In this document: positions 1 through 64,000 of the stretch, one piece after another
How the letters are laid out: each line of letters starts with the position of its first letter
Numbering within the stretch: the first letter of the stretch is position 1
Made by a program: the position numbers and the translations under genes
Assembly (NCBI GenBank): GCA_002327925.1
Contig: DCVA01000043.1
Coordinates: 5,948 to 69,947 of the forward strand
Length of the DNA stretch: 64,000 bases
Reading direction: 5' to 3'
Origin: Anaerolineales bacterium UBA2200
GTDB taxonomy: Bacteria; Chloroflexota; Anaerolineae; UBA2200
Notes under the pieces: model-generated
Databases searched by the model: none
Seen by the model: the letters and a program-made list of their open reading frames with translations, nothing else
What the model was told of the DNA's origin: nothing

Positions 1-326
1 TGATCCTCAACTTGGCCCTCAACTATGGCGGTCGGGCCGAAATCGTGGACGCCAGCCGAGCAGTGATGGCGGCCTGTCAGCACGGCGAACTCGATCCAGA
101 TGTGTTGGATGAAGCGACTTTTGGCCGCTACCTGTACACTGCCGGCCTGCCAGATCCCGACCTGGTCATTCGCACGGCCGGGGAAATGCGGCTGAGCAAT
201 TTCCTGATCTGGCAAGTGGTCGGCGCGCTCTTTTGGACCACTCCTGTCTGCTGGCCAGACTTTGAGAAGGAGCACTTGCTGCAGGCTATCAAGGATTATC
301 AAGAGATAGGGGGAGAAAGGCTGTGA
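1..326 (+). CDS. uppS: Undecaprenyl/polyprenyl diphosphate synthase (cis-prenyltransferase), 5'-truncated by the window edge
   Basis: Motifs LALNYGGRAEI, PDPDLVIRTAGEMRLSNFLIWQ and WPDF are the UppS C-terminal signature. The frame is open to the window start. Confidence 0.92.
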   Translation, partial: ILNLALNYGGRAEIVDASRAVMAACQHGELDPDVLDEATFGRYLYTAGLPDPDLVIRTAGEMRLSNFLIWQVVGALFWTTPVCWPDFEKEHLLQAIKDYQEIGGERL

Positions 327-1243
327 GTCCATGGGTTCGTCCGCCTCGAGTAGGGGTGGCTCTAAGCGGCGGTGGGTCACGGGGGCTCGCCCACATAGGC
401 GTCTTGAAAATGCTCGAGCGGGACGGTATCCCCGTGCACTTTCTGGCTGGTACCAGCATGGGAGGTGTAATCGCTGCAGGCTATGCCGCAGGATTGGGAG
501 TGGCCTACCTGGAAGAAGAGGCTCTGCGCATGGGCAAGTTGCGGAACCTAGCCAACCTGATCGACCGCTCTCTTCCCGGTCAGGGCCTGATGGGGGGGCA
601 GCGCATTCGGGAGTATTTCGCTCGTGAGTTGGGTGAAATCGCTTTTGCAGAACTGCGCATTCCTCTAGCTCTGGTTGCCGTCGACATTGTCCGCGGAGAA
701 GAAGTGGTGTTGAGGGACGGTTCCGTTGCGGATGCAGGGCGAGCAACCATCTCACTCCCCGGGGTATTCGCGCCCTTTCGCATGAAGGGACGCCTTCTGG
801 TTGACGGCGGTGTGCTCAATAACCTACCCGTGGATGTCGTGCGAGGCATGGGCGCGGATGTGGTGATCGCCGTGGATGTTTCCACTCGACCAGAGGGCTG
901 GCCGCAACTGACAAGAATGGAGAAACGACGGCTGTCACACATACAGGTTGGGTTGATGGTAGAGACTCTACAGCGAACGGTGGGTATCATGGGACGCCAG
1001 ATTGCGGCCCAGAAATTGCTGCTGGCACGGCCCGAGGTGTTAATCAGACCAGCGTTGGACAACGACATCAATCTGGTGTCCGGTTTCGCCAAAACGGGAA
1101 GCTGCATCGCTGCCGGAGAGAGCGCGACCATCTCAGCCCTTCCTGCGATCCGGCGGGCGTTGCGTACCCGCCCAGGCTTCCTTCACCCTCAGTTCTTGCG
1201 GCGACAGGCTCAGACATGCTCTGTTCAATTGCCAGAGAATTGA
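323..1243 (+). CDS. Patatin-like phospholipase (RssA/NTE family)
   Basis: Glycine-rich LSGGGSRGLAH, nucleophile elbow GTSMG and DGG catalytic motif. Confidence 0.92.
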   Translation: MSPWVRPPRVGVALSGGGSRGLAHIGVLKMLERDGIPVHFLAGTSMGGVIAAGYAAGLGVAYLEEEALRMGKLRNLANLIDRSLPGQGLMGGQRIREYFARELGEIAFAELRIPLALVAVDIVRGEEVVLRDGSVADAGRATISLPGVFAPFRMKGRLLVDGGVLNNLPVDVVRGMGADVVIAVDVSTRPEGWPQLTRMEKRRLSHIQVGLMVETLQRTVGIMGRQIAAQKLLLARPEVLIRPALDNDINLVSGFAKTGSCIAAGESATISALPAIRRALRTRPGFLHPQFLRRQAQTCSVQLPEN

Positions 1244-1497
1244 TCTCCCTGTACCTGGATCGTGAACTGCAGCCAGCACAGGCGACCGACCTGAGGAAGC
1301 ACGTGTACACCTGCACGGCTTGCCAGCACTACCAGGAGGCCATGGAGCACGCCGCGATGCTCCTCGCAGAGCCTCCTCTGGCTGTTCCGCCGGCCGACTT
1401 TGACCAGAGTCATGAGGCGCATCCACGACGAAAAGAGTATGGTTGGCAAGCGAGGGGAGGGCGTTCTCCCGAGAGAGAGCAGTCATGTGAGACATAG
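1216..1497 (+). CDS. zf-HC2 (ZAS-type anti-sigma zinc-finger) small protein, probably frameshifted near 1405
   Basis: C-x..LSLYLD.EL..H-x3-C-x2-C pattern (HVYTCTAC). After PPADF, a shifted frame reads TRVMRRI, which is typical of this family. Confidence 0.65.
   Translation: MLCSIARELISLYLDRELQPAQATDLRKHVYTCTACQHYQEAMEHAAMLLAEPPLAVPPADFDQSHEAHPRRKEYGWQARGGRSPEREQSCET
1462..1488 (+). repeat. 27-nt direct repeat, copy 1 (CGTTCTCCCGAGAGAGAGCAGTCATGT)
   Basis: 26/27 identical to 2906-2932, with weaker similarity extending into both flanks. Confidence 0.85.
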
Positions 1498-1553
1498 GTG
1501 TTCAGCCAGGCTGGCTCAGTTGTGGTGATGACCACCGATAGAGTAGCGATCGT

Positions 1554-2798
1554 ATGAAGAGAATCCTGATTCTGATGAGCGATACCGGTGGCGGGCACCG
1601 TGCAAGTGCCGATGCCCTGCGTGACGCTTTCAACGAACGATACGCGACGCAGTTGCACGTGGACATGGTAGACCTATGGCTGGATCACACGCCGCCGCCC
1701 TTGAATCGCGCCCCCATGGGCTATCGCTTCCTGGTGGACGACTTGCCCTGGCTCTACAAGTTCATCTATGCGGTGGGCGAGAATCCCCAGACCACGGAGC
1801 CCCTCCTAGCAACTGCATCGCGATTGCTCAGCAGGCCTATCAGTCGCGTCATCCGTCAATACAGCCCGGATCTGATCCTCTCGGTTCACCCGCTGATGCA
1901 GTGCATCCCGTGGCGCGTTCTAAAGCGGATGAAGCGTGACATTCCTTTCGTGACAGTTGTGACGGACTTGATCAACGTCCACCCGGTCTGGTACGACCGG
2001 AATGTCACGCTGTGCTTTGTTCCCAGCCAGGCGGCGTACAACCTGGCGCTCAAGGCAGGGCTACAGCCGGAGCAGTTGCGGCTACACGGGTTGCCAATCC
2101 GCCCGGCCTTTGGCAGGCCGCAGCGCCCCAAGGCAGAGATCAGACGGGAGCTGGGCATGCTTCCGGACGCGCCGGCGGTGCTCATCGTCAGCGGCGGCGA
2201 GGGCATGGGGAGAATTGGCGAGGTAGCACAGGCAGTGGACCAGCGTCTGGCCGTTGATGGGCAAGGACGCGGCAAGCCGGCCGGACAACAGGTCGTCGTA
2301 TGCGGCCGCAACCAGAGGCTGGAGGAGGACCTGCGAGCCTGGCCGTGGTCGATTCCGACCCTTGTCAAGGGCTACGTGAACAACATCTGGGACTGGATGG
2401 CGGCCTGTGATTGCGTTATCAGCAAGGCGGGCCCCGGCACTATTGCAGAGGCCCTGGCCCTGGGCCTGCCTGTCCTGGTCGTCGGGTACATACCTGGACA
2501 GGAGACCGCCAACGTCCTCTACGTCCTGAAGAATGGAGTAGGTGTCTACAACGACGACCCGCGACAAGTTGCCGAGATCATCAGCGGTTGGTTCGGTCCA
2601 GAACGTGACGTGATGGCTCAATTTGCGGAAAGGGCCAGGCATCTAGGTAGGTCAAACGCCACGTCCCAGATTGTGGATGACATTGCAGCGCTACTGCAGC
2701 AACAGGGGGATGCTCCCCGATGCTTCAGCGGACAAAACAGGCGGCGGCGCGCATCTGTTCATCCTGGTGCAGAAGCCGGAAGGTGGCAGAGCTCTTGA
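1554..2798 (+). CDS. GT28 glycosyltransferase, monogalactosyl/glucosyl-diacylglycerol synthase-like (MGD/UgtP family)
   Basis: N-terminal ILILMSDTGGGHRASA, plus VVTDL..H..W, SGGGEGMG and SKAGPGTIAEAL..GLP...PGQE.AN. Confidence 0.9.
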   Translation: MKRILILMSDTGGGHRASADALRDAFNERYATQLHVDMVDLWLDHTPPPLNRAPMGYRFLVDDLPWLYKFIYAVGENPQTTEPLLATASRLLSRPISRVIRQYSPDLILSVHPLMQCIPWRVLKRMKRDIPFVTVVTDLINVHPVWYDRNVTLCFVPSQAAYNLALKAGLQPEQLRLHGLPIRPAFGRPQRPKAEIRRELGMLPDAPAVLIVSGGEGMGRIGEVAQAVDQRLAVDGQGRGKPAGQQVVVCGRNQRLEEDLRAWPWSIPTLVKGYVNNIWDWMAACDCVISKAGPGTIAEALALGLPVLVVGYIPGQETANVLYVLKNGVGVYNDDPRQVAEIISGWFGPERDVMAQFAERARHLGRSNATSQIVDDIAALLQQQGDAPRCFSGQNRRRRASVHPGAEAGRWQSS

Positions 2799-2905
2799 GA
2801 TGGCTCGAGCAGATCACCGCAGTGGACGTGCAATCCGCGTGCAGGGAGGACCGAGTCACGAGACCCATCCGGGGCAAGAGCAGTACGGCCAGCGGGCGAG
2901 TGGTT

Positions 2906-2932
2906 CGTTCTCCCGAGACAGAGCAGTCATGT
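2906..2932 (+). repeat. 27-nt direct repeat, copy 2 (CGTTCTCCCGAGACAGAGCAGTCATGT), containing the ATG of the ABC1 gene
   Basis: 26/27 identical to 1462-1488. The ATG at 2929 lies inside it. Confidence 0.85.
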
Positions 2933-4599
2933 ACGGGATAGGGCGAGCGCGAAGGCATCTGCGGCGCTACCGCGACATCGTGGCTATCCTGGCCAAACAC
3001 GGGCTGGGTGCCCTGGTAGACCAGTTGAGCCTGGCGGCTTATCTAAGACTGCCAAAGCGGGCGTCACAACCAGAAGTGGCGGAACAGGAGAGGCTTACTA
3101 TCCCTCAGCGGCTGCGGATGGCTGTGGAGGAATTGGGGCCGACGTTCATCAAGTTTGCGCAGATTCTGAGCACACGACCAGACCTGATCCCCCCGGCCTA
3201 TCTGACGGAGTTAATCCGGCTGCAAGATACGGTACCACCAGCGCCATGGGAGCTGGTCAAGGCAAGGATTGAGGATGAACTTGGCCCTCTGGATCAGGTA
3301 TTTGCTTCCTTTGAAACCCAGCCTGTGGCGGCGGCCTCGCTAGGGCAGGTGTATTCGGCACGCCTGCAAAGCGGTGAAGAGGTAGTAGTCAAGGTTAGAC
3401 GGCCCGGGATCGAAGAGGTCGTTGATGTGGATCTGGAAATTCTACGCGACCTGGCGCAATGGGCGGCAAAGCATACTCCTCTGAGCGAGTTCTATGAACT
3501 GCCTGAGATTATCGAGGATTTCGCACACACGTTACGTAATGAGATGGACTACCTCTCCGAGGGCCAGAATGCTGATCGCTTCCGTCGGAACTTTGTCAAC
3601 GAAACTGCTCTATACGTGCCGAGAGTCTATTGGGACCATACAACGGAAAAGGTTCTGACTCTAGAGCGCATCAGCGGTATCAAAATCAATGACATCGTAG
3701 CCCTTGACGCGGCCAGGATTGACCGCCATCAGGTTGCGTTGAACAGTGCGCGCATTATCATCAAATCGATGCTGGAAGATGGGTTCTTCCATGCCGATCC
3801 CCATCCCGGCAACTTTTTCGTTATGGACAATGCCGTCATTGGGGCAATGGATTTCGGGATGGTGGGCTCCCTCAGCCCATGGGATAGGGAGCACCTGATT
3901 CGTCTCTACCTTGCGGCTGTGCAACTGGATGCGAGGGAGATTGTGGATGAGCTGATCTATGTAGGGGCAGCGCCGCCGCACATAGGTCGTGCGGGGATAG
4001 AGCGCGAGATGCAGAGGCTGTTGGTCAAGTACTACGGACGGTCATTGAAGGAGATCCAGGCGCGCCAGCTGGTGCATGAAGTGACTCCAATTGCCTTCCA
4101 GTACCATCTGCACCTTCCCAGTCAATGGTGGCTTCTGGGCAAGACGCTGGGCATGATGGAGGGGTTGGGGCTGCAATTGGATCCCGATTTTGACATCTTT
4201 GAGGTCAGCCAGCCATACGTGCGTAAGCTCCTCTGGCAGATGGTCTCCCCAAGAAAGTGGGCAGGGAAGATGGCACGGGGTATGCTGGATTGGAGTGACC
4301 TGTGGGCCGACTTGCCGCAACGTGGCTCTCGCCTGCTTGACCAGGTAGAGAAAGGCGAGTTGCAGTTCATGTTGAACCCCAGGGAATTGGACAAGATTCT
4401 AAATCACCTGGACCGGCGGTCTAATCGTGTGACGGTCAGCGTACTGGTAGCTGCGCTCATCATCAGCCTGGGCCTGCTGATAGCCGCCTCTGCGCCCGGT
4501 GAAGCCTGGGGTTCCAGGTTGAGCGTTGTCGGATTGGCGGTAGCTGCTGCACTCTGCCTGTGGTTGCTTCTGTCCATCCTGCGCTCCAATGGGCATTGA
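2929..4599 (+). CDS. ABC1/AarF/UbiB atypical kinase family protein with C-terminal TM helices (start could be 2800)
   Basis: EELGPTFIKFAQILSTRPDL, AAASLGQVY, VVVKVRRPG, GFFHADPHPGN and MDFGMVG. Confidence 0.93.
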   Translation: MYGIGRARRHLRRYRDIVAILAKHGLGALVDQLSLAAYLRLPKRASQPEVAEQERLTIPQRLRMAVEELGPTFIKFAQILSTRPDLIPPAYLTELIRLQDTVPPAPWELVKARIEDELGPLDQVFASFETQPVAAASLGQVYSARLQSGEEVVVKVRRPGIEEVVDVDLEILRDLAQWAAKHTPLSEFYELPEIIEDFAHTLRNEMDYLSEGQNADRFRRNFVNETALYVPRVYWDHTTEKVLTLERISGIKINDIVALDAARIDRHQVALNSARIIIKSMLEDGFFHADPHPGNFFVMDNAVIGAMDFGMVGSLSPWDREHLIRLYLAAVQLDAREIVDELIYVGAAPPHIGRAGIEREMQRLLVKYYGRSLKEIQARQLVHEVTPIAFQYHLHLPSQWWLLGKTLGMMEGLGLQLDPDFDIFEVSQPYVRKLLWQMVSPRKWAGKMARGMLDWSDLWADLPQRGSRLLDQVEKGELQFMLNPRELDKILNHLDRRSNRVTVSVLVAALIISLGLLIAASAPGEAWGSRLSVVGLAVAAALCLWLLLSILRSNGH

Positions 4600-4647
4600 T
4601 CTATCAAGGAAAAAGAGAAACCGGGCAGGTACGTCTTCTCGAGCAGA

Positions 4648-4947
4648 ATGCGCCTTGCGGCTCTTTCCATGCGCGATGTAAGCATTGCCTTGATAGCTGT
4701 TGTCACTGCTGCTGTCATCTATGTCCTGTGTCGAGTTGTAAATGATTGGCTGAATGAGGAACCTGGCCTGCCGCTAGAGGCTAGAATCGCTGTGGCGGGC
4801 GTCTTGTCAATACTGCTCTGGTATGGAGTGCAGTGCATCCAGAATTCGCTCGGGACACTCCGAACCTGTGGCAGAGCGACTGTGCGCCTGGTTCCGCTAT
4901 TCCTGTTGCTGTTAGCGTTGCTCTTCAGGCAGGCATCAAAGTACTAG
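4648..4947 (+). CDS. Small hypothetical membrane protein (about 3 hydrophobic segments)
   Basis: A 99-aa ORF that fills the gap on the operon strand and has three hydrophobic stretches. No family recognised. Confidence 0.45.
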   Translation: MRLAALSMRDVSIALIAVVTAAVIYVLCRVVNDWLNEEPGLPLEARIAVAGVLSILLWYGVQCIQNSLGTLRTCGRATVRLVPLFLLLLALLFRQASKY

Positions 4948-5009
4948 ACTCATGCCGCTGCAAGAGAACGCCATACTGAAACAGACTACAAGATGAGGAG
5001 GGTTATATA

Positions 5010-6155
5010 GTGAGGTACGCACGCATCGTAGGTTGGGGGAAGTACCTTCCAGAGAGGATTCTATCCAATCAAGATCTCGAGACCATGGTGGAAACTAGCG
5101 ACGAATGGATCTATTCCCGAACAGGTATCCGCGAGCGACGAATCGCAGCCTCCGACGAAACGGTGACCACGATGTCCGTCGCCGCCAGCAGGGCAGCGTT
5201 AGCGATCGCAGGGCTTGACGCTACTGAACTGGACCTGATCATCGTTGCCACATCCTCTCCAGATTACCTCCTTCCCGCCGCGGCGAGTATGATCCAGCAC
5301 GAGCTGGGAGCAGAGCACGCCGCCGCCTTCGACCTGCGAGCAGGTTGTTCAGGTTTTGTCTATGCTTTGGCCGTCGGCACGCAATTCATAGCTGGCGGCA
5401 TGTATCGCCACGTGTTAGTCATTGGTGCGGAGATCATCTCCAAGTTCATTGATTGGCAGGATCGTGACACGTGTGTCCTCTTCGGCGACGGAGCGGGGGC
5501 AGTAGTTCTGCAAGCCAGTGAAGAACCCACTGGTCTCCTCACCTGCTCCCTGGGGTCAAACGGGGCTGACTACGATGCGCTGTTCGTCCCGGGCGGGGGC
5601 AGCAAGCACCCCTTCAGTCAGGAAGTCCTGGATCGGGGTTGGCATCACATAAAGATGGATGGAAAGCGACTTTACCGGTTCGCGGTCAGAACCGCGCCCC
5701 AGGTTGCCCTCGAGGCGCTGGCTATGGCTGGCCTCTCTCCCGCGGACATCACGTTGTTGATACCGCATCAAGCCAATGCACGCATCGTGCAGTCCGCTTG
5801 CGAACGACTGGGGGTACCAGAGGAGAAGGTTTTTGTCAACATCCGAAAGTATGGCAACACCTCAGCCGCCTCGATACCGATTGCTCTGTGCGAAGCGGCG
5901 GAAGAGGGACGCATCAACTCAGGTGACCACGTTCTCCTGCTCGGCTTTGGCGCCGGACTGACCTGGGCTGCGGCTGTTGTGAGATGGGGCGTGCCCGAGT
6001 TATCCATCTCCTGGTTGTTCTCCTGGGACTCTATTCGCGAGCGTGTCCATGCCTCCGGAGCCACGGCTACAGCACGTAGGGCGCGAGCTGCGTTGCTCGC
6101 CGCTGCTGGTGTGCTGTTTATGACGACTTTTTCCAGGAGCGGAGGGCGAAAGTGA
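5010..6155 (+). CDS. fabH: Beta-ketoacyl-ACP synthase III with a roughly 55-aa C-terminal extension
   Basis: RTGIRERR, catalytic triad AGCSGF / IPHQAN / YGNTSAAS, and GFGAGLTW. SD GAGGAGG upstream. Confidence 0.93.
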   Translation: MRYARIVGWGKYLPERILSNQDLETMVETSDEWIYSRTGIRERRIAASDETVTTMSVAASRAALAIAGLDATELDLIIVATSSPDYLLPAAASMIQHELGAEHAAAFDLRAGCSGFVYALAVGTQFIAGGMYRHVLVIGAEIISKFIDWQDRDTCVLFGDGAGAVVLQASEEPTGLLTCSLGSNGADYDALFVPGGGSKHPFSQEVLDRGWHHIKMDGKRLYRFAVRTAPQVALEALAMAGLSPADITLLIPHQANARIVQSACERLGVPEEKVFVNIRKYGNTSAASIPIALCEAAEEGRINSGDHVLLLGFGAGLTWAAAVVRWGVPELSISWLFSWDSIRERVHASGATATARRARAALLAAAGVLFMTTFSRSGGRK

Positions 6156-6290
6156 ACCAAGGAACTCTCTCCAGCCGCACTCTACGGAAACAAACCTGCC
6201 TGAGAGAGAGCGGTGCCACCTGCAATATGCCGGGCCTGGGGCAATCGGCATAACTTGCCATGGAGAGGGACATTCGGAGGAGAGAAGAGC

Positions 6291-7304
6291 ATGCATACGG
6301 GGAATCTAGAAGCAACAGAAGTTCAAACCAAACGCGACCGCCACGAGATGGTTATGTTTCCGTGGACGGTGTACCGTGGTGACAAGAACTGGGTGCCGCC
6401 GATCATCCAGGAGCGCGAGAGGCTCCTGGATCCAGACCAGAATCATTTTTTCCTGCAGGCGGATGTGGCGCTGTGGGCAGCGCGCCGCGACGGGCGTGTT
6501 GTGGGCACTATTGCTGCCTTCATCGACCACCGCTTCAATGACTATCTCAAGCAGCAGGTGGGCTTCTTCGGCTTCTTTGAGGTACTAGACGATCATGAAG
6601 CCGCTGAAGTGCTGCTGGGTACAGCCAGGGACTGGGTGCAACAACATGGCATGAGCGAGCTGCACGGTCCCATCAACTTCCACCGCGACCGGGAACGTGG
6701 AATACTGCTGGAAGGCACGGATTGCCCACCACCCATGCTCTGTGGCCATTCACCTCCCTATTAGAAAGAGTTCGTTGAGGCCTTTGGCATGGTCAAGCTT
6801 GCCGACGACTTCTGCCGACGGCTGTGGGTCAAAGACCTGGTAGGGCCAGATGGCAGCCTGCCGCCCCGCTTGGCCCGCTTGGAGAAGGTGGCTCAGCGCC
6901 GCACGCACTTCAAGATCCGCCATGTCAACCTCCATGACTGGGACAGCGAAGTTCAGCTTGTGCGCGAATTGTATGATGCGACCATTGGACAACTGCCCGA
7001 TCACATTCCATGGAACGAAGAGGAAATCGCCGCCTTTGCGAAGGAATTGCGGCCTATTGTCGATCCGGACTTCGCCCTGTTTTGGGAGGCAGATGGCAAG
7101 ATGGTGGGCTGCCTGCTGGCGTTCCCGGATCTTAACCAAGTCCTCATCCACCTGAACGGGCGTATCGATGGCCTCCACAAGCTGCTGGCCTGGTGGCACA
7201 TGAGGCACATTGACGTGCTTAGCATGAAGGTCGCGGGAGTCTTGGACGAGTACCAGGGATGCGGCATCGAGGCACTGTTCTTCGTGGAACTGGCCAAAGG
7301 GTGA
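6291..7304 (+). pseudogene. YghO/bacterial ceramide synthase-like tandem GNAT, interrupted by in-frame TAG (6762-6764) and C-terminally truncated
   Basis: FPWTVY..DKNWVPP, GFFGFFEVLDD and PPY*KEFVEAFG, where the family normally reads PPYY. The two ORF pieces are in the same frame, and the protein ends at LAKG* without the usual last GNAT strands. Confidence 0.8.
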
Positions 7305-7480
7305 GCCGCCGATCCGCCTGCTTCCACCAACTGATTACGGGCAAGGGGCAGGTTAGCTTCCGATGCGGTGTTCATTCCTGACCGGGTACCCGGCAGAGTT
7401 GCCGCTCATCCCGCGGCTCCTCACCACCCCGCTTCGGCCCACGGTCCTTATCGCCTCCCCTCGGCACGTGGCAAGGCTAC

Positions 7481-7508
7481 TTGACACATACGAAGCGGGG
7501 CATACAAT
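7481..7508 (+). promoter_or_regulatory. Sigma70-type promoter TTGACA-16-TACAAT
   Basis: Near-consensus -35 (7481-7486) and -10 (7503-7508) hexamers in an intergenic region. Confidence 0.7.
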
Positions 7509-7512
7509 GACA

Positions 7513-7720
7513 ACCGGAACCGTCCTCTGCAGTTGTGGTGGGAATCCGGGGCACGCCCGGGGATGCTTGTTCGGGCGCCTTATGCCGCCCGAACAAGGTG
7601 ACGTGACCCCACGGCATCGGCAGCGCGGCAATCCGCAGGTGGAGGGTGAGGCATGACTGCGCGACCGGCTACCCCTTTTCCCTTCAGAGACCTGTCCGAA
7701 GGCATAGTTACCTCCCTTTC
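7513..7720 (+). ncRNA. Candidate structured sRNA or 5' leader of unknown family
   Basis: Starts just after the promoter. Perfect 12-bp hairpin CTTGTTCGGGCG/CGCCCGAACAAG (7566-7597), a long-range 9-bp helix GCAGTTGTG/CATGACTGC, further short hairpins and C/U-rich tracts. Confidence 0.4.
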
Positions 7721-7851
7721 CTCTGCCACCGCGGGCTCACACGACCGCTGTGCCGCCCCGGGGGGTGGTCCAAAAGCCGGCCGCACTTGAATGGTGGCTG
7801 TGGGCAATGTGAGGAGTGCTCTCGAGTTCGCCAGAAGAAAGGAGTCACCAG

Positions 7852-8412
7852 GTGCCCCTGATAACCGAAAAACAGAAGATGCTGGCCGCAGAACCCTACA
7901 ACTGCCTTGATCCCGACCTGCAGGCGGAGCGCGAAAAGACCAAGGAATTGCTGCGGGTCTACAATCTGACCGAAACCGAGCCTGAACGACAAGCCCTCCT
8001 GCGGCAATTGTTGGGGCACATCGGTCAGAATCCGATCATCTGGCCGCCTTTCTACTGTGTCTACGGCTACAACATACACCTGGGCGATCATGTCTTCCTG
8101 AACGTCCTGTGTACCATTCTGGACTGCAATGAGGTGCGCATCGGGCACCATGTCATGATCGGTCCTCACGTCCAGATCTACACGGCCGCCCATGACATCC
8201 AGGCCGAACGCCGGATCCGGGGCTGGGAAGTGGCCAAACCGATACTGATCGAGGACAATGTGTGGTTAGGGGGCGGTGCCATCCTCCTGCCAGGGGTGAC
8301 AATCGGCCGGAATGCCGTGGTGGGCGCGGGGGCAGTCGTCACCCGGAGCGTTCCGGCGAATACGGTCGTGGCGGGGAATCCGGCCAGGGTGATCAGAGAG
8401 ATCGAACAGTGA
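7852..8412 (+). CDS. maa: Sugar O-acetyltransferase (maltose O-acetyltransferase family, hexapeptide repeat)
   Basis: EKQKMLA..PY, PPFYCVYGYNIHLG, IGPHVQIYTAAH, I.IEDNVWLGGGAILLPGVTIG and VVAGNPARVIR. SD AAAGGAG before GTG 7852. Confidence 0.88.
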   Translation: MPLITEKQKMLAAEPYNCLDPDLQAEREKTKELLRVYNLTETEPERQALLRQLLGHIGQNPIIWPPFYCVYGYNIHLGDHVFLNVLCTILDCNEVRIGHHVMIGPHVQIYTAAHDIQAERRIRGWEVAKPILIEDNVWLGGGAILLPGVTIGRNAVVGAGAVVTRSVPANTVVAGNPARVIREIEQ

Positions 8413-9296
8413 GAGCCGGGTCGCAGGATTGAGTCCACTGCGGCGCCAGATCCCAGACGAACTTGTACGTTGCACTCCCGCCGAGCGGCAGTTCGTCGCT
8501 GCCCTTCAGCGCGCCACCCACCTGGACAAGGCATGATTTGTCTCTGTACAGGGTGAGTTGATTCAGGCCTAGCCACGGTAGAGTTTGCCGTGGCGATGGA
8601 AAGCTGCCCTGAGGGCAGGCGATGTTAACGCTCAGCGTTCGACCGACGGTGTTTGTGTCCACATAGGCCCGCTTGGATGGGCCATCGGTCGCCCCGGTCA
8701 GGATCGCCAACCCGCCCGAAGTATTGCCGGAGCTCAGCGTGGCACTGTCCGTTGCGTGACCCACACAGCCAATGTTGGTATTAATCACGTCGTACACGCG
8801 CTGCCACAGACCGTCCACGACCTTGAATCCTATCGCCGGGTAGGGGATCTCCGGGTGCGCCTGCTGCCGTTCCAAAACTACATTGGACACCTGCTGCACA
8901 TCGGTGAATGCTCCGATACTCTGGCCTGTGAACTCGAAGGATGCGGAGCCAGCATAGCGCCAGCAGCCCAGGTCGGATGCCTCGAGGGCGGGAGTGGTCC
9001 CCGGCGCGTTCACAGAATCACTAATGAGGTATTTACTGTAGCTGTAGAGGATCACCAGCTCCTCGAGTCGCTCCGCTTTGGCGTCGCGGCGAAAAGACAC
9101 GTAGGGCTTGCTTGTCCAGTGCTCCAGGACCCAGTCGGTCTGCCCTTCGACCTTGTACATCCAGTGGAAGCCAGGGCTTCACTCGGCCAGAAACGGGCCC
9201 GTCACGACCAACGAGCGGTATTGAGTAAGACAGTGCTGCAAGGATCAGGGTCAGGACGAGTCGCGCGGTGAGGTGGCGTAAGTGCCAGGACATCAT
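8393..9296 (-). pseudogene. Exported hypothetical protein, apparently split by a 1-nt frameshift at the GGG run 9174-9176
   Basis: A signal-peptide ORF (MMSWHLRHLTARLVLTLILAALSYS) and the 255-aa body are in different frames. Removing one C of CCC gives a continuous VKPGFHWMYKVEG. Confidence 0.5.
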
Positions 9297-9395
9297 GCGC
9301 CCTTGTGTCGGACTGAAGGGCGGTTCCTCCCCGGCGGATTCGCTTGTGCGTATCGGGTCGGCCCGGATGGCGGCAGCGCCGTGCTCCGCGAGCGG

Positions 9396-9893
9396 TTAAC
9401 CGCAGGTACCCCGTGTTTCTCTGGCCCTGCGCCGGCGTACCCGCTCTTCCTGCCGCTGCTTGCCTTCCACCATCCTTCGCTGCTCATCGGCCGTTTCGGC
9501 CAGCAGGGGCGGCACCTCCGCCGCTTCGCCGTTTTCGTCCTTGGCAACGTACACCAGATAGGCGGAGTTGGTGTGCGTGATCTCCCCTGTCAGCACGTCC
9601 TCGGCCTCCACCCGGACTCCGACCTCCATAGAGGTGCGCCCGACGTAGTTGAGCGAGGCCTTGACAGTGAGCAGGTTGCCGACAAAGATAGGGGAGTGGA
9701 AGGACATGGAGTCGATGGCCACGGTCACGACCGGCCGCCCGGCGTGACGGGAGGCGCAGATGCCACCCACCTCGTCCACGAGCCGCATGACCATTCCACC
9801 GTGGATGTTGCCGACCGGGTTCGCGTCGGCAAGGTGCATAAGCTGGCTGATCGTGGTCTGAGAATCGCGAATGTGTCTGGGCGCCAGGGTCAC
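9396..9893 (-). CDS. Acyl-CoA thioesterase (hotdog fold, YciA family)
   Basis: DANPVGNIHGG, VVTVAIDSMSF..PI.VG, GRTSMEVGVRVEAE and SAYLVYVA. GGAGG precedes GTG 9893. Confidence 0.92.
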   Translation of the reverse strand: MTLAPRHIRDSQTTISQLMHLADANPVGNIHGGMVMRLVDEVGGICASRHAGRPVVTVAIDSMSFHSPIFVGNLLTVKASLNYVGRTSMEVGVRVEAEDVLTGEITHTNSAYLVYVAKDENGEAAEVPPLLAETADEQRRMVEGKQRQEERVRRRRARETRGTCG

Positions 9894-10007
9894 CTCAGCC
9901 TCCAGCGTACAAGTTGGTGCGATTCTACTCCCGCTCCCAATGGAGTGCAAAGTGGTGGGGTTTTGAACCGGACTCCGCGGCCCTCCGTAGTAGAACTATG
10001 CCGCAGC

Positions 10008-10036
10008 TTTACCAGCTGCATCGAAGGGGCTACAAT
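10008..10036 (+). promoter_or_regulatory. Sigma70-type promoter TTTACC-17-TACAAT for moxR
   Basis: Hexamers with 17-nt spacing upstream of SD GGAGG and ATG 10084. Confidence 0.55.
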
Positions 10037-10083
10037 CTCTGCTGAGCTAGGGCCAGAGGTCGATCTTTTGCTCGGAGGAATGA

Positions 10084-11046
10084 ATGGCAGACGCGCGAGC
10101 TATCGCCAACCAGGTCATCGAGAACGTTGAGAAAGTCATCATCGGCAAACGCGATGTGATCGAGCACACAGTCATTTGCCTGTTGTGCCAGGGGCATCTC
10201 CTGATTGAAGACGTGCCAGGCGTGGGCAAGACCATGCTTGCCAAGTCTCTGGCGCGTTCGGTGGGTTGCACCTTCAAGCGTATCCAGTTCACCCCGGACC
10301 TTCTGCCCAGCGATGTGACCGGTGTGTCCGTGTTCAACGAAAAGACACGCGAGTTCGAGTACCGTGCGGGTCCCATCCTGTCGCAGATCGTCCTGACTGA
10401 CGAGATCAACCGGGCAACGCCCAAGACGCAATCCGCGCTTCTTGAGGCGATGGAGGAGCGGCAGGTGACCGTGGACGGAGTCTCCTATGCGACGCCCACC
10501 CCCTTCCTGGTCATGGCGACGCAGAACCCGATCGAATACGAGGGCACTTTTCCGCTGCCGGAGGCCCAGCTTGACCGCTTTATGATGCGCGTGCACCTGG
10601 GCCACCCAGAGCCAGCCGATGAAATCAAGATCCTTGAAGCTCAGCAGTACCAGCACCCGATCGAGGACATCGGTCAGGTGATCACTGCAGAGGAGCTGAA
10701 AGCGGCACAGGACGAGGTGAAGAAGGTCTACGTCGATCCACTCGTCAAGGAGTACATCGTGGACCTGGTCAACGCCAGCCGCAGGCATCCGGATGTCTAT
10801 CTTGGGGCAAGCCCTCGTGGGTCTCTGGCGCTTTTCAAGACGGCTCAGGCCAGAGCGCTGCTACAGGGCCGCGATTATGCGACGCCGGATGACGTGAAGG
10901 CGCTGGCTCAGGAGACCCTGGCCCATCGTCTGATCATCGGCCCTGCTGCTCGGATCAAGGATGTCGACCAGCGCGCGGTCCTCGACGAGCTGCTGCGGTC
11001 TGTGCCTGTTCCCGGTACACGAGTTCGGGCGGGGCGCGCATCGTGA
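10084..11046 (+). CDS. moxR: MoxR family AAA+ ATPase
   Basis: Walker [59 protein letters not shown] and GASPR. Confidence 0.96.
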
Positions 11047-12305
11047 AACGGGGCTGGCTGGTCGTTCTGGCCCTTCTGGCCGTGTCCTTTGTCGAGGCCA
11101 TGGCCACAGGTCGTGCCCTGTGGTTCAATCTGCTGTACCTGTTCACGGCGGTGCTGCTCGTCTCCTATGTCTGGGCCTGGTCCAACGTGAGCGGTTTGCA
11201 GCTGGTGCGACAGACACGCAGCCAGCGCAGCCAGGTGGGGGAGATCGTCGAGGAACGCTTCCTTGTGCGCAATCGTGGCCTGCTGCCCAAGCTGTGGGTG
11301 GAGGTTCGCGACCATTCCGATCTGCCGGAACACCATGCCTCCCGGGTCGTGAACTCGCTTGGCGGGCACCGATCGCGGGGCTGGGCCGTGAGCACCGTGT
11401 GTCGGCGCCGGGGTCGCTTCACTCTTGGGCCGGTCACCCTCACCAGCAGCGACCCTTTCGGCCTCTTTGAGAAGCGCAGAACGATCAGTGCCACCTCATC
11501 GATGGTGGTCTATCCCTTCACCGTGGAGCTCGAGCACTTTCGGCTGCCCAGCGGCGAGCTTCCGGGCGGAGGCGCGATGGGCCGTCGTACCCACTATGTG
11601 ACTACGAACGTGAGTGGCATTCGAGACTACTTTCCAGGAGACAGCTTTAACCGGATCCATTGGCCCTCCACCGCTCGGACCGGCCGGCTCATCGTAAAGG
11701 AGTTCGAGCTGGATCCGACCGCTGATGTGTACCTATTCCTGGACATGCAGGGGTCGGTGCAGGCGGACCGCCTCTGGGAGCCGCCGGCGGATGGTGTGCA
11801 GCCGCTGTGGCCTACACGCCCCCGCCTGGCACCATCGACGGAGGAGTACGGTGTGGCCATTGCGGCTTCGCTGGCGAGGCATTTCCTGGCGCACAACCGG
11901 GCGGTGGGATTCGTTTCCTACGGTCAGGGGAGAGAGGCCACACAGGCCGATCGTGGCGAACGGCAGTTGACCAAGCTGATGGAGACTCTGGCGGTGATCC
12001 GCGCCCTCGGCAAGGTTCCCATGGCACAGGTGCTCGCGGCAGAGGGCAAGGCTCTCGGACGCAACACGTCGGTAGTGGTGATCACTCCGTCGGATGACAT
12101 CAAGTGGGTCGACAGACTGCGCGACCTCAGGCGCCGAGGGATCCGCGGTCTCGGCATCGTACTCGACCCGGTCAGCTTTGGCCGTCCGGCAAACGTGGAT
12201 GGATTGTTAGCCGCTCTGCGGCAGAACGGTATACGCTCGTATCGGGTGCGGGAAGGCGATGCTCTGGCCGCAGCGCTTACGTCTCCGCCCGGCGACTGGG
12301 TTTGA
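11043..12305 (+). CDS. DUF58 domain-containing membrane protein (MoxR partner)
   Basis: N-terminal TM pair, RRGRFTLGP...[35 protein letters not shown]. Overlaps the moxR stop. Confidence 0.92.
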
Positions 12306-12325
12306 GTTGGGCGGTGCCGGGACGG

Positions 12326-12354
12326 TTGTACCGGTCGCACGTATGTGCTAAAAT
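12326..12354 (+). promoter_or_regulatory. Promoter TTGTAC-17-TAAAAT with extended -10; the predicted start coincides with ATG 12361 (leaderless)
   Basis: TG-n-TAAAAT ends 6 nt before the ATG and there is no SD. Confidence 0.55.
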
Positions 12355-12360
12355 GACCTC

Positions 12361-14007
12361 ATGCCAGAACTGAGTTCCGTACTGCAGCGCCTCGGAGTGC
12401 AAATCGGGACAAAGCGAATCTACTCCGCTGGCGGTGCAAGGCATGGACCGGGCGATACCGATCCGCGCCATAGCAGCGCGCCGGAGTGGATCTCCAGTCC
12501 GCCGCACCGGGTCCCCATCGAATCCGTGGTTCCGGGCGAGGTCGTCTCCACGCCGGTCGGGCCATGCTTCGTTTCCGAGTCTCGCTTCCCGCTCGACCAC
12601 ATTCATGCCGGACAACCGTTGTCTGTGCTGCAAGCTGGGGAGCATGCCTCTCGCCACCTGGTGCAGCTGTCCGGGGACGAGCGTCTGGGTGATCTCGACC
12701 TGCGCTCAGCCATCTTTTTCGATATTGAAACCACGGGACTGGGCATCGGCGCGGGCATGTATGCCTTCCTGGTGGGCTTTGGCACGTTTGAGGACGGCGA
12801 GTTCTGCCTGCGGCAGTACTTTATGCGCGACTATGGCGAGGAAGAGGCGTTGCTCTACTTGCTCGACGCGCAGATGCGCCGATTCGACGGCTGGGTCAGT
12901 TTCAACGGAAGGTGTTTCGATCTGCCCGTGCTGCAATCCCGTTTTGTTTGCGGACGCCGGGAGATGCCCCTGGCTCAGGCGCCGCATCTGGATCTGCTGT
13001 ATCCGGCGAGGAAACTCTGGCGCAAGAGGCTGACCTCCTGCCGCCTTTCCTCCCTGGAAGCGGGGGTGCTCGGTGCACCCCGGCTTGACGACGTTCCAGG
13101 CTGGGCGATTCCGGATCTCTACTTCGACTACGTGCGCTACGGGCAGGTGGAGCCGCTCAAGCCGGTCTTTCATCACAATGCACTTGACATCCTCTCGCTG
13201 GTCGCTCTGACTGCGAGGGCCAATGCCCTCCTCGGACTCCCCTCGAGCGAGGAAGTGGAGCACACGGAAGATCTGTACAGTCTGGCACTGGTGTACGACT
13301 CGCTGGGCGAGACGGAAGAGGCCCGGCAGGCTTATGAAGCAGCCCTGGCCAGGGGACTGGCTTCGAACCTGCAGGTGGAGGCCCTGAGGCGGCTTTCTGC
13401 CCTGTACAAGCGCACGGGTCGGGAGAATCGTGCAGCCCACATCTGGCGTACACTGCAGAAGGCAGGCGACATCGAGGCCTACCTCCAACTGGCGATCTAC
13501 CATGAGCATCACCTGCGCGATCCTCGCGGCGCAGCGACGTTGGTCGGTCAGGCCCTGGAGATGGGCATTGAGGCGCTGCCCAAGCGCGGTGAGTGCTCAC
13601 CCGAGTCGCTCAAGCGCCGGATGCGCCGCCTGCGAAAGAAGCTGGGCGAGGAGGGTCTACCGATGCCGCACATCGATTCATACTCCTTCGGCAGGATCAG
13701 CGTTGGCGGACGCTCGTACACGGCGGATCTGCTGATCGTGCCGGGCGGGGTTCGCCCAGGGTGGCGCAGGGCCAAGAGCCATGAGCTGTGCGAAGAGGAT
13801 CTATTGGAGGCGTTGGAGTCCAAACCCGCGGTGCTGGTGGTTGGCACAGGCAACATGGGGCGGATGTCCGTTCCCGAGGCCACGCTCAGCTACCTCGCGC
13901 AACATGGGATTCGTTTCGAGGCGCTGCCCACGGCTGCCGCGTGCCAGAGATACAACGAGCTGGCGCAGAAAGAGCAGGCAGCGGCGGCGCTGCACCTGAC
14001 TTGCTGA
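12361..14007 (+). CDS. YprB/MrfB-like DEDDh exonuclease (RNase H-like) plus TPR repeats, fused in frame to a C-terminal Mth938/DUF498 domain
   Basis: FFDIETTGL, SFNGRCFDLP and HNALDILSL, then helical TPR-like repeats. From M435 (13663): IDSYSFGRI.VGG..Y..DL, VLVVGTG..G.M and T..AC..YN.L..AALHLTC. Confidence 0.88.
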   Translation: MPELSSVLQRLGVQIGTKRIYSAGGARHGPGDTDPRHSSAPEWISSPPHRVPIESVVPGEVVSTPVGPCFVSESRFPLDHIHAGQPLSVLQAGEHASRHLVQLSGDERLGDLDLRSAIFFDIETTGLGIGAGMYAFLVGFGTFEDGEFCLRQYFMRDYGEEEALLYLLDAQMRRFDGWVSFNGRCFDLPVLQSRFVCGRREMPLAQAPHLDLLYPARKLWRKRLTSCRLSSLEAGVLGAPRLDDVPGWAIPDLYFDYVRYGQVEPLKPVFHHNALDILSLVALTARANALLGLPSSEEVEHTEDLYSLALVYDSLGETEEARQAYEAALARGLASNLQVEALRRLSALYKRTGRENRAAHIWRTLQKAGDIEAYLQLAIYHEHHLRDPRGAATLVGQALEMGIEALPKRGECSPESLKRRMRRLRKKLGEEGLPMPHIDSYSFGRISVGGRSYTADLLIVPGGVRPGWRRAKSHELCEEDLLEALESKPAVLVVGTGNMGRMSVPEATLSYLAQHGIRFEALPTAAACQRYNELAQKEQAAAALHLTC

Positions 14008-14082
14008 CGATGAAGCCGCGCGGGATCAAGTCCGCTCTGTCTCCCTCAGTCTCGCATTCTGAGGCACAGACCCGGCGAGCGG

Positions 14083-15405
14083 TTACTGCTTCATGCGCTC
14101 CATGTACTCCTGGATGACGGGGAGCGCAGTGAGCTTTTCGTAGAAAAAGTTGTTCACCAGGTTGATGACCTCGGCGCGGGCCGCTTCCCCCTCTGGCACC
14201 AGTGCCTCACCACTGCGCTGTTTGGTCAGGCTCTCACGCAGCCGCAGGAGGTAGCGCACGATTTCCTCTTCCTTCGGTCCCTCGAGGGTCTTGATGACTT
14301 CCAGTATCAGGTCGTCTGTCTGGTTGAGAACATAATCCATCGGGATGCTCGAGCCAGGGTGAGTGGCGTCGTCCACCGTGCGGATCAGCGACCACACCTG
14401 ATAGAGAACGGTGGTGGGTTCATCGAAAAGCTCGCGCAGGAAGGCTGCCTCAGGATAGCGACCGGTCAGGCGGAAGATGTTGTACATACGCTTGGCCACT
14501 TTGCCATAGTTGATGTCTTTGGTCAGGTACTTTTTGATTTCACGCTCGAGCGCCTTTACGTAATCGTCCATCGCATCGGCGGACACCTGCTTGGAGAGCT
14601 TGGCGAAGATGGGTACGGATGTAGCATCCAGGTACACCTCCTGGAAGTACGGGTCCAGATAGCCATCCAGGGGAGTGATCTTGCCGTCGGGAGCTTCCCA
14701 GGTGACGTCCAGCATATTGCTCGCGTTGGCCAGGTGCCGTCGGGCGGGGTCGGCAATGACCCAGTCGAGCTTGCACCAGCCTGGTTCCCTGGAGGCGTCC
14801 TCCCACGTGACTCTGGCCGCCGTGCCGTCCGGATGAAAACCGTCCAGATAACCCTTCTCGAGATCGGCGGCGGACCAGGCGATGGGCGAGCCAGCTTTGA
14901 GGGTGCGCCCCTCTTTGACCATATCAAAGGGGTAGGAGCCGAACTTGGCTTCGATGAACTGATAGGTCGGGCCGCGCAGTTTGCTCAGGGCTTTCTGACG
15001 CATGATTCTGGCCAGAATGGCGCAGGCCTCCTCGCGGGTCGGGGCAATGATGTTGACACGCTCGAAAAAGTCGGCATCGCCGGGATAGGACTGGATCTTG
15101 GACTGGGCTGCAGAACCGGAGAGGGCCAGGGCGGTCTCGACCACCCCTGGTTCGTCGTCGAACTCGACGATGCGGCCGACTTCGCGGAAGTGAGCCAGGT
15201 CCTGCGGGCTGAAATCGAGCATGACGATAGAGCTGCCAAAGACGCCGGTGCGCTCGTCGGTGGTGATCGCATCCATGCCCTCGGCGGCAGCCATGGCGGT
15301 CAGCCACTGCATGGCTTCCGCTTCGTCCAGCTCTATGCCCAGGCGCTTGGCCGAATCAATGATCTGGGACAGGTCGTTGGTGGGGGCGGTCTTCTCAGAG
15401 CTCAT
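14083..15405 (-). CDS. Hypothetical protein with a Pol-beta-superfamily nucleotidyltransferase signature
   Basis: 440 aa with SD AGGAGG and its own promoter. Motif ALSGS-x11-DAD (G97,S98,D110,D112) and a candidate third Asp in WCKLDW (D214), followed by a helical C-terminus. Confidence 0.75.
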   Translation of the reverse strand: MSSEKTAPTNDLSQIIDSAKRLGIELDEAEAMQWLTAMAAAEGMDAITTDERTGVFGSSIVMLDFSPQDLAHFREVGRIVEFDDEPGVVETALALSGSAAQSKIQSYPGDADFFERVNIIAPTREEACAILARIMRQKALSKLRGPTYQFIEAKFGSYPFDMVKEGRTLKAGSPIAWSAADLEKGYLDGFHPDGTAARVTWEDASREPGWCKLDWVIADPARRHLANASNMLDVTWEAPDGKITPLDGYLDPYFQEVYLDATSVPIFAKLSKQVSADAMDDYVKALEREIKKYLTKDINYGKVAKRMYNIFRLTGRYPEAAFLRELFDEPTTVLYQVWSLIRTVDDATHPGSSIPMDYVLNQTDDLILEVIKTLEGPKEEEIVRYLLRLRESLTKQRSGEALVPEGEAARAEVINLVNNFFYEKLTALPVIQEYMERMKQ

Positions 15406-15453
15406 ACGGTCCTCCTAGGGAAGGAATTCGGTCTAGCCTGCAGGTGCGGAATC

Positions 15454-15482
15454 ATTATAGCGCCCCACGGCGCGCGATGCAA
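15454..15482 (-). promoter_or_regulatory. Promoter TTGCAT-17-TATAAT for the nucleotidyltransferase-like gene
   Basis: The reverse strand reads TTGCAT cgcgcgccgtggggcgc TATAAT. Confidence 0.65.
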
Positions 15483-15488
15483 TCGGGT

Positions 15489-15517
15489 TTGACACTGCTG
15501 TGGTTAGCCGATATATT
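15489..15517 (+). promoter_or_regulatory. Divergent promoter TTGACA-17-TATATT for the HAD-GNAT operon
   Basis: Consensus -35 and near-consensus -10, back to back with the minus-strand promoter. Confidence 0.65.
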
Positions 15518-15563
15518 GACGCGCGACGCGGAGCGCGAGGTGCGTCATCCGGGAAGGAGAGCG

Positions 15564-17156
15564 ATGGTTCCAGAGCATGGCGTAAAGGCGCTGATCTTTG
15601 ACGTGGGCGGTGTGCTCATCCGCACCGAGTCACAGGAGCCAAGAAGGAAGCTGGCGGAGGGACTGGGCATCACGGTCGAGGAGCTCTACGCGCTGGTATT
15701 TGCGAGCGAGGAGAGCAGGCGGGTTCAGCTCGGTCAGGCTGGCTATGATGAGGCATGGGGGGGGCTGGCGCGGCACCTTGGCCTCGATCAACAGTCTCTG
15801 GCCGCAGTTCAACGCGAGATGTTCTCGGCAGATCGACTGGATTACGAGCTGGTCGACTTTATCAGGCGGCAGCGCGGGCAGGTCAAGACGGCGCTGCTGA
15901 GCAACGCCGGAAGTGCCTTGCGCGAGACTCTGCGGTCTGAGGGAATCGAGGATTGCTTTGACGAGGTGATCATCTCGGCCGAGGTTGGCCTGATGAAGCC
16001 GGACCCGGCCATCTTCCGCATCGCGCTCGACAGGCTGGGCGTGGCCCCTGAGGAGGCAGCGTTCGTCGACGACATGCAGGAGAATGTCGAAGCCGCAACT
16101 GAGCTGGGGCTGCTGGGCATCCACTTCACCAGCCGGGCGGCGGTGCTGCAGCAGTTGCAGGCAGTTCTGCATCCGGAAGGTCCCAAGAACAACAGCGCCG
16201 ATGAGCCGGCCGTTCAGCCGGATGTTCGAGGCTATCTTGCTGTTGATCTGCCCGCGCTGGCGCGGCTGATCAATCAGGCGGACCGTTTGGACGACGCTGG
16301 CTTTGCCACGACAGAGCAGGCGTTGGCCTACCGATTGGAGGCTCCTGAAACGGAGCCGGGCAAGAACCTGTTTGTGGCCGCTGTCGACGGCAGCCTGGCC
16401 GGGTACATCCTGGTCAACAGGCGGCCAGAACCAGAGCTTGAACGCATCGGGGCGGTTGGCATCGTGCACCCGGAGTGGCGACGCCGCGGAATCGGTACGG
16501 CCCTGATGCTCAGGGCGGAACAGAGGGCGCGGGAAATGGGTTCCGGCAAGCCGCTCTTTTTGGAGATGGTGGCGCGCGGGCGCGTTTCGGGTGCTGCGGA
16601 GCTGGCAGAAGCGTGCGGCCTGAGCGCGGTCCGCTACTTCTTCTACATGCACTGCGTCGAGCTGGACAACTTGCCGGAACCATGTTTCCCGGCGGGCATC
16701 CGCGTTCGTTCCATCGATCCGGAGCGAGACGCGGCGCGCTTTCTGGAGGCGGACAACGATGCATTCTCTGACCACTGGGGCTTTGTGGCCACCACGCCCG
16801 AGGAGGTCGAGCACTGGCTGCGGTCAACATCATTCCGCGCCGACGACGCGATACTGGCCGTAGACGAGCAGGACCGCATCGCTGGTTTCTGCCTGCTGAC
16901 CTTTCCAGAGGTGGAGGTAGAGATGCAGGCCAGCAACCCACCGCTGGTCGACGACCTTGGAGTCCTCCGCGCCTATCGCAGAAAAGGAATCGGGAGAGCT
17001 TTGCTCCTCGCCGGTATGCGGCGTGTGCATTCACTGGGGTTCAGCAAGGTCGCGCTGGCGGTCGATGCCGACAACCCGAACAAGGCCCTGCGCCTGTATG
17101 AGTCGGTTGGTTTTCAGTCCGTGTCTCGCAGCGCTGTCTTTCGAAAGGCCCTGTGA
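15564..17156 (+). CDS. HAD-IA phosphatase fused to a tandem GNAT (MshD-like) acetyltransferase
   Basis: LIFDVGGVL, LLSNA, SAEVGLMKPDPAIF and FVDD..ENV, then two acetyl-CoA motifs (VHPEWRRRGIG and VLRAYRRKGIG) and N..ALRLYESVGF. Confidence 0.9.
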   Translation: MVPEHGVKALIFDVGGVLIRTESQEPRRKLAEGLGITVEELYALVFASEESRRVQLGQAGYDEAWGGLARHLGLDQQSLAAVQREMFSADRLDYELVDFIRRQRGQVKTALLSNAGSALRETLRSEGIEDCFDEVIISAEVGLMKPDPAIFRIALDRLGVAPEEAAFVDDMQENVEAATELGLLGIHFTSRAAVLQQLQAVLHPEGPKNNSADEPAVQPDVRGYLAVDLPALARLINQADRLDDAGFATTEQALAYRLEAPETEPGKNLFVAAVDGSLAGYILVNRRPEPELERIGAVGIVHPEWRRRGIGTALMLRAEQRAREMGSGKPLFLEMVARGRVSGAAELAEACGLSAVRYFFYMHCVELDNLPEPCFPAGIRVRSIDPERDAARFLEADNDAFSDHWGFVATTPEEVEHWLRSTSFRADDAILAVDEQDRIAGFCLLTFPEVEVEMQASNPPLVDDLGVLRAYRRKGIGRALLLAGMRRVHSLGFSKVALAVDADNPNKALRLYESVGFQSVSRSAVFRKAL

Positions 17157-18166
17157 TGCCGGGAGGCGAACGCCCGTGCTTGAACGCTGCGCCCGAACTG
17201 GAGAGGGGAGGACCGGTGATCAGGGCAAGGATTCGTGACTTTCGTCGTTCCGATGCTCCCCGCCTGGCTCCGCTCGTCTATGCCTGCAACCGCGTCGACG
17301 GTTGGGCCTTCCGCGAGACGGTGGAGATCCTGACGCCCGACCAGGCCGACCCGAGTGTTCCGCCAGAGCAATACTGGCTCGTTGCGGAGAGCGGAGGGAA
17401 GCTGGTTGGCCTGGCCGGTCTGGGGCGGGAGACAGGCACCCGGCTGTACGCGCTGCTATGGGTGGCTCCCGATTGTCGGGGGGGACCCATTGAGGTGGAG
17501 CTGATTGAGGGCCTGTGCTCGAAGGCGAAGGGTCTCCCAGAACCCTATCTGGATGTTGCCGTCCGTCCCACTCAGTCGACCTACGCCGCCGCACTGGAAA
17601 GCGGGCAGGCTTTTACCGTGGTGCGCACATGGTACGTGATGCGCATCGAGCTGGATAGGGACCTGCCGCCGCCCTTCTATCCGCGGGGAGTGACCGTTCG
17701 TTCCTTTGCCGGCGCCCAGGATGAAGCGATGCTCACCACGCTGATCCACGACTGCTTCTGGGATCACTGGGGCGAAGGAACGCACACTCTTGAAGACACC
17801 CGTTACGGCGTGCAACTGCCCGGCTTCGACCCTCAATTGCTGCTGGTGGCCGAGCGTGACCGGCAGCCCCTGGGGTACGTCTGGAGCTGGACCAACGAGC
17901 CCCGCACGGCGGTGGCAGGCCGAAGTTGTGCCTACATAGGAGACCTTGGCGTTCGTGCCGCGTTTCGACGGCAGGGCCTGGGAAGGGCGCTGCTGTTGCA
18001 GTCGTTGCGTGATTTGAAGGCGCGAGGCATGGGCGCGGCAGAACTGGACATGGACGGTCCAAACGAAAACGCCAGGCGCCTGTACGAGTCGGTAGGGTTC
18101 TACCCCTATCAAGAGGTGCGCTGGTACCGCAGAGAGCTTCGCGACGAGACCGAGGGCAAGAAGTAG
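17153..18166 (+). CDS. Tandem GNAT N-acetyltransferase (MshD-like)
   Basis: YIGDLGVRAAFRRQGLGRALL and N.NARRLYESVGF. The N-terminal GNAT half is degenerate. Confidence 0.88.
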   Translation: MMPGGERPCLNAAPELERGGPVIRARIRDFRRSDAPRLAPLVYACNRVDGWAFRETVEILTPDQADPSVPPEQYWLVAESGGKLVGLAGLGRETGTRLYALLWVAPDCRGGPIEVELIEGLCSKAKGLPEPYLDVAVRPTQSTYAAALESGQAFTVVRTWYVMRIELDRDLPPPFYPRGVTVRSFAGAQDEAMLTTLIHDCFWDHWGEGTHTLEDTRYGVQLPGFDPQLLLVAERDRQPLGYVWSWTNEPRTAVAGRSCAYIGDLGVRAAFRRQGLGRALLLQSLRDLKARGMGAAELDMDGPNENARRLYESVGFYPYQEVRWYRRELRDETEGKK

Positions 18167-18213
18167 TTGCCACAGCATGCCCGGAGCGTGCTGGCGGATC
18201 TAGGCGCGCGTCG

Positions 18214-19737
18214 CTATTCCTCGAGGATCCATTGGGTGTACAGCTCATCCAGTTCCTGGCCCGACACCTGCTCAAAGACACGCAGCCAATCTTCCGGCGT
18301 AGATAGCTGGTACTTGCGGTCGACCAGATACGCGCGCATGGCGTCGAGGAACACCGTGTCTCCAAGTTCTGCCCGCACGTCCTGGAAGAACAGCGCCGCC
18401 TTGCCGTAGACGATGGCGCTGTACATTTCCGGACTGAAAGCCTCCACCGGCTGGTTGACGACCGCGTCCTGTCCGCTCTCGCGCAGCCGAACGTAGCGGC
18501 TGGCCACATAGTTGTCGAAGGCCAGCCTGGCCCGGTCTGAGCCGTACACGTACTCGTAATAGTACAGAGTGCTAAAGTTGGTCAGCCCTTCATCGAGCCA
18601 TGGCACAGTCACCTGGTCGTTGCCTACCAGGCTGTACCACCACTGGTGCGCTACCTCGTGCGCCGTGATGAATTCCAGATACTCACCTGCTGCCTCATAC
18701 TGCCGCGTGTCAATGAGTATCAGACCCGGGTACTCCATTCCTCCAGACACGGGTGCCTCGACCACGTCGAATTCCGCGAACGGGTAGGGGCCGAAGCTTT
18801 CCTGGTATGCCCGTAGACTATCGCGGGCGAAAGCGAGCATGGCGACGCCCGCGTCGCGATGCTGGGGCAGGAAGTAGGAGTTGACCCGGACATGACCCAG
18901 AGCGAGGGAAACAGATTCGAATCTCTCGCTGGCCACAAGCATCCAATCGCGCATCGGGCCGCTGACGAATTTCCAGGTGACCGTTCCGTCGCTGTTCTCT
19001 ACTCTGGAGATGCCAGAGCCGGAAGCCACGAGTTTGAGGTCTGTCGGCGCAGTGAACTCAACGCTGTAGAAGCTGGTTTCGGCGTAGACAGGGTCGCCGT
19101 AATCGGGCGCCAGGGCGAGATTCCATCCATCTGCCTCGTGGACCGCTACCATAGCGTAAAAGTTGGAGAGGAGCAGGATTCCATCCTGGTAGTTGTAGGT
19201 GCCATAGCCGCGTGCGTTTTCCACCGGCACAGTCACGTTGTACAGCATTTCGACGTCCACAGCTTCCCCCGCGCGCAGCGCCGTGGGCAGAATGATGCCG
19301 ACTGCCGTGCGCTCGGACTGGTAGTCCAGAGCTGCCTCCTGGCCGGCCACGGTCACACTGCCGAAGGCGAGCTCCGAGCCAAAACTAGGCTTGTTGGCAA
19401 AGAGTCGAAAGTAGACGCGATCCAGCGTCTGGGTGCTGCGGTTTGTGTAGCGCGTGGTCTGTTGCACCTGCAGGCGTGGCTGTGAAGCCCCCAGAAACAG
19501 GCGGGCGCGGATGTAATAGAAGGGAGGATCCGAGACGGCTATGACATCATCCGCCCATGCCGGCAGCATGGCCAGCCGGTAGGTGTCCGGTTGCTGCCAG
19601 GCCGGGGTGGGCGCTGGCATCTCTGTAGCGGTTGGGGTGGGAGTTGTTCTGGAGAGCACGGGGAGCCGGTCGCACGCTGGCGCGGCAAGACTCACCACGA
19701 GACAAAGTGCGAGCAATCGTTTCCTAGAGATCAGCAT
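18214..19737 (-). CDS. M1-family zinc aminopeptidase lipoprotein
   Basis: GGMEYPG, HEVAH-x18-E (WLDEG) and YGKAALFF. Lipobox LAAPAC followed by a PT-rich linker. Confidence 0.92.
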   Translation of the reverse strand: MLISRKRLLALCLVVSLAAPACDRLPVLSRTTPTPTATEMPAPTPAWQQPDTYRLAMLPAWADDVIAVSDPPFYYIRARLFLGASQPRLQVQQTTRYTNRSTQTLDRVYFRLFANKPSFGSELAFGSVTVAGQEAALDYQSERTAVGIILPTALRAGEAVDVEMLYNVTVPVENARGYGTYNYQDGILLLSNFYAMVAVHEADGWNLALAPDYGDPVYAETSFYSVEFTAPTDLKLVASGSGISRVENSDGTVTWKFVSGPMRDWMLVASERFESVSLALGHVRVNSYFLPQHRDAGVAMLAFARDSLRAYQESFGPYPFAEFDVVEAPVSGGMEYPGLILIDTRQYEAAGEYLEFITAHEVAHQWWYSLVGNDQVTVPWLDEGLTNFSTLYYYEYVYGSDRARLAFDNYVASRYVRLRESGQDAVVNQPVEAFSPEMYSAIVYGKAALFFQDVRAELGDTVFLDAMRAYLVDRKYQLSTPEDWLRVFEQVSGQELDELYTQWILEE

Positions 19738-19744
19738 GGGCGGC

Positions 19745-19773
19745 ATTATACGGATCGCCGGGGGGTGACGCAA
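19745..19773 (-). promoter_or_regulatory. Promoter TTGCGT-17-TATAAT; the predicted start coincides with ATG 19737 (leaderless)
   Basis: TATAAT lies 7 nt before the ATG and there is no SD. Confidence 0.6.
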
Positions 19774-19856
19774 GGGCAGTGAGCAGCGAAGGACTCCGGA
19801 CGGCGGTCCGGAGTCCTCGTCTGAGCTGGGCTGATTGGAGAGGCCTTGCAGATGAC

Positions 19857-21674
19857 CTATTGCACCGTGTGTTGCAGGCTGGCGACCACATCAGGCGTCT
19901 GGTCTGTGGCGTCGTGCTGGGCCATATAGCTCTTGACCAGCTCCGTATCGTCCCTGGCCAGGTCCATCGTCGAGCGGTAGGAGAGACTCTGGAAGAGCAC
20001 CTCGGCAGCCACCAGGAAGGGACCGCTGTGGCCCGTGACATTCACCCTGTAGGTCACCTGGTCAGACCCGCTATCGAAATTGGCGTCCGTGAACGCGCTG
20101 CCCATAACGGCAAAGTCCTTGCCGGCGGTGGCCTTGTCAAAGCCGGCGGGTAGTAGCCGGTTGTCCTTGACGTAGGACTGGCCGCGAAGCAGGGTGTAGG
20201 TCACCTGCTTCTCGCTATCGATCATCACCGACTCGTAGACCTGCACCTGGTCCTGGCCGGTGATCATGTCATAGTGTGCCTCGTAGGCGGAGGCGTCCTG
20301 GTCCGCGTCACAACCAGCGATACTGCCATCAGGCTGAGGCTTGCCCGATTCGAAGACAATGTTGCCTTTGCCGTCGGCCACGGTCAGATGGATCCAGGCT
20401 CTCCGGAGAGGGATTCCAGTGGGGAACTTGTGCCCAACCATCGAGTCGAGCTGCAGGCGGACGGAGAGCGCATCTCCTGCCAGGGCGGACTCTGCCACGG
20501 AGAGACTCAGTGTCCTATTGCCCAGCTGGTTCACTACTCTCTGCAGGGTTCCTTCCAGTTGCGCCTCAGAGCAGGTCAGCGAGAGTTGGTCGACATTATC
20601 CTGCAGCAACCGGATCATGAACGCATTGCCGCCGACAAAATGGTGCTCGGCAAAGGGCTGACGAGCGCTGATTCTGGGGGGCTTGGGCGAATTTGCGATC
20701 AGCACCTCGCCAAGTGCGTCAGGCATGTGGCACTTCTGGCAGACCATCCCCATGTCGCCATAGGCGCTGTGTTGCCATTCCAGGTAGGCTGTCTGCTCCG
20801 GGAACTCACCAGCCACGTTTCCTGCTGCGTCGAGGTAAGGGGTGTAGAGGGTGTGGCAGCTGGCGCACAGGCCGGCATCCAGCGTCTGCAGGCCAGGCGC
20901 TGGAGTGAAGCCGACGGAGCGGCGCATGGTGTCCTGGAACATATCCGGGAAGGGTCCGTAGGACATTCGGTCCGGCGGCTCGCTGGAGGTGTTGATCACA
21001 AAGTTGCCGCTGAATGACTCGGTTGTGCCCAGCCTGTCCTTCTCAATCTGATGGCATACGTTGCACGAGACGCCATCCATGGCCGCCTGGTGCAACTCAT
21101 TGTCCGCGCTCAAAAAGCCCGCATCAAGAATCGCTGTCGACGAGCCGCTCAAAGCAGCTTCCGTGAAGGCCATTGGCATGTGACACACGCTGCACTTGTC
21201 CTCGATCACCTGTTTGAGTGCAGGCGCGCGCTCCACTTCGGAGCTCACCTTGGCCAGATACACAGGGTCATGAGCCGCGTTGGCCATCATCACGGAGCGC
21301 CAGTGAACGTCGATGGAGACGTCGTTTCCTGCTGCGTCGGTCAGACGCGTATGGCAGATGCCGCAGGTGCCCGAACCGGTGAAATCAGCTCTCGTGAACA
21401 TGGTCAGCGGCTTGCCCTTGCTGCCCGCCTGAGTGGGGACGGCGGTGGGTGGCACGGCAGTGGGTGGCACCTGCGTGGGCGGGACGGCGGTGGCTGGCAC
21501 CTCAGTGGGAGGCGCCTCGGTAAGCGTGGGAGGCACCGCAGTTGGCCTCGGGGGCACAGCGGTCGCTGTGGGGGTGGGGCCCGAGCAGGACGCAATGAGA
21601 GCGGCGCCTGGCAGCACGACGAGGATCAACAGGCCTATCAGAAGGTAGGTCCGACTGAGCGATTGGGTCTTCAT
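19857..21674 (-). CDS. Pentaheme c-type cytochrome lipoprotein (cytochrome c554/c552-like multiheme domain plus a beta-rich C-terminus)
   Basis: Five CxxCH motifs: CGICH, CSVCH, CNVCH, CASCH and CQKCH. Lipobox LIASC. SD AGGAG before ATG 21674. Confidence 0.9.
   Translation of the reverse strand: MKTQSLSRTYLLIGLLILVVLPGAALIASCSGPTPTATAVPPRPTAVPPTLTEAPPTEVPATAVPPTQVPPTAVPPTAVPTQAGSKGKPLTMFTRADFTGSGTCGICHTRLTDAAGNDVSIDVHWRSVMMANAAHDPVYLAKVSSEVERAPALKQVIEDKCSVCHMPMAFTEAALSGSSTAILDAGFLSADNELHQAAMDGVSCNVCHQIEKDRLGTTESFSGNFVINTSSEPPDRMSYGPFPDMFQDTMRRSVGFTPAPGLQTLDAGLCASCHTLYTPYLDAAGNVAGEFPEQTAYLEWQHSAYGDMGMVCQKCHMPDALGEVLIANSPKPPRISARQPFAEHHFVGGNAFMIRLLQDNVDQLSLTCSEAQLEGTLQRVVNQLGNRTLSLSVAESALAGDALSVRLQLDSMVGHKFPTGIPLRRAWIHLTVADGKGNIVFESGKPQPDGSIAGCDADQDASAYEAHYDMITGQDQVQVYESVMIDSEKQVTYTLLRGQSYVKDNRLLPAGFDKATAGKDFAVMGSAFTDANFDSGSDQVTYRVNVTGHSGPFLVAAEVLFQSLSYRSTMDLARDDTELVKSYMAQHDATDQTPDVVASLQHTVQ
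21430..21580 (-). repeat. Degenerate 15-nt tandem repeat encoding a PTAVP-type Pro/Thr linker
   Basis: The translation PTAVPPTLTEAPPTEVPATAVPPTQVPPTAVPPTAVPT sits between the lipobox and the heme domain. Confidence 0.8.
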
Positions 21675-21762
21675 TGGCTCTCCTTCACCTCGGATGTGAG
21701 ATGACCACTCACGGCAATTATAGGACAGGTGGGCGGCGTTGGCAAGAGCCTGGTGCCATTCC

Positions 21763-22182
21763 TCAGCGGGCGCTGGATACCGCCTGCGCCACGGCCGCCG
21801 CATTGGGAACGCCCGTTTGTGCATAGACTTCGTGACCCTGGACGTTCAGTACCAGCGTGGTGGGTGTTGCGCGGATGCCGTATCGGCGCACGACGTCAAG
21901 GCCCGTTGCCGTTGCCGCGTTGATGCGAATGACGGCGGCCTGACCTTGCAGCTGACTTTCGATCCTGTCCACGACAGGCTTGGCGATGAGGCAGGACGGT
22001 CAGCCGTTGGAGAAGAAATAGACCACCGTCGGCTGTCCCGTGGCGATCAGTCGGTCAAAGTCCTCGGCTGATGCGAGTGGGGTGCCTTCGCTTCGAAGCA
22101 TCAGCCAGGCCAGCGGCAGCCCGATCACGATCAAAAGGGAGATCCAGTTCTCTCTGGCAAAGCGCAGCAATCTGTCAGCCAT
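21763..22182 (-). CDS. Membrane-anchored thioredoxin-like protein with in-frame TGA: putative selenoprotein (U-P-S-C)
   Basis: Track ORFs 22000-22206 and 21763-21972 are in one frame. Read through, it gives TVVYFFSNG-U-PSCLIAKPVVDRI...YGIRATPT, a UxxC plus cis-Pro motif. A CCTGTC-GTG-GACAGG hairpin lies 21 nt after the TGA. Confidence 0.85.
21964..21978 (-). promoter_or_regulatory. Putative bacterial SECIS hairpin of the Trx-like selenoprotein
   Basis: Perfect 6-bp stem with a GUG loop downstream of the in-frame UGA (22000-22002). Confidence 0.55.
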
Positions 22183-22253
22183 GAGTTCCAAGCATTCTCC
22201 TTTCACAGAAAACTACGTGATGACAAACACGAGCGAGTCGCCACGGCAACGGT

Positions 22254-23399
22254 CTACTCGCCGCCCAGCTGCTCGTCAATCTTGACCATCCAGTCGGCAA
22301 TGGGGATCTTCTGCGGGCAGAGCTCCTCGCACTTGTGGCACTGGATGCAGGCAGCTGCGCGCGTGTCCTCGCCGGGTCGACGCGGCTCATTGTAGCTCTT
22401 GCGTGCCTTCTCCATCTGGTTGTCCACGATGGCCCGGTTGTACAGGTCCAAATTGAAGGGGATCCACACCCCATTGGGGCAGGGCATGCAGTAGCGGCAG
22501 TCGGTACAGGGAATGGGGAAGAGACTGCGATACCTGGTCCGTGCCTCCTCGATCAACGCCAGGTCCTGTTTCGGCAGAGTACCTGGCCCCGAGTTGTCCG
22601 CACTGGCCAGGTTTTCTACTACCTGGGCCATGGTCGTCATTCCACTCAGGGCCAGGGACACTTCCGGCTGGTTCCAGACCCACTGCAGCGCCCAGTCAGC
22701 CTGTGAGCGTGACGTAGTTGCGCGTTCGAAGGCCTCCGCAATCTTGGCCGGAAGGTTAGCCAGTCTGCCTCCGCGTATAGGCTCCATCACGACCACGGGA
22801 ATGCCCCGCGACGAGGCGTACAACAAACCCTGGCGGCCAGCCTGGATGTCCTGATCGACATAGTTGTACTGAATCTGGCAGGGGCACCAGCCGGCATAGG
22901 CGTCGATGATCTCCTTGAAGACGTCGAATTTGTCGTGGAACGAGAATCCGAAATGACGGATCTTGCCCCGCGCCATGGCGCCCTCAGCCCAGCGCAATAT
23001 CCCCAGGTCCCGCATTTTGGGCCACTCGCGAGCGCTCAGGGCGTGAAGCAGGTAGAAGTCGACATGGTCCGTTTGCAGTCTCTGCAATTGTTCGTCCAGC
23101 AGGCGTTCCGGGTCCTCGGCCTTGTCGACCAGCCAGCACGGCAGCTTGGTCGTCAAGTGCACCCGGTCACGGTACCCGCCCTGCAGGGCACTGCCCAGCC
23201 ACTTCTCGCTGTTCCCGCCGTGGTATCCATAGGCCGTGTCAACATAGTTCACACCCTGATCGATGGCAAAGCGCAGGATGCGTGTGGCCTCCGGCTCATC
23301 GATGGCCGTCGAGTCGCTGCCGATGGTAGGAAGCCGCATGCAGCCAAATCCGAGCGCGGAAACCTGAATGTCGTATCTGCCGAATGGACGGTACTTCAT
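22254..23399 (-). CDS. Aldo/keto reductase with a C-terminal 4Fe-4S dicluster domain (COG1453-like)
   Basis: LGFGCMRLP, YVDTAYGYHGG.SE, QIQYNY and VMEPIRGGRL, plus CTDCRYCMPCP and CIQCHKCEELCP. Confidence 0.93.
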   Translation of the reverse strand: MKYRPFGRYDIQVSALGFGCMRLPTIGSDSTAIDEPEATRILRFAIDQGVNYVDTAYGYHGGNSEKWLGSALQGGYRDRVHLTTKLPCWLVDKAEDPERLLDEQLQRLQTDHVDFYLLHALSAREWPKMRDLGILRWAEGAMARGKIRHFGFSFHDKFDVFKEIIDAYAGWCPCQIQYNYVDQDIQAGRQGLLYASSRGIPVVVMEPIRGGRLANLPAKIAEAFERATTSRSQADWALQWVWNQPEVSLALSGMTTMAQVVENLASADNSGPGTLPKQDLALIEEARTRYRSLFPIPCTDCRYCMPCPNGVWIPFNLDLYNRAIVDNQMEKARKSYNEPRRPGEDTRAAACIQCHKCEELCPQKIPIADWMVKIDEQLGGE

Positions 23400-23499
23400 C
23401 GATATCCCCCCAGTCGTTTGCCCTGTTCCACGGCGAGGTATGCCTTCCCCTCAGACGGGCCCCGCCGACATAACGAAGAACTAAACACAGTAGAGATTG

Positions 23500-24561
23500 C
23501 TAAGGTCCTCCGAGAAAAGAGCGGCCGGTCGGAACCTGCAAGCGCATCGCCACTCGGAGCACGGCGCTCCCAAGGTCCGGGTAGCGGTAACGGTTCGCCT
23601 CCACAAGCGCGGCAACCGTGATGCCATGGGCCGCAGCGATTCGGCCCAGACTGTCGCCCGGCTGGACGACATAAAGCACCGAACCCCGCCTTGTCCGCGG
23701 ATGGAGGTGGCTCGTTGCGGGAACGGTCGAGTAACGCTCCATCATGGACCGAAAATCGGCTCCCTGGTGAAGCTCTGCGTGATATCGCGGAACAGCGGCC
23801 AACTGCTCCAGCCTCTGCACGGCACCGCCCTCGCCGTAGGTAATCAGTGCAGGATACAGAGCCGCGGCATCTTCTTTGTAGTTCACCGCGTTGAACGGCC
23901 AAACGTAGCCGACGGGATCGATCCCGCAGTGCTGGCGGATCGCCTCTTTGGAGTCGGCGAACTCGTGCAAGGCCTGCTCCCTGGTCAGACCGCCGTCTCG
24001 CCCGACCATCTGGTAGTTGTGCGAGACAGAGTGGGAGGCGAGCTCGTAGCCCAGGCTCTGCAGAAAGCGGATCTTGCGCCAATCCCACCCGCTCGCTTCC
24101 TCAGGGATGTCCCCAGTCACTACACCCAGGACCGCCTGGAAACCGTAGCGGCGAAACTCAGGGTACATCTGGAGCCAGAAAGTGGCGTAGGGACCGGCGA
24201 GGTTGCCTTCCCGGTCGCAGCACGCCTTGGCAGCGCCTATGTCGTCTACCGACAGAATCACTCGTCCCTGCGGCGTGGTCCCGTTCTCCAGGTGCCAGAT
24301 AAGCGCTCGGAAGGAAATGGTCCGCATCTTGAGCTGGTGAAGAATGTGCATCTGCTGGCGAAAGGCCTCGACCGTCCAGTCGTCGGTGAAGACAGGGTGA
24401 TAGGCCAGCACGGGAACGCCGCTCCAGACGGCAGCGTTGGCTCCGACCGGGCATATGGCCTGGATGGCGAGGCTCGCACCGAGGGTGGCCGTCCAGCGCA
24501 GGAACGAACGCCTCGAGAGCAGCCTGAGTTTGCCTGCCGCGGGATGGTCAGGCACCGTCAC
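23500..24561 (-). CDS. Tat-exported polysaccharide deacetylase (CE4/NodB-like) with a C-terminal LysM domain
   Basis: Twin-arginine SRRSFL, LSVDD, ELASHSVSH and YVWPF. LysM YVVQPGDSLGRIAAAHGITVAALVEAN. Confidence 0.85.
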   Translation of the reverse strand: MTVPDHPAAGKLRLLSRRSFLRWTATLGASLAIQAICPVGANAAVWSGVPVLAYHPVFTDDWTVEAFRQQMHILHQLKMRTISFRALIWHLENGTTPQGRVILSVDDIGAAKACCDREGNLAGPYATFWLQMYPEFRRYGFQAVLGVVTGDIPEEASGWDWRKIRFLQSLGYELASHSVSHNYQMVGRDGGLTREQALHEFADSKEAIRQHCGIDPVGYVWPFNAVNYKEDAAALYPALITYGEGGAVQRLEQLAAVPRYHAELHQGADFRSMMERYSTVPATSHLHPRTRRGSVLYVVQPGDSLGRIAAAHGITVAALVEANRYRYPDLGSAVLRVAMRLQVPTGRSFLGGP

Positions 24562-24567
24562 GTCACA

Positions 24568-25986
24568 TCACGCGTCAAAGTAGAGTTCCATCTCGTAGGG
24601 GTGAGGTCGATTGCGTACTGCGTAATGCTCCTCGAACTTGACCTTGCTCCATTCGGCAATCTGCCCCTCATCAAAGACCGACCCTGCCAGTAGGAACTCG
24701 TGGTCACGTTCGAGCGCTTCCAAAGCCTCTTGAAGGGAGCGTGGCAGCGGCTTGATCGCTTTGCGCTGTTCCTCGCTCCAGGCAAAGATGTTCTGGTCGA
24801 TGGGCCCGTAGCCGAGGTCCCGGGGGTCCATCTGCTGGCGAATGCCGTCCAAACCTGCCATGAGCTGTGCGGCCAGAGTGAGGTAGATGTTGCCTGTGGC
24901 GTCTGGCGGACGGAATTCGATGCGGGCCGTGTCCGGTTGGTCTGCGTACTTGGGCACGCGCACAGCGGCGCTGCGGTTGCCCAGACTGAAGAAGGCATTG
25001 ACCGGCGCCTCATAACCCGGAACCAGGCGACGGTACGAGTTGGTGGACGGATTGGTCAGGGCCAGCACTGAGGCGCCGTGGTGCAATAGTCCTCCAATGT
25101 ACCAGAGGGCCGCCTGGCTCAACTTGCCGTAGCCATCAGCGGCGTAGAAGACGTTGCGGCCTTGTTTGAACAGATGCTGGTGGAAATGCATGCCGCTTCC
25201 GGCCTCCCCGAAGAGTGGCTTGGGCATGAAGGTCGCCGTCTGGCCGCGTCGATGAGCCGCCATTTTGGCGACGTACTTGACCATCTGTGTGACATCCCCG
25301 GATCGCAAGAGGCCCATCATGGGAGTCTCTATCTCGCACTGGCCCGGTCCGCCGACTTCGTGATGGTGGTATTTGACCTCCACTCCGAGGTCACTCAGCA
25401 GGATCGAAATCTCGCTGCGGAGGTTATACAGTTGATCCTTTGGGGGAATCACATGATATCCGCCGTGACGTGGGATCAGGTGTCCGTGCCCACCTCGACT
25501 GCTTTGCCAGTCGGCCTCGCAGCTCTCCACTCGGTAGGAAGATGTATTGATCTCATTCTCAAAAGCGACTTGGTCAAAGACGTAGAACTCGAATTCCGGG
25601 CCCCAGCGACTCTCATCGGCGACACCCATCTCTCGCATATACTCCTCCGCGCGGAGGGCGATGTTGCGCGGATCACGGGCAAATGGCCGCTTGGTGTCGG
25701 CTTCGTAGGCTGAGGCGATGAAGCTCAGGGTCGTTCGCTCCCAAAAGGGATCGACAAACGCGGTTACCAGGTCAGGCAGAAGGATCATATCCCCCGCCTT
25801 CAGCGGCTTGAGCCCGAGAGCCGACGCGTCAAACCCGACCCCGTCACGCATCAGCGAATCATTGAACTGGCTGGCAGGCAGGGTGACGTGGTGCCAGCGC
25901 CCGGCAAGGTCGCTGAATTTGAGGTCGATCATGACGACCCGGGTTTCTTGAATATAGGATTGGGCTTCTTGCCAGTCCTTGAACAT
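24568..25986 (-). CDS. glnA: Glutamine synthetase type I
   Basis: FDASALG, GPEFEFYVFD, HHHEVGGPGQCEI, FMPKPLFGEAGSGMHFHQ, YRRLVPGYEAP, NRSAAVRVP, RIEFRPPD and PHPYEMELYF. SD GGGGAGGAG before ATG 25986. Confidence 0.97.
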   Translation of the reverse strand: MFKDWQEAQSYIQETRVVMIDLKFSDLAGRWHHVTLPASQFNDSLMRDGVGFDASALGLKPLKAGDMILLPDLVTAFVDPFWERTTLSFIASAYEADTKRPFARDPRNIALRAEEYMREMGVADESRWGPEFEFYVFDQVAFENEINTSSYRVESCEADWQSSRGGHGHLIPRHGGYHVIPPKDQLYNLRSEISILLSDLGVEVKYHHHEVGGPGQCEIETPMMGLLRSGDVTQMVKYVAKMAAHRRGQTATFMPKPLFGEAGSGMHFHQHLFKQGRNVFYAADGYGKLSQAALWYIGGLLHHGASVLALTNPSTNSYRRLVPGYEAPVNAFFSLGNRSAAVRVPKYADQPDTARIEFRPPDATGNIYLTLAAQLMAGLDGIRQQMDPRDLGYGPIDQNIFAWSEEQRKAIKPLPRSLQEALEALERDHEFLLAGSVFDEGQIAEWSKVKFEEHYAVRNRPHPYEMELYFDA

Positions 25987-26150
25987 CTCTCCTCCCCAAC
26001 TTCGTCGTTGAGCCGCACAACATCCCGGCGGAACTTGCGGTATTCTACCCGAGCTGGCTGACCCCTGCAAACAAGAGTCTCGAGTGCCCATTTCGCCAGT
26101 GATGGGAACGGAGTATAATAGCGACCATCTGTGCTCGGATTGGAGGACAA

Positions 26151-27458
26151 GTGCCAAGACGCCTGCTATGTGTTACGATCCTGCTGATTGTGCTTTCCCT
26201 GGCCGCCTGTTCGCAGAACACGGCGGCGCCCCCCACCGCAACGCGAGTCGGTCAGCCGACCGACACGCCCGTGCCGCCAACCGGCACACCCGGCGATGGT
26301 GAGGTGGAGATGGGATTCACCTCGGAGGGCTTTCCGTACAAAGGCAATGCGAATTCCCCGGTGACGCTCTGGGAGTTCTCAGAATTCCAGTGACCGTTTT
26401 GCGCCCGTCACGCCAACGAGACGGGCCCGCTTCTGTATGAAGCGTATGTCAAGACCGGCAAGGTAAAGATCGTCTTTGTGCAGTCGCCGCTGGAGTCGAT
26501 TCACCCGCAGGCACGTAAAGCGGGAGAAGCATCGCTCTGTGCTGCCCGGCAGGGCATCGAGTTCTTCTGGAGCATCCACGACCGGCTGTTTGCCGGCACG
26601 GGTGACTGGAGCGGCCTGGGAACCGCGACCGATGTCTTCAAGGGCTATGCATCAGAGCTGGGGCTGGATCTCGCCCGGTTCAGCGCTTGCCTGGATGCGG
26701 GCGAGACGACGGCTGAGCTGAACACCCAGATACAGTATGCCTACACCAACGGGGTGAGCGGAGTCCCCTACTTCCTGGTGAACGACTGGCCTGTCTCCGG
26801 GGCGCAGGCCTATAGCGTGTTCCAGAGCGCCATCGAGAAGGCACTGGCCGGCGAGCATCCACCGCCAACGCCCACACCCCTGCCCGAAGGCAAGAGCTGG
26901 CTCGACGTCAATCCGGACAAGCCCGGCTACACCTATGGCGGGGATGCGTACCGAGGTGAGGAAACGGCGCAAGTTGTGGTCTTCCAGTTCATCGACTTTG
27001 CCTCGGCCGACAACCGCACGGTTGTCGTGGAGACATGGCCAGAGCTGGAGAAGCAGTACCTGGAAAGCGGAAAGGTGCGCCTGGTAATCAAGCACCTGCC
27101 CCTTGCCAGTCAGCCCACGGCCGTGCTGGCCTCGGAGGTTGCTGAGTGCGCTGGCCAGCAGAATGCCTTCTGGCCGATGTATGGTCTGCTGTTCCAGAGT
27201 CAGAGCGAATGGAGTAGTCTGGAGGACGCGACGGCTGTCTTCAAGCGCTTTGCCTCAGAGCTCAAGCTGAACGACGCGGCCTTTGCCGCCTGTCTGCAGG
27301 ATGACGAAGCCAGAGCAAAGGTAGAGTCCGATATGGACATTGGCGTACAAAACGGCTTCCCTGCCGCACCCGTGTTCTTCATCTTCAAAGGCGACGAGGG
27401 TGGGTATGTGCAGACAGATCAACTGCGGACGGCAATCGACGAGTTCCTGACCGAGTAG
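26151..27458 (+). CDS. Two-domain DsbA/thioredoxin-fold lipoprotein with in-frame TGA: putative selenoprotein (U-P-F-C)
   Basis: Track ORFs 26151-26393 and 26478-27458 are in one frame. Read through, it gives WEFSEFQ-U-PFCARHANET...GKVKIVF. Lipobox LAAC, cis-Pro loop GVSGVP and SD GGAGG. Confidence 0.88.
26403..26426 (+). promoter_or_regulatory. Putative SECIS hairpin of the DsbA-like selenoprotein
   Basis: 7-bp stem GCCCGTC/GACGGGC beginning 9 nt after the UGA, with a small CG-CCAA-CG apical hairpin. Confidence 0.55.
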
Positions 27459-27480
27459 ACACTCGTCTAGCAGGACAATG

Positions 27481-27520
27481 AAACAGCCTCCCGCCGGCTC
27501 TGCCGGCGGGAGGCTGTTTT
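27481..27520. terminator. Bidirectional intrinsic terminator
   Basis: Perfect 18-bp inverted repeat AAACAGCCTCCCGCCGGC-TCT-GCCGGCGGGAGGCTGTTT between convergent genes. Confidence 0.9.
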
Positions 27521-27526
27521 CGTGGA

Positions 27527-28528
27527 CTACTCGGTGATGCTGAACGTGGCCAGGAGCAGATTGAACAACGGATCGTACTCGTGGCCCGAGGAGCTGAGCT
27601 GAATGCGGTACTCGCGCCTTCCGCTGATTGTGTAGATTACATCGTACGCACCATAGAATGGCTGGCCGGCGGTGTAGCGTATGCCAGGCCGGCCTCCAAC
27701 GACCACCGTGGCCTGTCTGTAGCCCATCTTGGCCAGGCTCTCCATTTCCGCAACGCTGGGCTGATCGGACACAGTGATCCACACCTCCGCATCCTTCTCC
27801 CCGGGCAACTGACCTGGAGTCTGCACCTGGTACGTGCTCAGCTTGGTTGCAGCGGGTGGCGCAGGCATGACTGAGCCCTGGTTGAGGTGCCAACTCGGGG
27901 GGTACCTCAGGGCAAAGCCATGTGTTGCATTGGTGAACGTCTGCCAGCCGTCCAGCTCGGGCGCGGCAACCAGCACCACAGGCGCGGTCACCAGACTGTT
28001 GGGCGATCCATCTTTGGGGCTGGGCTCATAGGCCTGCAGAGTGGCCTGAATCGGCACTGCCGGTGGGGGATAGAAGAGGTCGACCGCGAACTCGCCCCAC
28101 TCGGGAGCACCGGCGGAGGTGCGAACGTAACCAGTGGCCAGAATATCGCCTGCTGGTCCCACCAGCTCAACCACGAGCATTGCCTCGAATACCTGCGCCT
28201 TGCCCGCAACGCGCACGACACCAGGTGACAGTTCAGAGGGGCTGACCTGGCTTAGAATGATGCGTGCCTCTGGCGTCGGTTTGGCAGCCGGTGTCAAGGG
28301 CGGGGTGATCGTAACATCTGGTGAAGGAGTCGAGGTGGGCAGGGCCGTAGTGGGGATCGTGGTGACGGTCGCAGCCAGGGTGGCACTGGGAGGCGGTGTG
28401 GTCGGTGCGGGCAAGGTCAGAGTCGGTGAGACGGGCGTGGATACCGGCACGGTTGGCCGGGACCCACAGGCCGCTGCCAGCAGCAAAACAGAGACAGCCA
28501 GAGCGAGCAGTCGCAGGCGTTTTCTCAT
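27527..28528 (-). CDS. Lipoprotein with a Gmad2 immunoglobulin-like domain and a PsbP-like C-terminal domain
   Basis: Lipobox LAAAC and a PT-rich linker. V.GKAQVFEA...GAPEWGEF and SPKDGS, then WQTFTN..HGFALRYPPSW. SD AAGGAG before ATG 28528. Confidence 0.8.
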   Translation of the reverse strand: MRKRLRLLALAVSVLLLAAACGSRPTVPVSTPVSPTLTLPAPTTPPPSATLAATVTTIPTTALPTSTPSPDVTITPPLTPAAKPTPEARIILSQVSPSELSPGVVRVAGKAQVFEAMLVVELVGPAGDILATGYVRTSAGAPEWGEFAVDLFYPPPAVPIQATLQAYEPSPKDGSPNSLVTAPVVLVAAPELDGWQTFTNATHGFALRYPPSWHLNQGSVMPAPPAATKLSTYQVQTPGQLPGEKDAEVWITVSDQPSVAEMESLAKMGYRQATVVVGGRPGIRYTAGQPFYGAYDVIYTISGRREYRIQLSSSGHEYDPLFNLLLATFSITE

Positions 28529-28709
28529 TGGCGTTTCTCCTTGCCGCTGATTATACACCAGAGGGCACAAAATGCCTGAGCGAGCTTCCGCCATCGCTTC
28601 GCAGTGAGCCAGTCCTCTCTGCGACTCGCTGAGTGGAGGATGCCCACTCCACTCCCACGGGCAGGCGGACGATTCTCGCTCACGGACGAGGATATCCCGA
28701 TCCCTACGC

Positions 28710-28738
28710 TTGACCGCCTCGCGCGATGGCGCTACAAT
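28710..28738 (+). promoter_or_regulatory. rnpB promoter TTGACC-17-TACAAT
   Basis: Hexamers immediately upstream of the RNase P RNA. Confidence 0.75.
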
Positions 28739-28749
28739 GGTGTGGGTGT

Positions 28750-29159
28750 CCGAGCAGGCCGGGCAATCGCTCGTCCCCTTGTGGGACGGGAGGAAAGTCC
28801 GAGCTCCATAGAGCACGATGCTGGGTAACTCCCAGGCGGGGCGACCCGACGGCACAGTGCAACAGAAAGCAGGTCGTCCCGCAGCCCAAACCGCTGCGGG
28901 ATAAGAGTGCAACGGTGGTGTAAGAGACCACCAGCGGGTCAGGTGACTGGCCCGGCTAGGCAAACCCCATCGGGAGCAAGGTCGAACAGAGGGTGGTGTG
29001 CCGGCGGCAGTACCGCTGGCTCGCCCGGGGTGGCTCGCCTCGTTACCTTCGGGTAGACCGCTTGAGGCGGCGGGTAACCGTCGTCCCAGAGAGATGATTG
29101 CCGCCTTGCAGCGGCTTCGCCGGTGCAAGGCACAGAACTCGGCTTATAGGCCTGGTCGG
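28750..29159 (+). ncRNA. rnpB: RNase P RNA
   Basis: Universal motifs GAGGAAAGTCC, AGTGCAACAGAAA, GGCAAACCCC, GAGCAAG and ACAGAACTCGGCTTA. The 5' and 3' ends pair as P1. Confidence 0.97.
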
Positions 29160-29225
29160 CCCCATCCCTTGCCGCGACAAGGCATGTTCGAACCTTAAAA
29201 CCGGACCGTTTCCCCACCGCCGTAC

Positions 29226-29254
29226 TTTACAAAATCACCAAAGTGTGCTAGTAT
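29226..29254 (+). promoter_or_regulatory. dcw promoter TTTACA-17-TAGTAT (extended -10)
   Basis: Hexamers with a TG upstream of -10, ahead of mraZ. Confidence 0.65.
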
Positions 29255-29255
29255 C

Positions 29256-29281
29256 GTGGTGGAAAATGGAGCAGAGTGGAG
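29256..29281 (+). promoter_or_regulatory. MraZ binding repeats (3 x RTGGWG, 10-nt period)
   Basis: GTGGTG-N4-ATGGAG-N4-GTGGAG, matching the known GTGGAG-N4 MraZ operator layout. Confidence 0.7.
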
Positions 29282-29335
29282 TGATTGTTCACTGATCTGG
29301 CAGATTCCAGCGGCTCCAGTGGGGATGTGGAACAC

Positions 29336-29770
29336 ATGTTCTACGGTCGGTTCGGACACAGCATTGACGACAAGGGGCGACTCATTTTGCCGTCCAAGGT
29401 CAGAATCGACCTGGGCCTTGGAGTCTACGCGACCCGCGGAATAGATCACTGCCTCTACCTGTACCCTCGCGCAGAGTGGGAGCGTCTCTCGGACAAGATG
29501 CGCCAGCTTCCGCTCACCAACAAAGATGCCCGCCAGTTTCGTCGTTTCTTCTACGGAGAGGCGTCTGAGCTCGAAGTTGACAAGCAAGGACGCATTCTCA
29601 TTCCCGCTTACCTCCGCGAGTATGCCGGCTTGAAGACGGAGGTTGTACTCATCGGGGCCGAGGACCACCTTGAGGTCTGGAATGCGGAAGCTTATAAGCA
29701 GGAGAACACGGCCCTTGAGCAAGACCCGGAGGCTCTGGCGCAGAAACTGAGCGTTCTCGGGATCCTATGA
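29336..29770 (+). CDS. mraZ: Division/cell wall cluster transcriptional repressor MraZ
   Basis: [26 protein letters not shown] and [10 protein letters not shown]. Confidence 0.96.
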
Positions 29771-30735
29771 GTCGTCACCGGCGACGAGACGAACCATCCG
29801 CCGCCAGCGTTTCCGACTTGGCGACAGGGCGCGCGCATGAGCCAGTGCTCTACGACGAAGTGCTCGCGGCGCTCTTGCCCCGGGCTGGCGGTTGTTACGT
29901 CGACGGTACGATTGGCGGGGGTGGGCACGCCAGAGGCATCCTGGAGCGCTCCGCTCCTGACGGGCGCTTACTGGGCATTGACCGAGACGAGCAGGCACTG
30001 GCTGTGGCACGTGAAGAACTCGGCAGTTTCGGCGACCGCTTGACTCTCAAGCATGGCAACTTTGCCGCGATTGGGAGGCTGGTTCGCGAAGCTGGGTTCT
30101 TCCCTGCTGACGGCATCTTGCTGGATATCGGGGTCAGCTCGATGCAGCTATCCGCGGCCAACCGGGGTTTTTCTTTTATGCACGACGGGCCGCTCGATAT
30201 GCGCATGGATCTGCAGTCTGAGGTGACAGCTGAGTCACTCGTCAACAGGCTGTCGGAAAGCGAGCTGGCCGACCTGATCTATGAGTATGGGGAGGAGAGG
30301 CAGTCGAGGCGGATCGCGCGGGCGATCGTCATGGCGCGGCCCTTGCGCACGACGACTGAGTTGGCCGATGCTGTGGCCGGCGCAGTGCCGCGACGTGGAC
30401 GGCTGCACCCGGCGACTCGCACCTTCCAGGCCCTGCGGATTGCAGCGAATGATGAGCTCGAGGCACTCGCGGAGGGATTGCGCGGCGCGACGCAGGTTCT
30501 GGCTCCGGGGGCCAGGCTGGCTGTGATCAGTTTTCACAGCCTTGAAGACAGGCTAGTCAAGAACTACTTTCGCCAGGAATCGGTTGCGGCCGAGAATGGT
30601 CACGGCGAACCGTCCCTGCGGGTGATTACGCGCCACCCACTGCAGCCGACCAGAGAGGAGCAGGAGCGTAACCCGCGCAGCCGCAGCGCCAAGCTGAGGG
30701 TGGTGGAGCGGATCGGGTCAGCGGATACGGGCTGA
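29767..30735 (+). CDS. rsmH: 16S rRNA m4C1402 methyltransferase
   Basis: [52 protein letters not shown] and [10 protein letters not shown]. Confidence 0.97.
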
Positions 30736-30763
30736 TGTGACCGATGAATCGACGAGGTGAACC

Positions 30764-31240
30764 ATGTCTGGCGGTCCAATGACGGTGCGCAGCGATAGCG
30801 TGGTTGAACGAATCATGGCGCCCTGGTGGAAGAACCTGGGCGTCTGGGTCTACGCGCCCGTCATGATCATTGTCGTAAGCGTGCTTATCTTCATATATCT
30901 GATGCAGGCGAGCTATGTGGCCGGGCAAGCCGAGACCATGGCCGAGCTGGAGCAAGAACTGCACACGGTCAAACAGGCCATCAGTCAGACTCGCCTGAAG
31001 ATTGCAGCGCACGAGGGCGTGGAGCGCATCCGATCTGAAGCGCGCGCCATGGGACTTGGAGAGCCAGACCACATTGACTATATCGAAGTGTTGGTGGCCA
31101 GCGCACAGCCAGAAGACCAGGTTGCGTACGGGCCGGGATGGTCGCCGCAGGCCTCGTCCACTGAGGGTGGGTTGTTCTCTGCGGCCCTGCAGCAGTTCAG
31201 GAACTGGACTCGCCCTGCAGATGACGGGCAATCGCGTTAG
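30764..31240 (+). CDS. ftsL: FtsL-like cell division protein
   Basis: Single TM followed by a coiled coil (ELEQELHTVKQ...ERIRSEARAMGL), in the canonical position between rsmH and the PBP. Confidence 0.75.
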   Translation: MSGGPMTVRSDSVVERIMAPWWKNLGVWVYAPVMIIVVSVLIFIYLMQASYVAGQAETMAELEQELHTVKQAISQTRLKIAAHEGVERIRSEARAMGLGEPDHIDYIEVLVASAQPEDQVAYGPGWSPQASSTEGGLFSAALQQFRNWTRPADDGQSR

Positions 31241-31302
31241 CCGCCGCCTCGCTGCAGGCGAAGGCCGGCGATAGAGTCTATCGAGGAAAAGGGGATGCGC
31301 GG

Positions 31303-32988
31303 ATGAACTCCGCGAGACAGGCCCAACTATACCGTCGCATGCTGGCAGTGGGCGCATTCTTCCTTCTGATCGGAGGGTTGGCAGTCGCCAAGCTTGCATC
31401 GCTGCAAGGCCTGCCTGCGGTGCAGGCGCTGCCCGAAAGCGATGAGTCGCGCTCCTTTGAGCCGCAGCGTGGCAGCATATTCGACGCACATGGTTACCTT
31501 CTGGCTGTCTCGACAACAGTCTACGACCTGGCCGCCCTGCCTGCGAACATCACGGACACCCTCTCGACGGCTGGATTACTGTCCGAGGTACTTCATCGAC
31601 CCAGCCTGGATCTGCTGCAGCTGCTGCAACAGGGAAAGACCTACATTCGCATTCAGCGCGGGGTGAGTCAGGAGCAAGCCGACACGATACTGAGCTGGAA
31701 GCGATCTGGCCTGCAAGCCGAACCTCGCTCGACACGAGTGTACCCGAATGGGGCGCTGGCGGTTTGTGCGCTCGGCTTCGTTACCGAGTCCGGGGTCGCT
31801 TCCCATGGTATCGAGGCCAAGTACGACGATGAGCTGGGCGGGGAGCCCGGGTATCGGGTGCCAGACCGGGATTCGATGGGTGGATTGGTATACCGTTATT
31901 ACCCGCCTCACGACGGTGTGGACCTCTACCTTACACTGGATCGCAACATCCAGCACGTGGTTGAGCAGGCCCTCGAACGGGGCGTGAGGAGTACCATGGC
32001 GTCAAAAGGGATCGCCGTGGTAATGGATCCCCGGACCGGCGCAATTCTGGCCATGGCTGTCTTGCCGGACTATGACCCGAATACGCGGATTGTGTCAGAT
32101 GAGAGCATCTTTGTGAACAGTGCTGTGAGCGAAGCGTATGAGCCTGGATCGGTGTTCAAGGTGATCACGGTTGTGTCCGCCCTGGACGCGGGCACGATCA
32201 ATGCCTCGAGCACCTACTATGACAGCGGCGAGATACTGGTGGGCGGAAGGCCCATTCGCAACTCGGACCTGAAGGCACATGGAGAGACCAGTATACGTGA
32301 CCTGCTGGCCAAATCGCTGAATGTCGGTTCCGCTACCGTCAGCGGGCGGATGGGAGCGAAAAAGTTCTACGAGTATCTGAGCCGGTTCCGCTTCGGCCAA
32401 CTGACGGGTATTGACCTGGCGCTTGAGACTTCAGGCTGGGTGCGAATGCCAGGCAACCCGGAGTGGCATGAGAGCGACCTGGCAACCAACTCGTATGGTC
32501 AGGGCCTGGCGGTGACACCGCTGCAGATGATCAGCGCCATCGCTGCGGTCGCCAACCACGGGGTGATGATGCGCCCCTACGTAGTCGCGCGCCAGGTCGA
32601 CGGGAGCCAAGTCACGGAAGTGTCCCCTCAAGTACTGCGACAGGTCGTCTCCTCGGAGGCGGCGTCAGAGGTTACGGATATACTCGTCTATGCGGCTGAG
32701 ACGGTAGCCGACATCGTGGGCGTCTCCGGCTACAGCGTCGCGGGCAAGTCGGGGACTTCCGAAGTCTACACTTCGAGCGGGGGGGTCGATCCGAACGAGA
32801 CGGTGGCCTCCTTTGCAGGTTACGCTCCGGCCGACGATCCCAGGTTCGCCATACTGGTGGTGCTGGACCGGCCGCAGCTCGAGCACTATGGAACCCGCGC
32901 GGCGGGGCCTGTGTTCCAGGAGATAGCCGAGGAGATGCTGAGCCTCATGGGGGTGCCGCCAGACAACGTGCGCACCGGAAACCGCTAG
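31303..32988 (+). CDS. ftsI: Class B penicillin-binding protein (FtsI/PBP2-like)
   Basis: PQRGSIFD, YEPGSVFK (SxxK), SLN (SxN) and AGKSGT (KSG). Confidence 0.92.
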   Translation: MNSARQAQLYRRMLAVGAFFLLIGGLAVAKLASLQGLPAVQALPESDESRSFEPQRGSIFDAHGYLLAVSTTVYDLAALPANITDTLSTAGLLSEVLHRPSLDLLQLLQQGKTYIRIQRGVSQEQADTILSWKRSGLQAEPRSTRVYPNGALAVCALGFVTESGVASHGIEAKYDDELGGEPGYRVPDRDSMGGLVYRYYPPHDGVDLYLTLDRNIQHVVEQALERGVRSTMASKGIAVVMDPRTGAILAMAVLPDYDPNTRIVSDESIFVNSAVSEAYEPGSVFKVITVVSALDAGTINASSTYYDSGEILVGGRPIRNSDLKAHGETSIRDLLAKSLNVGSATVSGRMGAKKFYEYLSRFRFGQLTGIDLALETSGWVRMPGNPEWHESDLATNSYGQGLAVTPLQMISAIAAVANHGVMMRPYVVARQVDGSQVTEVSPQVLRQVVSSEAASEVTDILVYAAETVADIVGVSGYSVAGKSGTSEVYTSSGGVDPNETVASFAGYAPADDPRFAILVVLDRPQLEHYGTRAAGPVFQEIAEEMLSLMGVPPDNVRTGNR

Positions 32989-32998
32989 GCGCAGCGCC

Positions 32999-34477
32999 AT
33001 GCGCATGCATCTCGGGCACCTGTGGAGAGCTCTGGGTACGGGCATCTGGCCCTGGACGGATGGCCTGCATCCTCCGCTAACCGGAGTGGCGGTGGACTCG
33101 CGCCAGGTGGGGCGGGGAGATCTCTTTGTCGCGTTGCGCGGCGAACGGACCGATGGGCATCGCTTCGTCTGTGAGGCCTTTCGGCGCGGGGCCAGAGTGG
33201 CCCTTGTCGAGCGGGGTAACGAGGACTCTGCCGCCGGTGCTGTCGAGGCTGCTGCGACGGTGATCGACGCGGCGAAGGACCTGGCCGGGGGCGCGCCTCC
33301 GGAGATGCCGCTGTGCGTTCAAGTAACCAGCACGCTCACGGGTCTTCAGACACTGGCGGCAAGCTGGCGGGAGGCGCATCCGAACTGCCGCGTGGTCGGC
33401 GTGACCGGGAGCGTGGGCAAGACCACGACCACGCAACTGGTTGCAGCGGTGCTCGCCCAGCGCTTTGGCACGCGGTCAAGCCCGGAGAACTACAACAACG
33501 AGATAGGATTGCCACTCAGTGTGTTGCGGATTGAACCAGGAACAGAGTGGCTAGCTCAAGAGATGGCCATGTACGGTCTAGAAGAGATCCGGCGCCTGGC
33601 TGCCATTGCACGCCCGGAGGTTGGCGTTGTCACGAATGTCGGCCCGACTCATCTGGAGCGTCTGGGCACCATTGACCGAATCGCCGAGGCCAAGTCCGAG
33701 CTGGTTCAGACGCTGCCTCTCTATGGCCTTGCCGTGCTGAATGGCGATGACCCAAGGGTTCGGGCGATGTCCGAGCTTGCGACGGCGAGAAGGGTCCTCT
33801 ACTATGGCTTGGACGAGGGGAATGATCTCTGGGCCGACGAAGTGCAGGTGCTCGGGCTGGAGGGCACTGCTTTGCGTCTGCACTGGCGTGGCGAGTCCGT
33901 TCAAGTGCGGTTGCCGTTGATGGGCCGCCACATCGCCTATCCGGCTCTGGCAGCGGCGGCGGTTGGGCTCCACGCCGGACTCTCGTGGCCGGAGATCGCG
34001 GCCGGGCTGCAAGACCGCCAGGCCCAGGTAAGGTTACGCGCTCTGCCCGGCATTCGTGACACCACTGTCCTCGACGACAGTTACAATGCCAGCCCGATCT
34101 CCACAATCGCAGCGTTGGACCTGCTGGCTGAGATGCGGGGACGCAGGGTGGCCGTGCTGGGTGGCATGCTGGAGCTGGGATCCTATTCAGAAGAGGGCCA
34201 CAGGCTGGTGGGGCGGCGGGTTTCCGAGGCGGCCGATTTGCTCGTGGCAGTGGGTGACCTGGGGAGGTGGATCGCGGACGAAGCACTGCGGTGCGGGATG
34301 CGGGTTCATTCCGTGTACACGGTGGCGGACAACTCGGAGGCTTTGCGAACGCTCGAAAGAGTGCTGGAGAGTGGGGATTTCGTGCTGGTCAAGGGTTCCC
34401 GCGGCGTGGCTCTGGACGCGGTGGTCGACAGGCTGACTCAGCCCGGGTCGACCCCTCGGGCTGGCAGGGAGGCATAG
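32999..34477 (+). CDS. murF: UDP-MurNAc-tripeptide:D-Ala-D-Ala ligase
   Basis: GVTGSVGKTTT, NYNNEIGLP, NVGPTHLE, DDSYNASP, LGGMLELG and LVKGSRG. Confidence 0.95.
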   Translation: MRMHLGHLWRALGTGIWPWTDGLHPPLTGVAVDSRQVGRGDLFVALRGERTDGHRFVCEAFRRGARVALVERGNEDSAAGAVEAAATVIDAAKDLAGGAPPEMPLCVQVTSTLTGLQTLAASWREAHPNCRVVGVTGSVGKTTTTQLVAAVLAQRFGTRSSPENYNNEIGLPLSVLRIEPGTEWLAQEMAMYGLEEIRRLAAIARPEVGVVTNVGPTHLERLGTIDRIAEAKSELVQTLPLYGLAVLNGDDPRVRAMSELATARRVLYYGLDEGNDLWADEVQVLGLEGTALRLHWRGESVQVRLPLMGRHIAYPALAAAAVGLHAGLSWPEIAAGLQDRQAQVRLRALPGIRDTTVLDDSYNASPISTIAALDLLAEMRGRRVAVLGGMLELGSYSEEGHRLVGRRVSEAADLLVAVGDLGRWIADEALRCGMRVHSVYTVADNSEALRTLERVLESGDFVLVKGSRGVALDAVVDRLTQPGSTPRAGREA

Positions 34478-35433
34478 TGGCGCTGGCACTGCTGTGGGGG
34501 GTGGCATCGTTCTTGGTGGCGCTGCTGATAGGGAGTCCCCTGATCCGGGTGCTCAGGGAGCATCACCTGGGCAAGAACATCCGGCAAGATGGCCCTGCCT
34601 CGCACCTGGTGAAGCTGGGGACACCGACAATGGGTGGACTGATGATCCTCGCCCCTGTTGTTCTGTTCACGATGCTGGGTAATCTGGCAGGACGCCTGTC
34701 CATGCTGCTCCCGCTGGGAGTGATGCTCGCATTCGCAGTGCTCGGCCTGTACGACGACTGGACAGGGCTGCACGATAGAACCGGCGTCGGCATGATGGCC
34801 AGACTCAAGTTCCCGTGGCAGGTGTTTATCGGGGTGCTGGCCGCGGTCGGGTTGCGGGTCTACCTGGGGGTCGGGGTGACCGCCATTCCCGGACTTGACC
34901 GGACGGTGGACATCGGCTGGCTGTACGTCCCCGTGGCCACGTTTCTCATCGTTGGATGCGCGAATGCGGTGAACCTGACGGATGGGCTGGACGGCCTGGC
35001 TGGCGGAACGGGTGCCATCGCCTATCTGGCTTACGGTGTGATCGCCTATCTGCAGGAGCAGACCTTTCTGGCGGTGTTCTGCTTCACCGTGGTTGGCGCC
35101 CTGCTGGGGTTTCTGTGGTACAACGTACACCCGGCACAGGTATTCATGGGTGATGTGGGTGCCCTGTCGATTGGAGCGGCACTTGCCACAGTGGCGTTGA
35201 TGACTGGACAGTGGCTGCTTCTGGTGGTGGTCGGAGCGGTCTTTGTGGTTGAAACTTTGTCCGTGGCACTGCAGGTGAGCTATTTCAAGGCCACGCATGG
35301 ACTGCGGTTGTTCAGAATGGCACCCTTCCATCACCATCTTGAACTCTCCGGCTGGGAGGAGGTGCAGATCACGCAGCGTTTCTGGGTGATCGCCCTGGTT
35401 CTGGCGATGGCGGGGGTTGCCCTTGCCCTGTAG
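34477..35433 (+). CDS. mraY: Phospho-MurNAc-pentapeptide transferase
   Basis: K.GTPTMGG, GLYDD, NAVNLTDGLDGL, PAQVFMGDVG and MAPFHHHLEL.GW.E. Confidence 0.97.
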   Translation: MALALLWGVASFLVALLIGSPLIRVLREHHLGKNIRQDGPASHLVKLGTPTMGGLMILAPVVLFTMLGNLAGRLSMLLPLGVMLAFAVLGLYDDWTGLHDRTGVGMMARLKFPWQVFIGVLAAVGLRVYLGVGVTAIPGLDRTVDIGWLYVPVATFLIVGCANAVNLTDGLDGLAGGTGAIAYLAYGVIAYLQEQTFLAVFCFTVVGALLGFLWYNVHPAQVFMGDVGALSIGAALATVALMTGQWLLLVVVGAVFVVETLSVALQVSYFKATHGLRLFRMAPFHHHLELSGWEEVQITQRFWVIALVLAMAGVALAL

Positions 35434-35524
35434 TGAAGTCAGGGCGTGGTGGTGCGGAACAGGCGCGACTTGGCCCGGGGTGACCGGCTGAGTCCGAACC
35501 TGGCGTAGGGTTGGCTGGGTGGGA

Positions 35525-37006
35525 ATGGACGAATTCTCGGTTCAGGGAATCAACCTGCAGGGGAGAAAGATCACCGTTCTGGGCCTCGCCCGGGAAGGTA
35601 GTGCTGTGTCTCGCTTCTGCGCGGAGCATGGCGCGCTGGTCACTGCGACTGACCTGAAGGGCCCGGACGAACTGGGGCCGGTCCTGCGAGAGCTGGAAGG
35701 CCTGCCCGTGCGCTACTTGCTGGGAGGACACCCGCTCGAAGTTTCGGACTGCGACATGATGTTTGTCAGCCCCGGAGTGCCTCTCGATTCGCCAATTCTG
35801 ATTCAGGCGCGCCAGATGCGCTTGCCTCTGGGGAGTGAAGCCAGGCTCTTTTCCCGCCTGTGCCCGGCGCCCGTCGCGGGAATCACAGGGTCTAGCGGCA
35901 AGACCACAACCAGCACGCTGACCGCACGGATACTTGAGGCAGCGGGGATGCAGGTGCATCTCGGCGGGAACATAGGCTATCCCTTGCTGAGCCGCCTTTC
36001 ATCGATCCGGCCCTCGGATGCGGTGGTGATGGAGCTGTCGAGCTTCCAGCTGGACTTTTTCGCGGACGAACTGGACGCAGAGCCAGCCGGCTCGCTGGCC
36101 AGCCCCCTCTATCCGCCGGGAGGGTGGAGCCCGCATGTGGCGGCTGTCCTGAATGTGACGCCGAACCACCTGGATCGACACCCGACGATGGAATCGTACA
36201 TCGCGGCCAAGCGCAAGATCCTGCTCTATCAGCGCCCGGACGATGTGGCCGTCCTGGGATGGGATGACCCGGTGACCAAAGGATTTCGCCGTCACTGTTC
36301 GGGGAGCGTGGCCTTTTTCAGTGTTCACGAGAGAGTGCCGCAGGGGGCGTATCTGAGGGGTGACACGCTGGTGTTGGCGCAGCAGGGGCGCGAGGTTGAT
36401 ATCTGCAACAGACGCGACCTGCTCCTGCGGGGGACCCACAACGTGTGTAACGTTCTGGCAGCCTGCGCTGTCGCCGCGGTGATGGGCGTGCAGGCTGACC
36501 TGATGGCAAAGGTGGCACGTACATTCGCTGGCGTTGAGCATCGCCTGGAATTAGTGGGGGAGATCGACGGAGTTCGCTATTTCAATGACTCCATCGCCAC
36601 ATCACCGGAACGGGCAATCGCCGCGCTGGCGTCGTTCGATGAGCCAGTGCTTCTACTGGCAGGCGGCAGGGACAAGCACCTGCCGTGGGAAACATGGGCG
36701 CACCTGGTGCAACGCAAGGCGACGATGGTGATCACGTTCGGCGAGGCAGCAACGTTGGTCGAGCATGCACTGCGCCAGCTGGAGGGGGCAACGCCCCCGG
36801 TGCGGAGCGCCGGCAGCCTCGAGCGTGCTGTTGAGCTGGCCCACGATGCTGCCCGACCCGGACAGGTGGTGCTGTTCTCACCGGGCGGCACGTCATTTGA
36901 CGCGTACCGTGACTACGTGGATCGGGGCGAGGCGTTCAAGACCATGGTTGGTCGACTCAGGGATGCCCATGAACACAGCCCTGACGAGGGCCGAAATGAT
37001 CGCTAG
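35525..37006 (+). CDS. murD: UDP-MurNAc-L-Ala:D-Glu ligase
   Basis: VSPGVP, GITGSSGKTTT, ELSSFQL, NVTPNHLDRH, NDSIAT and FSPGGTSFD. Confidence 0.96.
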   Translation: MDEFSVQGINLQGRKITVLGLAREGSAVSRFCAEHGALVTATDLKGPDELGPVLRELEGLPVRYLLGGHPLEVSDCDMMFVSPGVPLDSPILIQARQMRLPLGSEARLFSRLCPAPVAGITGSSGKTTTSTLTARILEAAGMQVHLGGNIGYPLLSRLSSIRPSDAVVMELSSFQLDFFADELDAEPAGSLASPLYPPGGWSPHVAAVLNVTPNHLDRHPTMESYIAAKRKILLYQRPDDVAVLGWDDPVTKGFRRHCSGSVAFFSVHERVPQGAYLRGDTLVLAQQGREVDICNRRDLLLRGTHNVCNVLAACAVAAVMGVQADLMAKVARTFAGVEHRLELVGEIDGVRYFNDSIATSPERAIAALASFDEPVLLLAGGRDKHLPWETWAHLVQRKATMVITFGEAATLVEHALRQLEGATPPVRSAGSLERAVELAHDAARPGQVVLFSPGGTSFDAYRDYVDRGEAFKTMVGRLRDAHEHSPDEGRNDR

Positions 37007-38174
37007 GCGCAAGGCAACCAAGAGTCTGGACTACCCGCTAATGTTGTCGGTGGTGGTGCTGGTCATCTTTGGGATCATGATGATCTTTAGCGCTACTTTC
37101 ACTTGGAAGACATCCACCACTTTCGTGTTGAAACAGGTAGCTTTTGCCGTGGTCGGTTTCGGCGCCATGGCATTCATGTCGCTCATTGACCAGCACATCC
37201 TCAGGCGCTGGGCCCTGCCTATCATGGGAATCTGCGTGGTAGCACTTGTGGGCGTGCTCTTCATGGGCGGGGGCGGTACGTCGAGCTGGGTGAGTGGGGC
37301 TTCAGTGCAGCCGACCGAGTTCGTCAAGCTCGGCTTCATCATCTACATGGCTGCCTGGCTTGCTCCGCAGGGAGGAAGGATTCGAGACATTACCTATGGC
37401 TTGATTCCTTTTGCCGTGCTGCTCGGGGTGGTGTGCGGCTTGATCGTTCTGGAGCCAGACGTTGGTGCGGCAGTGCTTATTGCGGGCACAGCACTGGCGA
37501 TGTTCTTCATTGCCGGTGCGGACATCAAGCAGCTCCTTTTCAGCATCCTGCTTGGGGCGGCGGTGCTCTACATACTGGTTTCAGCCCTGCCCTACGCCGG
37601 GGATCGAGTGAGGGTCTTTATCGACCCCAGCAGCGACCCTTTGCGTACTGGTTACCAGATACAGCGCATTCTCACAGCGCTGCGCTCGGGAGGAATGTTT
37701 GGTCGTGGGCTTGGAAACGGTGAATTCAAACAGATGCTGCCCCTTCCGCATACAGATGCGATTTTCCCCGTGATCGGGGAAGAGCTCGGAATGGTGGGCT
37801 GCCTGGTGGTTCTCGGTGTATACGGCTTGATCGTGTGGAGAGGGATGAAGATCTCCATCAACGCCCCGGATGTGTTCAGCTCTTTGCTGGCGGCGGGCGT
37901 GTCGTGCTGGATAGCACTCCAGGCTCTGGTACACATCGCTGGAAATACGGCGGCGCTGCCTTACACAGGCGTCACCTTGCCGTTCGTCAGCTATGGCGGA
38001 TCGTCACTCATCATGACCCTGGCGGGCGCGGGTGTCTTGCTGGGTGTGTCACGCGTAAAGGTGGACAAGCAAGTTGCAGCCAGTACGACTTTCGCTTTCG
38101 GGCGGCGGAACCGGCGGACACGTGTATCCCGCACTGGCCGTCGTCGAGGAATGGAAGCGCATCGCAGACGCTGA
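36969..38174 (+). CDS. ftsW: SEDS peptidoglycan polymerase FtsW
   Basis: SVQPTEFVKL, LEPDVG, GYQ....AL.SGG.FGRG, LPHTDAIF.VIGEELG and LPFVSYGGSSL. Confidence 0.93.
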   Translation: MNTALTRAEMIARRKATKSLDYPLMLSVVVLVIFGIMMIFSATFTWKTSTTFVLKQVAFAVVGFGAMAFMSLIDQHILRRWALPIMGICVVALVGVLFMGGGGTSSWVSGASVQPTEFVKLGFIIYMAAWLAPQGGRIRDITYGLIPFAVLLGVVCGLIVLEPDVGAAVLIAGTALAMFFIAGADIKQLLFSILLGAAVLYILVSALPYAGDRVRVFIDPSSDPLRTGYQIQRILTALRSGGMFGRGLGNGEFKQMLPLPHTDAIFPVIGEELGMVGCLVVLGVYGLIVWRGMKISINAPDVFSSLLAAGVSCWIALQALVHIAGNTAALPYTGVTLPFVSYGGSSLIMTLAGAGVLLGVSRVKVDKQVAASTTFAFGRRNRRTRVSRTGRRRGMEAHRRR

Positions 38175-39207
38175 TCCCGACCTACCCAGACTGGCGGACG
38201 TGCTCTACATTGGGGCAGAGGGTGGCCTGGAGACAGGTATCGTTCCGCGTGCCGGCGTTCGCATGCTCACGGTCAAGGCCGGAGCGCTTCGCGGGGTGGG
38301 ACCCGTGCGGCTGGCGACCAACATCGTGTCGCTCCTGCGCGGATGTCTGCAGGCAGTCGCGATCCTGAGGCAGTATAGGCCCGATGTGCTCCTAGCGACG
38401 GGCGGATATGCATCCACGCCGGCGGCGGTTGCGGCGCGGTTGATCGGCTGCCCGGTGCTTGTATACCTGCCGGACATCCGGCCGGGTCTGGCGGTGCGCT
38501 TCCTGTCTCACCTGGCGCAGAGAGTTGCGGTATCGTTTGAAGCGGCCGTCGGCCACTTTCCGCCGCGCAAGGTAGTGCTGACCGGATACCCGGTACGGCC
38601 GGCCTTGTTTGGCAGGGATCGGGAGTCGGCGCGACAGCAGATGGGTTTGGACCCGGCGCGAAAGACCATCCTGGTTTTGGGTGGTAGTCGAGGCGCACGC
38701 AGCATCAATCGAGCGGTGGACGAGGCGCTGGAGGAGTTGCTGAGGGTGGCACAGGTAGTACACATGACAGGCGACAGCGACTATGCGGCCGCGATAAAGC
38801 GGCGGGAAATGCTCCCTCCGGCGGTCAGGGGCAGCTATCATGTCTTCTCCTACCTTTACGAAGAGATGGTGCCGGCCATGCTGTCGGCCGACATGGCCAT
38901 TGCGCGAGCCGGAGCGGCAACTATGGGCGAATTCGCCGCAGCGGGGCTCCCGAGTATTCTGGTGCCCTATCCCTATTCCGGCCAGCACCAGGAAGCGAAT
39001 GCCGAGTTCATGGCCAGCCAGGGAGCGGCGCGCCACATGCCTGAGAGCTCCCTATCTGGCGAGGCTCTTGCACGAGTTGTGGAGGCAATGTTGAAGGACG
39101 AGACTTCACTGGGTGCCATGTCGGACCGCGCCGCTCGACTGGCCCGGCGTAATGCGGCACGGGACATCGCCCGTGAGCTGGCACAACTGGCTGGAGGACA
39201 ATCATGA
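38074..39207 (+). CDS. murG: Undecaprenyl-PP-MurNAc-pentapeptide GlcNAc transferase
   Basis: GGGTGGHVYPAL, GGYAS, GYPVR, GGSRGA, RAGA.T..E and HQEANA. Confidence 0.95.
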   Translation: MQPVRLSLSGGGTGGHVYPALAVVEEWKRIADADPDLPRLADVLYIGAEGGLETGIVPRAGVRMLTVKAGALRGVGPVRLATNIVSLLRGCLQAVAILRQYRPDVLLATGGYASTPAAVAARLIGCPVLVYLPDIRPGLAVRFLSHLAQRVAVSFEAAVGHFPPRKVVLTGYPVRPALFGRDRESARQQMGLDPARKTILVLGGSRGARSINRAVDEALEELLRVAQVVHMTGDSDYAAAIKRREMLPPAVRGSYHVFSYLYEEMVPAMLSADMAIARAGAATMGEFAAAGLPSILVPYPYSGQHQEANAEFMASQGAARHMPESSLSGEALARVVEAMLKDETSLGAMSDRAARLARRNAARDIARELAQLAGGQS

Positions 39208-39863
39208 GTAGCCCCTTGACCCTGTTCGTTTCCTACGACCAGCTAGTCCTCCTGATCATGGCCCTGTTCATGTTCGTGGGAGTGATGAGAGGCTTTTCCC
39301 GGGAGGCTGTCACAACCGTCGGACTCGCCGTGCTTCTGGCACTGCTGGCCAAGCCGGCTCTGGCGGGGCCTCTTGTCAGCTACCTGTCGCGGCTGGTGCG
39401 ACTGATCATCGCATTCTTTGAATCAAGATTCTCGGTGGATCCGGATGTCTTGCTCAAGTACTATCAGGAAGCGGCAGTGCCCTTCAGTTCGCAGAATCCC
39501 TATCCCGTACTCATCGTCGTGATGGCTTTGTTCGTGATCCTGTCCTACGGTACCCGCGGACAGGACAAGGATACATCGGCACTGGGGCGGTTGCTGGGCG
39601 GAGGATTTGGCCTGTTGAATGGCTTTCTGGTGATCACGCTGTTCAAGGAATACGTGATTCGTTATTTGATGCAGCGGTCGCCGGCCGTTGCCGTCGCAGG
39701 CAAGCCCTCCCAGTTTTCAGTTGCCGTTCAGGGTCTGCCGGCGCAAGGGGCAACGTCGGGTGACTACTCGTGGCTCCTGCTCCTGGTGATCGCAGTCCTC
39801 GTCGCTTATCTGCTGGTACGAAATGGGCGGCGTAGCGCCAAGAGTCGAAAGGGTAGTGCGTGA
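39204..39863 (+). CDS. CvpA-like (colicin V production family) membrane protein
   Basis: G..RGF.RE at the N-terminus and RLLGGGFGLLNG, with 4-5 TM segments. Confidence 0.6.
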   Translation: MSSPLTLFVSYDQLVLLIMALFMFVGVMRGFSREAVTTVGLAVLLALLAKPALAGPLVSYLSRLVRLIIAFFESRFSVDPDVLLKYYQEAAVPFSSQNPYPVLIVVMALFVILSYGTRGQDKDTSALGRLLGGGFGLLNGFLVITLFKEYVIRYLMQRSPAVAVAGKPSQFSVAVQGLPAQGATSGDYSWLLLLVIAVLVAYLLVRNGRRSAKSRKGSA

Positions 39864-41284
39864 GCGGCTCAGTTCTGCTGGACGGAGGGCAGGTCAAGCA
39901 TATCCATTTCGTGGGTATTGCCGGCATCGGCCTGAGCGCCATCGCGCGAGTCTTGAGCGCGGATGGCTTTGTGGTGTCTGGATCCGACATCCAGAGCTCC
40001 GCATTGACGGAAGATCTGGCCAAGTTGGGCATCACTGTGGCGCTGGGACACAGACCCGAGAACGTGGCCGGGGCAGATCTGGTCGTGGTCTCATCGGCAG
40101 TCAAGGACGGCAACCAGGAGGTTGAGGCCGCTCGACTGGCGGGCGTACCGGTCGTCAAGCGCGAACGAGTACTGGGCGACATGATGGCCAGGAAGTTGGG
40201 AATTGCCGTGGCCGGTACGCATGGCAAGACCACTACGTCCGCCTTCATTGCCTACCTGCTTGCGGCACTGGGCTTGGATCCAACGTTCATTGTGGGCGGC
40301 GTCCTTCAGGATCATGGCACGAACGCCAGGTTCGGACGCGGCCAGCACTTTGTCGTCGAAGCGGATGAGTACGACCACATGTTCCTGGGCCTCTGCCCAA
40401 CGTTGGCCGTGATCACAGTAATTGAGATGGACCATCCAGACTGTTATGTGGGCATCGAGCAGATGACCGATGCTTTTAGCCGCTTTGCGCAGCGAATACC
40501 TGCCGGGGGCACGCTGATCGGTTGCGCCGATCAGCCTCGTGTGCTTGACCTCATGCGCCAAACGCAGCAGTCCGGGACGGTCGAAGTGGTCGGCTACGGG
40601 CTCCACTGCGGGCAATGGCAGGCGAGGAGCATCAGATCGAACAGTCTTGGTGGCAGCGATTTCGTCGTTATGCACAAAGGGCAGAAGGCGGCGGACGCCC
40701 GGATCGTTCTGCCCGGTCTGCACAACGTGACGAACTGTCTAGCAGTCCTGGCGGTGACGGATCGACTCGGGCTGGATCTGGCCAGCGTGATCGAGCTGCT
40801 GCCAGGGTTCCACGGGGTAAAGCGTCGCTTTGAGTTCAAAGGCGAGTGCGCTGGCATAACCGTTATCGATGACTACGCTCACCATCCAACGGAAATCTGC
40901 GCCACCCTGGCAGCGGCCAGGCGCCGATTTGGTGCACGGAGAATATGGGTATTCTTCCAGCCGCACACGTACACGCGGACCAAGGCATTGTTCTCCGAAT
41001 TCGCAACCAGCTTTGACCTGGCGGACCATGTACTGGTTGGCGAGATCTTTGCGGCGCGAGAGACGGACACGCTCGGGCTGTCGGGGCGAGACCTTGTGCA
41101 GAAGATGGCGCATTCGGACGCGCGCTTTGTCGGCTCGCTGCATGACGCCGCAGATGCCTTGTGTGCCGAGCTTCGCCCGGACGATGTGCTGGTGACCCTT
41201 GGGGCAGGTGATGGGTACAGGGTGGGAGAAGAGGTGCTGGCACGTCTGAGAGCACAGCAAGACTCTGCGGCGAGAAGGTCGTAG
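39860..41284 (+). CDS. murC: UDP-MurNAc:L-Ala ligase
   Basis: HFVGIAGIGLS, AGTHGKTTTS, EADEYD, DDYAHHPTEI, FQPHTYTRT and LGAGD. Confidence 0.97.
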   Translation: MSGSVLLDGGQVKHIHFVGIAGIGLSAIARVLSADGFVVSGSDIQSSALTEDLAKLGITVALGHRPENVAGADLVVVSSAVKDGNQEVEAARLAGVPVVKRERVLGDMMARKLGIAVAGTHGKTTTSAFIAYLLAALGLDPTFIVGGVLQDHGTNARFGRGQHFVVEADEYDHMFLGLCPTLAVITVIEMDHPDCYVGIEQMTDAFSRFAQRIPAGGTLIGCADQPRVLDLMRQTQQSGTVEVVGYGLHCGQWQARSIRSNSLGGSDFVVMHKGQKAADARIVLPGLHNVTNCLAVLAVTDRLGLDLASVIELLPGFHGVKRRFEFKGECAGITVIDDYAHHPTEICATLAAARRRFGARRIWVFFQPHTYTRTKALFSEFATSFDLADHVLVGEIFAARETDTLGLSGRDLVQKMAHSDARFVGSLHDAADALCAELRPDDVLVTLGAGDGYRVGEEVLARLRAQQDSAARRS

Positions 41285-41515
41285 GAGGCAATCCATGTGC
41301 GGTCGGCTGCGGAGAGGGTTCACGAATGTACTGCGGGCGAAGGCCGGTCAGCAGCCTCGTCGCGGCGCGCCACCGGCTGTGAATAGTCACGAGGAAGCCC
41401 ATGATCAGGCACTGTCTCCGGGATGGCAGCGTTTGCTCGGTTCAGTGGCGGCCTCCGGGACCGACAGGCGCTTGAAATAGTGAACTTGGGCATGGTCGGG
41501 GCAGGATTGCGTGCA

Positions 41516-42490
41516 ATGGCGGGAAAACGGAGCATCAGACGCCGTCCAACGCAGGGGCAACTGGTGGCTTTGGCAGGATTGAAGGAGAGGCTCGCGCCCG
41601 ATGTCATGGCCGACGAACCGCTCTCGAGGCACACGACATTCGGAATCGGCGGTCCCGCGGACCTCTTCGTGACGGCGAGGTCGCGTTTCCAACTGGAGGA
41701 GTTCGTGCGCCTGGCGTACGAGAGCGGGGTGCCGTACCTGGTGATCGGAAGCGGCGCCAACCTGCTGGTGGCAGATCGCGGCGTGCGCGGGCTGGTGGTG
41801 CAAAATGCGTGCAGTGATATAGAGGTAGCATCGTGCGAGCATCATCCTGGGCAGAGGGTGCAGGCCGATTCCGGGTGCCTGTTGAGGCAGGTTGCGGCGC
41901 ACACCATGGGGCTGGGGCTCGCGGGCTTGGAGTGGGCCGTGGATGTACCTGGTTCTGTGGGGGGAGCAGTAGTCGGCAATGCCGGCGCGTTTGGCGGCTA
42001 CACGGGCGACAGTTTGAGTCGAGCGTTGGTGTTCGAACCTGCCCTGGGAGAACGTTGGTGGCCCAAGGACGAGTTGCAGATGGAGTACCGAAGCAGCTAC
42101 TTCAAGCGGCGGTGTCCCACAGACGCGCCTGCGTCAGTGCTTCTCGCAGCCGAGTTCGTGCTGTTCCCCGGTGACCGGGTGGAGATAGAGGCTCGAGCGG
42201 AGAAGAACAGGATCCGGCGCCGCGAAACGCAACCCGCCGGTCTTTGCGCAGGCAGCGTCTTTAAGCGCACAGCAGAGCACGCGGCGGGGTACCTGATCGA
42301 GCAGGCGGGTCTGAAAGGCACCAGAGTTGGCGACGCAATCGTGTCCACCCAACATGCGAACTTTATCCTGAACCTAGGCACGGCGAGTGCGAGGGATGTG
42401 CGGGAGCTCATCGAGATAGTAAGGGGACGGGTGTGCGACCGCTTTCAGGTCCAGCTTGATCTGGAGATTGAACTGGTGGGTGAATGGTGA
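41516..42490 (+). CDS. murB: UDP-N-acetylenolpyruvoylglucosamine reductase (start uncertain)
   Basis: HTTFGIGGPAD, GSGANLLV.D, PGSVGGAVVGNAGA, AGSVFK, HANFILN and LDLEI. Confidence 0.95.
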   Translation: MAGKRSIRRRPTQGQLVALAGLKERLAPDVMADEPLSRHTTFGIGGPADLFVTARSRFQLEEFVRLAYESGVPYLVIGSGANLLVADRGVRGLVVQNACSDIEVASCEHHPGQRVQADSGCLLRQVAAHTMGLGLAGLEWAVDVPGSVGGAVVGNAGAFGGYTGDSLSRALVFEPALGERWWPKDELQMEYRSSYFKRRCPTDAPASVLLAAEFVLFPGDRVEIEARAEKNRIRRRETQPAGLCAGSVFKRTAEHAAGYLIEQAGLKGTRVGDAIVSTQHANFILNLGTASARDVRELIEIVRGRVCDRFQVQLDLEIELVGEW

Positions 42491-43605
42491 AGAAGATAAG
42501 GGTTGGCGTAGTGTTCGGGGGGCGCTCTGGCGAGCACGAGGTTTCATTACTCTCGGCCACGTCGGTGATGAGGGCTCTCGACCGCTCCAAATACGACATA
42601 ATCCCGATTGGGATCAGCAGAGAAGGCAGGTGGCTGACCGATGGGGATCCGATGGACGAACTCCAACGCCTGGTGAGCGGCAGGGAGGAGCCTTCCCTGG
42701 CCCCCCGACAGGCCCAACAGAACCGTGCGGTAGCGGCTGTGGGAGTGGACAGGAGAGAGCTGGTGCCCGGGGTGCGGGAAGGCGTTCCAGGGATCGACGT
42801 GCTCTTTCCGGTATTGCACGGTCCCTACGGGGAGGACGGTACGGTACAAGGACTGTTGGAGCTGGCCAACATACCCTATGTCGGCTCAGGAGTGCTTGGC
42901 TCTGCGCTGGCCATGGACAAAGCGGCGATGAAGGCGGTCTTTTCGGCTGCGGGCTTCCCGACGGCCGCGTCCCTGCTGGTGAGGCGATGGGAGTGGCAGC
43001 AGGCCAGCGACCAGGTGCGACGCAGTGTCAAAGAACGGATAGGGTACCCGTGCTTCGTCAAGCCGGTCAATCTGGGCTCGAGTGTGGGCGTTTCGAAGGT
43101 GCACGACGAAGACGAGCTCGGTGGCGCTCTCGAGCTGGCAGCTCGCTACGACCGCAGGTTGTTGGTGGAACAGGCCATCAATGCGCGGGAGATCGAGTGC
43201 AGCGTCCTTGGCAACGATCAGCCGATGGCCTCCCTTCCTGGCGAGGTGATCCCCAAACGTGAGTTCTACGACTATCAGGCCAAGTACCTCGACGACGACA
43301 CTGAGCTGATCGTTCCGGCGGACCTGCCGGCGGCCACCGTGAGCACCATACAGGATCTGGCGGTGCGCGCGTTCTTGGCTCTGGATTGCGCCGGAATGGC
43401 GCGGGCCGACTTCTTTGTCGACCGGGTTACTGGGCTTGTGTATATCAACGAGTTGAACACGATCCCCGGCTTCACCGCAGTCAGCATGTACCCTCGGATG
43501 TGGGAAGCGAGCGGGCTGCCCTATCCCGAGTTGCTGGATCGGCTTATCCAGCTGGCTTTCGACCGGCATGATGAGAGAAGCCGGATGTCTACCTCCAACA
43601 GGTGA
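42484..43605 (+). CDS. ddl: D-alanine--D-alanine ligase
   Basis: FGGRSGEHEVS, LHGPYGEDG, GSSVG, FYDYQAKY and NELNTIPGFT. Confidence 0.97.
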   Translation: MVKKIRVGVVFGGRSGEHEVSLLSATSVMRALDRSKYDIIPIGISREGRWLTDGDPMDELQRLVSGREEPSLAPRQAQQNRAVAAVGVDRRELVPGVREGVPGIDVLFPVLHGPYGEDGTVQGLLELANIPYVGSGVLGSALAMDKAAMKAVFSAAGFPTAASLLVRRWEWQQASDQVRRSVKERIGYPCFVKPVNLGSSVGVSKVHDEDELGGALELAARYDRRLLVEQAINAREIECSVLGNDQPMASLPGEVIPKREFYDYQAKYLDDDTELIVPADLPAATVSTIQDLAVRAFLALDCAGMARADFFVDRVTGLVYINELNTIPGFTAVSMYPRMWEASGLPYPELLDRLIQLAFDRHDERSRMSTSNR

Positions 43606-44423
43606 CAATGATGAAGACAACATCGAACCTTGGCTCAAGACGAGTAGTCCGCAATCCCAGGCGCACGCGACGCAGCTACAAGCGATACAACTACGCAGCC
43701 ACGGGGGTCTTGCCCAACGTCGGGATTCGCGGTGCTTCTGCCCATCCCAGTCGCGTGGTGGCTCTGGCTATGGCCTGTCTGATGATCGGACTAATCATCT
43801 GGTTTGCCGCTGATCTGCGCTTTTACGTCTTTGCCGCTCAGGTGCAGGGTTCGTCGCTGGCCAGCGCAGATGAGATCTTCAGGGCGGCAGGCCTGAACGG
43901 GATGAGCATATTCCACATCAACCCTGGCAAGGTGGCCAGCGACATCCGGGCGCGGATTCCCGGCGTGGAGCAGGTGAGCGTGCAACTGGCGCTGCCTGAC
44001 GCAGTAGAATTGCTGGTTCGTGAAGGCGATGCTCGATTCGTGTGGCGCTCGCTTGATGTCTCCTATCTGGTTGACGGCGACGGTCGGGTGCTGGGCAGTG
44101 GCGGATCGGTTGCCAACAGCTGGGTGACGATCAACGACCTGGATGGGCATCCGGTCCTGCTCGGGGGCTCTGTGCACAAGGATGCCTGCAACGCCGCGAG
44201 CCAGCTGCAGAGTCTGCTGCCAGAGGTGCGCTCTTTTGACTATTCCGAGGCGAAGGGAATCAGTCTGCTGGATATGCGTGGCTGGCGAGTCTACTTCGGC
44301 GATGCACAGGATATTGCCCACAAGGTAGCCGTCTGGCAGGGTATTGTGCAAAAGCTGGATGCGGAGGGTCAGCAGGCATCGGTCATCGATGTGCGGTTCC
44401 CGGATGCGGCTTACTACAGGTGA
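43602..44423 (+). CDS. ftsQ: Cell division protein FtsQ/DivIB
   Basis: Basic N-terminal tail, one TM, a POTRA-like domain and a C-terminal IDVRFP. Lies directly before ftsA. Confidence 0.85.
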   Translation: MTMMKTTSNLGSRRVVRNPRRTRRSYKRYNYAATGVLPNVGIRGASAHPSRVVALAMACLMIGLIIWFAADLRFYVFAAQVQGSSLASADEIFRAAGLNGMSIFHINPGKVASDIRARIPGVEQVSVQLALPDAVELLVREGDARFVWRSLDVSYLVDGDGRVLGSGGSVANSWVTINDLDGHPVLLGGSVHKDACNAASQLQSLLPEVRSFDYSEAKGISLLDMRGWRVYFGDAQDIAHKVAVWQGIVQKLDAEGQQASVIDVRFPDAAYYR

Positions 44424-44486
44424 TGTCGTCAGGAGCAGGTGGTCGATGAATCAGCGCCGGGCATCACTCGGAGGGCGGAGGTAAGG

Positions 44487-45722
44487 TTGGAGCGAACCAT
44501 AGTCGGCATTGACGTGGGCACTACGAAGGTCTGCACGTTGATCGGTGAGGTCGATGAGGGGGGGCAGGTTTGTGTGGTCGGCGTCGGAGTTGCCCCCTCA
44601 CAAGGGTTGACAAAGGGCGTTGTGGTCAACGTGGAGGACGCAACCAAGTCCGTCGCTGCCTCCATAGAGAAGGCCGAGCGGGTGTCGGGCTACAGCATCG
44701 AGGCGGCCTACCTCGGCCTCGCCGGCAAGCATATTGCCTCCGTCAACAGCCGGGGTGTGGTTGCTGTGGGGCGAGGGGAAAGGTACATTACCGAGGACGA
44801 CGTGGCGCGCGCTATCGAGGCAGCGCAGGCCATCGCCGTGCCTCACAGCCGCGAAATCGTGCATGTGCTGCCTCGGAGTTATATCCTCGACGGGCAAGAG
44901 GGCGTTCGGGACCCGGTGGGCATGATGGGGTTTCGACTTGAGGTCGAGGCCCATATCGTCACGGGGGCGGTGCCGTCAATTCGCAACCTGGTGCAATGTC
45001 TCGAGAACGCGCACGTCGAGGTGAATGAGCTGGTGTTGCAGCCGCTCGCGTCCGCAGAAGCGGTCCTTACTCTGGACGAGCGTGAGACGGGGGTTGCACT
45101 GGTGGATGCGGGAGGCGGCACGACCGACGTGGCAATTCTGGCCGAAGGGGCCATCGGTCACAGTGTGGTGCTGCCCGTCGGTGGGAACAACCTGACCAAT
45201 GACCTCGCTGTTGGGCTGCGAACGCCGTTCAGCGTAGCTGAACAGCTCAAGATCCGTTACGGTCACGCCCTTCCAGAAATGGTCGACCCGGCGGAAATGA
45301 TCGATGTGACTGCCTTTGGCGAGGCAGAGATCAAGACCCTGCCACGTCGTGAGCTGGTAGAGATACTGGAAGCGCGTTGCGAGGAGATATGCGCGATGGT
45401 GCAGGAAGAGATCAGGCGCTCCGGCTTTGAAGGGCTGCTCCCGGCCGGTGTGGTGCTGACCGGCGGGACTGCTGACCTCCCGGGGTTCAAGGAGCTCGCC
45501 GCTGAGATGCTGCAGATGCCCGTACGCGTGGGACGTGCGCGCAACGTGGGCGGCCTGGCTGATGCGGTCAGCAACCCTGCCTACGCTACAGCGGTTGGCC
45601 TGCTGCAATGGGGGTTGCGCAACGGGTCGCCGGAGAAGCGAACCCCGAAGAGGGGCGAAAGCGCTTGGTCAGAGTTGTTCATCAAGTTCAAGGAAGGTCT
45701 CAGGGCGCTGTTGCCGCGCTAG
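44487..45722 (+). CDS. ftsA: Cell division protein FtsA
   Basis: GIDVGTTKV, VDAGGGTTD, AEQLKIRYG, LTGGTA and a C-terminal amphipathic helix. Confidence 0.97.
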   Translation: MERTIVGIDVGTTKVCTLIGEVDEGGQVCVVGVGVAPSQGLTKGVVVNVEDATKSVAASIEKAERVSGYSIEAAYLGLAGKHIASVNSRGVVAVGRGERYITEDDVARAIEAAQAIAVPHSREIVHVLPRSYILDGQEGVRDPVGMMGFRLEVEAHIVTGAVPSIRNLVQCLENAHVEVNELVLQPLASAEAVLTLDERETGVALVDAGGGTTDVAILAEGAIGHSVVLPVGGNNLTNDLAVGLRTPFSVAEQLKIRYGHALPEMVDPAEMIDVTAFGEAEIKTLPRRELVEILEARCEEICAMVQEEIRRSGFEGLLPAGVVLTGGTADLPGFKELAAEMLQMPVRVGRARNVGGLADAVSNPAYATAVGLLQWGLRNGSPEKRTPKRGESAWSELFIKFKEGLRALLPR

Positions 45723-45786
45723 TGCGTACCCGTGGAGAGCGGCTATCGCTCGCCCGGCGCCAGACAGGTAGGAAAGGAGTCATAGA

Positions 45787-46875
45787 ATGAAAGAACGTGA
45801 ACTCGAACGGCATGCACCGAGCTTTGCACGAATCCTGGTTGTGGGCGTCGGTGGAGGCGGCGGGAACGCAGTCAATCGCATGATCGACGCGGGATTGAGA
45901 GGCGTCGAGTTTGTGGCCATCAATACGGATGGCCAGTCGCTCCTGCTTTCAAAGGCGCCAACACGTCTGCGGATCGGCGACAAGCTGACCAAGGGTCTCG
46001 GCTCTGGTGGCAATCCGGCCGTCGGCGCCAAGGCGGCCGAAGAGTCGCACGAGGAACTGCGACAGGTCCTCGACGGCGCCGACATGGTCTTTGTCACAGC
46101 TGGAATGGGCGGGGGCACTGGCACGGGGGCCAGCCCGGTTATTGCCGGACTCGCGAAGGAAGCCGGTGCATTGACCGTGGGCGTGGTGACTCGGCCGTTT
46201 AGCTTCGAGGGCATGCGCAGAGCCAAGGCTGCCGATGACGGGATCGTACAACTCAAAGAGAAAGCCCACACCGTTATCGTCGTGCCGAATGATCGGCTGC
46301 TGCAGATCGTAGACAAGAAGGCGTCCATCGAGCAGGCATTCCGGGCTGCTGACGATGTGCTGCGCCAGGGCGTTCAGGGGGTCTCCGAGGTCATCACCGA
46401 GCCGGGTCTTATCAATGTGGACTTTGCCGATGTGCGCAACGTGATGTCCGAGGGCGGCTCGGCGCTGATGGGCATCGGCAGGGCCAGTGGTGAGAATCGG
46501 GCTGGTGAGGCCGCCAAACAGGCGATTTCGAGCCCGTTGCTGGATGTGACAATTGATGGGGCCAGAGGAGTGCTCTTCAACATCTGTGGCGGGCAGAGCC
46601 TCACCCTCCACGAAGCCAACGAAGCGGCTGAGATTATCCGCGAGCGGGCAGATGCCGACGCCAACATCCGTTTCGGCGCAGTCCTCAATGAGGAGATGGG
46701 CGACGAGGTCCAGATCACGGTCATTGCTACCGGCTTTAACGCCGACGGGCGAATACAGAGCAGACCGTTTGTGGTCAGTCCGCGCAAGACGCTGGACTTT
46801 CCCGTTCGCTCCTTTGAGGGAGAGGATCTGGATATTCCATCGTTCCTGAGGCGTAAACAGCGTCCACCGCAATAA
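45787..46875 (+). CDS. ftsZ: Cell division protein FtsZ
   Basis: [32 protein letters not shown] and the C-terminal DLDIPSFLR. Confidence 0.98.
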
Positions 46876-46915
46876 ACGTCGGGGCTGCGAATCTGGGTCT
46901 GTGTATGAAGACATG

Positions 46916-46949
46916 AGAGGCCAGCCTCCGGCGCAGGGGACTGGCCTCT
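46916..46949 (+). terminator. Probable terminator after ftsZ
   Basis: AGAGGCCAG/CTGGCCTCT stem with a weak downstream T-tract. Confidence 0.5.
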
Positions 46950-47003
46950 GGCCGTTTTGACGGAACGAAGCTTAAAATTAGGCCCGATTTAACAGACCTA
47001 GCC

Positions 47004-47032
47004 TTGTCACGGTCAGTGATGTATGCTATACT
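47004..47032 (+). promoter_or_regulatory. nrdR-nrdD promoter TTGTCA-17-TATACT (extended -10)
   Basis: Hexamers with TG-n before -10. Confidence 0.7.
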
Positions 47033-47039
47033 TGCTCTG

Positions 47040-47087
47040 CTACTACGGGTAGCCCCTCCTCGATCCAGGAGGTACTAGATACAGTGG
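47040..47087. promoter_or_regulatory. Tandem NrdR boxes (47040-47055 and 47072-47087)
   Basis: Cores CTA-cggg-TAG and CTA-gata-CAG resemble the CWA-N4-TWG core of the NrdR box and are 32 bp apart, just downstream of the promoter. Confidence 0.55.
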
Positions 47088-47277
47088 TCGACCAGAGTTG
47101 GTGTCGAGTGACGCCGCGCGGCTGCATCGGACCGCTCACCACTGTCGCTCACTGGGCACTAGAGCCCAACCTGTCTGGCTACCCGCAACTCCCATGGCTG
47201 CGGAATCCGCTCAAGGACGTACTGTCCCATTGCGGTGGCGCAGGCGTCGCCCTAGTTCGCCGCATGGAGGAGAGCTG

Positions 47278-47766
47278 ATGCACTGTCCCTACTGCCAGGA
47301 AGGAGACTCGCACGTAATCGATACTCGCACCGTCGGCGACAGCATCCGGCGACGTCGCGAGTGTCCACGGTGTGGGCAACGCTTCACCACCTACGAACGA
47401 TTGGCGCCGGTCAGCCTTTTCGTGGCGAAACGGGATGGCCGACGTGAGCCTTTCGATCGCGAAAAGCTGTATGCCGGGATCTACCATGCCTGCGCCAAGC
47501 GACCGATTTCCGATGACCAGATACAGACTGTTGTTGGCCATGTGGAAAATGACCTCTACGCCCTCGGCAAGGCCGAGGTGGAGAGTCAGGTGATCGGCCA
47601 GATGGTCATGCAGGAGTTGCGCGGCCTGGACGATGTCGCTTATGTGCGTTTTGCCTCTGTGTACAAGTCCTTCAAAGACATCAATGGTCTTGTTGAAGAG
47701 ATCAAAAAGTTCAAGCGCTGGAAGACGGGTGATCCGCAGGAGGAGCCTGTGGAGGCCGATCACTAG
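47278..47766 (+). CDS. nrdR: Transcriptional repressor NrdR
   Basis: MHCPYC...VIDTR, RRRRECPRCGQRFTTYE, an ATP cone and VAYVRFASVY. Confidence 0.97.
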   Translation: MHCPYCQEGDSHVIDTRTVGDSIRRRRECPRCGQRFTTYERLAPVSLFVAKRDGRREPFDREKLYAGIYHACAKRPISDDQIQTVVGHVENDLYALGKAEVESQVIGQMVMQELRGLDDVAYVRFASVYKSFKDINGLVEEIKKFKRWKTGDPQEEPVEADH

Positions 47767-47785
47767 GTTCTGGGAGAGGCTAGCT

Positions 47786-49855
47786 ATGGACGCTCTTAAC
47801 ACGGCCCAGCAGCAGAAACTGCGGACAGCGGTCGCCATCGCTTCTGTTCAGAAGCGAGATGGTCGAGTTGTGGCGTTCGACCAGAAGCGAATCGATGCAG
47901 CCATTTTGAGAGCCTTTGTAGCGGTCGGCCTGGGCGAGCCGGCCGACCGAGCTCACGCGCTTTCGGAGCGAGTGGTGGACCTGCTCGTGCAGCGTTACGG
48001 CGCGCAGGGCTGTGCCCTGGTGGAGCAGATCCAGGACGCGGTGGAAGAGGTGCTGATTCGCGCAGGCGAGGTGAAGGTCGCCAAGGCCTATATCCTCTAC
48101 CGGGCTCAACGCTCCGAGGTGCGCGACACGACCAGGCTCATGCTGGACGGGATGAAGCTGGTCGACGACTATATCGACAGGGCTGATTGGCGTGTCAGCG
48201 AGAACGCTAACATGAACTACTCGCTGCAGGGCCTGAACTTTTACGTCGCCTCGAGCATCGCGGCCAAGTACTGGCTCAACAAGATCTACCCGGCTGAGGT
48301 GTGCCTGGCACACCAAGAGGGAGATTTTCATATTCACGACCTGGGCATGCTGGCGACCTACTGCTGCGGCTGGGATCTACGTGACTTGCTGGTGCGCGGC
48401 TTTGGTGGAGTGCGGGCCAAGCTCGAGAGCAGGCCGCCTCGACACCTGCGCACGGCTCTGGGACAGCTCGTCAACTTTTTCTACACCGTTCAGGGCGAGT
48501 CTGCAGGGGCGCAGGCCATCTCCAACTTTGACACGCTCCTGGCGCCTTTCGTCCGGTACGATGGCCTAAACTACGCGGGCGTGAAGCAGGCGTTGCAGGA
48601 GTTCGTCTTTAACATCAATGTGCCAACGCGGGTAGGCTTTCAGACGCCGTTTACCAACGTTACCATGGACCTGACGCCGCCCTCTACTCTGGCCGAGGAA
48701 GGGGTCATCGCCGGCGGAAAGCTCCAGCAAGACACGTATGGCGACTTTCAGCCGGAGATGGATCTCATAAACCGGGCGTTCGCCGAGGTGTTGTTGGAGG
48801 GTGATGCTCGCGGCCGGGTGTTTACCTTCCCCATTCCCACCTACAATGTCACCAGCGACTTTGACTGGGATAACCCGGTTCTGGAGCCTCTCTGGAGAGT
48901 GACCGCCAAGTATGGCATCCCCTATTTCGCCAACTACATTAATAGCGACCTGCGCCCCGAGGATGCACGTTCCATGTGCTGCCGATTACGACTGGACAAT
49001 CGAGAGCTTCGTAAGCGAGGTGGCGGACTGTTTGGCGCCAACCCGCTCACTGGCAGCATAGGGGTAGTTACCATCAATCTGCCACGTGTGGGGTTCCGCG
49101 CCACGAGTGAGGATGACTACTATTTCCGCCTGAGCCAGACCATGGACGTGGCCAGGACGTCCCTCGAGATCAAGCGCAAGGTCCTCGAACGCCACACGGA
49201 GGAGGGGCTGTACCCTTACAGCCGCCACTATCTCCGTTCAGTCTACGAGTGCTTTGGCTCGCACTGGGCCAACCATTTCTCGACCATCGGCATTGTTGGG
49301 ATGAACGAGTGCTGCGAGAACTTTCTCGGAGTTGGCATAGCTCACCCGCAGGGCAAGGATTTTGCCGGTGCGGTCCTGCAGTTCATGCGACGCAAGCTGC
49401 AGGACTATCAGGATGAGACAGGCCATCTCTACAATCTGGAAGCGACTCCGGCGGAGAGCGCCAACTATCGCCTGGCGAAGGCGGATCGGAAGCAGTACCC
49501 GGGAATCGCGACTGCAGGGACCCCCGACACGCCATACTACACCAATTCCACGCACCTTCCAGTGGGCTGCACGGACGACCTGTTTGCTGCGCTTGAACAT
49601 CAGGATGAACTGCAGACCCTCTACACGGGAGGGACTGTATTTCACGCCTTCTTGGGTGAGCAGGTTGACGACTGGAGGCAGGCACGCCTGCTCGTTCGGC
49701 GCATATCAGAGCGCTTCCATCTGCCCTACTTTACGCTGACGCCGACGTTCAGCATCTGCCCGGTTCATGGTTACCTGAATGGTCGGCACAGCTATTGCCC
49801 CTACGATCACACGCCCGAGGAGTTGGCGCGTTTTGGCTCGGCTGCCTCGGCATAA
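47786..49855 (+). CDS. nrdD: Class III anaerobic ribonucleoside-triphosphate reductase, catalytic part lacking the glycyl-radical C-terminus
   Basis: N-terminal ATP cone (VQKRDGRVV.FD), ENAN, GESAGAQA, finger loop SMCCRL, YNLEATPAES and YTGGTVFH. It ends after the metal site CPVH...CPYDH with no RxxGY motif. Confidence 0.93.
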   Translation: MDALNTAQQQKLRTAVAIASVQKRDGRVVAFDQKRIDAAILRAFVAVGLGEPADRAHALSERVVDLLVQRYGAQGCALVEQIQDAVEEVLIRAGEVKVAKAYILYRAQRSEVRDTTRLMLDGMKLVDDYIDRADWRVSENANMNYSLQGLNFYVASSIAAKYWLNKIYPAEVCLAHQEGDFHIHDLGMLATYCCGWDLRDLLVRGFGGVRAKLESRPPRHLRTALGQLVNFFYTVQGESAGAQAISNFDTLLAPFVRYDGLNYAGVKQALQEFVFNINVPTRVGFQTPFTNVTMDLTPPSTLAEEGVIAGGKLQQDTYGDFQPEMDLINRAFAEVLLEGDARGRVFTFPIPTYNVTSDFDWDNPVLEPLWRVTAKYGIPYFANYINSDLRPEDARSMCCRLRLDNRELRKRGGGLFGANPLTGSIGVVTINLPRVGFRATSEDDYYFRLSQTMDVARTSLEIKRKVLERHTEEGLYPYSRHYLRSVYECFGSHWANHFSTIGIVGMNECCENFLGVGIAHPQGKDFAGAVLQFMRRKLQDYQDETGHLYNLEATPAESANYRLAKADRKQYPGIATAGTPDTPYYTNSTHLPVGCTDDLFAALEHQDELQTLYTGGTVFHAFLGEQVDDWRQARLLVRRISERFHLPYFTLTPTFSICPVHGYLNGRHSYCPYDHTPEELARFGSAASA

Positions 49856-49897
49856 GTGAATGCTCAGAAGCTTCTAGATTCGGAGGACGGTGCGAAC

Positions 49898-50101
49898 ATG
49901 ACAAGTGTCGACGAGAAGCAGGTGATCAGTGACGCCCAGGCGGGGCCGAGGGAAAAGAAGGTGGCGTGCGAGGTCTATTCGCGCATTGTTGGATACCTTC
50001 GCCCGGTAGCCGACTGGAACCGCGGCAAGCAGCAGGAGTTTTCGGAGCGCAAGACATACGGTGTCCCGCAGTCCGAGAGATCCGATACCTCCTCGAACTA
50101 G
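49898..50101 (+). CDS. Stand-alone NrdD C-terminal glycyl-radical domain (about 67 aa)
   Basis: CEVYSRIVGYLRPVADWNRGKQQEFSER is the NrdD glycyl-radical motif. It has its own GGAGG SD and is in frame with nrdD behind a TAA. Confidence 0.85.
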   Translation: MTSVDEKQVISDAQAGPREKKVACEVYSRIVGYLRPVADWNRGKQQEFSERKTYGVPQSERSDTSSN

Positions 50102-50169
50102 GATTGAGATTGCACTGAGAGCTAGGACACTCCGCACTCGGCTCCCGTGCGCAGAGGCGGCCGTGGTGG

Positions 50170-50994
50170 TTGATCCTAGCTTCCCCCGGTTCGTCCTGGC
50201 TGCGGATCCCTTATCCGCGCGGGGTTTCTGTGCTGTGTAAGAGCGTGTTGCGCACCTCGGTGATTGAGTTCCCCGGTCATATCGCGGATGTGGTGTTTGT
50301 CGGCGGATGCAACTTCCGCTGCCCGTACTGCTATAACCGTGATCTAGTGCTGAACCCCGGCCTGCTTCCGGACCTTCCGGCCGAGCTAGTCTTCGAGGAC
50401 GTCAAGGGACGCCGGTGCTTTGTGGATGGCATCGTGATTACAGGGGGGGAGCCCAGCCTGCAACCGGAGCTGGACGCCTTTCTGACCCGGGCGCGCGAAG
50501 CGAACTTGCTGACCAAGCTCGATACAAACGGCTACCGACCTGATGTGCTTCGGCGTTGCCTGGAAAAGCACCTGGTGAGCTACATTGCGATGGATGTCAA
50601 GACCAGCCTGCCGCGCTATCGGAGCGTTGCAGGCCTGGATGTGGATCACCGGCTTCTGCTGGAGTCCATCTCACTGATCCTGTCGTCGGGAGTCGAACAC
50701 GAGTTTCGGACCACGGTTGTGCCGGGGTTGGTCGAGCTGAGTGATGTCGAGGCCATCTCGCGGGAGATCCGCGGAGCACAGCAATACTACCTCCAGGCGT
50801 TTCGCCCATCTCCGACAGTAGGATGGGGCAACGAAGTGCCCGTTGGCTCCCCGGATCCGGAATTGATGCAGCAGATGGCGCGGGTAGCGTCACGGAACGT
50901 CCATCACGTCGGAGTTCGAGGCCTCGTACAGGGTGATGGAACGACTTCTCGGGAGGCGATCCGGATTGACAGTCAGGAGGCCCTGACCAGCTGA
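50170..50994 (+). CDS. nrdG: Anaerobic RNR activating enzyme (radical SAM); start uncertain
   Basis: GCNFRCPYCYN (CxxxCxxC), ITGGEPSL, KLDTNG and EFRTT. Confidence 0.92.
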   Translation: MILASPGSSWLRIPYPRGVSVLCKSVLRTSVIEFPGHIADVVFVGGCNFRCPYCYNRDLVLNPGLLPDLPAELVFEDVKGRRCFVDGIVITGGEPSLQPELDAFLTRAREANLLTKLDTNGYRPDVLRRCLEKHLVSYIAMDVKTSLPRYRSVAGLDVDHRLLLESISLILSSGVEHEFRTTVVPGLVELSDVEAISREIRGAQQYYLQAFRPSPTVGWGNEVPVGSPDPELMQQMARVASRNVHHVGVRGLVQGDGTTSREAIRIDSQEALTS

Positions 50995-51025
50995 CCATGG
51001 TGCAAGGCACTACAACGGAGGGAGC

Positions 51026-51952
51026 ATGAGAATGCGCATACGACGGGATGTTCAGCAAGTCATTCGCGAGGGCGGCGCCGCTGTGGCACTCGAATCGACT
51101 CTGATCACTCACGGGCTGCCATACCCAGATAATCTGCGCGTCGCCCAGCAGATGGAACAGGCGGTGCGCGACGAAGGTGCCGTTCCGGCGACTGTGGCTG
51201 TTCTGGCTGGAGTGCCCACGATTGGGATTGACAGCGTTCAGCTGGAGTACCTTGCCCAGGCCAAAAACGTGCGCAAGTGCAGCAGAAGGGACCTGCCCAT
51301 CGTGCTGGCGACCCAGTCTGATGGCGCTACGACGATCTGCGGCACGCTGATCCTGGCACACCTGGCTGGAGTCCGTGTGTTTGCCACGGGTGGTCTGGGC
51401 GGAGTTCACCGTGGCAAGGTGTTCGACGTCTCGGCAGACCTCGACGAACTGGCCCGCACGCCAATGATTGTGGTCTGTTCGGGGCCCAAGGCGCTGCTGG
51501 ACCAGGAGGCGACTCGCGAAAGGCTTGAGACGCTGGGCGTACCCATCCTCGGGTACGGCACGGACCGTGTTCCCGCCTTCTACTCGCGTGAGAGCGACCT
51601 GGCGGTGGACCTGCGGGTGGAGAGCCCGGATGAGGTCGCCGGCGTTGCCATGGCGCGCGACAAGCTTGGCCTGATGGCTGCGGTCGTGGTCGGCGTTCCA
51701 GTTCCTGTCGCCGACGAACTCCCTCGTGCACAGGCCGAAGAGGCGATTCGCCTGGCCCTGCATATGGCCGAGGAGCAGGCGATTCGCGGTGAGGCGGTCA
51801 CACCCTTCTTGCTCCCTCGCATTACCGAGCTCACCGAAGGGCGCAGTCTTGTTGCCAACCGCAGTCTGCTGATCAACAACGCGCGGGTGGCAGCGCGTGT
51901 GGCACATTCATTGGCGCTGGCGAGGCAGAGGGAGCGCAGGCCGACCATTTAG
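51026..51952 (+). CDS. psuG: Pseudouridine-5'-phosphate glycosidase family (IndA-like)
   Basis: VALESTLITHGLPYP, GATTI, FATGGLGGVHRG, DVSADLDEL, V.SGPKALLD, VTPFLL and N..L..NNA. Confidence 0.93.
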   Translation: MRMRIRRDVQQVIREGGAAVALESTLITHGLPYPDNLRVAQQMEQAVRDEGAVPATVAVLAGVPTIGIDSVQLEYLAQAKNVRKCSRRDLPIVLATQSDGATTICGTLILAHLAGVRVFATGGLGGVHRGKVFDVSADLDELARTPMIVVCSGPKALLDQEATRERLETLGVPILGYGTDRVPAFYSRESDLAVDLRVESPDEVAGVAMARDKLGLMAAVVVGVPVPVADELPRAQAEEAIRLALHMAEEQAIRGEAVTPFLLPRITELTEGRSLVANRSLLINNARVAARVAHSLALARQRERRPTI

Positions 51953-52032
51953 CGATGGGGGCGGCCGCTATCGGGACAGGGGCGGTCGTGGTTGAGGTCG
52001 TGTCCACTTCATTCGTTCTTCCCGGAGGGTCT

Positions 52033-53184
52033 ATGGCCTACACACCCACACCGATGGATGACCAGATCCTGAGCCTGCCGGATCTGATGTCGGAGTGCCT
52101 GCCGGCGTTCACGGCAGACATCAGGACCCTCATCGGTCCGGCGCTGGCAGGCGACCTGCGTCAGGTATACATCATTGGGTGCGGGGATTCGCACATGGCG
52201 GCCGTCGGCTGCGAACTGGCGTTCTGCAGTCTCGCCGGAGTGCCGTGTCGGGCCATGGCAGCACTGCACTTTGCGCGCTACACTGCACCGTTTCTGGCGG
52301 ATCCACAGGGCACTCTGGTCATTGGCGTATCCACATCCGGAGAGGTGGCGCGTACGCTGGAAGGATTGCGCCTGGCGCACCGGGCCGGAGCAAGAACCGT
52401 CGCGCTGACTGCAAACCCATCGAGTCGACTTGCTCTGTCTGCGCACTACGTGCTTTCTGCGAAGATATCCCCCTCCAAAGATCCATCCCCTGCTCCGGGG
52501 GTTCGCTCCTACATGGCTTCCTTGCTGGCTCTTGATCTGGCGGCCGTTCGGATAGGCGAGGCAAGCGGCTTTCTCAGCCGTGAGGCGGCTCTGTTGGCAC
52601 GTGACGAGTTGCGTTCTCTGTCGGAGGCACTGGCGGCGGCCGCAGAGACAGGCTTCGACCGCACGGAGCGCTGGGTGGAGTCGAGCATGGACGTTGGCGA
52701 GTTTGTTTTCCTGGGCGGGGGGCCTGCCTATGGCACGGCTCTGTATGGTGCCGCCAAGATGTTCGAGGCCAGCGGCGACTCGGCTGATGGACAGGACCTG
52801 GAGGAGTGGGCGCATCTGCAGTATTTCGCCCGGGAGGTTGCCACGCCGACCGTCATCATCGATTGCCGCGGGCGCAGCTACGGTCGCGCGTGTGAGGTAG
52901 CAGACGCGGCACGAGCAATTGGGCGGCGCGTCCTCGGAGTCCTGCCGGAGAACGAGACACACATTGCCTCAAGGGCGGAGCTGGTGTTCCCGTTGTCCGC
53001 TGCGATTCGCGAAGCTTTCGCTCCCCTGTTGTATAGTGTGCCGGTCATGTGTCTGGCCAGCGAGCGGGCCAAGGTACTCGGTGAGACCCCTTACCGTGGG
53101 TTCGCTGGAGGCCGCAGTCGAAGCGAAGGTGGCGGTGTCAGCCGCGTTCAGAGCAGCGCCCTGACGGAGGAGGCAGAAGGATGA
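52033..53184 (+). CDS. Double SIS-domain sugar-phosphate isomerase/deglycase (GlmS-C/FrlB/AgaS-like)
   Basis: IGCGDSHMAA, VSTSGEVART, GVRSYMAS and GGGPAYGTALYGAAKMFE...EEWAH. Confidence 0.85.
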   Translation: MAYTPTPMDDQILSLPDLMSECLPAFTADIRTLIGPALAGDLRQVYIIGCGDSHMAAVGCELAFCSLAGVPCRAMAALHFARYTAPFLADPQGTLVIGVSTSGEVARTLEGLRLAHRAGARTVALTANPSSRLALSAHYVLSAKISPSKDPSPAPGVRSYMASLLALDLAAVRIGEASGFLSREAALLARDELRSLSEALAAAAETGFDRTERWVESSMDVGEFVFLGGGPAYGTALYGAAKMFEASGDSADGQDLEEWAHLQYFAREVATPTVIIDCRGRSYGRACEVADAARAIGRRVLGVLPENETHIASRAELVFPLSAAIREAFAPLLYSVPVMCLASERAKVLGETPYRGFAGGRSRSEGGGVSRVQSSALTEEAEG

Positions 53185-53990
53185 CGACACTGACCGTGCG
53201 TGGCAGAGCGGTGCGCACCGTCGCTGCGCTCCACCTGCCCGCCATGCCCTCGGCGGCGCAGCCAGGCGCCCGCTCTCTCTCTGAGGTGGAAGACTATGCC
53301 CTGCGCAATGCCCGCATTGCATTCGAGAATGGCATTGAAGCGCTGTACATCCAAGACCTGGGTGACTCGCCTGTGGCGCCGAGCGCTACGCCGCACACCA
53401 TCGCCAGGATCACTGCGGTGGGCAGTGCACTACGACGGTCCTTCCCCGATGCGCCGCTGGGGGTCTGCCTGATGGCACATGGAGCCGAGGCCCCGCTCGC
53501 GGTGGCGCAGGCCATGGATGCTGACTTTGTCCGGCTCAAGGTTTACCTCGGTGCCATGGTGAAGGCGGAGGGTGTGCTGCAGGGCTGTGCCTGGGAGGCA
53601 ATCCAGTATCGAGCGGCAATTAGAGCGGAAGAGGTCCGAATCCTGGCCGACGTCTACGACCGCACAGGTATACCCCTGGCGCCCTTGCCCATCCGAGAGG
53701 CGGTGAGGCAGGCCACCACCTACGGCCACGCCGATGGAGTTGTCCTGACCGGGGCCGACTTGGGGGAGACGCTGCGAATGGTCAGTGAGGTGCGCGGTGC
53801 CGAGCAGGGAGTGCCCTTGATCGCTGGTGGCGGGGTCACGGTAGAGACTGTGGCTCGGGCTCTCGGAACCGCCGATGCAGTGATTGTCAGCACCGCTCTC
53901 AAGCGAGTGGCCTCGTGGAGCCCAGCTGGACTCGAGTCTGACTGGGACCCGCAGCAGGTGCGTGCTTTCGTGCTCGCTGCCGCCCTGTAG
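53181..53990 (+). CDS. BtpA/SgcQ family TIM-barrel protein
   Basis: ALHLPAMP, D.P, PLGV.L, DFVR...GAMV..EGVLQG, ADGVVLTG, GGGVT and IVSTALK. Confidence 0.85.
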   Translation: MTTLTVRGRAVRTVAALHLPAMPSAAQPGARSLSEVEDYALRNARIAFENGIEALYIQDLGDSPVAPSATPHTIARITAVGSALRRSFPDAPLGVCLMAHGAEAPLAVAQAMDADFVRLKVYLGAMVKAEGVLQGCAWEAIQYRAAIRAEEVRILADVYDRTGIPLAPLPIREAVRQATTYGHADGVVLTGADLGETLRMVSEVRGAEQGVPLIAGGGVTVETVARALGTADAVIVSTALKRVASWSPAGLESDWDPQQVRAFVLAAAL

Positions 53991-54036
53991 AGTCGCCTCC
54001 ATCGTTGAGAGCAGAACATCGAGGGGGTACTGGACG

Positions 54037-55032
54037 ATGACCCCTGAGTACCTGACTTCGGGCGGATTACGCATTGACTTTGTGATCACGGCGGACGGGC
54101 AAGTTCACCTCCGTGAGATGGGGGGTAACGCCATCTACTCCGCTGTGGGGGCACGCGTCTGGGCGGCGGATGTGGGCATCTTGTCGCGAATTGGGGCGAA
54201 CTATCCTCATGAGTGGCTGCAGAGGCTCGAGAACGCAGGAATCAGAACGGAGGGTATCCTTCGCGTTCCCGGCTGGCAGGACATGCGGACTTTCTACGCC
54301 TACCGCGATATGGACCGACGAGAGGACACGGACCCGGCAGGTCATTTCGCTGAACTCGGCCTGTCTCTCCCGCAGGACCTGGTCGGCTATGTAGACTCCA
54401 CTCCCGGCCAGGCCAGCGAACAGTACATCGCGGTCTCACCACGGCCGGAGGACATACCTCTCTCGTTTGGCAGCGTCAAAGCGGCGCACCTGGCTCCGCT
54501 GGAGCTGCAAGCTCACCGCTCTCTGTCTGCCGCTCTGGGCTCCTCCGGGATTCGCCTTACTCTCGATCCCGGTGAGCGCTACATGAAGCCAGAGCTGTAC
54601 GAAGATGTGCTGGCCATTCTGCGACACGTAGATGCCTTCCTGCCCAGCGAGCAGGAGGTAAGATCCCTGCTCGGACCCATCGATTTCTGGTCTGCTGCGT
54701 GCCGCTTCGCAGAGACGGGCCTCGAAGCAGTCGTGATTAAGGTTGGTAGTCGCGGAGCTATGGTGTATGACTGCCTGGATCGCAGACGATGGCTTGTCCC
54801 GGCGTTCCCAACGCACGTGGTTGACGTAACCGGCGCGGGAGATGCCTTCTGCGGAGGGTTCCTGGTGGGATTCCAGGAGACGGCGGACGCCGTGCTGGCT
54901 GCCTGCTATGGAACGGTCTCCGCTTCGTTTGTGCTTGAAGGTTTTGGAGCTCTTTACGCGACACGCTTTCGGCGCGGGGAGGCAGAGGTACGTCTCTCGC
55001 AGGTCAAGGCTCAGGTGCAGCCGATTGCGTGA
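54037..55032 (+). CDS. PfkB-family carbohydrate/nucleoside kinase (PsuK- or FrlD-like candidate)
   Basis: GGNAIYSAVGA, FLPSEQE, KVGSRGA and the PfkB signature VDVTGAGDAFCGGF. Confidence 0.9.
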   Translation: MTPEYLTSGGLRIDFVITADGQVHLREMGGNAIYSAVGARVWAADVGILSRIGANYPHEWLQRLENAGIRTEGILRVPGWQDMRTFYAYRDMDRREDTDPAGHFAELGLSLPQDLVGYVDSTPGQASEQYIAVSPRPEDIPLSFGSVKAAHLAPLELQAHRSLSAALGSSGIRLTLDPGERYMKPELYEDVLAILRHVDAFLPSEQEVRSLLGPIDFWSAACRFAETGLEAVVIKVGSRGAMVYDCLDRRRWLVPAFPTHVVDVTGAGDAFCGGFLVGFQETADAVLAACYGTVSASFVLEGFGALYATRFRRGEAEVRLSQVKAQVQPIA

Positions 55033-55156
55033 TCGGAGGAAGGCGCATTTACGGCTGCACCCGCCTTCTGCCACGGCTCCAGAGGCAAAGTAGAAGCCCG
55101 CCCTGCGACATGATGCAGCAGGCAAAGGTCACGTTGGTGCGTGAAGGAGGACCGAA

Positions 55157-56128
55157 TTGCCGTCTAAAGTAATCCCCTTGGCCCAGGCGGCCGCCCTGGT
55201 ACCAGATGGCGCCACCCTCTCTCTTGGCGGCTTTACCACTCAGCGTCACCCGATGGCTTTTGTCTACGAACTGATCAGGCTCAGGCGACGCAATCTCTAC
55301 CTGTTTGGGCACTCTCCGGGCGGCGACTGGGACATCTTGATCGGTGCCGGCTGCGTGAAGCGTGTGGAACTGGCCTATGAGGCAGACGAGGCTTTTGCCA
55401 CCATAGGCCCGCGCTGGCGACTCGCTGCGGAGCGCGGGCAAATCGAGTGGGAGGACTATTCCAACTTTTCGATGGTGGCAAGGTTCACGGCAGGAGCTAT
55501 GGGTATTCCCTTCATGCCTCTGCGTAGTCTGCTGGGCAGCGATGTGCTGGCGCGGGGGGGTCTGAGCGCAGAGGCTCGTGCTGCCGATCCCCGAACGTCG
55601 GCACTCAAGCTCTTTGAGATGCAGTCTCCCTTTGACCCCCGCGACCGGGTGGTGCTGGTTCCTGCCATACACACAGACTTTGCCATACTTCATGTGCAGA
55701 AGGCGACGGCAAACGGAATCGTGCGCATCGAGGGGCAAACGTTCGCAGATGTCCAGCAGGCCCTCTGTGCCGAAACAGTGATCGTCACTTGCGAGGAGAT
55801 TGTGGCTGAGGAATCACTGCGCAGCGAGCCGGAACGGAACCTGATCCCGATGTTCGCTGTGCACTATGTGTGCCCCGTACCGTGGGGCGCGCACCCCTAT
55901 GCCGTGTTCAACTGCTACGACTATGACCCCCGCCAACTGAAGAGGTACCATGGGTGTGCGGAAAGCGATGCGGGTTTTCAGACCTATCTTGATCAGTACG
56001 TACTTGGCGTCAAGACCCATGTCGAGTACTTGAACGCGATTGGGGGCGCTGAGCGCCTGGAATCGCTCGCGGCGGACCCGGCCTATGGCTATCGCCCCGA
56101 CCTGCAGCGGAGGAGGTTGGACGAATGA
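55157..56128 (+). CDS. Family I CoA-transferase subunit A (glutaconate CoA-transferase GctA-like)
   Basis: LGGFTTQRHPMAFV.ELIR, RF.AGAMGIPFMP, D.AILHVQKA..NG and PWGAHP. Confidence 0.9.
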   Translation: MPSKVIPLAQAAALVPDGATLSLGGFTTQRHPMAFVYELIRLRRRNLYLFGHSPGGDWDILIGAGCVKRVELAYEADEAFATIGPRWRLAAERGQIEWEDYSNFSMVARFTAGAMGIPFMPLRSLLGSDVLARGGLSAEARAADPRTSALKLFEMQSPFDPRDRVVLVPAIHTDFAILHVQKATANGIVRIEGQTFADVQQALCAETVIVTCEEIVAEESLRSEPERNLIPMFAVHYVCPVPWGAHPYAVFNCYDYDPRQLKRYHGCAESDAGFQTYLDQYVLGVKTHVEYLNAIGGAERLESLAADPAYGYRPDLQRRRLDE

Positions 56129-56889
56129 GCGACTACACATTGACTGAGCTCATGGCAGTGACAGCTGCCCATGAGATTCAGGAGGGTGAGGTGGTGTTCG
56201 CCGGCACAGGTCTGCCGATGCTGGGCGCCATGCTGGCGCAGAGAACTCACGCACCGGGCTGCTGTATCATCTTTGAGGCGGGGACAGTGGCGAGCCAACT
56301 TGCGCACCTGCCCATGTCGGTCGGTGATCCGCGGGCGATGCGAGGAGCAGCCACGGCAGCCGGACTGAGTGAGGTATTTTCGTACGTACTGCAGGCCGGG
56401 CGCGTGGATGTGGGCTTTCTCAGCGGCGCCCAGATCGACCGGTATGGCAACATCAACAGCACCTCCATCGGGTTGGACCCGGGTCACCCTCAGGTTCGCT
56501 TCTCCGGGAGCGGTGGCGCCTGCGATATTGCCTGCCTGGCCAGGCGAACCGTGATCATTGCACTTCACGAGAAGAGGCGCTTTCCGGACAAGATCCACTA
56601 TGTGACCAGCCCCGGATGGCTGGAAGGGGGAGAAAGCCGCGAGAGGGCGGGGTTGGTTCGTGGCGGTCCGGATGTGGTGGTAACGACCAAAGGAGTGATG
56701 CGCTTTCGCCCTGATACCAAGGCGATGTACCTGGCCAGCTACCATCCCGGCCTGACTGCCCTTGACGTGGCGCAGGACACGGGTTTTCCACTCGATGTGA
56801 GTGAGGCGGTACAGACGCCTTCCCCGGATCCCCAGGAGCTGCGCATTTTACGCGAGGTGGTGGATCCTGAGAGGGTGTTCCGCAAGTAG
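56125..56889 (+). CDS. Family I CoA-transferase subunit B (GctB-like)
   Basis: VFAGTGLP, IFEAG (catalytic Glu position), VGFLSGAQIDRYGNIN, GSGGACD and YVTSPG. Confidence 0.9.
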   Translation: MSDYTLTELMAVTAAHEIQEGEVVFAGTGLPMLGAMLAQRTHAPGCCIIFEAGTVASQLAHLPMSVGDPRAMRGAATAAGLSEVFSYVLQAGRVDVGFLSGAQIDRYGNINSTSIGLDPGHPQVRFSGSGGACDIACLARRTVIIALHEKRRFPDKIHYVTSPGWLEGGESRERAGLVRGGPDVVVTTKGVMRFRPDTKAMYLASYHPGLTALDVAQDTGFPLDVSEAVQTPSPDPQELRILREVVDPERVFRK

Positions 56890-56915
56890 GTGAGTTTGCA
56901 CTCGCTCTGGCTGAT

Positions 56916-57311
56916 CTAGGCGGCCCACATGGTTTGAATGTGGCGTATCGCCTGTGTGCTGGTGCGGCGGTATCGCGCACCATCCGCCACCAGCAGCGCC
57001 AGGATCAGCTCCTCCTGATCAACGTGAAAGAAGCGGCAAACGAGCCGGGAGCGATTCCGGTCGTAGAGGCTCACTTCGTCAAGCTCCCCCATGCCCAGTT
57101 CTGAGCGCGCGTCCTTGCTGACCTTGCGCAGCATCGCCACCATAGCCGCAGTGAGCTGCGCATCGAGCGAGGAGGGTGACGTGGCGATGGGGAGGCCATC
57201 GCTGGTAGCCAGAATGGCAGCCTGAAACGAACCCTGACGACTGAGCTCAGTAAGCACCTCTTCGAACCGGGTCGGGGCTGGCGTCTGCGCGGTGCTGTGC
57301 TCTGGTTGCAT
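56916..57311 (-). CDS. Roadblock/LC7 domain protein
   Basis: F..VL..L...G.FQAAILATSDGLPIA and AAMVA, consistent with the roadblock topology. Confidence 0.85.
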   Translation of the reverse strand: MQPEHSTAQTPAPTRFEEVLTELSRQGSFQAAILATSDGLPIATSPSSLDAQLTAAMVAMLRKVSKDARSELGMGELDEVSLYDRNRSRLVCRFFHVDQEELILALLVADGARYRRTSTQAIRHIQTMWAA

Positions 57312-57378
57312 GGCTTGTATGCCTCCATTCTGACTCGTTTGTCTCGGCATGGTGTTTCCTGGTCGATTGGCTCGTTAG

Positions 57379-57861
57379 CTAGCGTCCGAATGTCTTGAGA
57401 AAACCATTAAGGCCCCGCGCCTTGGCCGGAGTCGTCTCTTCCGAAGTCGGGGCAGCCTGTGGCTGGGGAGGTTCGGGTCTGAATGCAGGTACTGTCGGCA
57501 CCTCAGGACGGTTCTTCAGTGCGGCCTGAAGCTTGGGAATGGCGACGTCGGCTGTGAGGTTGAGCAACGGGATGCTAATGCGCGGCTCGCAGACGATGCA
57601 CAGGCATCCCCCCTGGAGCGGCTTGAGGATGACTCTGCCTCCGGTGTAGACGAGGTCGACATCGACCTTCTTGCGCTTGGATGCACGCAGGCCTGCAATA
57701 GCCTGCGCTGCGGTGTGCCCGACGACAGACAACGCATGATCGCGGGGCAGGGTGCGCAGAGAGTGCGCCAGTATGTCGCCCGTCTCATCGCAGACAAAGC
57801 AGCCATTCACTCCTACCACGTTGCTGATAGTCCGCAGGACGTCTTCCATATCCCACCCCAT
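57379..57861 (-). CDS. Roadblock/LC7 (MglC-like) protein with a Pro-rich linker and amphipathic tail
   Basis: L..I..VVGVNGCFVCDETG.ILA, DLVYTGGRVIL and NL..D (MglC-like). C-terminal GLNGFLKTFGR. Confidence 0.75.
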   Translation of the reverse strand: MGWDMEDVLRTISNVVGVNGCFVCDETGDILAHSLRTLPRDHALSVVGHTAAQAIAGLRASKRKKVDVDLVYTGGRVILKPLQGGCLCIVCEPRISIPLLNLTADVAIPKLQAALKNRPEVPTVPAFRPEPPQPQAAPTSEETTPAKARGLNGFLKTFGR

Positions 57862-57863
57862 TC

Positions 57864-58550
57864 TTATCGAAGGATGCTCGCTATTTTGGCGGCGACCAGA
57901 GCTGGAGAGGCCCTCTCTGCCAGCAGGAGCCCTACATAGAAATCCGGTCTCTCGACAATAAGGAGTCTTGCCTTTGTACCCAATGTCTCCACAACACCGC
58001 GCTCGAATGGGCCTAGGCCGAGACTTTCCCCGATCTGCGAAGCTGCGCTGCCCACAAAGACCGCAACTGCACCCTCCTTCTCAGGATCGGCTGCCATCTC
58101 AGCGGCGATGACGTTACCATCGCGGGCCACGAGAACCACGCCTGTCACGCCGTCGACTGAGCGCAACCTTGCGGCATGGTTATCGGCCTCGGTGGCAGGC
58201 ACGTCGGGCTCCAGGTCTTCTGGGAGTCCGGCAAGCTCAGTGCTTCTCTCATCGACACGCTGCATGCCTTCAAGAAGCAGCGTCGACCAGGGAGTTTGCA
58301 CCGTCTGACGAGGGGCGGGAATGCCCGGCTCCAGCTCAAACTCACCGTCTTCCCAGGCGAGCAGTTCGTGGATCACCTCGTCGCCTTCCATGTCGCCGAG
58401 TGTCATGTGGACGATGTTACCTTCGGCGAAGAAGATGACGGCCTCCTGATCATTGTGCCACACCTCAAGTCGGGCCTGGTTCATCTCGTTGCAGTTCACC
58501 GAAATGAGACTGGCCAGGCTGATATCCTTGAGTTTGCCCCTCACCGCCAT
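57864..58550 (-). CDS. DUF4388 (PatA-N-like) domain fused to a roadblock domain
   Basis: RGKLKDISLASLI, IFFAEGNIVH, LLAWEDGEFE and LLLEGMQRVDE, then LRSVDGVTGVVLVARDG. Confidence 0.85.
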   Translation of the reverse strand: MAVRGKLKDISLASLISVNCNEMNQARLEVWHNDQEAVIFFAEGNIVHMTLGDMEGDEVIHELLAWEDGEFELEPGIPAPRQTVQTPWSTLLLEGMQRVDERSTELAGLPEDLEPDVPATEADNHAARLRSVDGVTGVVLVARDGNVIAAEMAADPEKEGAVAVFVGSAASQIGESLGLGPFERGVVETLGTKARLLIVERPDFYVGLLLAERASPALVAAKIASILR

Positions 58551-58570
58551 CGGGTCACCCTCCATTCGAG

Positions 58571-59146
58571 CTACTGCAGTCTTGACGTGAGTATGCCTAT
58601 GATCGCCTTCAGTGTGTCCAATACGCCGATCCCTTGCGTCGCCACGGCCGGAAAGCACCGTGCCCCGTTGCTTCCCAGAAGACCTCGAAGAGTATCCGGC
58701 GGCAATGCCCCAGGCAGATCCTGCTTGTTGAACTGCACTACCATGGGAAAATCATCCACCCTGTGACCCATCCTGGCAACCAGCTTCTGCAGCTCAATCC
58801 AGGTCCTGAGATTGTCCGGCAAACGGTTACGTTGTGAGTCAACGACCAGTACAATCCCGTCTGCGCCCTGCAATACCAGCTTGCGCGTCGAAGCGTAGTG
58901 GACCTGGCCAGGTACCGTGTAAAGGCTGAACCTCGGCCGCAACCCCCTGATCTCTCCGAGATCCAGCTGCAGGTAGTCAAAGAAAAGAGTTCGGTCCGCG
59001 CGTGTCTTGAGTGAGATCAACTCGCTGCGCATACCCGGATTGGTACGGGCGTGGATGTACTGCAGGTTGGTTGTCTTCCCACTCAGAGCCGAGCCGTAAT
59101 AGACGATCTTGAGATTCAGTTCGTGCTGCCTGGAGTTGATGAACAT
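58571..59146 (-). CDS. mglA: MglA-family small Ras-like GTPase
   Basis: LKIVYYGSALSGKTTNL, RTLFFD, YTVPGQVHY, LVLQGADG, QFNKQDL and AVATQGIGV. Confidence 0.95.
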   Translation of the reverse strand: MFINSRQHELNLKIVYYGSALSGKTTNLQYIHARTNPGMRSELISLKTRADRTLFFDYLQLDLGEIRGLRPRFSLYTVPGQVHYASTRKLVLQGADGIVLVVDSQRNRLPDNLRTWIELQKLVARMGHRVDDFPMVVQFNKQDLPGALPPDTLRGLLGSNGARCFPAVATQGIGVLDTLKAIIGILTSRLQ

Positions 59147-59231
59147 GAATGTTCAGTATGCTAGGGCGACACGGGGCACACGCAGACCAGTGCACCCGCG
59201 TCCCACTCACGACTGCCAGGCAGCTCGACGT

Positions 59232-60200
59232 TCACCTTCGCCCGTTCGTGGGAGTGGCATCGAACAGGCTATCCAATTGCGCTTGGACCTCGGTTGTCAG
59301 GTCGCTACCCAGATCTACCGATTCTGACTCGCCAAACTGTTGGGTGCCCAGCACTGCTGCTGCCCTCTTGGCGAAGATCCATACCGCGCCGGCCTGGCTC
59401 TCGTCTCCGAAAACGGTAGCCAATAGCAGATCCCTGGTGACCTCATAGGTATATATGTGGCAATCGGGACCCTGGTGGTGGCTGGCACGGAAGTCAGAAG
59501 CGTTGCCAAGCTGCTTGGCCAGCTCTGCTGCGGCGGCGAAGGTTGCGGCGATGAGGGCGCCCAGGGTCGGTAGGTGCAGACCAAAAGTCTGACCCACCGA
59601 GTCGACAGGATAGCCGGCCGCGGTTATGAGAAGGACACACCGCGCGCGCGTGTCACTCAAAAGTCGCTCGAGGATGCCATGACCCGTTGACACGGGGATC
59701 GGCGCAGGCACTTCACCTGACCCAATTTGCTGCTCTGCCGAGCGACTGCCGCCTCGAGCGGCGACAGGCAGGACATCCGCATCGCCGGCCACCGAGATGT
59801 CCGGTGCAGCCTTCCCGGTGCGAGGCCTGGTGGCACTAACCACCTCCATCATTGCTCGGACGGTGATCGGTTTGGCGAGATATCCGTCCAGCTTCCATCG
59901 CTGCGCTGTGTCGCGCAGGTCGGTGGCGCTGGAGCGGCCGATCACCAGGACCCTTGCCCCTGGGGAGGTGCTGTGGGCCGCTCTGGCGAACTCTGCGATG
60001 GCCAGTCCCGGCGTCTCCGCGTCGACCAGCAGAAGCGAGAACGTTCCGCGACGCAACATGGACCAGGCGTGTCGCCCGTCACCGGCCCACTCAACCGTGA
60101 AGCCGTTGCCACAGCTCTGAAGAGCTTCCATTACTGCAACTCTGGTCAAGGGTTCGGTATCAACAACCAGTACGGGTTTCGGCTCGTTTCGCTCTGCCAT
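59232..60200 (-). CDS. Response-regulator receiver domain fused to an MglB-like roadblock (GAP) domain
   Basis: N-terminal VLVVD..., LLLVD(AE) and LAKP. C-terminal VLLITAAGYP, LGALIAATFAAAAELAKQLG, HQG, LATVF and G.V. Confidence 0.85.
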   Translation of the reverse strand: MAERNEPKPVLVVDTEPLTRVAVMEALQSCGNGFTVEWAGDGRHAWSMLRRGTFSLLLVDAETPGLAIAEFARAAHSTSPGARVLVIGRSSATDLRDTAQRWKLDGYLAKPITVRAMMEVVSATRPRTGKAAPDISVAGDADVLPVAARGGSRSAEQQIGSGEVPAPIPVSTGHGILERLLSDTRARCVLLITAAGYPVDSVGQTFGLHLPTLGALIAATFAAAAELAKQLGNASDFRASHHQGPDCHIYTYEVTRDLLLATVFGDESQAGAVWIFAKRAAAVLGTQQFGESESVDLGSDLTTEVQAQLDSLFDATPTNGRR

Positions 60201-60374
60201 TAGCCCTCCCTGCATTGCCTTGCGCCTCTCATTAGGCTACACGCGGGTTCTGCCTGACTGCAGAACTGCAATACCGCCGGGACGTACAATCACTGACGCG
60301 CCACGGGCGCAGACGTCACGCCAGAGACCCGCGAAGCACTCCTCAACTGTTAGGACGTAGATCATCGCGTGTGG

Positions 60375-60403
60375 ATTCTATCCCATGAGAAAGTAGCTGT
60401 CAA
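60375..60403 (-). promoter_or_regulatory. Promoter TTGACA-17-TAGAAT for the mgl/roadblock operon
   Basis: The reverse strand reads TTGACA gctactttctcatggga TAGAAT. Confidence 0.75.
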
Positions 60404-60443
60404 GTCACTGATGGGTAGCCGATAGGTAACCTGCTCTAGCGAC

Positions 60444-60472
60444 TTGACCCAGGGCACGAACACGGATATGAT
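60444..60472 (+). promoter_or_regulatory. Divergent promoter TTGACC-17-TATGAT for the hybrid kinase
   Basis: Hexamers 17 nt apart, upstream of ATG 60505. Confidence 0.7.
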
Positions 60473-60504
60473 TGCAAAACAACCTTTGCTCGGACGGGGG
60501 TAAC

Positions 60505-63500
60505 ATGGTGCTCCAGAATGCCTCCTACCTGCTGCTCTTGAGTGCGGTTCTGTCGCTTGGTCTCGCGCTTCTTGCGGCGCGGCGGCGGCCCCTGCTGTCA
60601 ACTCCCGCGCCGATCTCACTCGCTTCTGCTGCCGGGCTCTGGGCGGTGGCGGAATTCCTCTCTCGCACCAGCAGCAGTTTTGAACTCGCCTCGTTCTGGC
60701 TCGCGCTCGGCACTCTCGCGGCTTCGATCGTTCCGGTGGCGGCCGTTACTCTGACGTTGCAGTACATCGGGCGGGGCCGGCTCTTGACCCGCTGGGCGCG
60801 AATGCTCTTGCTGGTTGAGCCGGTGCTCACGGCTGTGGCCGTATGGACCAACGCCTCCACGCGATGGATGTGGATGAGGCTGGAGATGGCTGGGGAGACC
60901 AGTTCGAGTCTGGTCGCCACGCCTGGTGTATGGGGCATGGTGCACGGTGTGTACGGCTATTCACTCTGTGCGGCGGCCACGGTGCTATTCCTGAGCTGGC
61001 TGCTGCGGTCCAAGCGCTCCATCTATGGTTCTCGATTTGTCTTGCTCGTCGCTGCTCTCCTCCCATGGATCGCCAAAGGAGTGACCGCTCTGCGTTTGGA
61101 GCCGCCTGGGGCGGTGGAACTCACGCCGGTTGGGCTCTTTCTCTCGTGCGCACTCCTTTTTCTCGCACAAGCTCGGAGCCGATTGCCGGGGCTACTCGCG
61201 ACTGCCGCTCAGGCCGTGTTCGGCGGGTCATCTGACCTGGTCATCGTGCTCGACTCGTCGGATCGGCTGGCGCATCTCAACCCGGCAGCGGAGCGCGCCA
61301 CGGCTCTGGTCTCCAGGAATGTCTCCGGCCGCGCAATTGCCGATGTCATGCCCGATTCGGACCTTGTACATGCGCTGGCTGGCGGACGTCCGGCGGGAGC
61401 GCCCGTCACGATTGGCAGTGGACCTGCTTCGCGCTCCTACGACTTGCACCTGGTTCCCCTGTATGGTGCCAGCGGTCGGGCGGCTGGCCGGATGCTGATG
61501 CTGCGCGATGCGACGGCGAGAAGACGCACTGATGAGGTCATGGCGGCACTGGCCCGAACGGAGAGGCTATACATGGCGGCGCGCTCCCTCATCACCCCCA
61601 ATCAGCCCCATGAGGTGCTCCAGGTTACCGCAGAGACCGTATCTCGAGCGTTGCCAGCCAGCCGCGTTGAGGTTGTGGCATTCAACAGTGATGTGACGCG
61701 CATCGTTGACTGGGCACAGGCGCCAGCTTCTGCTGCGGGGGAGACAGAGCCAGCCATCGAAGAGACGAAGACCGGTTTGACAGGTTGGGTGATCGAGCGG
61801 AACCAGCCAATTCTGACACTCAAGGGGGTTCCTGATTCGCGGGAGACCACTGAGGAGCAGCGCAGGCGTCTGGAGAATGATACCGGATCGCAGATCATCG
61901 CTCCACTGGCGGTGGACGGACGCGTAGTGGGTCTACTTGTGGCAACTAACCGGCGCAGCGAGCGGGATTTCGCCAGGGCCGATATGCACCTCGTGACCGG
62001 ACTGGCCAATCAGGCTGTCTTTGCCTACGAGCGGGCTTGTGCAGTCTCGTCGCTGGGTGAGCAGCTATCCCTCTACAAGGATGTGGTACGGGACCAGGAT
62101 GAGCTCGTCTGTCGCCGCCAGGCTGACGGAACGATCAGTTTCGCCAATGAGGCATATTGCGCCTTTTATGGCCAACGTGCGGATGAGGTTGTTTCCTGCC
62201 TCTACTACCCATCCACGCCTCCTGAAGAGCAGACGAATTTGCAGGAGGAACTGGCGATGCTGAGTCCGGATAACCCGGAAATCAGCCTAGAATCTCGCGT
62301 GCTGGCGCCGGACGGCTCGGTTCGCTGGATGCGCTCCAGAGTGCGAGGCACGTTCGACGCGCAAGGTTGCCTTGTTTCGAGTCAAGAAGTGTCGACGGAA
62401 GTAACGCATCAGAAGGAAGACGAGAAGACGCTGCGCGAGAGCGAACTCAAACACAGAGTGCTGCTGGACAGCATTGCCAGCCCACTACTGGCGCTTCGCC
62501 CTGATTCGACCATACTGTACTGTAATGACGCATTCGCCGCCATGACCGGACGGTCGGCGTCGGATCTGAGCTCCCAGAACGTGCTGGAGGTCCTGCCGGC
62601 GCTGGCAGAGAGCACGCTATGGGAAACGTTTCGCCGGGCTCAAGAAACGGGCACAGCCGGAGAGGTTGAAGGTGAGTTGGCCGGCCGATTCTGGTATGCC
62701 AGGGTCAACCCGACGCCGTGGGGTGTCCTGGCTGCTGCAGAGGACATTACGGAGCTCGTTCAGGCTCGTGACAAGGCACTCGACGCTTCGCGTCTCAAGT
62801 CCGAATTTCTGGCCACAATGAGTCACGAGGTGCGCACCCCGATGAACGCGATCGTCGGCATGACTGAGCTGCTCCTTGACATGCCTCTGAACCCGGAGCA
62901 GCGTGACTTTGCCCATGTTGTGCTGGAGCAGACGAATAGCCTTCTGCTGATGATCGAAAACATCCTGGACTACTCCAAGATGGAAGCCGGCAGGTTGGAG
63001 TTGGAGCCCAAGGACTTTCAGTTGCTCGAGTTGGTCAGGGGAGTGATTGACCTTCTCGCGCCGATGCTTCGCGACAAAGACGTGCGGATCCTGACGCAGA
63101 TCGCTCCGGAAATCCCTTCATGGCTTCGTGGCGACTCGCTCCGGCTGAAGCAGGTCCTGGTCAACCTGGTCGGCAATGCCTGCAAATTCACGGAAAAGGG
63201 GCAGATCTTTATCCATGCAGCGCTTGAGAGCCAGGGGGCGCAACACGCCACCATTCGTTTCGAGGTAAGCGACACAGGCGTCGGTATTCCGGCTGCCGCG
63301 CTCGGCCGTCTCTTTGAGCCCTTCACTCAGGCAGACAGCTCTTCCACGCGGAAGTACGGTGGAGCAGGACTGGGATTGGCCATATCCAGACGACTCGTTG
63401 AGCTCATGGGCGGCCAGATAGAGTTGACAAGCGAGGTGGGCAAGGGCACAAGCGTGTGGTTCACTGCCACCTTCCAGCCGTCTGCTGCGCCGGATCTGGC

Positions 63501-64000
63501 AGTCCTGGAGCCAGACCTTCAGGGGTTACGTGTGCTGATCGTTGACAGTGCGCCGGACGAAGCACAAATGCTGGCCGGCCACCTCAGCTCCTGGGGAATG
63601 CAGACAGAGTCGGCGGATGGCCATGAGCTGGCGCTGCAACTTCTCGGTGACGCGGCCAGCGCAGGTCGACCCTACGACGCGGTACTGGTCGCTCACGACC
63701 CTCCTGCTGTGGACTCTTTTGTCCTCCAGAGGGGATTGGCAGAGTCGGCATCACTGGCCTCAACGAGCGTCGTTCTGCTGGCGGGACCTAGCGTTACGAC
63801 TCCAGCCGGGGCTCCGCCGCAGGACCTGTTCGAGGCCGTACTACCAACTCCGATCGAGCCGCCTGCCCTGTTCAACGCGCTCGTCGATGTGACGCTTGGC
63901 CTTCCGAGGGTCAGAACGACCCGATTGCCCAGTTCCACCAGAGGCCAGGCCCCGCGACTCATATTGCTGGCAGAGGACAACCCGACTACTCAGACCATGG
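60505..64000 (+). CDS. Hybrid sensor histidine kinase (HisKA_7TM - PAS - GAF - PAS - PAS - HisKA - HATPase - pseudo-REC - REC), 3'-truncated by the window edge; missing from the ORF track
   Basis: My translation of frame +1 from ATG 60505 gives a hydrophobic N-terminus. The H-box [54 protein letters not shown] and the terminal ILLAEDNP are all in that frame. I spot-checked the frame rather than checking every codon. Confidence 0.92.
   Translation, partial: [1165 protein letters not shown]

Follow-up and report, generated by a model that had tools for sequence, protein, structure and literature searches.

Across 7.6 kb of a contig from Anaerolineales bacterium UBA2200, an uncultured member of the Chloroflexota, we find two selenoprotein genes, independent of each other and of kinds already known: a membrane-anchored thioredoxin and a DsbA-like lipoprotein; their neighbours reflect gene order shared at the level of the bacterial family rather than a dedicated module, a reading that we hold with a probability of roughly 80%. 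The genes lie within the 64,000-nucleotide stretch of DNA analysed here (the window; Table 1). The original prediction had combined them with a pentaheme lipoprotein and an Fe-S aldo/keto reductase into one selenocysteine (Sec)-based Dsb/cytochrome-maturation relay at the cell surface. Its description of the genes holds: both UxxC proteins have a thioredoxin fold, an export signal or anchor, Sec at the attacking position and a conserved TGA, the five-heme lipoprotein and the reductase are present, and glnA and a deacetylase gene separate the reductase from the DsbA-like gene. The single relay does not survive comparison with relatives, where synteny and co-occurrence fail beyond the window's family. 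As a whole the earlier interpretation is thus partly supported, and its reading of the genes as one selenium "system" only weakly so.

Table 1. Features of the region, in window coordinates.
Feature	Position	Strand	Remarks
Five-heme c-type cytochrome lipoprotein	19857..21674	minus	five CxxCH; lipobox LIASC
Promoter-like site TTGCCA-17-TATAAT	21717..21745	minus	11/12 match; between thioredoxin stop and cytochrome start
Membrane-anchored thioredoxin selenoprotein	21763..22182	minus	active site U-P-S-C; single-pass anchor
Thioredoxin SECIS-like hairpin, CCUGUC-GUG-GACAGG	21964..21978	minus	24 nt past the U of UGA
Thioredoxin Sec codon, in-frame UGA	22000..22002	minus	FFSNG-U-PSC context
Aldo/keto reductase	22254..23399	minus	C-terminal 4Fe-4S dicluster domain; predicted cytoplasmic
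TAT-signal polysaccharide deacetylase-LysM gene	23500-24561	minus	unrelated; between reductase and DsbA-like gene
glnA	24568-25989	minus	unrelated; between reductase and DsbA-like gene
Rcas_1661-family DsbA-like selenolipoprotein	26151..27458	plus	lipobox LSLAAC; first DsbA domain U-P-F-C
DsbA-like Sec codon, in-frame UGA	26391..26393	plus	EFQ-U-PFC context
DsbA-like hairpin 1, GCCCGUC-10 nt-GACGGGC	26403-26426	plus	downstream of UGA
DsbA-like hairpin 2, CGCUUC-UGUAU-GAAGCG	26428-26444	plus	downstream of UGA

Comparative sequence evidence identifies both TGAs as Sec codons rather than stops. In alignments, the UGA of the thioredoxin falls on the first Cys of the CxxC motif of Cys homologues, and that of the DsbA-like gene on the Cys of FQCPYC in full-length homologues. 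The thioredoxin TGA is retained in orthologues down to ~32% identity, with exactly one TGA in 57 of the 61 genomes that hold an orthologue (E<=1e-19); the DsbA-like TGA is retained down to ~45% identity and, among 33 genomes that hold a close orthologue, occurs in ~27. Three relatives (L019, L020 and L023) keep both codons, followed by open and conserved frames. Downstream of the thioredoxin UGA, the hairpin (+25 to +39) is 96.7% paired over 15 orthologues and includes two compensatory pairs (UA -> CG and GC -> AU); with 10 doubly changed cells, its observed score was reached by none of 500 shuffles. Folded as a single sequence, this SECIS region is unremarkable (z-score -0.96), and the comparative test alone is informative. 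The two DsbA-like hairpins (+13 to +54) are retained in close Sec-form orthologues (~17 loci). More distant Sec forms (L058-L060) have another hairpin in their place, with the loop CGUGU, and the Cys forms L024 and L063 have lost them; they persist in L061, a form with UGU.

Could one or both TGAs nevertheless be true stops, in genes that are split or decaying, or products of assembly error? Public gene calls break each selenoprotein gene into two fragments, and neither selB nor tRNA-Sec was found in this assembly, which is 88% complete. ARAGORN and the Rfam tRNA-Sec model recovered no tRNA-Sec from the genome, the top Rfam match being tRNA-Leu(CAA), and one selB candidate (C42:598-1047) was read instead as EF-Tu, as it directly adjoins tRNA-Thr and spans ~385 aa. 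However, TGA occupies the identical active-site column in dozens of genera with intact frames and conserved hairpins, and selA and selD are found in this genome, selD itself containing a TGA. The Sec machinery is also complete in the relatives tested, with selB and tRNA-Sec in all five, one of them of the same genus; nothing in the present assembly corresponds to the selB and tRNA-Sec regions of that same-genus genome. Because these two components are missing from an 88%-complete assembly, Sec decoding in this genome rests on its relatives. Taken together, the comparative data already effectively refute the reading as stops, which we regard as scarcely credible, and on this point the original prediction is supported. 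A scan of the whole genome (2.8 Mb) turned up at least seven candidate Sec genes; matches on C15 and C16 were set aside as false positives, arising from a helicase-like ORF and a trmD/fumarase read-through. By our arithmetic, two candidate Sec genes would fall within 4.4 kb of each other by chance with a probability of roughly 0.07, and their closeness is therefore not compelling alone.

The thioredoxin belongs to the classical thioredoxin fold, matching Pfam Thioredoxin (PF00085) at 37.1 bits (cut-off 23.5); the equivalog model TIGR01068 scores 46.2 bits, below its cut-off of 96.8. Its longest ORF spans 21763-22206 from a GTG at 22206, and the ATG at 22182 is the likely start because it matches the N-termini of aligned orthologues. 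Read from the sequence, the protein combines the CxxC-type U-P-S-C with a cis-Pro loop, A-T-P-T; the canonical W-C-G-P-C is absent, its place taken by NG-U-PSC. It resembles known thioredoxin selenoproteins in its fold, in Sec at the attacking position and in having Cys-form homologues, but differs from them in its N-terminal membrane anchor and in the motif SN(G/T)-U-x-x-C, which replaces W-C/U-G-P-C. The anchor, a single N-terminal hydrophobic helix (WISLLIVIGLPLAWLML), is kept in 15 of 15 orthologues examined. Charge bias weakly predicts an extracytoplasmic orientation, with four orthologues ambiguous; a cytoplasmic orientation could fit the cytoplasmic trxA and trxB genes that neighbour the thioredoxin elsewhere equally well. 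Homologues were recovered by exhaustive HMMER search, a word-indexed protein search having given none, and the contigs of the Cys-form homologues P0122 and P0123 were too short for gene context. Within our class sample, comprising the window's own genome and 300 others, 61 of 301 genomes carry an orthologue, almost always in Sec form.

The DsbA-like protein contains two DsbA/Thioredoxin_4 domains, the second of which has lost its CxxC (FASADN). It scores 255.5 bits against NF041057, the model of the Rcas_1661 family, whose curated cut-off is 190, and shares with that family the fold, a lipoprotein signal, Sec in the first position of UxxC and a mixture of Sec and Cys forms. Unlike the model, which covers the first domain only in 247 positions, the window protein and its close orthologues add the second, CxxC-less domain. 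With the DsbA-DsbB/VKOR pathway it has in common the DsbA fold (PF13462, E 3.4e-42; PF01323, E 3.2e-15) and an active CxxC-type site (U-P-F-C). Both kinds are on record, thioredoxin selenoproteins for a long time: DsbA-like and thioredoxin selenoproteins have been listed (PMC1794560, PMC13188914), the former as 'DsbA-like protein form 1' (Zhang et al. 2005/2006; review PMC13188914), and a selenocysteine-containing thioredoxin has been the subject of experimental work (Kim et al. 2015, as cited by the review PMC13188914). The expectation that these proteins would be invisible to standard annotation therefore needs dividing: although gene calling splits both genes, the DsbA-like protein is already curated, and the description is fair for the thioredoxin because no curated selenoprotein model matches it.

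What the gene order means depends on how far it extends. Membrane-anchored thioredoxin-fold reductases encoded beside cytochrome genes, as in ResA and CcmG, are an established pattern, and the arrangement here resembles it. The two selenoproteins could make up a dedicated thiol-redox relay outside the cytoplasm, with the reductase as part of the unit, that matures or services the cytochrome; holding the CxxCH thiols of the latter in reduced form would be one such role. In six genomes or loci (G000, G069, L019, L020, L023, L024) the cytochrome gene comes immediately after the thioredoxin gene on the same strand, and in G227 the two lie no more than 1.3 kb apart. Co-occurrence of the two is mildly enriched (12 genomes versus 5.5 expected, naive p=0.0025), falling to 8 versus 4.5 expected (p=0.057) once the window's family is left out. 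Among the 301 class genomes, however, adjacency is confined to the window's family, f1: eight genomes of other families hold both genes, on different contigs every time, and of the 27 genomes with the cytochrome 15 have no thioredoxin orthologue. Close DsbA-like orthologues and the cytochrome occur together in no genome outside f1, against 2.1 expected, and no multiheme gene lies near 22 other DsbA-like loci or 9 other thioredoxin loci. Outside the window's family most thioredoxin loci instead have trxA, trxB or a CsoR-like gene alongside; in loci from other genera the thioredoxin adjoins trxA six times and trxB three times. The cytochrome, for its part, has no conserved neighbours across 18 loci from other families (~17 families), nor on contigs from Acidobacteriota, Nitrospirota and Phycisphaerae.

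Several further observations speak against such a relay. Like ResA, CcmG and TlpA with CcdA, the window thioredoxin is an anchored thioredoxin-fold protein beside a c-type cytochrome gene in a genome with CcdA; unlike them, it has the thioredoxin rather than the Redoxin/AhpC-TSA fold subtype, matches neither PF08534, PF00578 nor the ResA model, and is unlinked to resBC or to ccdA. The latter lies on another contig with two Cys-type thioredoxin-like genes (C35:6400-9865). The gap between the thioredoxin and cytochrome genes contains a promoter-like site, and similar -10 boxes appear in L019 and L020. The reductase has no signal peptide; its synteny is confined to a close clade, and in L023 two inserted genes part it from the thioredoxin. 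L020 and L023 also lack glnA at this position. We consider a dedicated relay unlikely.

One genus of a second family offers a partial counterexample. In genomes G174 and G200, the cytochrome gene is followed on one strand by genes for a TlpA-like protein (CGPC) and then DsbA(UPYC)-DsbA(CPFC); at loci L074 and L076 this differently built cluster runs from the cytochrome through a TlpA-like gene to DnaJ-TM-DsbA(Sec)-DsbA(Cys). It makes an occasional functional tie to the cytochrome possible, but in G273, of the same genus as G200, the TlpA-like and DsbA(Sec) genes persist and the cytochrome is absent. Family f1 and genus g114 (family f23) have each independently placed the cytochrome beside extracytoplasmic thioredoxin-fold proteins, one Sec-containing in each case, which could reflect a facultative selenium-dependent thiol-redox service. 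Such a service could mature the heme-binding Cys residues, or it could provide selenol chemistry in trans to a relative of MccSep (see below) that has no Sec of its own; we rate this reading as doubtful as the relay.

The cytochrome itself is a member of an unnamed family, large and well conserved, that has representatives in at least five phyla. Its five CxxCH motifs are invariant across 21 homologues and supply the only ten invariant Cys, and they are followed by a linker rich in Pro and Thr and, at the C terminus, by a beta-sandwich region. Structural and profile comparisons make it a distant, uncharacterised relative of Thermochromatium tepidum c552 (PDB 5ZE8; Foldseek E 3e-11) and, through a weak profile match (E 0.086), of MccSep/GSU2936 (PDB 9WT8), a newly described polysulfide-reducing multiheme selenoenzyme (PMC13510729). 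All three have an alpha-helical N-terminal part with five CxxCH, an Ig-like beta-sandwich at the C terminus and the loop motif N-x-x-x-H-x-x-P-x-G (N-x-GH-x-x-P-x-G). The window protein differs from both in being a lipoprotein with a Pro/Thr linker, and from 5ZE8 in being ~150 residues longer at only ~15% identity. This common architecture of five-heme cap and Ig-like stem, together with the Sec protein encoded immediately upstream in the window's family, would allow the cytochrome to be a Sec-less MccSep relative to which the adjacent thioredoxin supplies selenol chemistry in trans, for the reduction of extracellular sulfur or selenium compounds. Yet the column of MccSep U325 holds Ile or Phe rather than Sec or Cys, and no extra conserved Cys corresponds to its heme-ligating C239. 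Given also the weakness of the MccSep match, the absence of the thioredoxin from most cytochrome genomes and an adjacency seen in one family only, we judge this division of labour very improbable.

Our preferred reading, of two independent selenoproteins, suggests the following mechanism. The UGA of each gene is read as selenocysteine, presumably by SelA, SelB, SelD and tRNA-Sec acting through the hairpin just downstream. Judging from their predicted signals, both proteins probably sit on the cell surface, and each would most likely catalyse thiol-disulfide exchange on the outside of the membrane. The selenolate would attack a substrate disulfide or a sulfenic or persulfide sulfur, forming a selenenylsulfide that the C-terminal Cys of UxxC would resolve. 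We infer that recycling is reducing, with electrons supplied by thioredoxin and its reductase in the cytoplasm and carried across the membrane to the selenoproteins by a CcdA-type protein, because CcdA is encoded on another contig, a search for VKOR-type oxidants gave no PF07884 match in the 88%-complete assembly, the genome looks anaerobic, and thioredoxin orthologues of other genera adjoin trxA or trxB. Against this route, ccdA seems split by a TAA. Regular-expression searches of the genome for the CcsA/CcmF WWD motif gave nothing convincing, the lone match (C24:19646) being rejected for its resemblance to a glycosyltransferase-type membrane protein. The closeness of the two selenoprotein genes to each other, to the cytochrome gene and to that of the Fe-S reductase would then be family-level order within a cell-envelope neighbourhood.

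Collectively, our results indicate that public gene calls systematically fragment two selenoproteins that are widespread in Anaerolineae, and that annotation pipelines and selenoproteome surveys would gain by adding the Sec-thioredoxin, present in about one-fifth of the sampled class genomes. They also mark the limits of inference from gene order, as a tidy redox cluster dissolves once synteny is checked past the level of the family. The more useful lead may be the five-heme lipoprotein, whose structural relatives are limited to T. tepidum c552 and MccSep.

Two genes in the window, encoding a small thioredoxin and a DsbA-like lipoprotein, are each interrupted by an in-frame TGA. Both TGAs read as selenocysteine (Sec, U) codons because four lines of sequence evidence agree: alignment with Cys homologues, conservation of the TGA, downstream RNA structure and Sec machinery, upholding this part of the original prediction. 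Alignment with full-length homologues places FFSNG-U-PSC of the thioredoxin opposite FYSN(T/R)-C-x-x-C, and EFQ-U-PFC of the DsbA-like protein opposite FQ-C-P(Y/F)-C. At three related loci (L019, L023 and L020, the last from the same-genus genome G069), both TGAs occupy the same column and the frames beyond them are intact, and the DsbA-like proteins share 61-70% identity with that of the window. Across a class sample of 301 genomes (the window's own, G000, and 300 sampled), a thioredoxin orthologue (E<=1e-19) occurred in 61, and 57 of these carried exactly one TGA, down to ~32% identity. Close two-domain DsbA-like orthologues (E<1e-100) were found in 33 of the 301 genomes: ~27 with a TGA, five in Cys form and one match truncated before the site.

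Hairpins follow both UGA codons. The thioredoxin hairpin, CCUGUC-GUG-GACAGG (6 bp, G-U-N loop), begins 24 nt past the U of the UGA; five orthologues instead carry CCCAUC-GUC-GAUGGG, with two compensatory pair changes that accompany Val-to-Ile and Arg-to-Gly codon changes. Pairing was preserved in 96.7% of cells; sliding the 3′ partner by 1-3 columns left no more than 49% paired, and the covariation score was reached by none of 500 shuffles. The DsbA-like gene has a first hairpin (GCCCGUC-10 nt-GACGGGC, 7 bp) beginning 12 nt past the U of the UGA and a second, CGCUUC-UGUAU-GAAGCG; both are retained in close Sec forms (~17 loci) and broken in the Cys forms at loci L024 and L063, while a more distant Sec clade (L058-L060) carries a different hairpin with loop CGUGU. 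At one locus with a UGU (Cys) codon (L061; G126:C78, ~5225), both SECIS-type hairpins remain, and their persistence suggests a recent Sec-to-Cys change; the older Cys forms at L024 and L063 lack them.

G000 is a metagenome-assembled genome (MAG; 2.8 Mb, 88% complete, 62% G+C) whose contig C25 carries the window at 5948-69947, and the closest named relatives of the window are Chloroflexota/Anaerolineae MAGs. It encodes selA and selD, the latter itself with an in-frame TGA, and a genome-wide scan returned further plausible Sec genes (see table). Neither selB nor tRNA-Sec was found in the 88%-complete assembly; one apparent selB match, EF-Tu-sized and adjoining tRNA-Thr, was rejected. G069 and four other relatives each carry tRNA-Sec (68-72 bits; cut-off 47) and selB above cut-off. 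A search of G000 for a counterpart of the G069 regions carrying these two genes found none, which fits their lying in the missing 12% of the genome.

Genes of the window region and candidate Sec genes elsewhere in G000
Feature	Location	Strand
M1 peptidase	window 18214-19773	minus
Five-heme c-type cytochrome lipoprotein	window 19857-21674	minus
Small thioredoxin, TGA-interrupted	window 21763-22206	minus
Aldo/keto reductase with C-terminal 4Fe-4S dicluster domain	window 22254-23399	minus
TAT-signal polysaccharide deacetylase with LysM domain	window 23500-24561	minus
glnA	window 24568-25989	minus
DsbA-like lipoprotein, TGA-interrupted	window 26151-27458	plus
Gmad2-domain protein	window 27527-28525	minus
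HdrA2-like candidate Sec gene (TMDCSI-U)	C13:118423-120894	minus
Glutaredoxin-PDZ candidate Sec gene (U-PYC; Uxx-star model above cut-off)	C12:97803-98306	plus
Prx/SelL-related candidate Sec gene (FA-U-PFC)	C20:1104-1760	minus
Small 105-aa candidate Sec ORF (Q-U-PFC; no family match)	C14:35254-35574	plus
SelD (AAG-U-AAK)	C13:130726-131778	minus

The gene inventory first proposed for this region was correct, with all listed genes present at 18.2-28.5 kb. Envelope proteins bearing signals of lipoprotein type and linkers rich in Pro/Thr are numerous at 18214-28525: the cytochrome, the DsbA-like protein, the TAT-signal deacetylase-LysM and the Gmad2 protein. Family f1, to which the window belongs, repeats the order peptidase, cytochrome, thioredoxin, (reductase), deacetylase, (glnA), DsbA-like at L019, L020, L023 and L024; L019 and L020, both from close relatives, have the mraZ/dcw cell-division cluster after the Gmad2 gene. 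L020 and L023 lack glnA, two extra genes separate thioredoxin and reductase in L023, and L024 pairs a Sec thioredoxin with a Cys DsbA-like protein. A promoter-like TTGCCA-17-TATAAT (11/12, strong) separates the end of the thioredoxin gene from the start of the cytochrome gene, and L019 and L020 have comparable -10 boxes in the corresponding position, all of them consensus matches only.

The original prediction had joined these genes into a possible Sec-based extracytoplasmic Dsb/cytochrome-maturation relay, and we examined this reading by the synteny and co-occurrence in relatives that it proposed. The cytochrome was present in 27 of the 301 genomes, 12 of which also had the thioredoxin orthologue. 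In only three of the 12 (G000, G069 and G227) are the two genes adjacent; in G227 the thioredoxin follows a trxB-like gene, with the cytochrome 1.3 kb beyond, and in G252 and eight genomes of other families the two are on different contigs. Their co-occurrence (12 observed versus 5.5 expected; naive Fisher p=0.0025, uncorrected for phylogeny) falls to 8 versus 4.5 when f1 is removed (p=0.057). The cytochrome coincides with close DsbA-like orthologues in three genomes (3.0 expected), all in f1, and in none outside it (2.1 expected). No conserved neighbours emerged for the DsbA-like gene in 27 loci or for the cytochrome in 23 loci from ~17 families, and no multiheme ORF was found near 22 other DsbA-like loci or nine other thioredoxin loci. 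Two Cys-form DsbA-like homologues (56% and 44% identity) lie amid central-metabolism genes, and on contigs from Acidobacteriota, Nitrospirota and Phycisphaerae the cytochrome stands alone, as it usually does, amid unrelated genes. The thioredoxin's recurrent neighbours in other families are canonical trxA (WCGPC, six loci), thioredoxin reductase (three) and a CsoR-like repressor (four). At L027-L034, outside f1 (G071, G129, G240, G051, G239, G262), the Sec-thioredoxin orthologue adjoins canonical trxA, often with thioredoxin reductase or a CsoR/RcnR-like metal-sensor repressor also near. The cytochrome-thioredoxin-DsbA-like pattern thus vanishes beyond f1, to which cytochrome-thioredoxin adjacency is confined, and a conserved Sec relay is not borne out.

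We likewise consider a dedicated Sec relay serving the cytochrome improbable, although one finding speaks for it: the cytochrome adjoins surface thiol-redox proteins, among them a selenoprotein, in a second cluster of different construction. G174 and G200 (genus g114 of another Anaerolineae family, f23) have, after the cytochrome and on its strand, a TlpA-like reductase (WCGPC) and then a DnaJ-TM-DsbA(U-PYC)-DsbA(CPFC) fusion protein, and we roughly estimate at ~1% the chance of a two-domain DsbA-like gene lying <=6 kb from the cytochrome in 2 of ~17 families. However, G273 of the same genus retains the TlpA-like gene and DsbA(Sec) but has no cytochrome near them, and in G250, also a congener, the DsbA-like gene is of Cys form and adjoins neither a TlpA-like gene nor the cytochrome; partnership with the cytochrome is therefore not obligate. 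At L076 8190-10415 (G200:C116) and in L074 (G174:C199), the fusion protein comprises a J-domain, a TM helix and the two DsbA domains, U-PYC arising from an in-frame TGA.

The N-terminal position of a UxxC motif is the exposed nucleophile, and a selenolate is fully ionised and faster than a thiolate. By established thioredoxin-fold chemistry, the selenolate would form a selenenylsulfide with substrate, to be resolved by the C-terminal Cys of UxxC. The DsbA-like protein should be tethered outside the membrane, because it has a lipobox. The thioredoxin has one conserved hydrophobic helix, preceded in most orthologues by 2-3 Lys/Arg and followed by a stretch of net negative charge; these flanks favour an N-in, C-out topology, which is only probable because four orthologues are ambiguous. 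What survives of the original interpretation is two real, probably extracytoplasmic selenoproteins; a conserved system is not supported. No VKOR homologue was found in the 88%-complete G000 assembly. It carries HdrA-type anaerobic redox genes, and a cluster on contig C35 encodes a thioredoxin-fused membrane protein, a carrier of the CcdA type and two thioredoxin-like proteins of Cys type. These features and the trxA/trxB genes beside the thioredoxin in other families point to a reducing or isomerising role for both selenoproteins, which would be fed by the cytoplasmic thioredoxin system, rather than to that of a DsbA-type oxidase. The C35 cluster (C35:4461-9865, plus strand) also holds an ArsP-type permease; one of its two Cys-type thioredoxin-like proteins is membrane-anchored, its 532-aa membrane protein has two N-terminal CxxC thioredoxin-like modules and no Pfam match, and the first half of the DsbD_TM/CcdA gene is apparently interrupted by TAA.

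All five CxxCH motifs of the cytochrome are conserved without exception in 21 homologues (48-74% identity) from Chloroflexota, Acidobacteriota, Nitrospirota, Deltaproteobacteria-labelled MAGs and Phycisphaerales, and >2,700 database proteins from at least five phyla, all unnamed, match it (about 50% identity). Its AlphaFold model (mean pLDDT 69, pTM 0.71), confident in the beta-rich C-terminal half, has a single significant PDB match, penta-heme cytochrome c552 of Thermochromatium tepidum (5ZE8; Foldseek E 3.1e-11, TM-score 0.59 on target, 15% identity). The family profile also reaches 5ZE8 (E 7e-4) and has a weak match to MccSep (9WT8; E 0.086), across a loop N-x-AGH-x-x-P-x-G-x-P. MccSep is a polysulfide-reducing multiheme selenoprotein of Geobacter (PMC13510729). 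At the column of its catalytic U325, the family consensus has Phe and the window protein has Ile (GHKFPTG-I-PLRRAW), and its heme-ligating C239 has no equivalent conserved Cys outside the heme motifs. The window cytochrome can thus be placed as a distant relative, Sec-less and Cys-less, of the c552/MccSep architecture. A CcsA/CcmF-type WWD motif was not found across the 88%-complete G000 assembly; the maturation genes either lie in the missing 12% or are divergent. At least three G000 ORFs (C13:32914, C21:73269 and, at C25:27792, the window cytochrome) have no fewer than five CxxCH motifs.

The two window selenoproteins are not new as kinds: DsbA-like and thioredoxin selenoproteins have been listed from the 2005-2006 surveys on, and also in a 2026 review (PMC1088965, PMC1794560, PMC13188914). 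The DsbA-like protein matches NCBIfam NF041057, 'Rcas_1661 family thioredoxin-like (seleno)lipoprotein', at 255.5 bits (cut-off 190). A Cys-type paralogue (G000 C24:22519-23964, plus strand; 37% identity) keeps CxxC in both DsbA domains (CPYC, CPPC); the second domain of the Sec protein is degenerate. The thioredoxin matched no curated selenoprotein model, generic thioredoxin models were sub-threshold, and public protein collections hold it solely as N- and C-terminal fragments; it is an unannotated, membrane-anchored, almost always-Sec subfamily of known kind. In practice, these results are of value for annotating this Sec-thioredoxin subfamily and for offering the cytochrome family as a lead.

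Follow-up and report, generated by a model that had tools for sequence, protein, structure and literature searches.

The question raised by this locus, which lies in a window of 64,000 nucleotides (the whole stretch of DNA analysed), is whether an in-frame TGA inside a thioredoxin-type active site ends a reading frame or is read as selenocysteine (Sec). UxxC selenoproteins with a thioredoxin fold, and bacterial SECIS elements located within the open reading frame, are well established. The initial annotation, made from the letters alone, had proposed a hidden, membrane-anchored thioredoxin-fold selenoprotein beside a multiheme cytochrome. The reading frame, its orthologues, the hairpin downstream of the TGA, the Sec machinery of the genome, the fold of the protein and the surroundings of the gene are described below, and the possible readings are then weighed.

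Reading frame and coordinates

The feature is encoded on the minus strand, which the initial annotation had not stated, and was read on the reverse complement of positions 21763-22206, which gives VKGECLEL-MADRLLRFARENWISLLIVIGLPLAWLMLRSEGTPLASAEDFDRLIATGQPTVVYFFSNG-TGA-PSCLIAKPVVDRIESQLQGQAAVIRINAATATGLDVVRRYGIRATPTTLVLNVQGHEVYAQTGVPNAAAVAQAVSSAR-TGA. The open frame is limited upstream by a GTG at 22206; the ATG at 22182 is the likely start. In excerpt, the frame reads VVYFFSNG-TGA-PSC-LIAKPVVDRIE...RATPTTLVL...SSAR-TGA. The internal TGA (22002-22000) falls on the first Cys of the CxxC motif, the resolving Cys is C64 (21993-21991), and the frame stays open through ATPT, within which P107 (21864-21862) is the cis-Pro. 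The 139-codon frame was aligned end to end with 19 orthologues. The coordinates of all features are collected in Table 1.

The position of the TGA is as the initial annotation had given it, and its remark that gene callers would split the gene there also held. The listing of open reading frames under translation table 11 contains two pieces (22000..22206 and 21763..21972), and the public gene calls on identical contigs give either fragments of 60 aa and 69 aa or one of 63 aa accompanied by a spurious ORF in antisense.

Table 1. Features of the thioredoxin locus and its surroundings; positions are those of the window.
Feature	Positions	Strand	Remarks
Putative selenoprotein gene, complete	21763..22182	-	ATG 22182-22180 to terminal TGA 21765-21763; 139 codons
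Shine-Dalgarno-like AAAGGAGA	22196..22203	-	13 nt 5' of the ATG; read from the sequence, putative function
N-terminal transmembrane anchor (predicted), residues 13-31, WISLLIVIGLPLAWLML..	22090..22146	-	mean hydropathy 1.81; helix in the AlphaFold2 model
Thioredoxin-fold domain, residues ~38-139	21766..22071	-	PF00085; AlphaFold2; Foldseek
In-frame UGA, putative Sec61	22000..22002	-	attacking-Cys position of the thioredoxin motif FFSNG-U-PSC
Active-site motif U-P-S-C (U61, C64)	21991..22002	-	U/C61 and C64 columns invariant in the alignment
SECIS-type hairpin	21964..21978	-	stem CCUGUC 21978-21973 / GACAGG 21969-21964, loop GUG 21972-21970
Promoter-like TTGCCA-17-TATAAT	21717..21745	-	11/12 against TTGACA-17-TATAAT; in the gap between thioredoxin and cytochrome genes; consensus match only
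Downstream neighbour, lipoprotein cytochrome	19857..21674	-	5 x CxxCH; lipobox LIASC; faint MtrC/OmcA-like match only
DsbA-like lipoprotein with WEFSEFQ-U-PFC	26151-27458	+	UGA 26391-26393

The UGA in orthologues and in other assemblies

Sixty genomes of the same class were searched with stop codons read through. The best 19 orthologues (57-27% identity) carry exactly one TGA each, in a common column (19/19) and in the context SN[TGFY]-TGA-x-x-C-L..KP. The locus of one relative (L038) has Cys in the TGA column (SPYCLAC). The invariant columns of the protein alignment are U/C61, C64, P69, V71, G94 and P107. Variability followed the order 2 < 1 < 3 by codon position on either side of the TGA, with column entropies at positions 1/2/3 of 1.12/0.87/1.42 downstream against 0.84/0.60/1.22 upstream.

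Full-length Cys forms that share the N-terminal anchor and the motif, for example FYSNTCSICLVSKP and FYTNTCTSCLLARP, were recovered when 1.84 billion representatives were searched exhaustively with a profile. Motifs of such forms include FYSNTCSICL..KP and, in P0018, FFSNTCSICL..KP; the database proteins with Cys at the Sec column are P0008, P0010, P0013 and P0018. The last of these bears the name 'thioredoxin family protein [Chloroflexota bacterium]'; for one Cys form this name stands beside 'peroxiredoxin family protein [Anaerolineae bacterium]'. The initial annotation had called for alignment with Cys-containing homologues, and when these were aligned the position was held by Cys or Sec (19 TGA; Cys in L038 and in the database proteins). 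The profile search also returned orphan C-terminal pieces of 75-78 aa that begin right after the UxxC and represent split Sec forms. A word-indexed protein search gave two distant matches only, and a single-protein query for related loci matched one distant Acidimicrobiaceae locus.

The TGA is reproduced in three further assemblies of the strain, which come from different samples (two JGI metagenomes, 3300001580 and 3300035312, and one SRA run, SRR942941). In JGI 3300035312 the gene differs by a SNP at another position, and the TGA is unchanged. These independent assemblies show TGA and not the TGC or TGT that had been named initially as evidence against Sec. The genome has a GC content of 62%, and TGA terminates 957 of its 2053 long ORFs (47%) as well as the selenoprotein gene itself.

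A hairpin downstream of the UGA

The stem-loop with a G-containing loop that had been described 21 nt after the UGA was confirmed (21978-21964; 6 bp). Its support is comparative, since the hairpin of the window folded alone is not beyond chance against shuffles in this 62% GC sequence (z = -0.39). No SECIS family match was found in Rfam, which gave noise-level miRNA matches only.

A hairpin is present in every orthologue at +25 to +39, counted from the U of the UGA, and takes three forms (CCUGUC-GUG-GACAGG, CCCAUC-GUN-GAUGGG and CCCGCC-GUU-GACGGG). Pairing was scored on an ungapped, codon-anchored alignment, with controls in which the 3' arm was slid by 1-3 columns; 91% of the cells were paired, against 21-41% in the slid controls. 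Two pairs are fully compensated (C-G/U-A, 10:9; G-C/A-U, 11:8), with none broken in these, and the observed covariation score was reached by no shuffle. One compensated pair links a silent third position of a Pro codon with a non-synonymous Arg/Gly change, a coupling for which protein constraints alone would hardly account. Loop bases 1-2 (GU) do not vary and fall in the codon of the invariant Val71. One pair of the hairpin is broken in the same-genus orthologue.

Sec machinery

The assembly that holds the window (G000) comprises 2.8 Mb in 54 contigs and is 88% complete. It contains an intact selA (554.8 bits) and a selD (367.6 bits) with an in-frame UGA at the catalytic G-U-xxK. A selB was found neither beside selA nor elsewhere in G000: the best TIGR00475 match is EF-Tu, the winged-helix domain of SelB was not found (PF09107, E = 0.23), and tblastn with the C-terminal half of SelB from a same-genus genome (G001) gave no match. 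Nor was a tRNA-Sec found in G000, where the only RF01852 match over the cut-off (49 bits) is a tRNA-Leu(CAA), ARAGORN called 40 tRNAs with none for Sec, and BLAST with the same-genus tRNA-Sec gave no match. The search for Sec machinery that the initial annotation had recommended was answered in part: G000, at 88% completeness, has selA and a selD with Sec of its own, and neither selB nor tRNA-Sec.

Across the genomes searched, the same genus included, selB scored above the cut-off in 53 of 61 and tRNA-Sec in 50 of 61. In G001 the two genes lie on one contig, 18 kb apart, and the tRNA is called SeC(TCA) by ARAGORN. The selC-selB region of G001 is almost without a counterpart in G000. Homology restarts with the opening bases of contig C12 (lexA), and all five public assemblies of the strain end at one point upstream of lexA. 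A metagenome scan with the SelB of G001 gave no contig from samples carrying the strain. The missing selB and tRNA-Sec most likely lie in the unassembled 12% of G000; their absence from the assembly is the chief reservation about the selenoprotein reading.

The window also holds, 4.4 kb from the thioredoxin gene, a gene for a DsbA-like lipoprotein with its own in-frame UGA (Table 1). At least seven relatives keep this TGA, another (L155) has TGC instead, and a hairpin (GCCCGUC/GACGGGC) is conserved in the gene. As judged from these features it would be a second hidden selenoprotein, and it supports an active Sec trait.

Fold, family and topology

The read-through protein matched the Pfam families PF00085 (Thioredoxin; 37.1 bits, cut-off 23.5) and Thioredoxin_2 (28.5 bits, cut-off 27). 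AlphaFold2, run on a 20-sequence alignment, returned a model with a pLDDT of 96.1 in which an N-terminal helix is followed by a standard thioredoxin fold, in the order strand-helix-strand-helix-strand-strand-helix. Foldseek against the PDB retrieved thioredoxin m, an ancestral thioredoxin and E. coli TrxA (TM 0.8-0.86 on the target), and a profile search of PDB sequences placed thioredoxins best (E = 1e-20). In keeping with the family, the CxxC-type motif stands at the N-terminal end of helix 2 and is accompanied by a cis-Pro loop. ResA, CcmG and TlpA were absent from the best 60 profile matches and from the best 50 Foldseek matches, and both Thioredoxin_8 (18.9 bits, cut-off 27) and the NCBIfam model StoA (19.7, cut-off 210) stayed below their cut-offs. 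The cut-off of the TrxA equivalog TIGR01068 was not reached either (46.4 against 96.8 bits), and no match of the protein to a selenoprotein-specific model was found in NCBIfam.

The expectation that the frame downstream of the TGA would keep the thioredoxin fold, with its cis-Pro in ATPT, is borne out by the in-frame motif and the PF00085 match, and the anchor helix, the same match and the conserved frame lend support to a membrane-anchored UxxC thioredoxin-fold protein made from one gene. The label 'TlpA/ResA/CcmG-like' had to be given up, as profile and fold searches return classical thioredoxins; by these searches and the predicted model, the protein is a divergent membrane-anchored classical thioredoxin and not TlpA-like.

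Charges were counted over the 20-protein alignment on either side of the domain-proximal transmembrane helix, the C-flank being taken as 15 residues. K/R number 42 on the N-terminal flank and 21 on the C-flank, and D/E number 20 and 56, respectively. In a subfamily with two transmembrane helices (L037-L039) the loop between the helices is RRRARR-like. On account of this flank bias and of the inter-helix loop, the N terminus is predicted to lie inside and the thioredoxin domain outside the cytoplasmic membrane, an orientation that we regard as likely.

Genomic context

The multiheme cytochrome neighbour had been described correctly: a gene with five CxxCH motifs (21674-19857) lies directly downstream. 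A promoter scan gave 3 sites against 0.8 expected, and the 11/12 promoter-like site in the 88-nt gap between the two genes suggests that the cytochrome is transcribed separately.

The block formed by an Fe-S aldo-keto reductase, the Sec-thioredoxin and the cytochrome is kept only in the same-genus locus L021. The remaining 18 loci, of which 17 carry TGA and one (L038) is the Cys form, have neither a cytochrome nor CcdA or Ccs genes as neighbours, and no ccdA, resB/ccsB, ccsA or ccm gene occurs within ±1.5 kb in any of the 20 loci (the present one and those of 19 relatives). Among relatives, TrxB-like flavoproteins recur beside the gene at 4 loci, thioredoxins at 3 or more and glutaredoxin at 2. 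The ccdA gene of this genome is found on another contig (C35:9243-9847), directly preceded by two Cys-type membrane-anchored thioredoxin paralogues (STMCRPC and STNCKPC); ResB was not found in the G000 assembly.

Discussion

A continuous conserved frame, a column held by Sec or Cys, a covarying hairpin, a thioredoxin fold and a UGA that otherwise serves as a normal stop point to a single minus-strand gene (22182-21763) that would encode a 139-residue, type-II anchored selenoprotein thioredoxin with U61 as its nucleophile. We put the probability of this reading at roughly 0.88. The UGA at 22002-22000 would be recoded as Sec, with SelB and Sec-tRNA(Sec) recruited by the SECIS hairpin inside the ORF (21978-21964), whose loop GU would double as part of the Val71 codon. 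The single N-terminal helix would anchor the protein with its N terminus inside and hold the thioredoxin domain at the outer side of the cytoplasmic membrane, where substrate disulfides may be attacked by the selenolate to give a selenenylsulfide that would be resolved by Cys64. Electrons for re-reduction would probably come from cytoplasmic TrxA/TrxB by way of a membrane shuttle of the CcdA type. In general terms the protein is probably an exported Sec-dependent thiol-disulfide oxidoreductase working in the reductase direction.

Were the UGA a true stop, the locus would be a pseudogene or a pair of short peptides, either generally or following a loss of selB and selC in this strain. The lack of selB and tRNA-Sec in the assembly and the two fragments reported by gene callers agree with this, but the TGA keeps to one column in 19 genomes, down to 27% identity, with the coding signature continuing downstream of it; moreover, the initial strand and helix of the fold are missing from the downstream piece, which cannot fold by itself. 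The machinery argues in the same direction, as selA is intact, selD itself requires Sec decoding, 12% of the assembly is missing, and the same-genus selB/selC region without a G000 counterpart ends where C12 begins. A true stop is consequently very improbable. An error of sequencing or assembly that turned TGC or TGT into TGA has in its favour only the prior that MAGs contain single-base errors. Its probability is negligible: the same TGA stands in the two JGI metagenomes, in the SRA run and in 18 other genomes. The conserved TGA column, the recurrence across assemblies and the use of TGA as an ordinary stop led us to reject the pseudogene, the sequencing error and a global recoding alike; genome-wide reassignment of UGA is not compatible with a codon that stops 47% of the long ORFs.

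Other readings accept the selenoprotein and differ in where it works or on what. If the domain were cytoplasmic, the protein would belong to the ordinary TrxB/TrxA system as a membrane-tethered component and take its electrons straight from thioredoxin reductase, as the TrxB-like flavoprotein that adjoins the gene in four relatives and the canonical thioredoxin in at least three might suggest. Such adjacency fits equally well a relay from TrxB through TrxA and CcdA to an exported thioredoxin, and both the charge bias (K/R 42 against 21, with an acidic C-flank of D/E 56) and the RRRARR loop of the two-helix subfamily place the domain outside; we consider a cytoplasmic domain rather unlikely. 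The initial suggestion that the enzyme reduces the apocytochrome of its neighbour, in its strict form as a ResA/CcmG/TlpA-type reductase with the CxxCH motifs of the downstream pentaheme cytochrome as its dedicated substrate, is somewhat less likely still. The cytochrome gene does adjoin on the same strand with a gap of 88 nt, this adjacency and the upstream aldo-keto reductase/Fe-S gene are retained in the same-genus L021, the predicted outward-facing anchored topology fits ResA and CcmG, and the failure to find ResB in the assembly leaves part of the maturation system unexplained. Against it, the 18 other loci have neither a cytochrome neighbour nor Ccs/CcdA genes nearby, sequence and fold are those of a classical thioredoxin and not TlpA-like, a near-consensus promoter-like site separates the two genes, and the two Cys-type paralogues beside ccdA on C35 are more obvious partners of CcdA. 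Under the preferred reading of an exported Sec-thioredoxin, the neighbouring cytochrome is a weak candidate substrate, one among others that may exist.

The gene belongs to an unannotated clade within a known type of selenoprotein, and its mechanism is not new. Thioredoxin (PF00085, UxxC) is an experimentally verified prokaryotic selenoprotein family (PMC13188914, Table 1), and Sec-thioredoxins have been reported from Treponema denticola, Geobacter, Anaeromyxobacter and Carboxydothermus (PMC1794560). Like these, the present protein has a thioredoxin fold in which Sec opens the UxxC motif, a SECIS hairpin shortly downstream within the ORF, and Cys-containing homologues. Its own features are the N-terminal membrane anchor and the predicted extracytoplasmic domain, the motif SN[TG]-U-xx-C-L..KP in place of W-U/C-G-P-C, a TIGR01068 score below the cut-off, and membership of a clade with nearly fixed Sec that extends across one class (probably Anaerolineae).

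Exported UxxC families have been predicted with high confidence, namely a thiol:disulfide interchange protein and DsbA-like, DsbG-like and TlpA-family proteins (PMC13188914, Table 1; PMC1794560, Tables 1-3). Like the PF13098 UxxC, DsbA-like and DsbG-like selenoproteins (PMC13188914; PMC1794560), the present protein is a thioredoxin-superfamily oxidoreductase with a UxxC motif, here with predicted export, whereas it is a classical thioredoxin that has neither the helical insert of DsbA nor the dimerisation domain of DsbC/G. With ResA, CcmG (DsbE), TlpA and HCF164 it has in common a single N-terminal anchor, a predicted outward CxxC-type domain and a probable dependence on CcdA/DsbD; it differs from them in having Sec instead of Cys and in the absence of TlpA-like extra elements and of linkage to ccdA or resBC. 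Cys-type anchored thioredoxins of the same family (for example P0018 and the actinobacterial-looking P0004) likewise combine anchor and thioredoxin domain but carry Cys, and the paralogues upstream of ccdA (G000:C35) have the same architecture at ~27% identity, with an HSTxCxPC motif, Cys and linkage to ccdA.

Among the 60 relatives, all but one of the 20 strongest orthologues (19) have Sec in the active site, and in this genus the Sec-thioredoxin, the Sec-containing DsbA-like lipoprotein and the multiheme lipoprotein cytochrome stand in one block. It is conceivable, though quite unlikely in our estimate, that the two Sec proteins form an undescribed extracytoplasmic selenium-dependent redox pair (a Sec reductase and a Sec oxidase/isomerase) that would serve cell-surface redox proteins in Chloroflexota with a monoderm or atypical envelope and replace a ResA-type system.

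In protein databases this family is present mostly as orphan C-terminal pieces of ~75 aa, and reading through the UGA adds a redox enzyme to the selenoproteome. The class concerned is poorly studied and mostly uncultured. The gene also offers a clean comparative example of a SECIS element. The use of selenium in predicted exported proteins, Sec-thioredoxin and Sec-DsbA, bears on the disulfide chemistry of these Chloroflexota and on the maturation of their surface redox proteins.

A second candidate selenoprotein gene

A DsbA-like lipoprotein gene in the window is, as judged from its sequence, a predicted second hidden selenoprotein gene besides that of the membrane-anchored thioredoxin (Sec-Trx). 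The product has the lipobox LAAC, two Thioredoxin_4 (DsbA-like) domains and the active site WEFSEFQ-U-PFCARH. Its start is placed by gene callers at 26478, 3' of the UGA. The TGA is kept in at least seven relatives and replaced by TGC in one (locus L155); the hairpin, about 10 nt 3' of the UGA, is kept as well, the Cys form included.

Features inside and outside the window (G000, the window's own assembly; G036 and G040, same-class relatives; L063-L067, loci in public assemblies of the same strain)
Feature	Position	Strand	Remark
Pentaheme lipoprotein cytochrome	19857-21674	-	5 x CxxCH
Near-consensus sigma-70-type promoter	21717-21745	-	TTGCCA-17-TATAAT; consensus match 11/12
Aldo-keto reductase fused to C-terminal 4Fe-4S dicluster domain	22254-23399	-	upstream neighbour of Sec-Trx
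DsbA-like lipoprotein gene	26151-27458	+	in-frame TGA 26391-26393
Hairpin of DsbA-like gene, 7 bp	26403-26409 / 26420-26426	+	
Two Cys-type thioredoxin paralogues and ccdA	G000:C35:7999-9862		outside window
More distant thioredoxin-like genes, in tandem pairs	G036:C42:27155-27803; G040:C33:12417-13089		
selD	G000:C13:130822-131754	-	outside window; Sec-containing (...MTRAAG-U-AAKRGP...)
Contig end 5' of lexA	G000:C12:1-120; L063-L067		outside window

Genes adjoining Sec-Trx

The cytochrome starts at ATG 21674 (RBS GAAGGAGAG); the longest listed ORF (start 21824) runs into the thioredoxin gene and is probably too long. A Pro/Thr-rich linker follows the lipobox, and the MtrC/OmcA-like match was faint, with none stronger. 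The promoter-like site falls in the gap that separates the Sec-Trx stop codon from the start of the cytochrome gene, which may be transcribed separately. Its adjacency to the thioredoxin gene is kept in the same genus only; the aldo-keto reductase/4Fe-4S gene likewise adjoins Sec-Trx in the same-genus genome.

Other thioredoxins and Sec decoding

Immediately 5' of ccdA lie two membrane-anchored Cys-type thioredoxin paralogues (motifs STMCRPC and STNCKPC). The ccdA match is split into two pieces in different frames, with a TAA present; this may be due to a frameshift or an assembly error, or the gene may be a pseudogene. In some relatives (G036, G040) each of the paired thioredoxin-like genes has one in-frame TGA, and the class may hold several additional Sec-Trx subfamilies.

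All five independent public assemblies of the strain stop 120-235 nt 5' of lexA, presumably at a repeat, at the point from which synteny with the selB/selC region of the same-genus genome would carry on. The selD product of G000 is itself a predicted selenoprotein, so that selenophosphate synthesis would need Sec decoding.

Follow-up and report, generated by a model that had tools for sequence, protein, structure and literature searches.

A gene at positions 26151-27458 (+) of the 64,000-nucleotide stretch of Anaerolineales bacterium UBA2200 DNA analysed here (the window) very probably encodes a genuine selenocysteine (Sec)-containing, DsbA-like, extracytoplasmic thiol-disulfide oxidoreductase. 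This lipoprotein joins a selenoprotein type that has been known since 2004-2005 and is usually mis-annotated as truncated. The main value of the finding lies in annotation: the public 326-329-residue fragments miss both the signal peptide and the active site, and a full-length redox enzyme of the cell surface is recovered once the UGA is read as Sec.

An in-frame TGA at the active-site cysteine position

Translation of the locus gives a single frame of 435 codons and a stop, with one internal stop only. A sequence-only reading of the window had proposed that a single DsbA-like selenoprotein with a UPFC active site was hidden here, on the strength of an in-frame SEFQ-TGA-PFC. The frame bears this out: the TGA at 26391-26393 stands in the context W-E-F-S-E-F-Q-U-P-F-C, and no stop interrupts the 28 codons (26394-26477) between it and the GTG where the ORF list resumes, as had been claimed. 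The position of the GTG start of the lipoprotein gene is consistent with the N-termini of its orthologues. The features of the locus are collected in Table 1.

Table 1. Features of the lipoprotein gene and its surroundings, in window coordinates
Feature	Position	Strand	Details
Shine-Dalgarno-like GGAGG	26142..26146	+	4 nt upstream of the GTG start; read from sequence
Complete coding sequence	26151..27458	+	435 codons and TAG stop, with UGA codon 81 read as Sec
Predicted lipoprotein signal peptide	26151..26210	+	PRR n-region, hydrophobic core, lipobox L-A-A-C; Cys20 at 26208-26210
Pro/Thr-rich flexible tether	26211..26300	+	residues about 21-50; low-complexity P/T, length varies among homologues
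Catalytic DsbA-fold domain	26301..26855	+	residues about 51-235; Pfam match at residues 62-230
In-frame TGA, probable Sec codon (U81)	26391..26393	+	29 distinct orthologues have TGA at this site, where full-length homologues have Cys
Hairpin H1	26403..26426	+	GCCCGUC / 10-nt loop / GACGGGC; conserved core is the inner 5 bp, CCGUC/GACGG
Hairpin H2	26428..26444	+	CGCUUC-UGUAU-GAAGCG
Inter-domain linker	26856..26936	+	PPPTPTPLPEG...; pLDDT lower (about 78-89) around residues 231-260
Second DsbA-fold domain, redox-dead	26937..27455	+	residues about 263-435; second Thioredoxin_4 stretch
Strong hairpin past the stop codon	27480..27520	.	GC-rich stem between an A-run and a T-run; 19 pairs, dG -44.4 kcal/mol

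To place the TGA relative to known active sites we used alignment A1, which holds 14 full-length homologues including the gene itself. The TGA falls in the column of the leading Cys of CP[FY]C, in agreement with the proposed UPFC site: 12 of the 13 other sequences have CP[FY]C (or CPAC) at the U81 site and the remaining one (P0005) has Leu. Searching for related loci with the single protein as query returned two distant loci only, and an alignment-based query returned 78. Besides the gene itself, 28 further distinct orthologues from Anaerolineae assemblies carry TGA in this column (29 in total), with the protein conserved on both sides of the codon and with synonymous variation at the conserved residues on either side, as expected if one gene spans the TGA. 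Occurrence in exactly the same column of 29 orthologous genes, where full-length homologues have Cys, goes well beyond what chance would give. Sequencing error is untenable as its source, because more than 25 independent assemblies carry the identical TGA. Reassignment of TGA as a sense codon was likewise rejected: TGA terminates 957 of the 2053 ORFs of at least 300 codons and is the commonest stop in the genome.

These data also bear on whether the TGA could be a true stop, leaving either a broken gene or an 80-residue lipoprotein stub followed by a 326-residue leaderless DsbA-like protein from the GTG at 26478. Gene callers do annotate the locus in this way, most database homologues are entered as 'proteins' of 326-329 residues that cover 75% of the query, and the assembly is without selB and tRNA-Sec. 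The downstream ORF, however, has no signal peptide, no active-site residue and only half of the thioredoxin fold; full-length Cys forms exist; and the 29 distinct orthologues keep the TGA together with conserved amino acids and free synonymous sites on both sides of it. A true stop would, in addition, leave the frozen synonymous sites downstream of the codon, described below, unexplained. We regard this explanation as extremely improbable.

In the tree, Cys forms are scattered singly within a Sec-dominated clade, and the well-supported branches force at least four changes. The two forms are close kin, even within one genus (G005 and G009 versus G008), and Sec appears to be ancestral in this clade of two-domain Anaerolineae lipoproteins.

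The gene is monocistronic, with glnA as its divergent neighbour and a Gmad2-domain gene converging on it from the other side. We rejected an operon with a redox partner, as the gene stands alone and the neighbours of its orthologues vary (GlnA, DHDPS, deacetylase-LysM). The strong hairpin past the stop codon is likely a two-way terminator in common with the convergent Gmad2-domain gene; the stem is followed by four T only, for which reason a simple terminator scan passed it over, and folding revealed it. Another candidate, a membrane-anchored Trx-like protein with a UPSC motif, is encoded 4-6 kb from the gene.

Hairpins downstream of the TGA and the selenocysteine machinery

Two hairpins lie directly 3' of the TGA, at +12 to +35 (H1) and +37 to +53 (H2) after the UGA. 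H1 is the 7-bp hairpin beginning 9 nt past the UGA that the sequence-only reading had picked out, and it is present as described, with GCCCGUC(10 nt)GACGGGC at 26403-26426. The 66-nt fold has a dG of -23.7 kcal/mol (z = -2.8 versus shuffles). The H1 core is intact in 28/29 distinct Sec forms versus 2/7 Cys forms, H2 in 27/29 versus 2/7, and both together in 26/29 versus 1/7. The syntenic loci L022-L025 and the same-genus locus L051 have the TGA and both hairpins, and one Sec-form orthologue (L065) shows a compensatory C-G to G-C pair change in H1.

Selection on the hairpins was judged by synonymous-site entropy. The element is near-invariant among Sec forms, which leaves hardly any covariation, and the case for an RNA element therefore rests on the freezing of synonymous sites. 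Over codons +4 to +17 past the TGA these sites are almost frozen and the flanks vary, so that the frozen stretch coincides with the two hairpins. Across the 29 distinct Sec-form orthologues the synonymous entropy is about 0 at codons +4, +5, +9, +10 and +12 to +17, compared with about 1-1.7 bits at conserved flanking codons, and the H2 codons (CCG CTT CTG TAT GAA GCG) show zero or near-zero synonymous variation. We presume this two-hairpin RNA element (26403-26444) to be the SECIS. A scan of 26300-26560 against Rfam, with E up to 10, returned no SECIS and no other family. The loop of H2 sits 40 nt past the UGA, a greater distance than the classical bacterial model has, and a G is lacking from many H1 loops among the Sec-form orthologues, so either hairpin may be the one that binds SelB.

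We next turn to the machinery that Sec insertion would require. Profile searches identified selA (554.8 bits) and selD (367.6 bits) in the genome, and selD itself has a TGA at its catalytic position (RAAG-U-AAK), consistent with the selenoprotein reading of the lipoprotein. No selB was found in the 88%-complete assembly, where all seven matches to TIGR00475 are other translation GTPases (EF-Tu, IF-2, LepA, three EF-G-like proteins and Der), and the SelB winged-helix domain had no match in the genome. ARAGORN predicted 40 tRNAs over the whole genome, none of them with the anticodon TCA, and the best genomic match to the Rfam tRNA-Sec model (49 bits) proved to be tRNA-Leu(CAA). The Sec machinery of this genome is thus demonstrated in part only: absence of such machinery had been named beforehand as an observation that would refute a selenoprotein, and it holds for selB and tRNA-Sec in this assembly but fails for selA and selD.

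Related genomes help to interpret this gap. A selB gene scores above cut-off in 27 of 31 of them, the same genus included, and tRNA-Sec is present in 10 of 13, again including a same-genus genome. In that genome selB and tRNA-Sec fall within one 48-kb stretch (G001:C1:76-124 kb) that has no counterpart in the assembly studied here. Synteny picks up at about nt 50 of contig C12; that is, the 48-kb stretch stops where a contig of the studied genome starts, at an assembly break.

A further explanation is that selB and selC have truly been lost in the lineage and that the UGA is read through as an amino acid other than Sec, for example Cys or Trp, by near-cognate decoding. The failure to detect selB and tRNA-Sec in the assembly would fit such a loss, but the assembly reaches only 88% completeness and 40 tRNA genes, and its contig break falls at the very region that holds both genes in the same-genus genome. 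Moreover, selA is kept and selD keeps its catalytic UGA, and the absence of Sec decoding would be lethal to both; the use of TGA as the commonest stop also argues against general read-through. Non-Sec decoding is, in our view, highly improbable, and Sec insertion at codon 81 remains the reading that we adopt.

Two DsbA-fold domains and the direction of reaction

The N-terminus, PRR-LLCVTILLIVLSL-AAC, reads as a signal peptide with a lipobox L-A-A-C. L15 and C20 are invariant in the 14 full-length homologues, which upholds the earlier suggestion of a lipobox and points to lipidation at Cys20. An AF2 model shows residues 2-19 as a helix, the tether at a pLDDT below 50 (residues 19-49) and two confident DsbA-fold domains, the second with a pLDDT of about 90. 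Pfam likewise places Thioredoxin_4 on the whole protein in two stretches, together with DSBA. The catalytic domain contains U81-P-F-C84, Val-cisPro (V205-P206) and an invariant pair, Cys130/Cys180. It has the thioredoxin fold with a helical insertion, the CxxC motif and the cis-Pro loop of the DsbA type, with Sec replacing the first Cys. Its sequence matches in the PDB are DsbA and TsdA of C. diphtheriae and BdbD, with 33-34% identity to the C. diphtheriae proteins, and Foldseek with the AF2 model matched 4pwo and 7unn at E about 4e-12 and also 3eu3.

The second domain went unmentioned in the sequence-only reading and is catalytically dead. Its CxxC is replaced by S285-A-D-N288 (SxxN, 27003-27014), and it retains an invariant pair, Cys333/Cys381, and Ala-cisPro (A406-P407). 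When aligned to Wolbachia alpha-DsbA1, its S and N fall on the cysteines of CYHC, and C333/C381 fall on C97/C146.

We propose that the 435-residue lipoprotein would be exported via the Sec translocon and anchored by the lipid on Cys20 to the outer face of the cytoplasmic membrane, with the flexible Pro/Thr tether keeping it at a distance from the membrane. SelB with Sec-tRNA(Sec), recruited by the two hairpins (+12 to +53 after the UGA), would carry translation past codon 81, and the first DsbA-fold domain would thereby gain its U-P-F-C active site. The surface-exposed selenol or selenenylsulfide could then enter into thiol and disulfide exchange with exported proteins. The second DsbA-fold domain, which carries SxxN yet is strongly conserved, is most likely a substrate-binding or chaperone module, by analogy with the non-catalytic b' domain of PDI.

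As to the direction of the reaction, neither VKOR nor DsbB had a match in the studied genome, and a VKOR was likewise lacking in each of the 10 family genomes and in the single further genome that was sampled from the order. With VKOR missing from the 10 family genomes and DsbB from the studied genome, an oxidase would have no usual re-oxidant. The reading to which we commit, at roughly even odds, is that of a PDI-like catalyst that forms and shuffles cell-surface disulfides without DsbB or VKOR.

The same absences can be taken to favour a reducing role for the selenoprotein, as a selenol reductase resembling DsbG, ResA or CcmG, with a membrane electron shuttle of the CcdA type to keep it reduced. 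Such an enzyme would repair sulfenylated or misdisulfide-bonded surface proteins, or keep the cysteines of apocytochromes reduced. A CcdA-like region with two membrane Trx-like genes is present (G000:C35:7000-9900) and could supply the shuttle, but the ccdA frame is interrupted in the studied assembly. The UP[FY]C pattern, with Cys in place of Sec, equals the CPYC motif of E. coli DsbG, the family was first named 'DsbG-like', and the nearby membrane-anchored UPSC candidate would suit a reducing pathway. In reductases Sec is usually the attacking nucleophile, and on thermodynamic grounds a selenenylsulfide oxidises less well than a disulfide. The closest relatives in sequence and structure, however, are the Gram-positive oxidases DsbA, TsdA, MdbA and BdbD; Val precedes the cis-Pro, as it also does in E. 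coli DsbA; and single-domain relatives in other Anaerolineae, one Sec form included, adjoin VKOR. Furthermore, each domain has an invariant Cys pair that lines up with the second disulfide of alpha-DsbA1, implying disulfide formation outside the cell. We consider a reductase the main alternative, though a rather unlikely one, and retain the PDI-like catalyst as our working model.

An extended form of that model can be put forward, although as a whole it is a speculative and improbable one. In this VKOR- and DsbB-less Anaerolineae family the protein would be a self-sufficient PDI-like catalyst in which small oxidants directly re-form the selenenylsulfide, this being the reason for Sec, and in which the dead DsbA domain holds the substrate. 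The SECIS would be an unusual one in two parts, H1 folding away 24 nt so that a SelB-binding H2 comes to lie about 10-11 nt past the UGA, which is the canonical spacing.

Relation to known selenoproteins and thiol oxidoreductases

Catalogues have listed DsbA-like and DsbG-like selenoproteins since 2004-2005, and the general picture of selenoprotein biology is unchanged by this gene. We found no experimental work on a natural DsbA- or DsbG-like selenoprotein in the searchable literature. The combination of a dead second domain with the missing VKOR and DsbB is modestly interesting. With its close Sec and Cys forms, the clade offers a natural system for studying what Sec buys in a DsbA-type enzyme, how disulfides are handled outside the cytoplasm in bacteria without DsbB or VKOR, and what a non-catalytic DsbA-fold domain does.

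That DsbA-like selenoproteins were already known had been stated in the sequence-only reading. This is correct but undersold, as the curated family NF041057, 'Rcas_1661 family thioredoxin-like (seleno)lipoprotein', already names the type. Like the studied protein, its members are Chloroflexota lipoproteins of the Thioredoxin_4/DsbA fold with Sec or Cys opening an xPxC motif. Taken as a whole, the studied protein exceeds the cut-off of 190 with 255.5 bits, but the model describes a single domain of 247 positions, and the cut-off is passed because two domain scores add up: the catalytic domain reaches 153.9 and the second 104.8 bits (145.2 and 104.8 in the genome scan), each below 190. The lipoprotein signal peptide and the [U/C]xxC motif of the family are present; its single-domain architecture of about 247 residues is not, since the studied protein has 435 residues and an extra redox-dead DsbA-fold domain. 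A 2026 review (PMC13188914) identifies NF041057 with the UxxC selenoproteins of Kryukov & Gladyshev 2004, the 'DsbG-like protein' family.

The 'DsbA-like protein' selenoproteins (UxxC; PF01323 / COG2761) were described from the Sargasso Sea and from bacterial genomes (Zhang et al. 2005, PMC1088965; Zhang et al. 2006, PMC1794560). They share with the studied protein the DsbA fold, UxxC, Cys homologues and a SECIS hairpin 3' of the UGA; all of them were identified only computationally. Those proteins are mostly single-domain and come from Proteobacteria and marine sources, whereas the clade described here consists of two-domain Anaerolineae lipoproteins.

Among characterised oxidases, C. diphtheriae DsbA (4pwo), TsdA (7unn), MdbA (5c00) and B. 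subtilis BdbD (3eu3) are the best sequence and structure matches to domain 1. These Gram-positive DsbA-type enzymes share its extracytoplasmic, membrane-anchored site and likewise carry their CxxC within a thioredoxin fold that has a helical insertion. They are single-domain Cys enzymes that VKOR or BdbC/DsbB re-oxidises; in contrast, the studied protein has Sec and a dead second domain, in a genome without VKOR or DsbB. For domain 2 the best PDB match is Wolbachia pipientis alpha-DsbA1 (3f4r), to whose C97-C146 the Cys pairs of both domains correspond. The active CYHC of alpha-DsbA1 contrasts with the Ser and Asn of domain 2. Eukaryotic PDI (a-b-b'-a') also joins catalytic and non-catalytic thioredoxin-fold domains, and in PDI the latter bind substrate. 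The likeness is one of analogy only: there is no specific sequence relationship, the domains studied here are of the DsbA type with helical insertions, and it is purely by inference from PDI that domain 2 may bind substrate.

Evidence that the in-frame TGA is a sense codon

The sequence-only reading had proposed a hidden selenoprotein here, and what it described was present on inspection: the TGA is in frame in an FQ-U-PFC context, a 7-bp hairpin begins 9 nt past it, and the 28 codons separating the two listed ORFs (80 codons, 26151-26393; 326 codons, from GTG 26478) are open, with no stop. The lipobox was likewise recovered, as a lipoprotein signal peptide composed of PRR, a hydrophobic core and L-A-A-C, in which L15 and C20 are invariant across 14 aligned full-length homologues. 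The hairpin that follows the stop codon was missed by a simple terminator scan; it stands between the DsbA-like gene and the Gmad2-domain lipoprotein gene, which converge on it, and probably serves as a two-way terminator.

Features of the DsbA-like gene and associated loci (window coordinates unless a genome, G, and contig, C, are named; L, locus; G000, the genome of the window)
Feature	Position	Strand	Description
DsbA-like gene	26151-27458	+	single 435-codon frame, one internal stop
TGA (codon 81)	26391-26393	+	sole internal stop; W-E-F-S-E-F-Q-U-P-F-C-A-R-H
GGAGG	4 nt upstream of the GTG start of the DsbA-like gene	+	from the sequence
H1	26403-26426	+	GCCCGUC-(10 nt)-GACGGGC, 7 bp, starts nine nt past the UGA
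H2	26428-26444	+	CGCUUC-UGUAU-GAAGCG, immediately after H1
Post-stop hairpin	27480-27520		19 pairs, -44.4 kcal/mol, by folding; A-run before, T-run after
Trx-like gene	21763-22206 (TGA 22000-22002)	minus	second candidate selenoprotein, by frame and fold
selD	G000:C13:130822-131754 (L009)	minus	in-frame TGA at the catalytic position, RAAG-U-AAK
Single-domain relatives beside VKOR	G016:C16:13448-14385; G029:C56; G019:C56; G017:C76; G023:C1:3282610-3283596; G015:C2
CcdA-like cluster	G000:C35:7000-9900 (L144, L145)		DsbD_TM/CcdA-like gene, two membrane Trx-like genes (CRPC, CKPC), second ccdA

Five lines of evidence indicate that the TGA is read as a sense codon. When full-length homologues (416-460 residues) were aligned, 12 of the 13 others carried CP[FY]C or CPAC at position 81, and the remaining one (P0005) had Leu at the TGA-equivalent position. 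The majority of database homologues are "proteins" of 326-329 residues whose coverage is confined to the final 75% of the query, the pattern that gene callers leave when they halt at the same TGA. The Sec-form genes that we collected, 29 of them distinct, all have their TGA in precisely this column; they come from the window, the syntenic metagenome loci L022, L023/L024 and L025, the same-genus locus L051, further related genomes and a species-representative genome scan. Synonymous variation among them is free at conserved residues either side of the TGA (codon entropy ~1-1.7 bits), placing both halves under protein-level selection. Across the unbiased genome scan Sec forms outnumber Cys forms, which have a Cys codon at this position, by about five to one; L060-L064 are Cys forms that were chosen on purpose. 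In a maximum-likelihood tree the Cys forms are single and scattered within a Sec-dominated clade, where well-supported branches force at least four Sec/Cys changes and parsimony gives seven to eight. Sec therefore looks ancestral for the two-domain clade, with apparent repeated Sec-to-Cys replacement. Together the Cys homologues, the 29 TGA orthologues and the conservation of the downstream hairpins support the selenoprotein interpretation.

Conserved hairpins downstream of the UGA

The 66-nt fold over H1 and H2, a putative SECIS, has a dG of -23.7 kcal/mol (z = -2.8). Among the 29 Sec forms, synonymous variation is zero or near zero at codons +4 and +5 (GCC CGT), +9 and +10 (CAG ACG) and +12 to +17 (CCG CTT CTG TAT GAA GCG), and these frozen codons coincide exactly with the arms of the two hairpins. 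CTT (Leu) and CGT (Arg) are fixed in the frozen stretch although the genome is 62% G+C. H1 and H2 are both intact in 26 of the 29 Sec forms, in contrast to one of seven distinct Cys forms from the same orthologous group, in which the remnants are decaying. The only clear compensatory event observed is in L065 (position 771; JGI 3300009943, Ga0117933_1090830), in which a double change turns C-G into G-C and leaves H1 and H2 perfect, at the cost of replacing one Ala by Gly and one Gly by Ala. This locus has TTA (Leu), a single base from TGA, at the Sec position; either it was inactivated very recently or the assembly is in error. In L048, a Sec form that is single-domain and more distant, the hairpin at this offset is a different one. 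No Rfam family matched the RNA element downstream of the UGA.

The UGA sites of selD and of the Trx-like gene, folded for comparison, each gave a 6-7-bp stem with a G-first triloop: GGCGCAG-GUU-CUGCGCC at +29..+45 in selD, and CCUGUC-GUG-GACAGG at +24 (21 nt past the UGA) in the Trx-like gene. The Trx-like candidate is membrane-anchored and thioredoxin-like and reads ...VVYFFSNG-U-PSC.... H2 can be redrawn in like manner, its 6-bp stem topped by a U-U closure and a triloop of GUA (or GGA); its start, at +37, is later than usual. The offset of H1 is canonical, yet many H1 loops contain no G. Speculatively, H1 might fold away 24 nt and so place H2 ~10 nt from the UGA.

Selenocysteine machinery in the source genome

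The sequence-only reading had proposed a check for Sec machinery, and in G000 (2.8 Mb, 54 contigs, 88% complete) it was recovered in part. We detected selA (554.8 bits) and selD (367.6 bits). Given the UGA at the catalytic residue of selD, the organism would depend on Sec decoding for its own selenophosphate synthetase. In this 88%-complete assembly selB was not found, every TIGR00475 match being another GTPase, and there was no SelB winged-helix domain; tRNA-Sec was not found either, none of 40 tRNAs reading UGA. Among related genomes, selB scored above cut-off in 27 of 31, including the same-genus G001, and tRNA-Sec was present in 10 of 13. The two genes lie 18 kb apart in G001, inside a 48-kb stretch (C1:76-124 kb; 76000-124000) with no orthologous counterpart in G000, where synteny resumes at about nt 50 of C12 (G000:C12:1-800 compared). 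The simplest reading, we infer, is an assembly or binning gap. Genome-wide reassignment of TGA was rejected, as TGA is the stop codon of 957 of the 2053 ORFs with 300 codons or more.

Domain structure, predicted function and known relatives

Pfam assigns two Thioredoxin_4 matches and one DSBA match to the protein; with DsbA structures as the best matches of domain 1, these bear out its proposed DsbA-like identity. The AlphaFold2 model (mean pLDDT 85, pTM 0.54) comprises a signal helix, a tether that is disordered (residues 19-49) and two DsbA-fold domains modelled with confidence; given the pTM, the relative orientation of the domains is uncertain. Domain 1 carries U81-P-F-C84 and a Val-cisPro, and in both sequence and structure best matches C. 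diphtheriae DsbA (4pwo) and TsdA (7unn) at 33-34% identity, followed by BdbD, Wolbachia alpha-DsbA1 and MdbA. Domain 2 aligns best with alpha-DsbA1 and has S285 and N288 on the two CYHC cysteines, which makes it redox-dead; it nonetheless retains many invariant residues across the homologue alignment. We found no description of a dead second domain in a limited literature search. The invariant pairs C130/C180 (domain 1) and C333/C381 (domain 2) align with the second disulfide of alpha-DsbA1 (C97-C146), which suggests structural disulfides in both domains and, by extension, a route for oxidation outside the membrane. G000 also encodes a two-domain paralogue free of TGA (L045, G000:C24:22672-23931), a Cys-only protein in which both DsbA-like domains keep CxxC (CPYC and CPPC), unlike the Sec protein with its dead domain 2.

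The gene is monocistronic, with divergent glnA on one side and the convergent Gmad2-domain lipoprotein gene on the other; mraZ and rsmH lie beyond, and the neighbours differ among orthologues. Neither VKOR nor DsbB was found in G000. VKOR is missing from every one of the ten genomes in that family and from the single further genome sampled in the order. Elsewhere in Anaerolineae, in contrast, there are families where VKOR directly adjoins single-domain relatives, of which that on G016:C16 has an in-frame TGA, giving a Sec-DsbA/VKOR pair. In the CcdA-like cluster of G000, the frame of the second ccdA is broken by a TAA and a frameshift, which could reflect assembly error, strain mixture or a pseudogene.

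Our high-confidence prediction is of an extracytoplasmic, tethered catalyst of selenol/thiol-disulfide exchange. Given its oxidase relatives, Val-cisPro, probable structural disulfides and non-catalytic domain, we lean, at about even odds, to a PDI-like protein that would form and shuffle disulfides. The missing re-oxidant, the UP[FY]C motif and the chemistry of Sec would favour a DsbG- or ResA-like reductive role, which we consider the less likely of the two.

That DsbA-like selenoproteins are known from metagenomes, as the sequence-only reading stated, agrees with a 2026 review (PMC13188914), where "DsbA-like protein form 1" (UxxC) is entered from the 2005 Sargasso Sea study. The same review equates NCBIfam NF041057 with the "DsbG-like protein" selenoprotein (UxxC) of Kryukov and Gladyshev (2004). 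The observation is confirmed, and comparison supports its interpretation as a genuine selenoprotein of an already catalogued type. The whole protein matches NF041057, the "Rcas_1661 family thioredoxin-like (seleno)lipoprotein", at 255.5 bits (cut-off 190), but it passes the cut-off only because both halves contribute: scored alone, the catalytic half gives 153.9 bits and the second 104.8. It is thus a close relative rather than a plain equivalog, distinguished by its two-domain architecture.

Follow-up and report, generated by a model that had tools for sequence, protein, structure and literature searches.

The class III (anaerobic, glycyl-radical) ribonucleotide reductase (RNR) gene nrdD of the Anaerolineales bacterium UBA2200 raises the question of whether a glycyl-radical enzyme can exist in two separately encoded pieces. 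The gene lies in a window of 64,000 nucleotides, the whole stretch of DNA that was analysed. It stops ahead of the glycine loop, and the loop is found on a small open reading frame (ORF) that follows. To our knowledge, the radical glycine is part of the catalytic polypeptide in all characterised glycyl-radical enzymes. A first-pass annotation had proposed a natively two-piece RNR and had named a single nonsense change as the other explanation. The evidence assembled here strongly supports the former, and the locus very probably encodes an obligate two-chain class III RNR of the NrdDh/MCCR type. The features of the locus are listed in Table 1.

Table 1. Features of the split nrdD locus, with positions in the window and the evidence for each.
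Feature	Position	Strand	Evidence
Sigma-70-like promoter candidate, 5' of nrdR	47004..47032	+	Consensus scan, 10/12 matches and TG extension
nrdR, transcriptional repressor of RNR genes	47278..47766	+	TIGR00244, 190 bits (cut-off 125); Pfam Zn_ribbon_NrdR, ATP-cone
nrdD large chain, 689 aa	47786..49855	+	NF006126, PF13597 and PF03477 matches; C-terminal alignment; AlphaFold2 model
Intergenic spacer, 42 nt	49856..49897	+	SD GGAGGA 49882-49887, 10 nt before ATG (sequence read)
Small radical-bearing chain, 67 aa	49898..50101	+	NrdD profile end, conservation, pN/pS, model
nrdG, NrdG2-type radical-SAM activase	50170..50994	+	TIGR02495, 170 bits (cut-off 131); Pfam Radical_SAM, Fer4_12

The large ORF begins at an ATG and ends after the predicted metal site with TAA at 49853-49855, where the first-pass annotation had placed the stop. 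The ORF matched the NCBIfam profile NF006126 over positions 3-651 of 684 with 1022 bits (cut-off 548), TIGR02487 with 492 bits (cut-off 326), and PF13597 over positions 1-525 of 562 (E 1e-176). The parts recognised on this chain are an ATP-cone (PF03477 in the Pfam scan), a barrel of 10 strands, a finger loop with the MCCR motif and a predicted Cys/His metal site. The finger loop reads SMCCRLRLD, and M397, C398 and C399 are invariant in an alignment of 91 sequences; MCCR is the finger-loop variant of the NrdDh4 type (PMC4493059). The predicted metal ligands are all on the large chain, namely C658 (codon 49757-59), H661 (49766-68), C671 (49796-98) and H675 (49808-10). The C-terminal alignment places C658, H661 and C671 on the C..H..CPxC site of T. 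maritima and other canonical members. The fourth ligand is probably H675 of the sequence CPYDH in place of Cys, this candidate sitting one position off the canonical second Cys of CPxC. The chain ends at profile position 651 of 684 with the tail HTPEELARFG-SAASA and has no glycine-radical loop.

The motif RIVGYL had been assigned to a separate ORF of about 67 residues with its own SD, in frame with nrdD. All of this was borne out, with the likely start at ATG 49898, one base before the position that the first-pass annotation implied, and the stop TAG at 50099-50101. In the profile search the small ORF covered positions 649-682 of the 684 in NF006126, and the large and small ORFs placed end to end fill the whole NrdD profile, interrupted by a stop and about 47 additional residues. 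The Pfam scan of the small ORF gave PF13597 (NRDD) only, and PF01228 (Gly_radical) was absent. The small chain consists of a variable N-terminal tail of about 20 residues, an invariant core and a variable C-terminal tail. The core follows the pattern C24-EVYSRIVG32-YLRP..W..GK.QEF.ER, in which Gly32 is encoded at 49991-49993, and the core sequence CEVYSRIVGYLRP is invariant across 38 small homologues. Cys24 was considered as a universal metal-site ligand and rejected, because the corresponding residue of T. maritima NrdD is Val and the large chain carries all four canonical ligand positions. The description of the small ORF as a detached glycyl-radical domain applies only to the glycine loop and the C-terminal tail; the zinc-ribbon half of the domain stays on the large chain. 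Over the 31 codons of the small-gene core, pN was 0.09 and pS 0.75 (pN/pS 0.12), and comparison of this genome (G000) with G001 gave 17.5 synonymous and 2.5 non-synonymous changes. The small-gene core is under strong purifying selection.

A survey of homologues for the same split, suggested in the first-pass annotation, revealed that 110 of the 120 closest large chains end in ...CPxxH..EL..(F/W/Y)G without a glycine motif, and that the other 10 are fused. Close relatives, in which a continuous NrdD would have spoken for an interrupted gene, keep the split in 12 genomes from at least 10 genera. The break point after ..EL..(F/W/Y)G is common to these 12 genomes and to the 110 homologues. Among the 12 genomes the stop codons TAA, TGA and TAG are all used, and the spacer between nrdD and the small gene measures 15-124 nt. 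Six genomes have the small gene in frame 0 relative to nrdD, three in frame +1 and three in frame +2, and in every one it opens with an ATG behind an SD-like motif. One relative (G025) has the two genes 5.8 kb apart, with the small gene directly upstream of nrdG. Standalone small homologues of 42-103 aa were found in 132 clusters. When 1.84 billion representatives were searched without a filter, the 150 top clusters (50% identity) were all 49-109 aa in length, and 132 of the 139 sequences newly fetched from among them begin with M. Standalone small genes of the split-NrdD type were found in several phyla, and no family covering them was found in Pfam, NCBIfam or PHROG. As judged from these sequence comparisons, the conservation of the split is far beyond chance.

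An artefact of sequencing or assembly, or a nonsense mutation of recent date in an nrdD that is now a decaying pseudogene, would be compatible with the shared frame of the two ORFs, since a single base change could in principle make the stop. Such an origin is extremely improbable. Five independent assemblies agree in every base of the junction, the TAA included. Among the relatives, one of the same genus has two stops between the large and small pieces, the small gene is out of frame with nrdD in six of the 12 genomes, and in G025 the genes are far apart. The strong purifying selection on the small gene and the failure to find another RNR also argue against it. A natively two-piece enzyme is favoured by the persistence of the split across genera and in different frames, by the ribosome-binding site and ATG that each small gene has for itself, by the selection on the small gene and by the apparent lack of any other RNR.

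It is likewise very improbable that one fused protein is still made, whether by programmed read-through, frameshifting or split-intein joining. The shared frame in UBA2200, a fused relative with a similarly long linker (L061, Brevinematia) and the possible intein-sized inserts in nrdD of relatives (G025) would fit a fused product. Read-through and frameshifting were rejected because both the frame and the stop codon vary among relatives, which use every stop codon, in some cases two in succession, and every relative frame; in addition, the variable spacers contain no conserved recoding signal and every small gene has its own SD and ATG. Split-intein joining was rejected too, as the stretches on either side of the break, of 5-10 and about 20 residues, vary in sequence and are far too short to be intein halves, and the Pfam scan detected no intein or Hint domain on either piece. 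The first-pass annotation had argued against read-through from the unusually long linker that it would require; this argument is weak by itself because of the fused L061.

The genome was also searched for other reductases. The PF02867 profile (class I/II RNR) had no match in the UBA2200 genome, which is 88% complete, or in 12 of 13 split-carrying relatives, and the relatives without a match include genomes that are 95-100% complete. The same search was positive in 12 of 14 control genomes. No second nrdD was found in the genome, its single nrdD being the one without the loop. The split NrdD is thus apparently the sole RNR of the cell and, since no class I/II enzyme was found, probably the working one. 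A class II RNR could have been missed in this genome alone because of its 88% completeness. Some relatives (G025) encode a deoxynucleoside kinase, and salvage could lessen their dependence on the split NrdD.

Structure prediction was carried out with AlphaFold2 on the read-through chain, using an alignment that contained fused homologues and large chains only. The model (pLDDT 84, pTM 0.79) has the class III RNR fold, and the known structures closest to it are those of NrdD (TM-scores 0.72-0.76, normalised to the target). The linker comes out as disordered; the core of the small chain, with a pLDDT of 81-88, forms a beta-hairpin around the glycine. The small-chain core is thus predicted to fold with confidence, and the model speaks to this folding, not to docking in the barrel. 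In P. copri, whose NrdD is of one piece, the radical domain at the C-terminus moves as a rigid body (PMC11226230), and this mobility makes a detached version physically plausible.

In the two-chain enzyme proposed here, the 689-residue chain would supply the ATP-cone, the catalytic barrel, the cysteine finger loop and a Cys2His2-type metal ribbon. The separately translated 67-residue protein would supply the beta-hairpin loop with the radical Gly32, the short helix that follows and the tail, and would dock non-covalently in the barrel at the place where the C-terminal loop of a one-piece NrdD sits. The neighbouring NrdG2 activase would abstract hydrogen from Gly32, and from there, as happens in canonical NrdD, the radical would reach the cysteine of the finger loop. 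That the two chains form a complex, that NrdG activates the small one and that the complex is catalytic are the parts of this scheme that we infer.

One-piece class III RNRs used for comparison were those of T. maritima (4COI/4U3E), N. bacilliformis, P. copri (8P23) and phage T4 (1H78), together with the MCCR variant of the RNRdb subclass NrdDh. The split enzyme resembles canonical NrdD in its ATP-cone, barrel, double-cysteine MCCR finger loop and predicted Cys/His metal ribbon, in the R-I-V-G-Y radical motif, in the adjoining NrdG2-type activase and in the predicted fold. It differs in the break that separates the metal ribbon from the glycine loop and puts the radical glycine on a protein of its own with 67 residues, in the sequence CPYDH at the second CPxC of the ribbon, and in a conserved C-terminal tail of the large chain, HT.EEL..(F/W/Y)G, that is absent from canonical members. 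Catalytic subunits on two adjacent genes occur in other RNR classes. The class Ia NrdA of phage Aeh1 is split by a homing-endonuclease gene. The class II NrdJa/NrdJb of Pseudomonas aeruginosa is also a split RNR catalytic subunit (cited in PMC9669993). The products of the two genes must assemble in these systems, as would presumably those described here, but the detached piece of NrdJa/NrdJb and Aeh1 NrdA carries no stable protein radical. Unlike Aeh1 nrdA, the break in nrdD holds no mobile element, and the spacer (42 nt here, 15-124 nt in relatives) has no ORF inside.

Closer in kind are GrcA/YfiD of E. coli and Y06I of phage T4, which are also small free proteins with a disordered N-terminal tail and a glycine-radical loop. 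Their loop is homologous to the C-terminus of a large glycyl-radical enzyme, and they are presumably activated by the activase of that enzyme (PMC13450708). The analogy with GrcA/YfiD drawn in the first-pass annotation is valid for a small free protein bearing the radical loop and is otherwise imperfect. GrcA is homologous to PFL, whereas the small protein here is homologous to NrdD; PFL keeps its own glycine domain, which GrcA replaces after damage, whereas the small protein here is the sole glycine-bearing chain. As no glycine loop is present on the large chain, the small protein would be a regular subunit and not a spare part of the GrcA type.

A replaceable subunit that would help the cell after O2 exposure, as the first-pass annotation had suggested, is a plausible hypothesis. 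In its full form this explanation holds that O2 destroys only the 7.5-kDa chain, and that a fresh small protein activated by NrdG re-arms the undamaged barrel, with faster and cheaper recovery. O2 is known to cleave glycyl-radical enzymes at the radical glycine, and GrcA/YfiD is a precedent for PFL (PMC13450708). The small gene adjoins nrdG even when it is apart from nrdD (G025). In addition, genome G027 has two paralogues of the small gene, and G351, of the same phylum, has a fused NrdD and a free 69-aa copy; such extra copies are sensible only if the chain can act in trans. In UBA2200, however, the gene is single and no other glycine loop is present, so the small chain is first of all a regular subunit, and the alternation of split and fused NrdD inside one clade fits near-neutral fission and fusion equally well. 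On balance, protection by replacement is an unlikely account of the split. A bolder version, in which NrdG charges a free, exchangeable chain of about 7 kDa off the barrel, docking is reversible, an O2-cleaved chain is replaced while the 78-kDa barrel survives, and the unlinked copies of G027 and G351 are true spare parts, is a speculation that we consider quite doubtful.

The split nrdD may be part of an nrdR-nrdD-small gene-nrdG operon driven by the candidate promoter ahead of nrdR. This candidate is weak evidence because shuffled sequence yields as many promoter-type sites in the consensus scan. No terminator-like sites were found between the genes from nrdR to nrdG, and an Rfam scan of 46800-51200 found nothing relevant. 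The nrdG gene starts 68 nt 3' of the small gene, at a TTG chosen by the gene callers that is tentative as a start codon.

According to a review of June 2026, formate lyases are the only enzymes with known small autonomous glycine-radical proteins, and the review leaves undecided whether other families possess them (PMC13450708). No published description of a split NrdD was found in the open-access literature. A class III RNR that naturally keeps its glycine loop on a separate chain would give this essential and ancient enzyme a subunit architecture that is new. If the chain were indeed exchangeable, these would be the first spare parts for a glycyl-radical enzyme other than formate lyases. The split form may also serve as a tool for the long-standing problem of how the activase gains access to a glycine buried in the barrel, as activation and docking would be separable on a 67-residue substrate. 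The small genes are now annotated as hypothetical or mislabelled as the full reductase, and the large genes look truncated; as a result, the enzyme may be counted as broken, wrongly, when the metabolism of Chloroflexota, Thermodesulfobacteriota, Elusimicrobiota and others is reconstructed. A cultured carrier, Thermodesulfatator autotrophicus S606 (L094), was seen among the homologues and makes experiments feasible.

The window holds a cluster in the order nrdR, nrdD, small gene and nrdG. The large ORF covers positions 3–651 of the 684 positions of the NCBIfam profile NF006126 with 1022 bits, and the small ORF covers positions 649–682; combined, they make exactly one NrdD profile, into which a stop codon and about 47 additional residues are inserted. 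In the small protein, which has the sequence MTSVDEKQVISDAQAGPREKKVA-C24-EVYSRIVG32-YLRPVADWNRGKQQEFSERKTY..., Gly32 (codon 49991–49993) is the radical glycine of the RVxGY motif. Very probably, the cluster encodes a class III ribonucleotide reductase (RNR) that obligately consists of two chains, which explains the observations best. The first-pass annotation had proposed a natively two-piece RNR, which is upheld by a split in 12 relatives with three stops and three frames and by selection on the core; its coordinates were all correct except for the ATG of the small gene (table). The sole promoter-like site is separated from the nrdR start codon by about 245 nt (47033–47277), where Rfam identified no known RNA family.

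Features of the nrd cluster (window positions)
Feature	Position	Strand	Details
nrdR	47278–47766	+	TIGR00244, 190 bits
nrdD large chain	ATG 47786, TAA 49853–49855	+	689 aa; NF006126
Spacer nrdD/small gene		+	42 nt; GGAGGA at 49882–49887
Small gene	ATG 49898, TAG 50099–50101	+	67-codon ORF
nrdG, NrdG2-type radical-SAM activase	50170–50994	+	TIGR02495, 170 bits vs cut-off 131

An artefact or a recent mutation at the junction is ruled out by its identity in five separate samples or runs and by the twelve relatives. The exact 67-aa protein is present on contigs of JGI 3300001580, SRR5323280, SRR943329, SRR943330, and SRR943331, among which the 96 bases at the junction, TAA included, do not differ. 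A comparison with twelve relatives from the window's family and class is more decisive than this identity. The large ORF ends in all twelve with the conserved tail CP..H..EL..(F/W/Y)G and 3–6 variable residues, its stop codon varies among TAA, TGA, and TAG, and two stops separate the pieces in the same-genus genome. The spacer ranges from 15 to 124 nt, relative to nrdD, six genomes have the small gene in frame 0, three in +1 and three in +2, and an SD-like motif stands 5–12 nt upstream of the ATG in every case. In one relative (G025) the small gene is found 5.8 kb away from nrdD, immediately 5' of nrdG, with a metallo-beta-lactamase-fold gene, a deoxynucleoside kinase gene and two unassigned ORFs in the interval. 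Because stop, frame and spacer vary and the pieces are separated in G025, read-through or any other recoding mechanism cannot explain the pattern and is excluded. A split intein was also rejected, as the tails flanking the break are too short and too variable for intein halves.

The two-chain reading is also consistent with codon and residue conservation. In the small-gene core (31 codons, 12 genomes) the synonymous difference is 0.75 per site, near saturation, and the non-synonymous difference 0.09; 17.5 synonymous and 2.5 non-synonymous changes separate the window's genome from its congener. Across 38 small homologues the core CEVYSRIVGYLRP and the downstream K, E, and R are invariant, and both terminal tails are freely variable. 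The small gene is thus a real gene under selection.

A survey of homologues for the same split, suggested with the first-pass annotation, bore it out: the glycine motif is absent from the end of the large chain in 110 of the 120 closest homologues and fused in 10, with the junction ...CPYDHTPEELKAVAHEDSKVP-CEVYSRIVGY.... A word-indexed search limited to 37–117 aa yielded 132 clusters of standalone small proteins; those with a name come from Anaerolineae and Chloroflexia MAGs and are labelled 'hypothetical protein' or 'anaerobic ribonucleoside-triphosphate reductase'. When 1.84 billion cluster representatives were searched with a profile and no filter, 4901 matches had E <= 1e-3; the best 150 clusters, at 50% identity, among these matches are all 49–109 aa, and 132 of the 139 sequences newly obtained among them start with Met. 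Scanning of GTDB species genomes detected standalone small ORFs in Chloroflexota, Caldisericum, Lentisphaerota/Victivallales, Aquificales, Elusimicrobiota, Fermentibacterota, and Thermodesulfobacteriota, the last including the cultured Thermodesulfatator autotrophicus S606. Among genomes sampled evenly from the window's phylum, few (8/401) have a class III RNR, and both split and fused forms are present.

Other arrangements were also observed. A genome of the same phylum (L107, G351:C9:77500-82500) encodes a fused NrdD in a 749-aa frame plus a free 69-aa NrdD-type glycine-loop protein (MAEEKREQVCGEPCEVYSRVVGYLRPVQQWNKGKKAEY...; ORF 2291–2500, minus strand) adjoining a formate/nitrite transporter gene (PF01226); this free copy is a candidate for a true spare part. 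The relative G027 has two small-chain paralogues, of 46 aa beside nrdD and 50 aa unlinked among unrelated genes (L108, G027:C94, ORF 1650–1802, and L010, G027:C158). Standalone glycine-loop ORFs of 104–145 aa with an N-terminal CxxC segment (e.g., ...FKCDACYKKNPRLTNYRDCEVYSRIVGY) occur in L040 and L073 (unclassified bacterium and Patescibacteria MAGs). Here the break point differs from the window's, and part of a zinc ribbon seems to have gone with the detached piece.

Canonical relatives have FSIC-P-x-H-GY...C-P-x-C-x(3-5)-C-EVYSRIVGY and T. maritima NrdD has C..H...CPVC...VDEYMRIVGY. Aligned with these, all four metal-ligand positions of the window precede the break: C658, H661, C671, and probably H675, since CPYDH stands where CPxC is expected. 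Cys24 of the small chain is invariant; as it falls outside the four positions, it was rejected as a universal metal ligand. The 'glycyl radical domain', as defined for P. copri NrdD, comprises zinc site, glycine loop and tail and moves as a rigid body (PMC11226230); by this definition the cut falls within the domain, separating zinc ribbon from glycine loop. AlphaFold2 on the artificially joined chain (TAA as Q, 91 aligned sequences) gave a mean pLDDT of 84.3 and a pTM of 0.79, with a disordered linker (688–720) and a small-chain core (721–760, pLDDT 81–88) forming a beta-hairpin, turning at Gly736 (Gly32 of the small protein), then a short helix. The top Foldseek matches were NrdD of S. thermophilus, P. 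copri, T. maritima, and phage T4. We infer that the glycine loop docks in the barrel.

PF02867, the class I and II catalytic domain, had no match in the window's genome (88% complete) or in 12 of 13 other split-carrying genomes, some of them 95–100% complete, and was found in 12 of 14 control genomes; a second nrdD was not found in the window's genome. The two-chain enzyme would therefore apparently be the only dNTP route, unless the organisms rely wholly on deoxynucleoside salvage, and this status is the strongest indirect argument for its predicted activity. ORFs of 454–536 aa starting with an ATP cone 42–51% identical to that of NrdD occur in G012:C43, G027:C26, G034:C11, G018, G036, G015, and G039; PF02867 had no match in G012, G027, and G034, the three searched, and from these genomes the ORFs are predicted not to be class I/II RNRs.

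In all tested respects but one, the system matches the NrdDh/MCCR type of class III RNR (PMC4493059); the exception is the defining glycine motif, which the catalytic polypeptide lacks. The GrcA/YfiD parallel drawn in the first-pass annotation holds in part: the small chain likewise stands alone, carries a glycine loop and has a disordered N-terminal tail, but two defining features of a spare part are missing, an intact parent domain in the genome and PFL homology of the chain. Being single-copy in a genome with no other glycine loop, it is more probably a regular subunit. The advantage also proposed there, a replaceable radical subunit that would aid survival of O2 exposure, is a hypothesis, and the first-pass interpretation is upheld in part. 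Class II NrdJa/NrdJb likewise builds a catalytic subunit from two genes. According to a June 2026 review of glycyl radical enzymes, spare-part proteins are known for formate lyases only (PMC13450708). The small-protein family is absent from Pfam, NCBIfam (June 2026) and PHROGs, and a search of the open-access literature found no description of a split NrdD; the two-chain class III RNR is widespread and apparently unpublished.

A quick maximum-likelihood search without bootstraps, run on 63 large chains trimmed after the TPTFS motif, allows coarse statements only. The HT.EEL..G tail is shared by all 39 members of a well-supported clade, which contains 25 split Chloroflexota, a monophyletic group of six fused Chloroflexota sister to them, split Thermodesulfobacteriota, Aquificota, and Fermentibacterota, and one fused Brevinematia sequence (L061), whose long linker resembles a former spacer and small-gene tail that came to be translated, which would be a re-fusion. 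The Elusimicrobiota split arose independently, as its tail differs and its neighbours on the tree are canonical fused enzymes. This tree requires at least three state changes.

Variants were also noted elsewhere in the large chain. A one-piece NrdD of a Spirochaetaceae MAG (L068:1898-4408; full 562/562 Pfam match) carries an additional C-terminal glutaredoxin/thioredoxin-like domain beyond the glycine loop, and L066, L070, L086, L090, and L097 have similar tails, in line with reports of thioredoxin-dependent reduction by NrdDh enzymes. The large chain of G025 (L106, G025:C111:59500-71500, ORF 609–4046) has 1145 aa, of which an intein-sized stretch of about 460 is inserted between the positions that correspond to window residues 287 and 285, and Pfam reported no Hint/endonuclease domain in it at E <= 0.001; homologues of 1147–1151 aa are also present (P0175, P0202).
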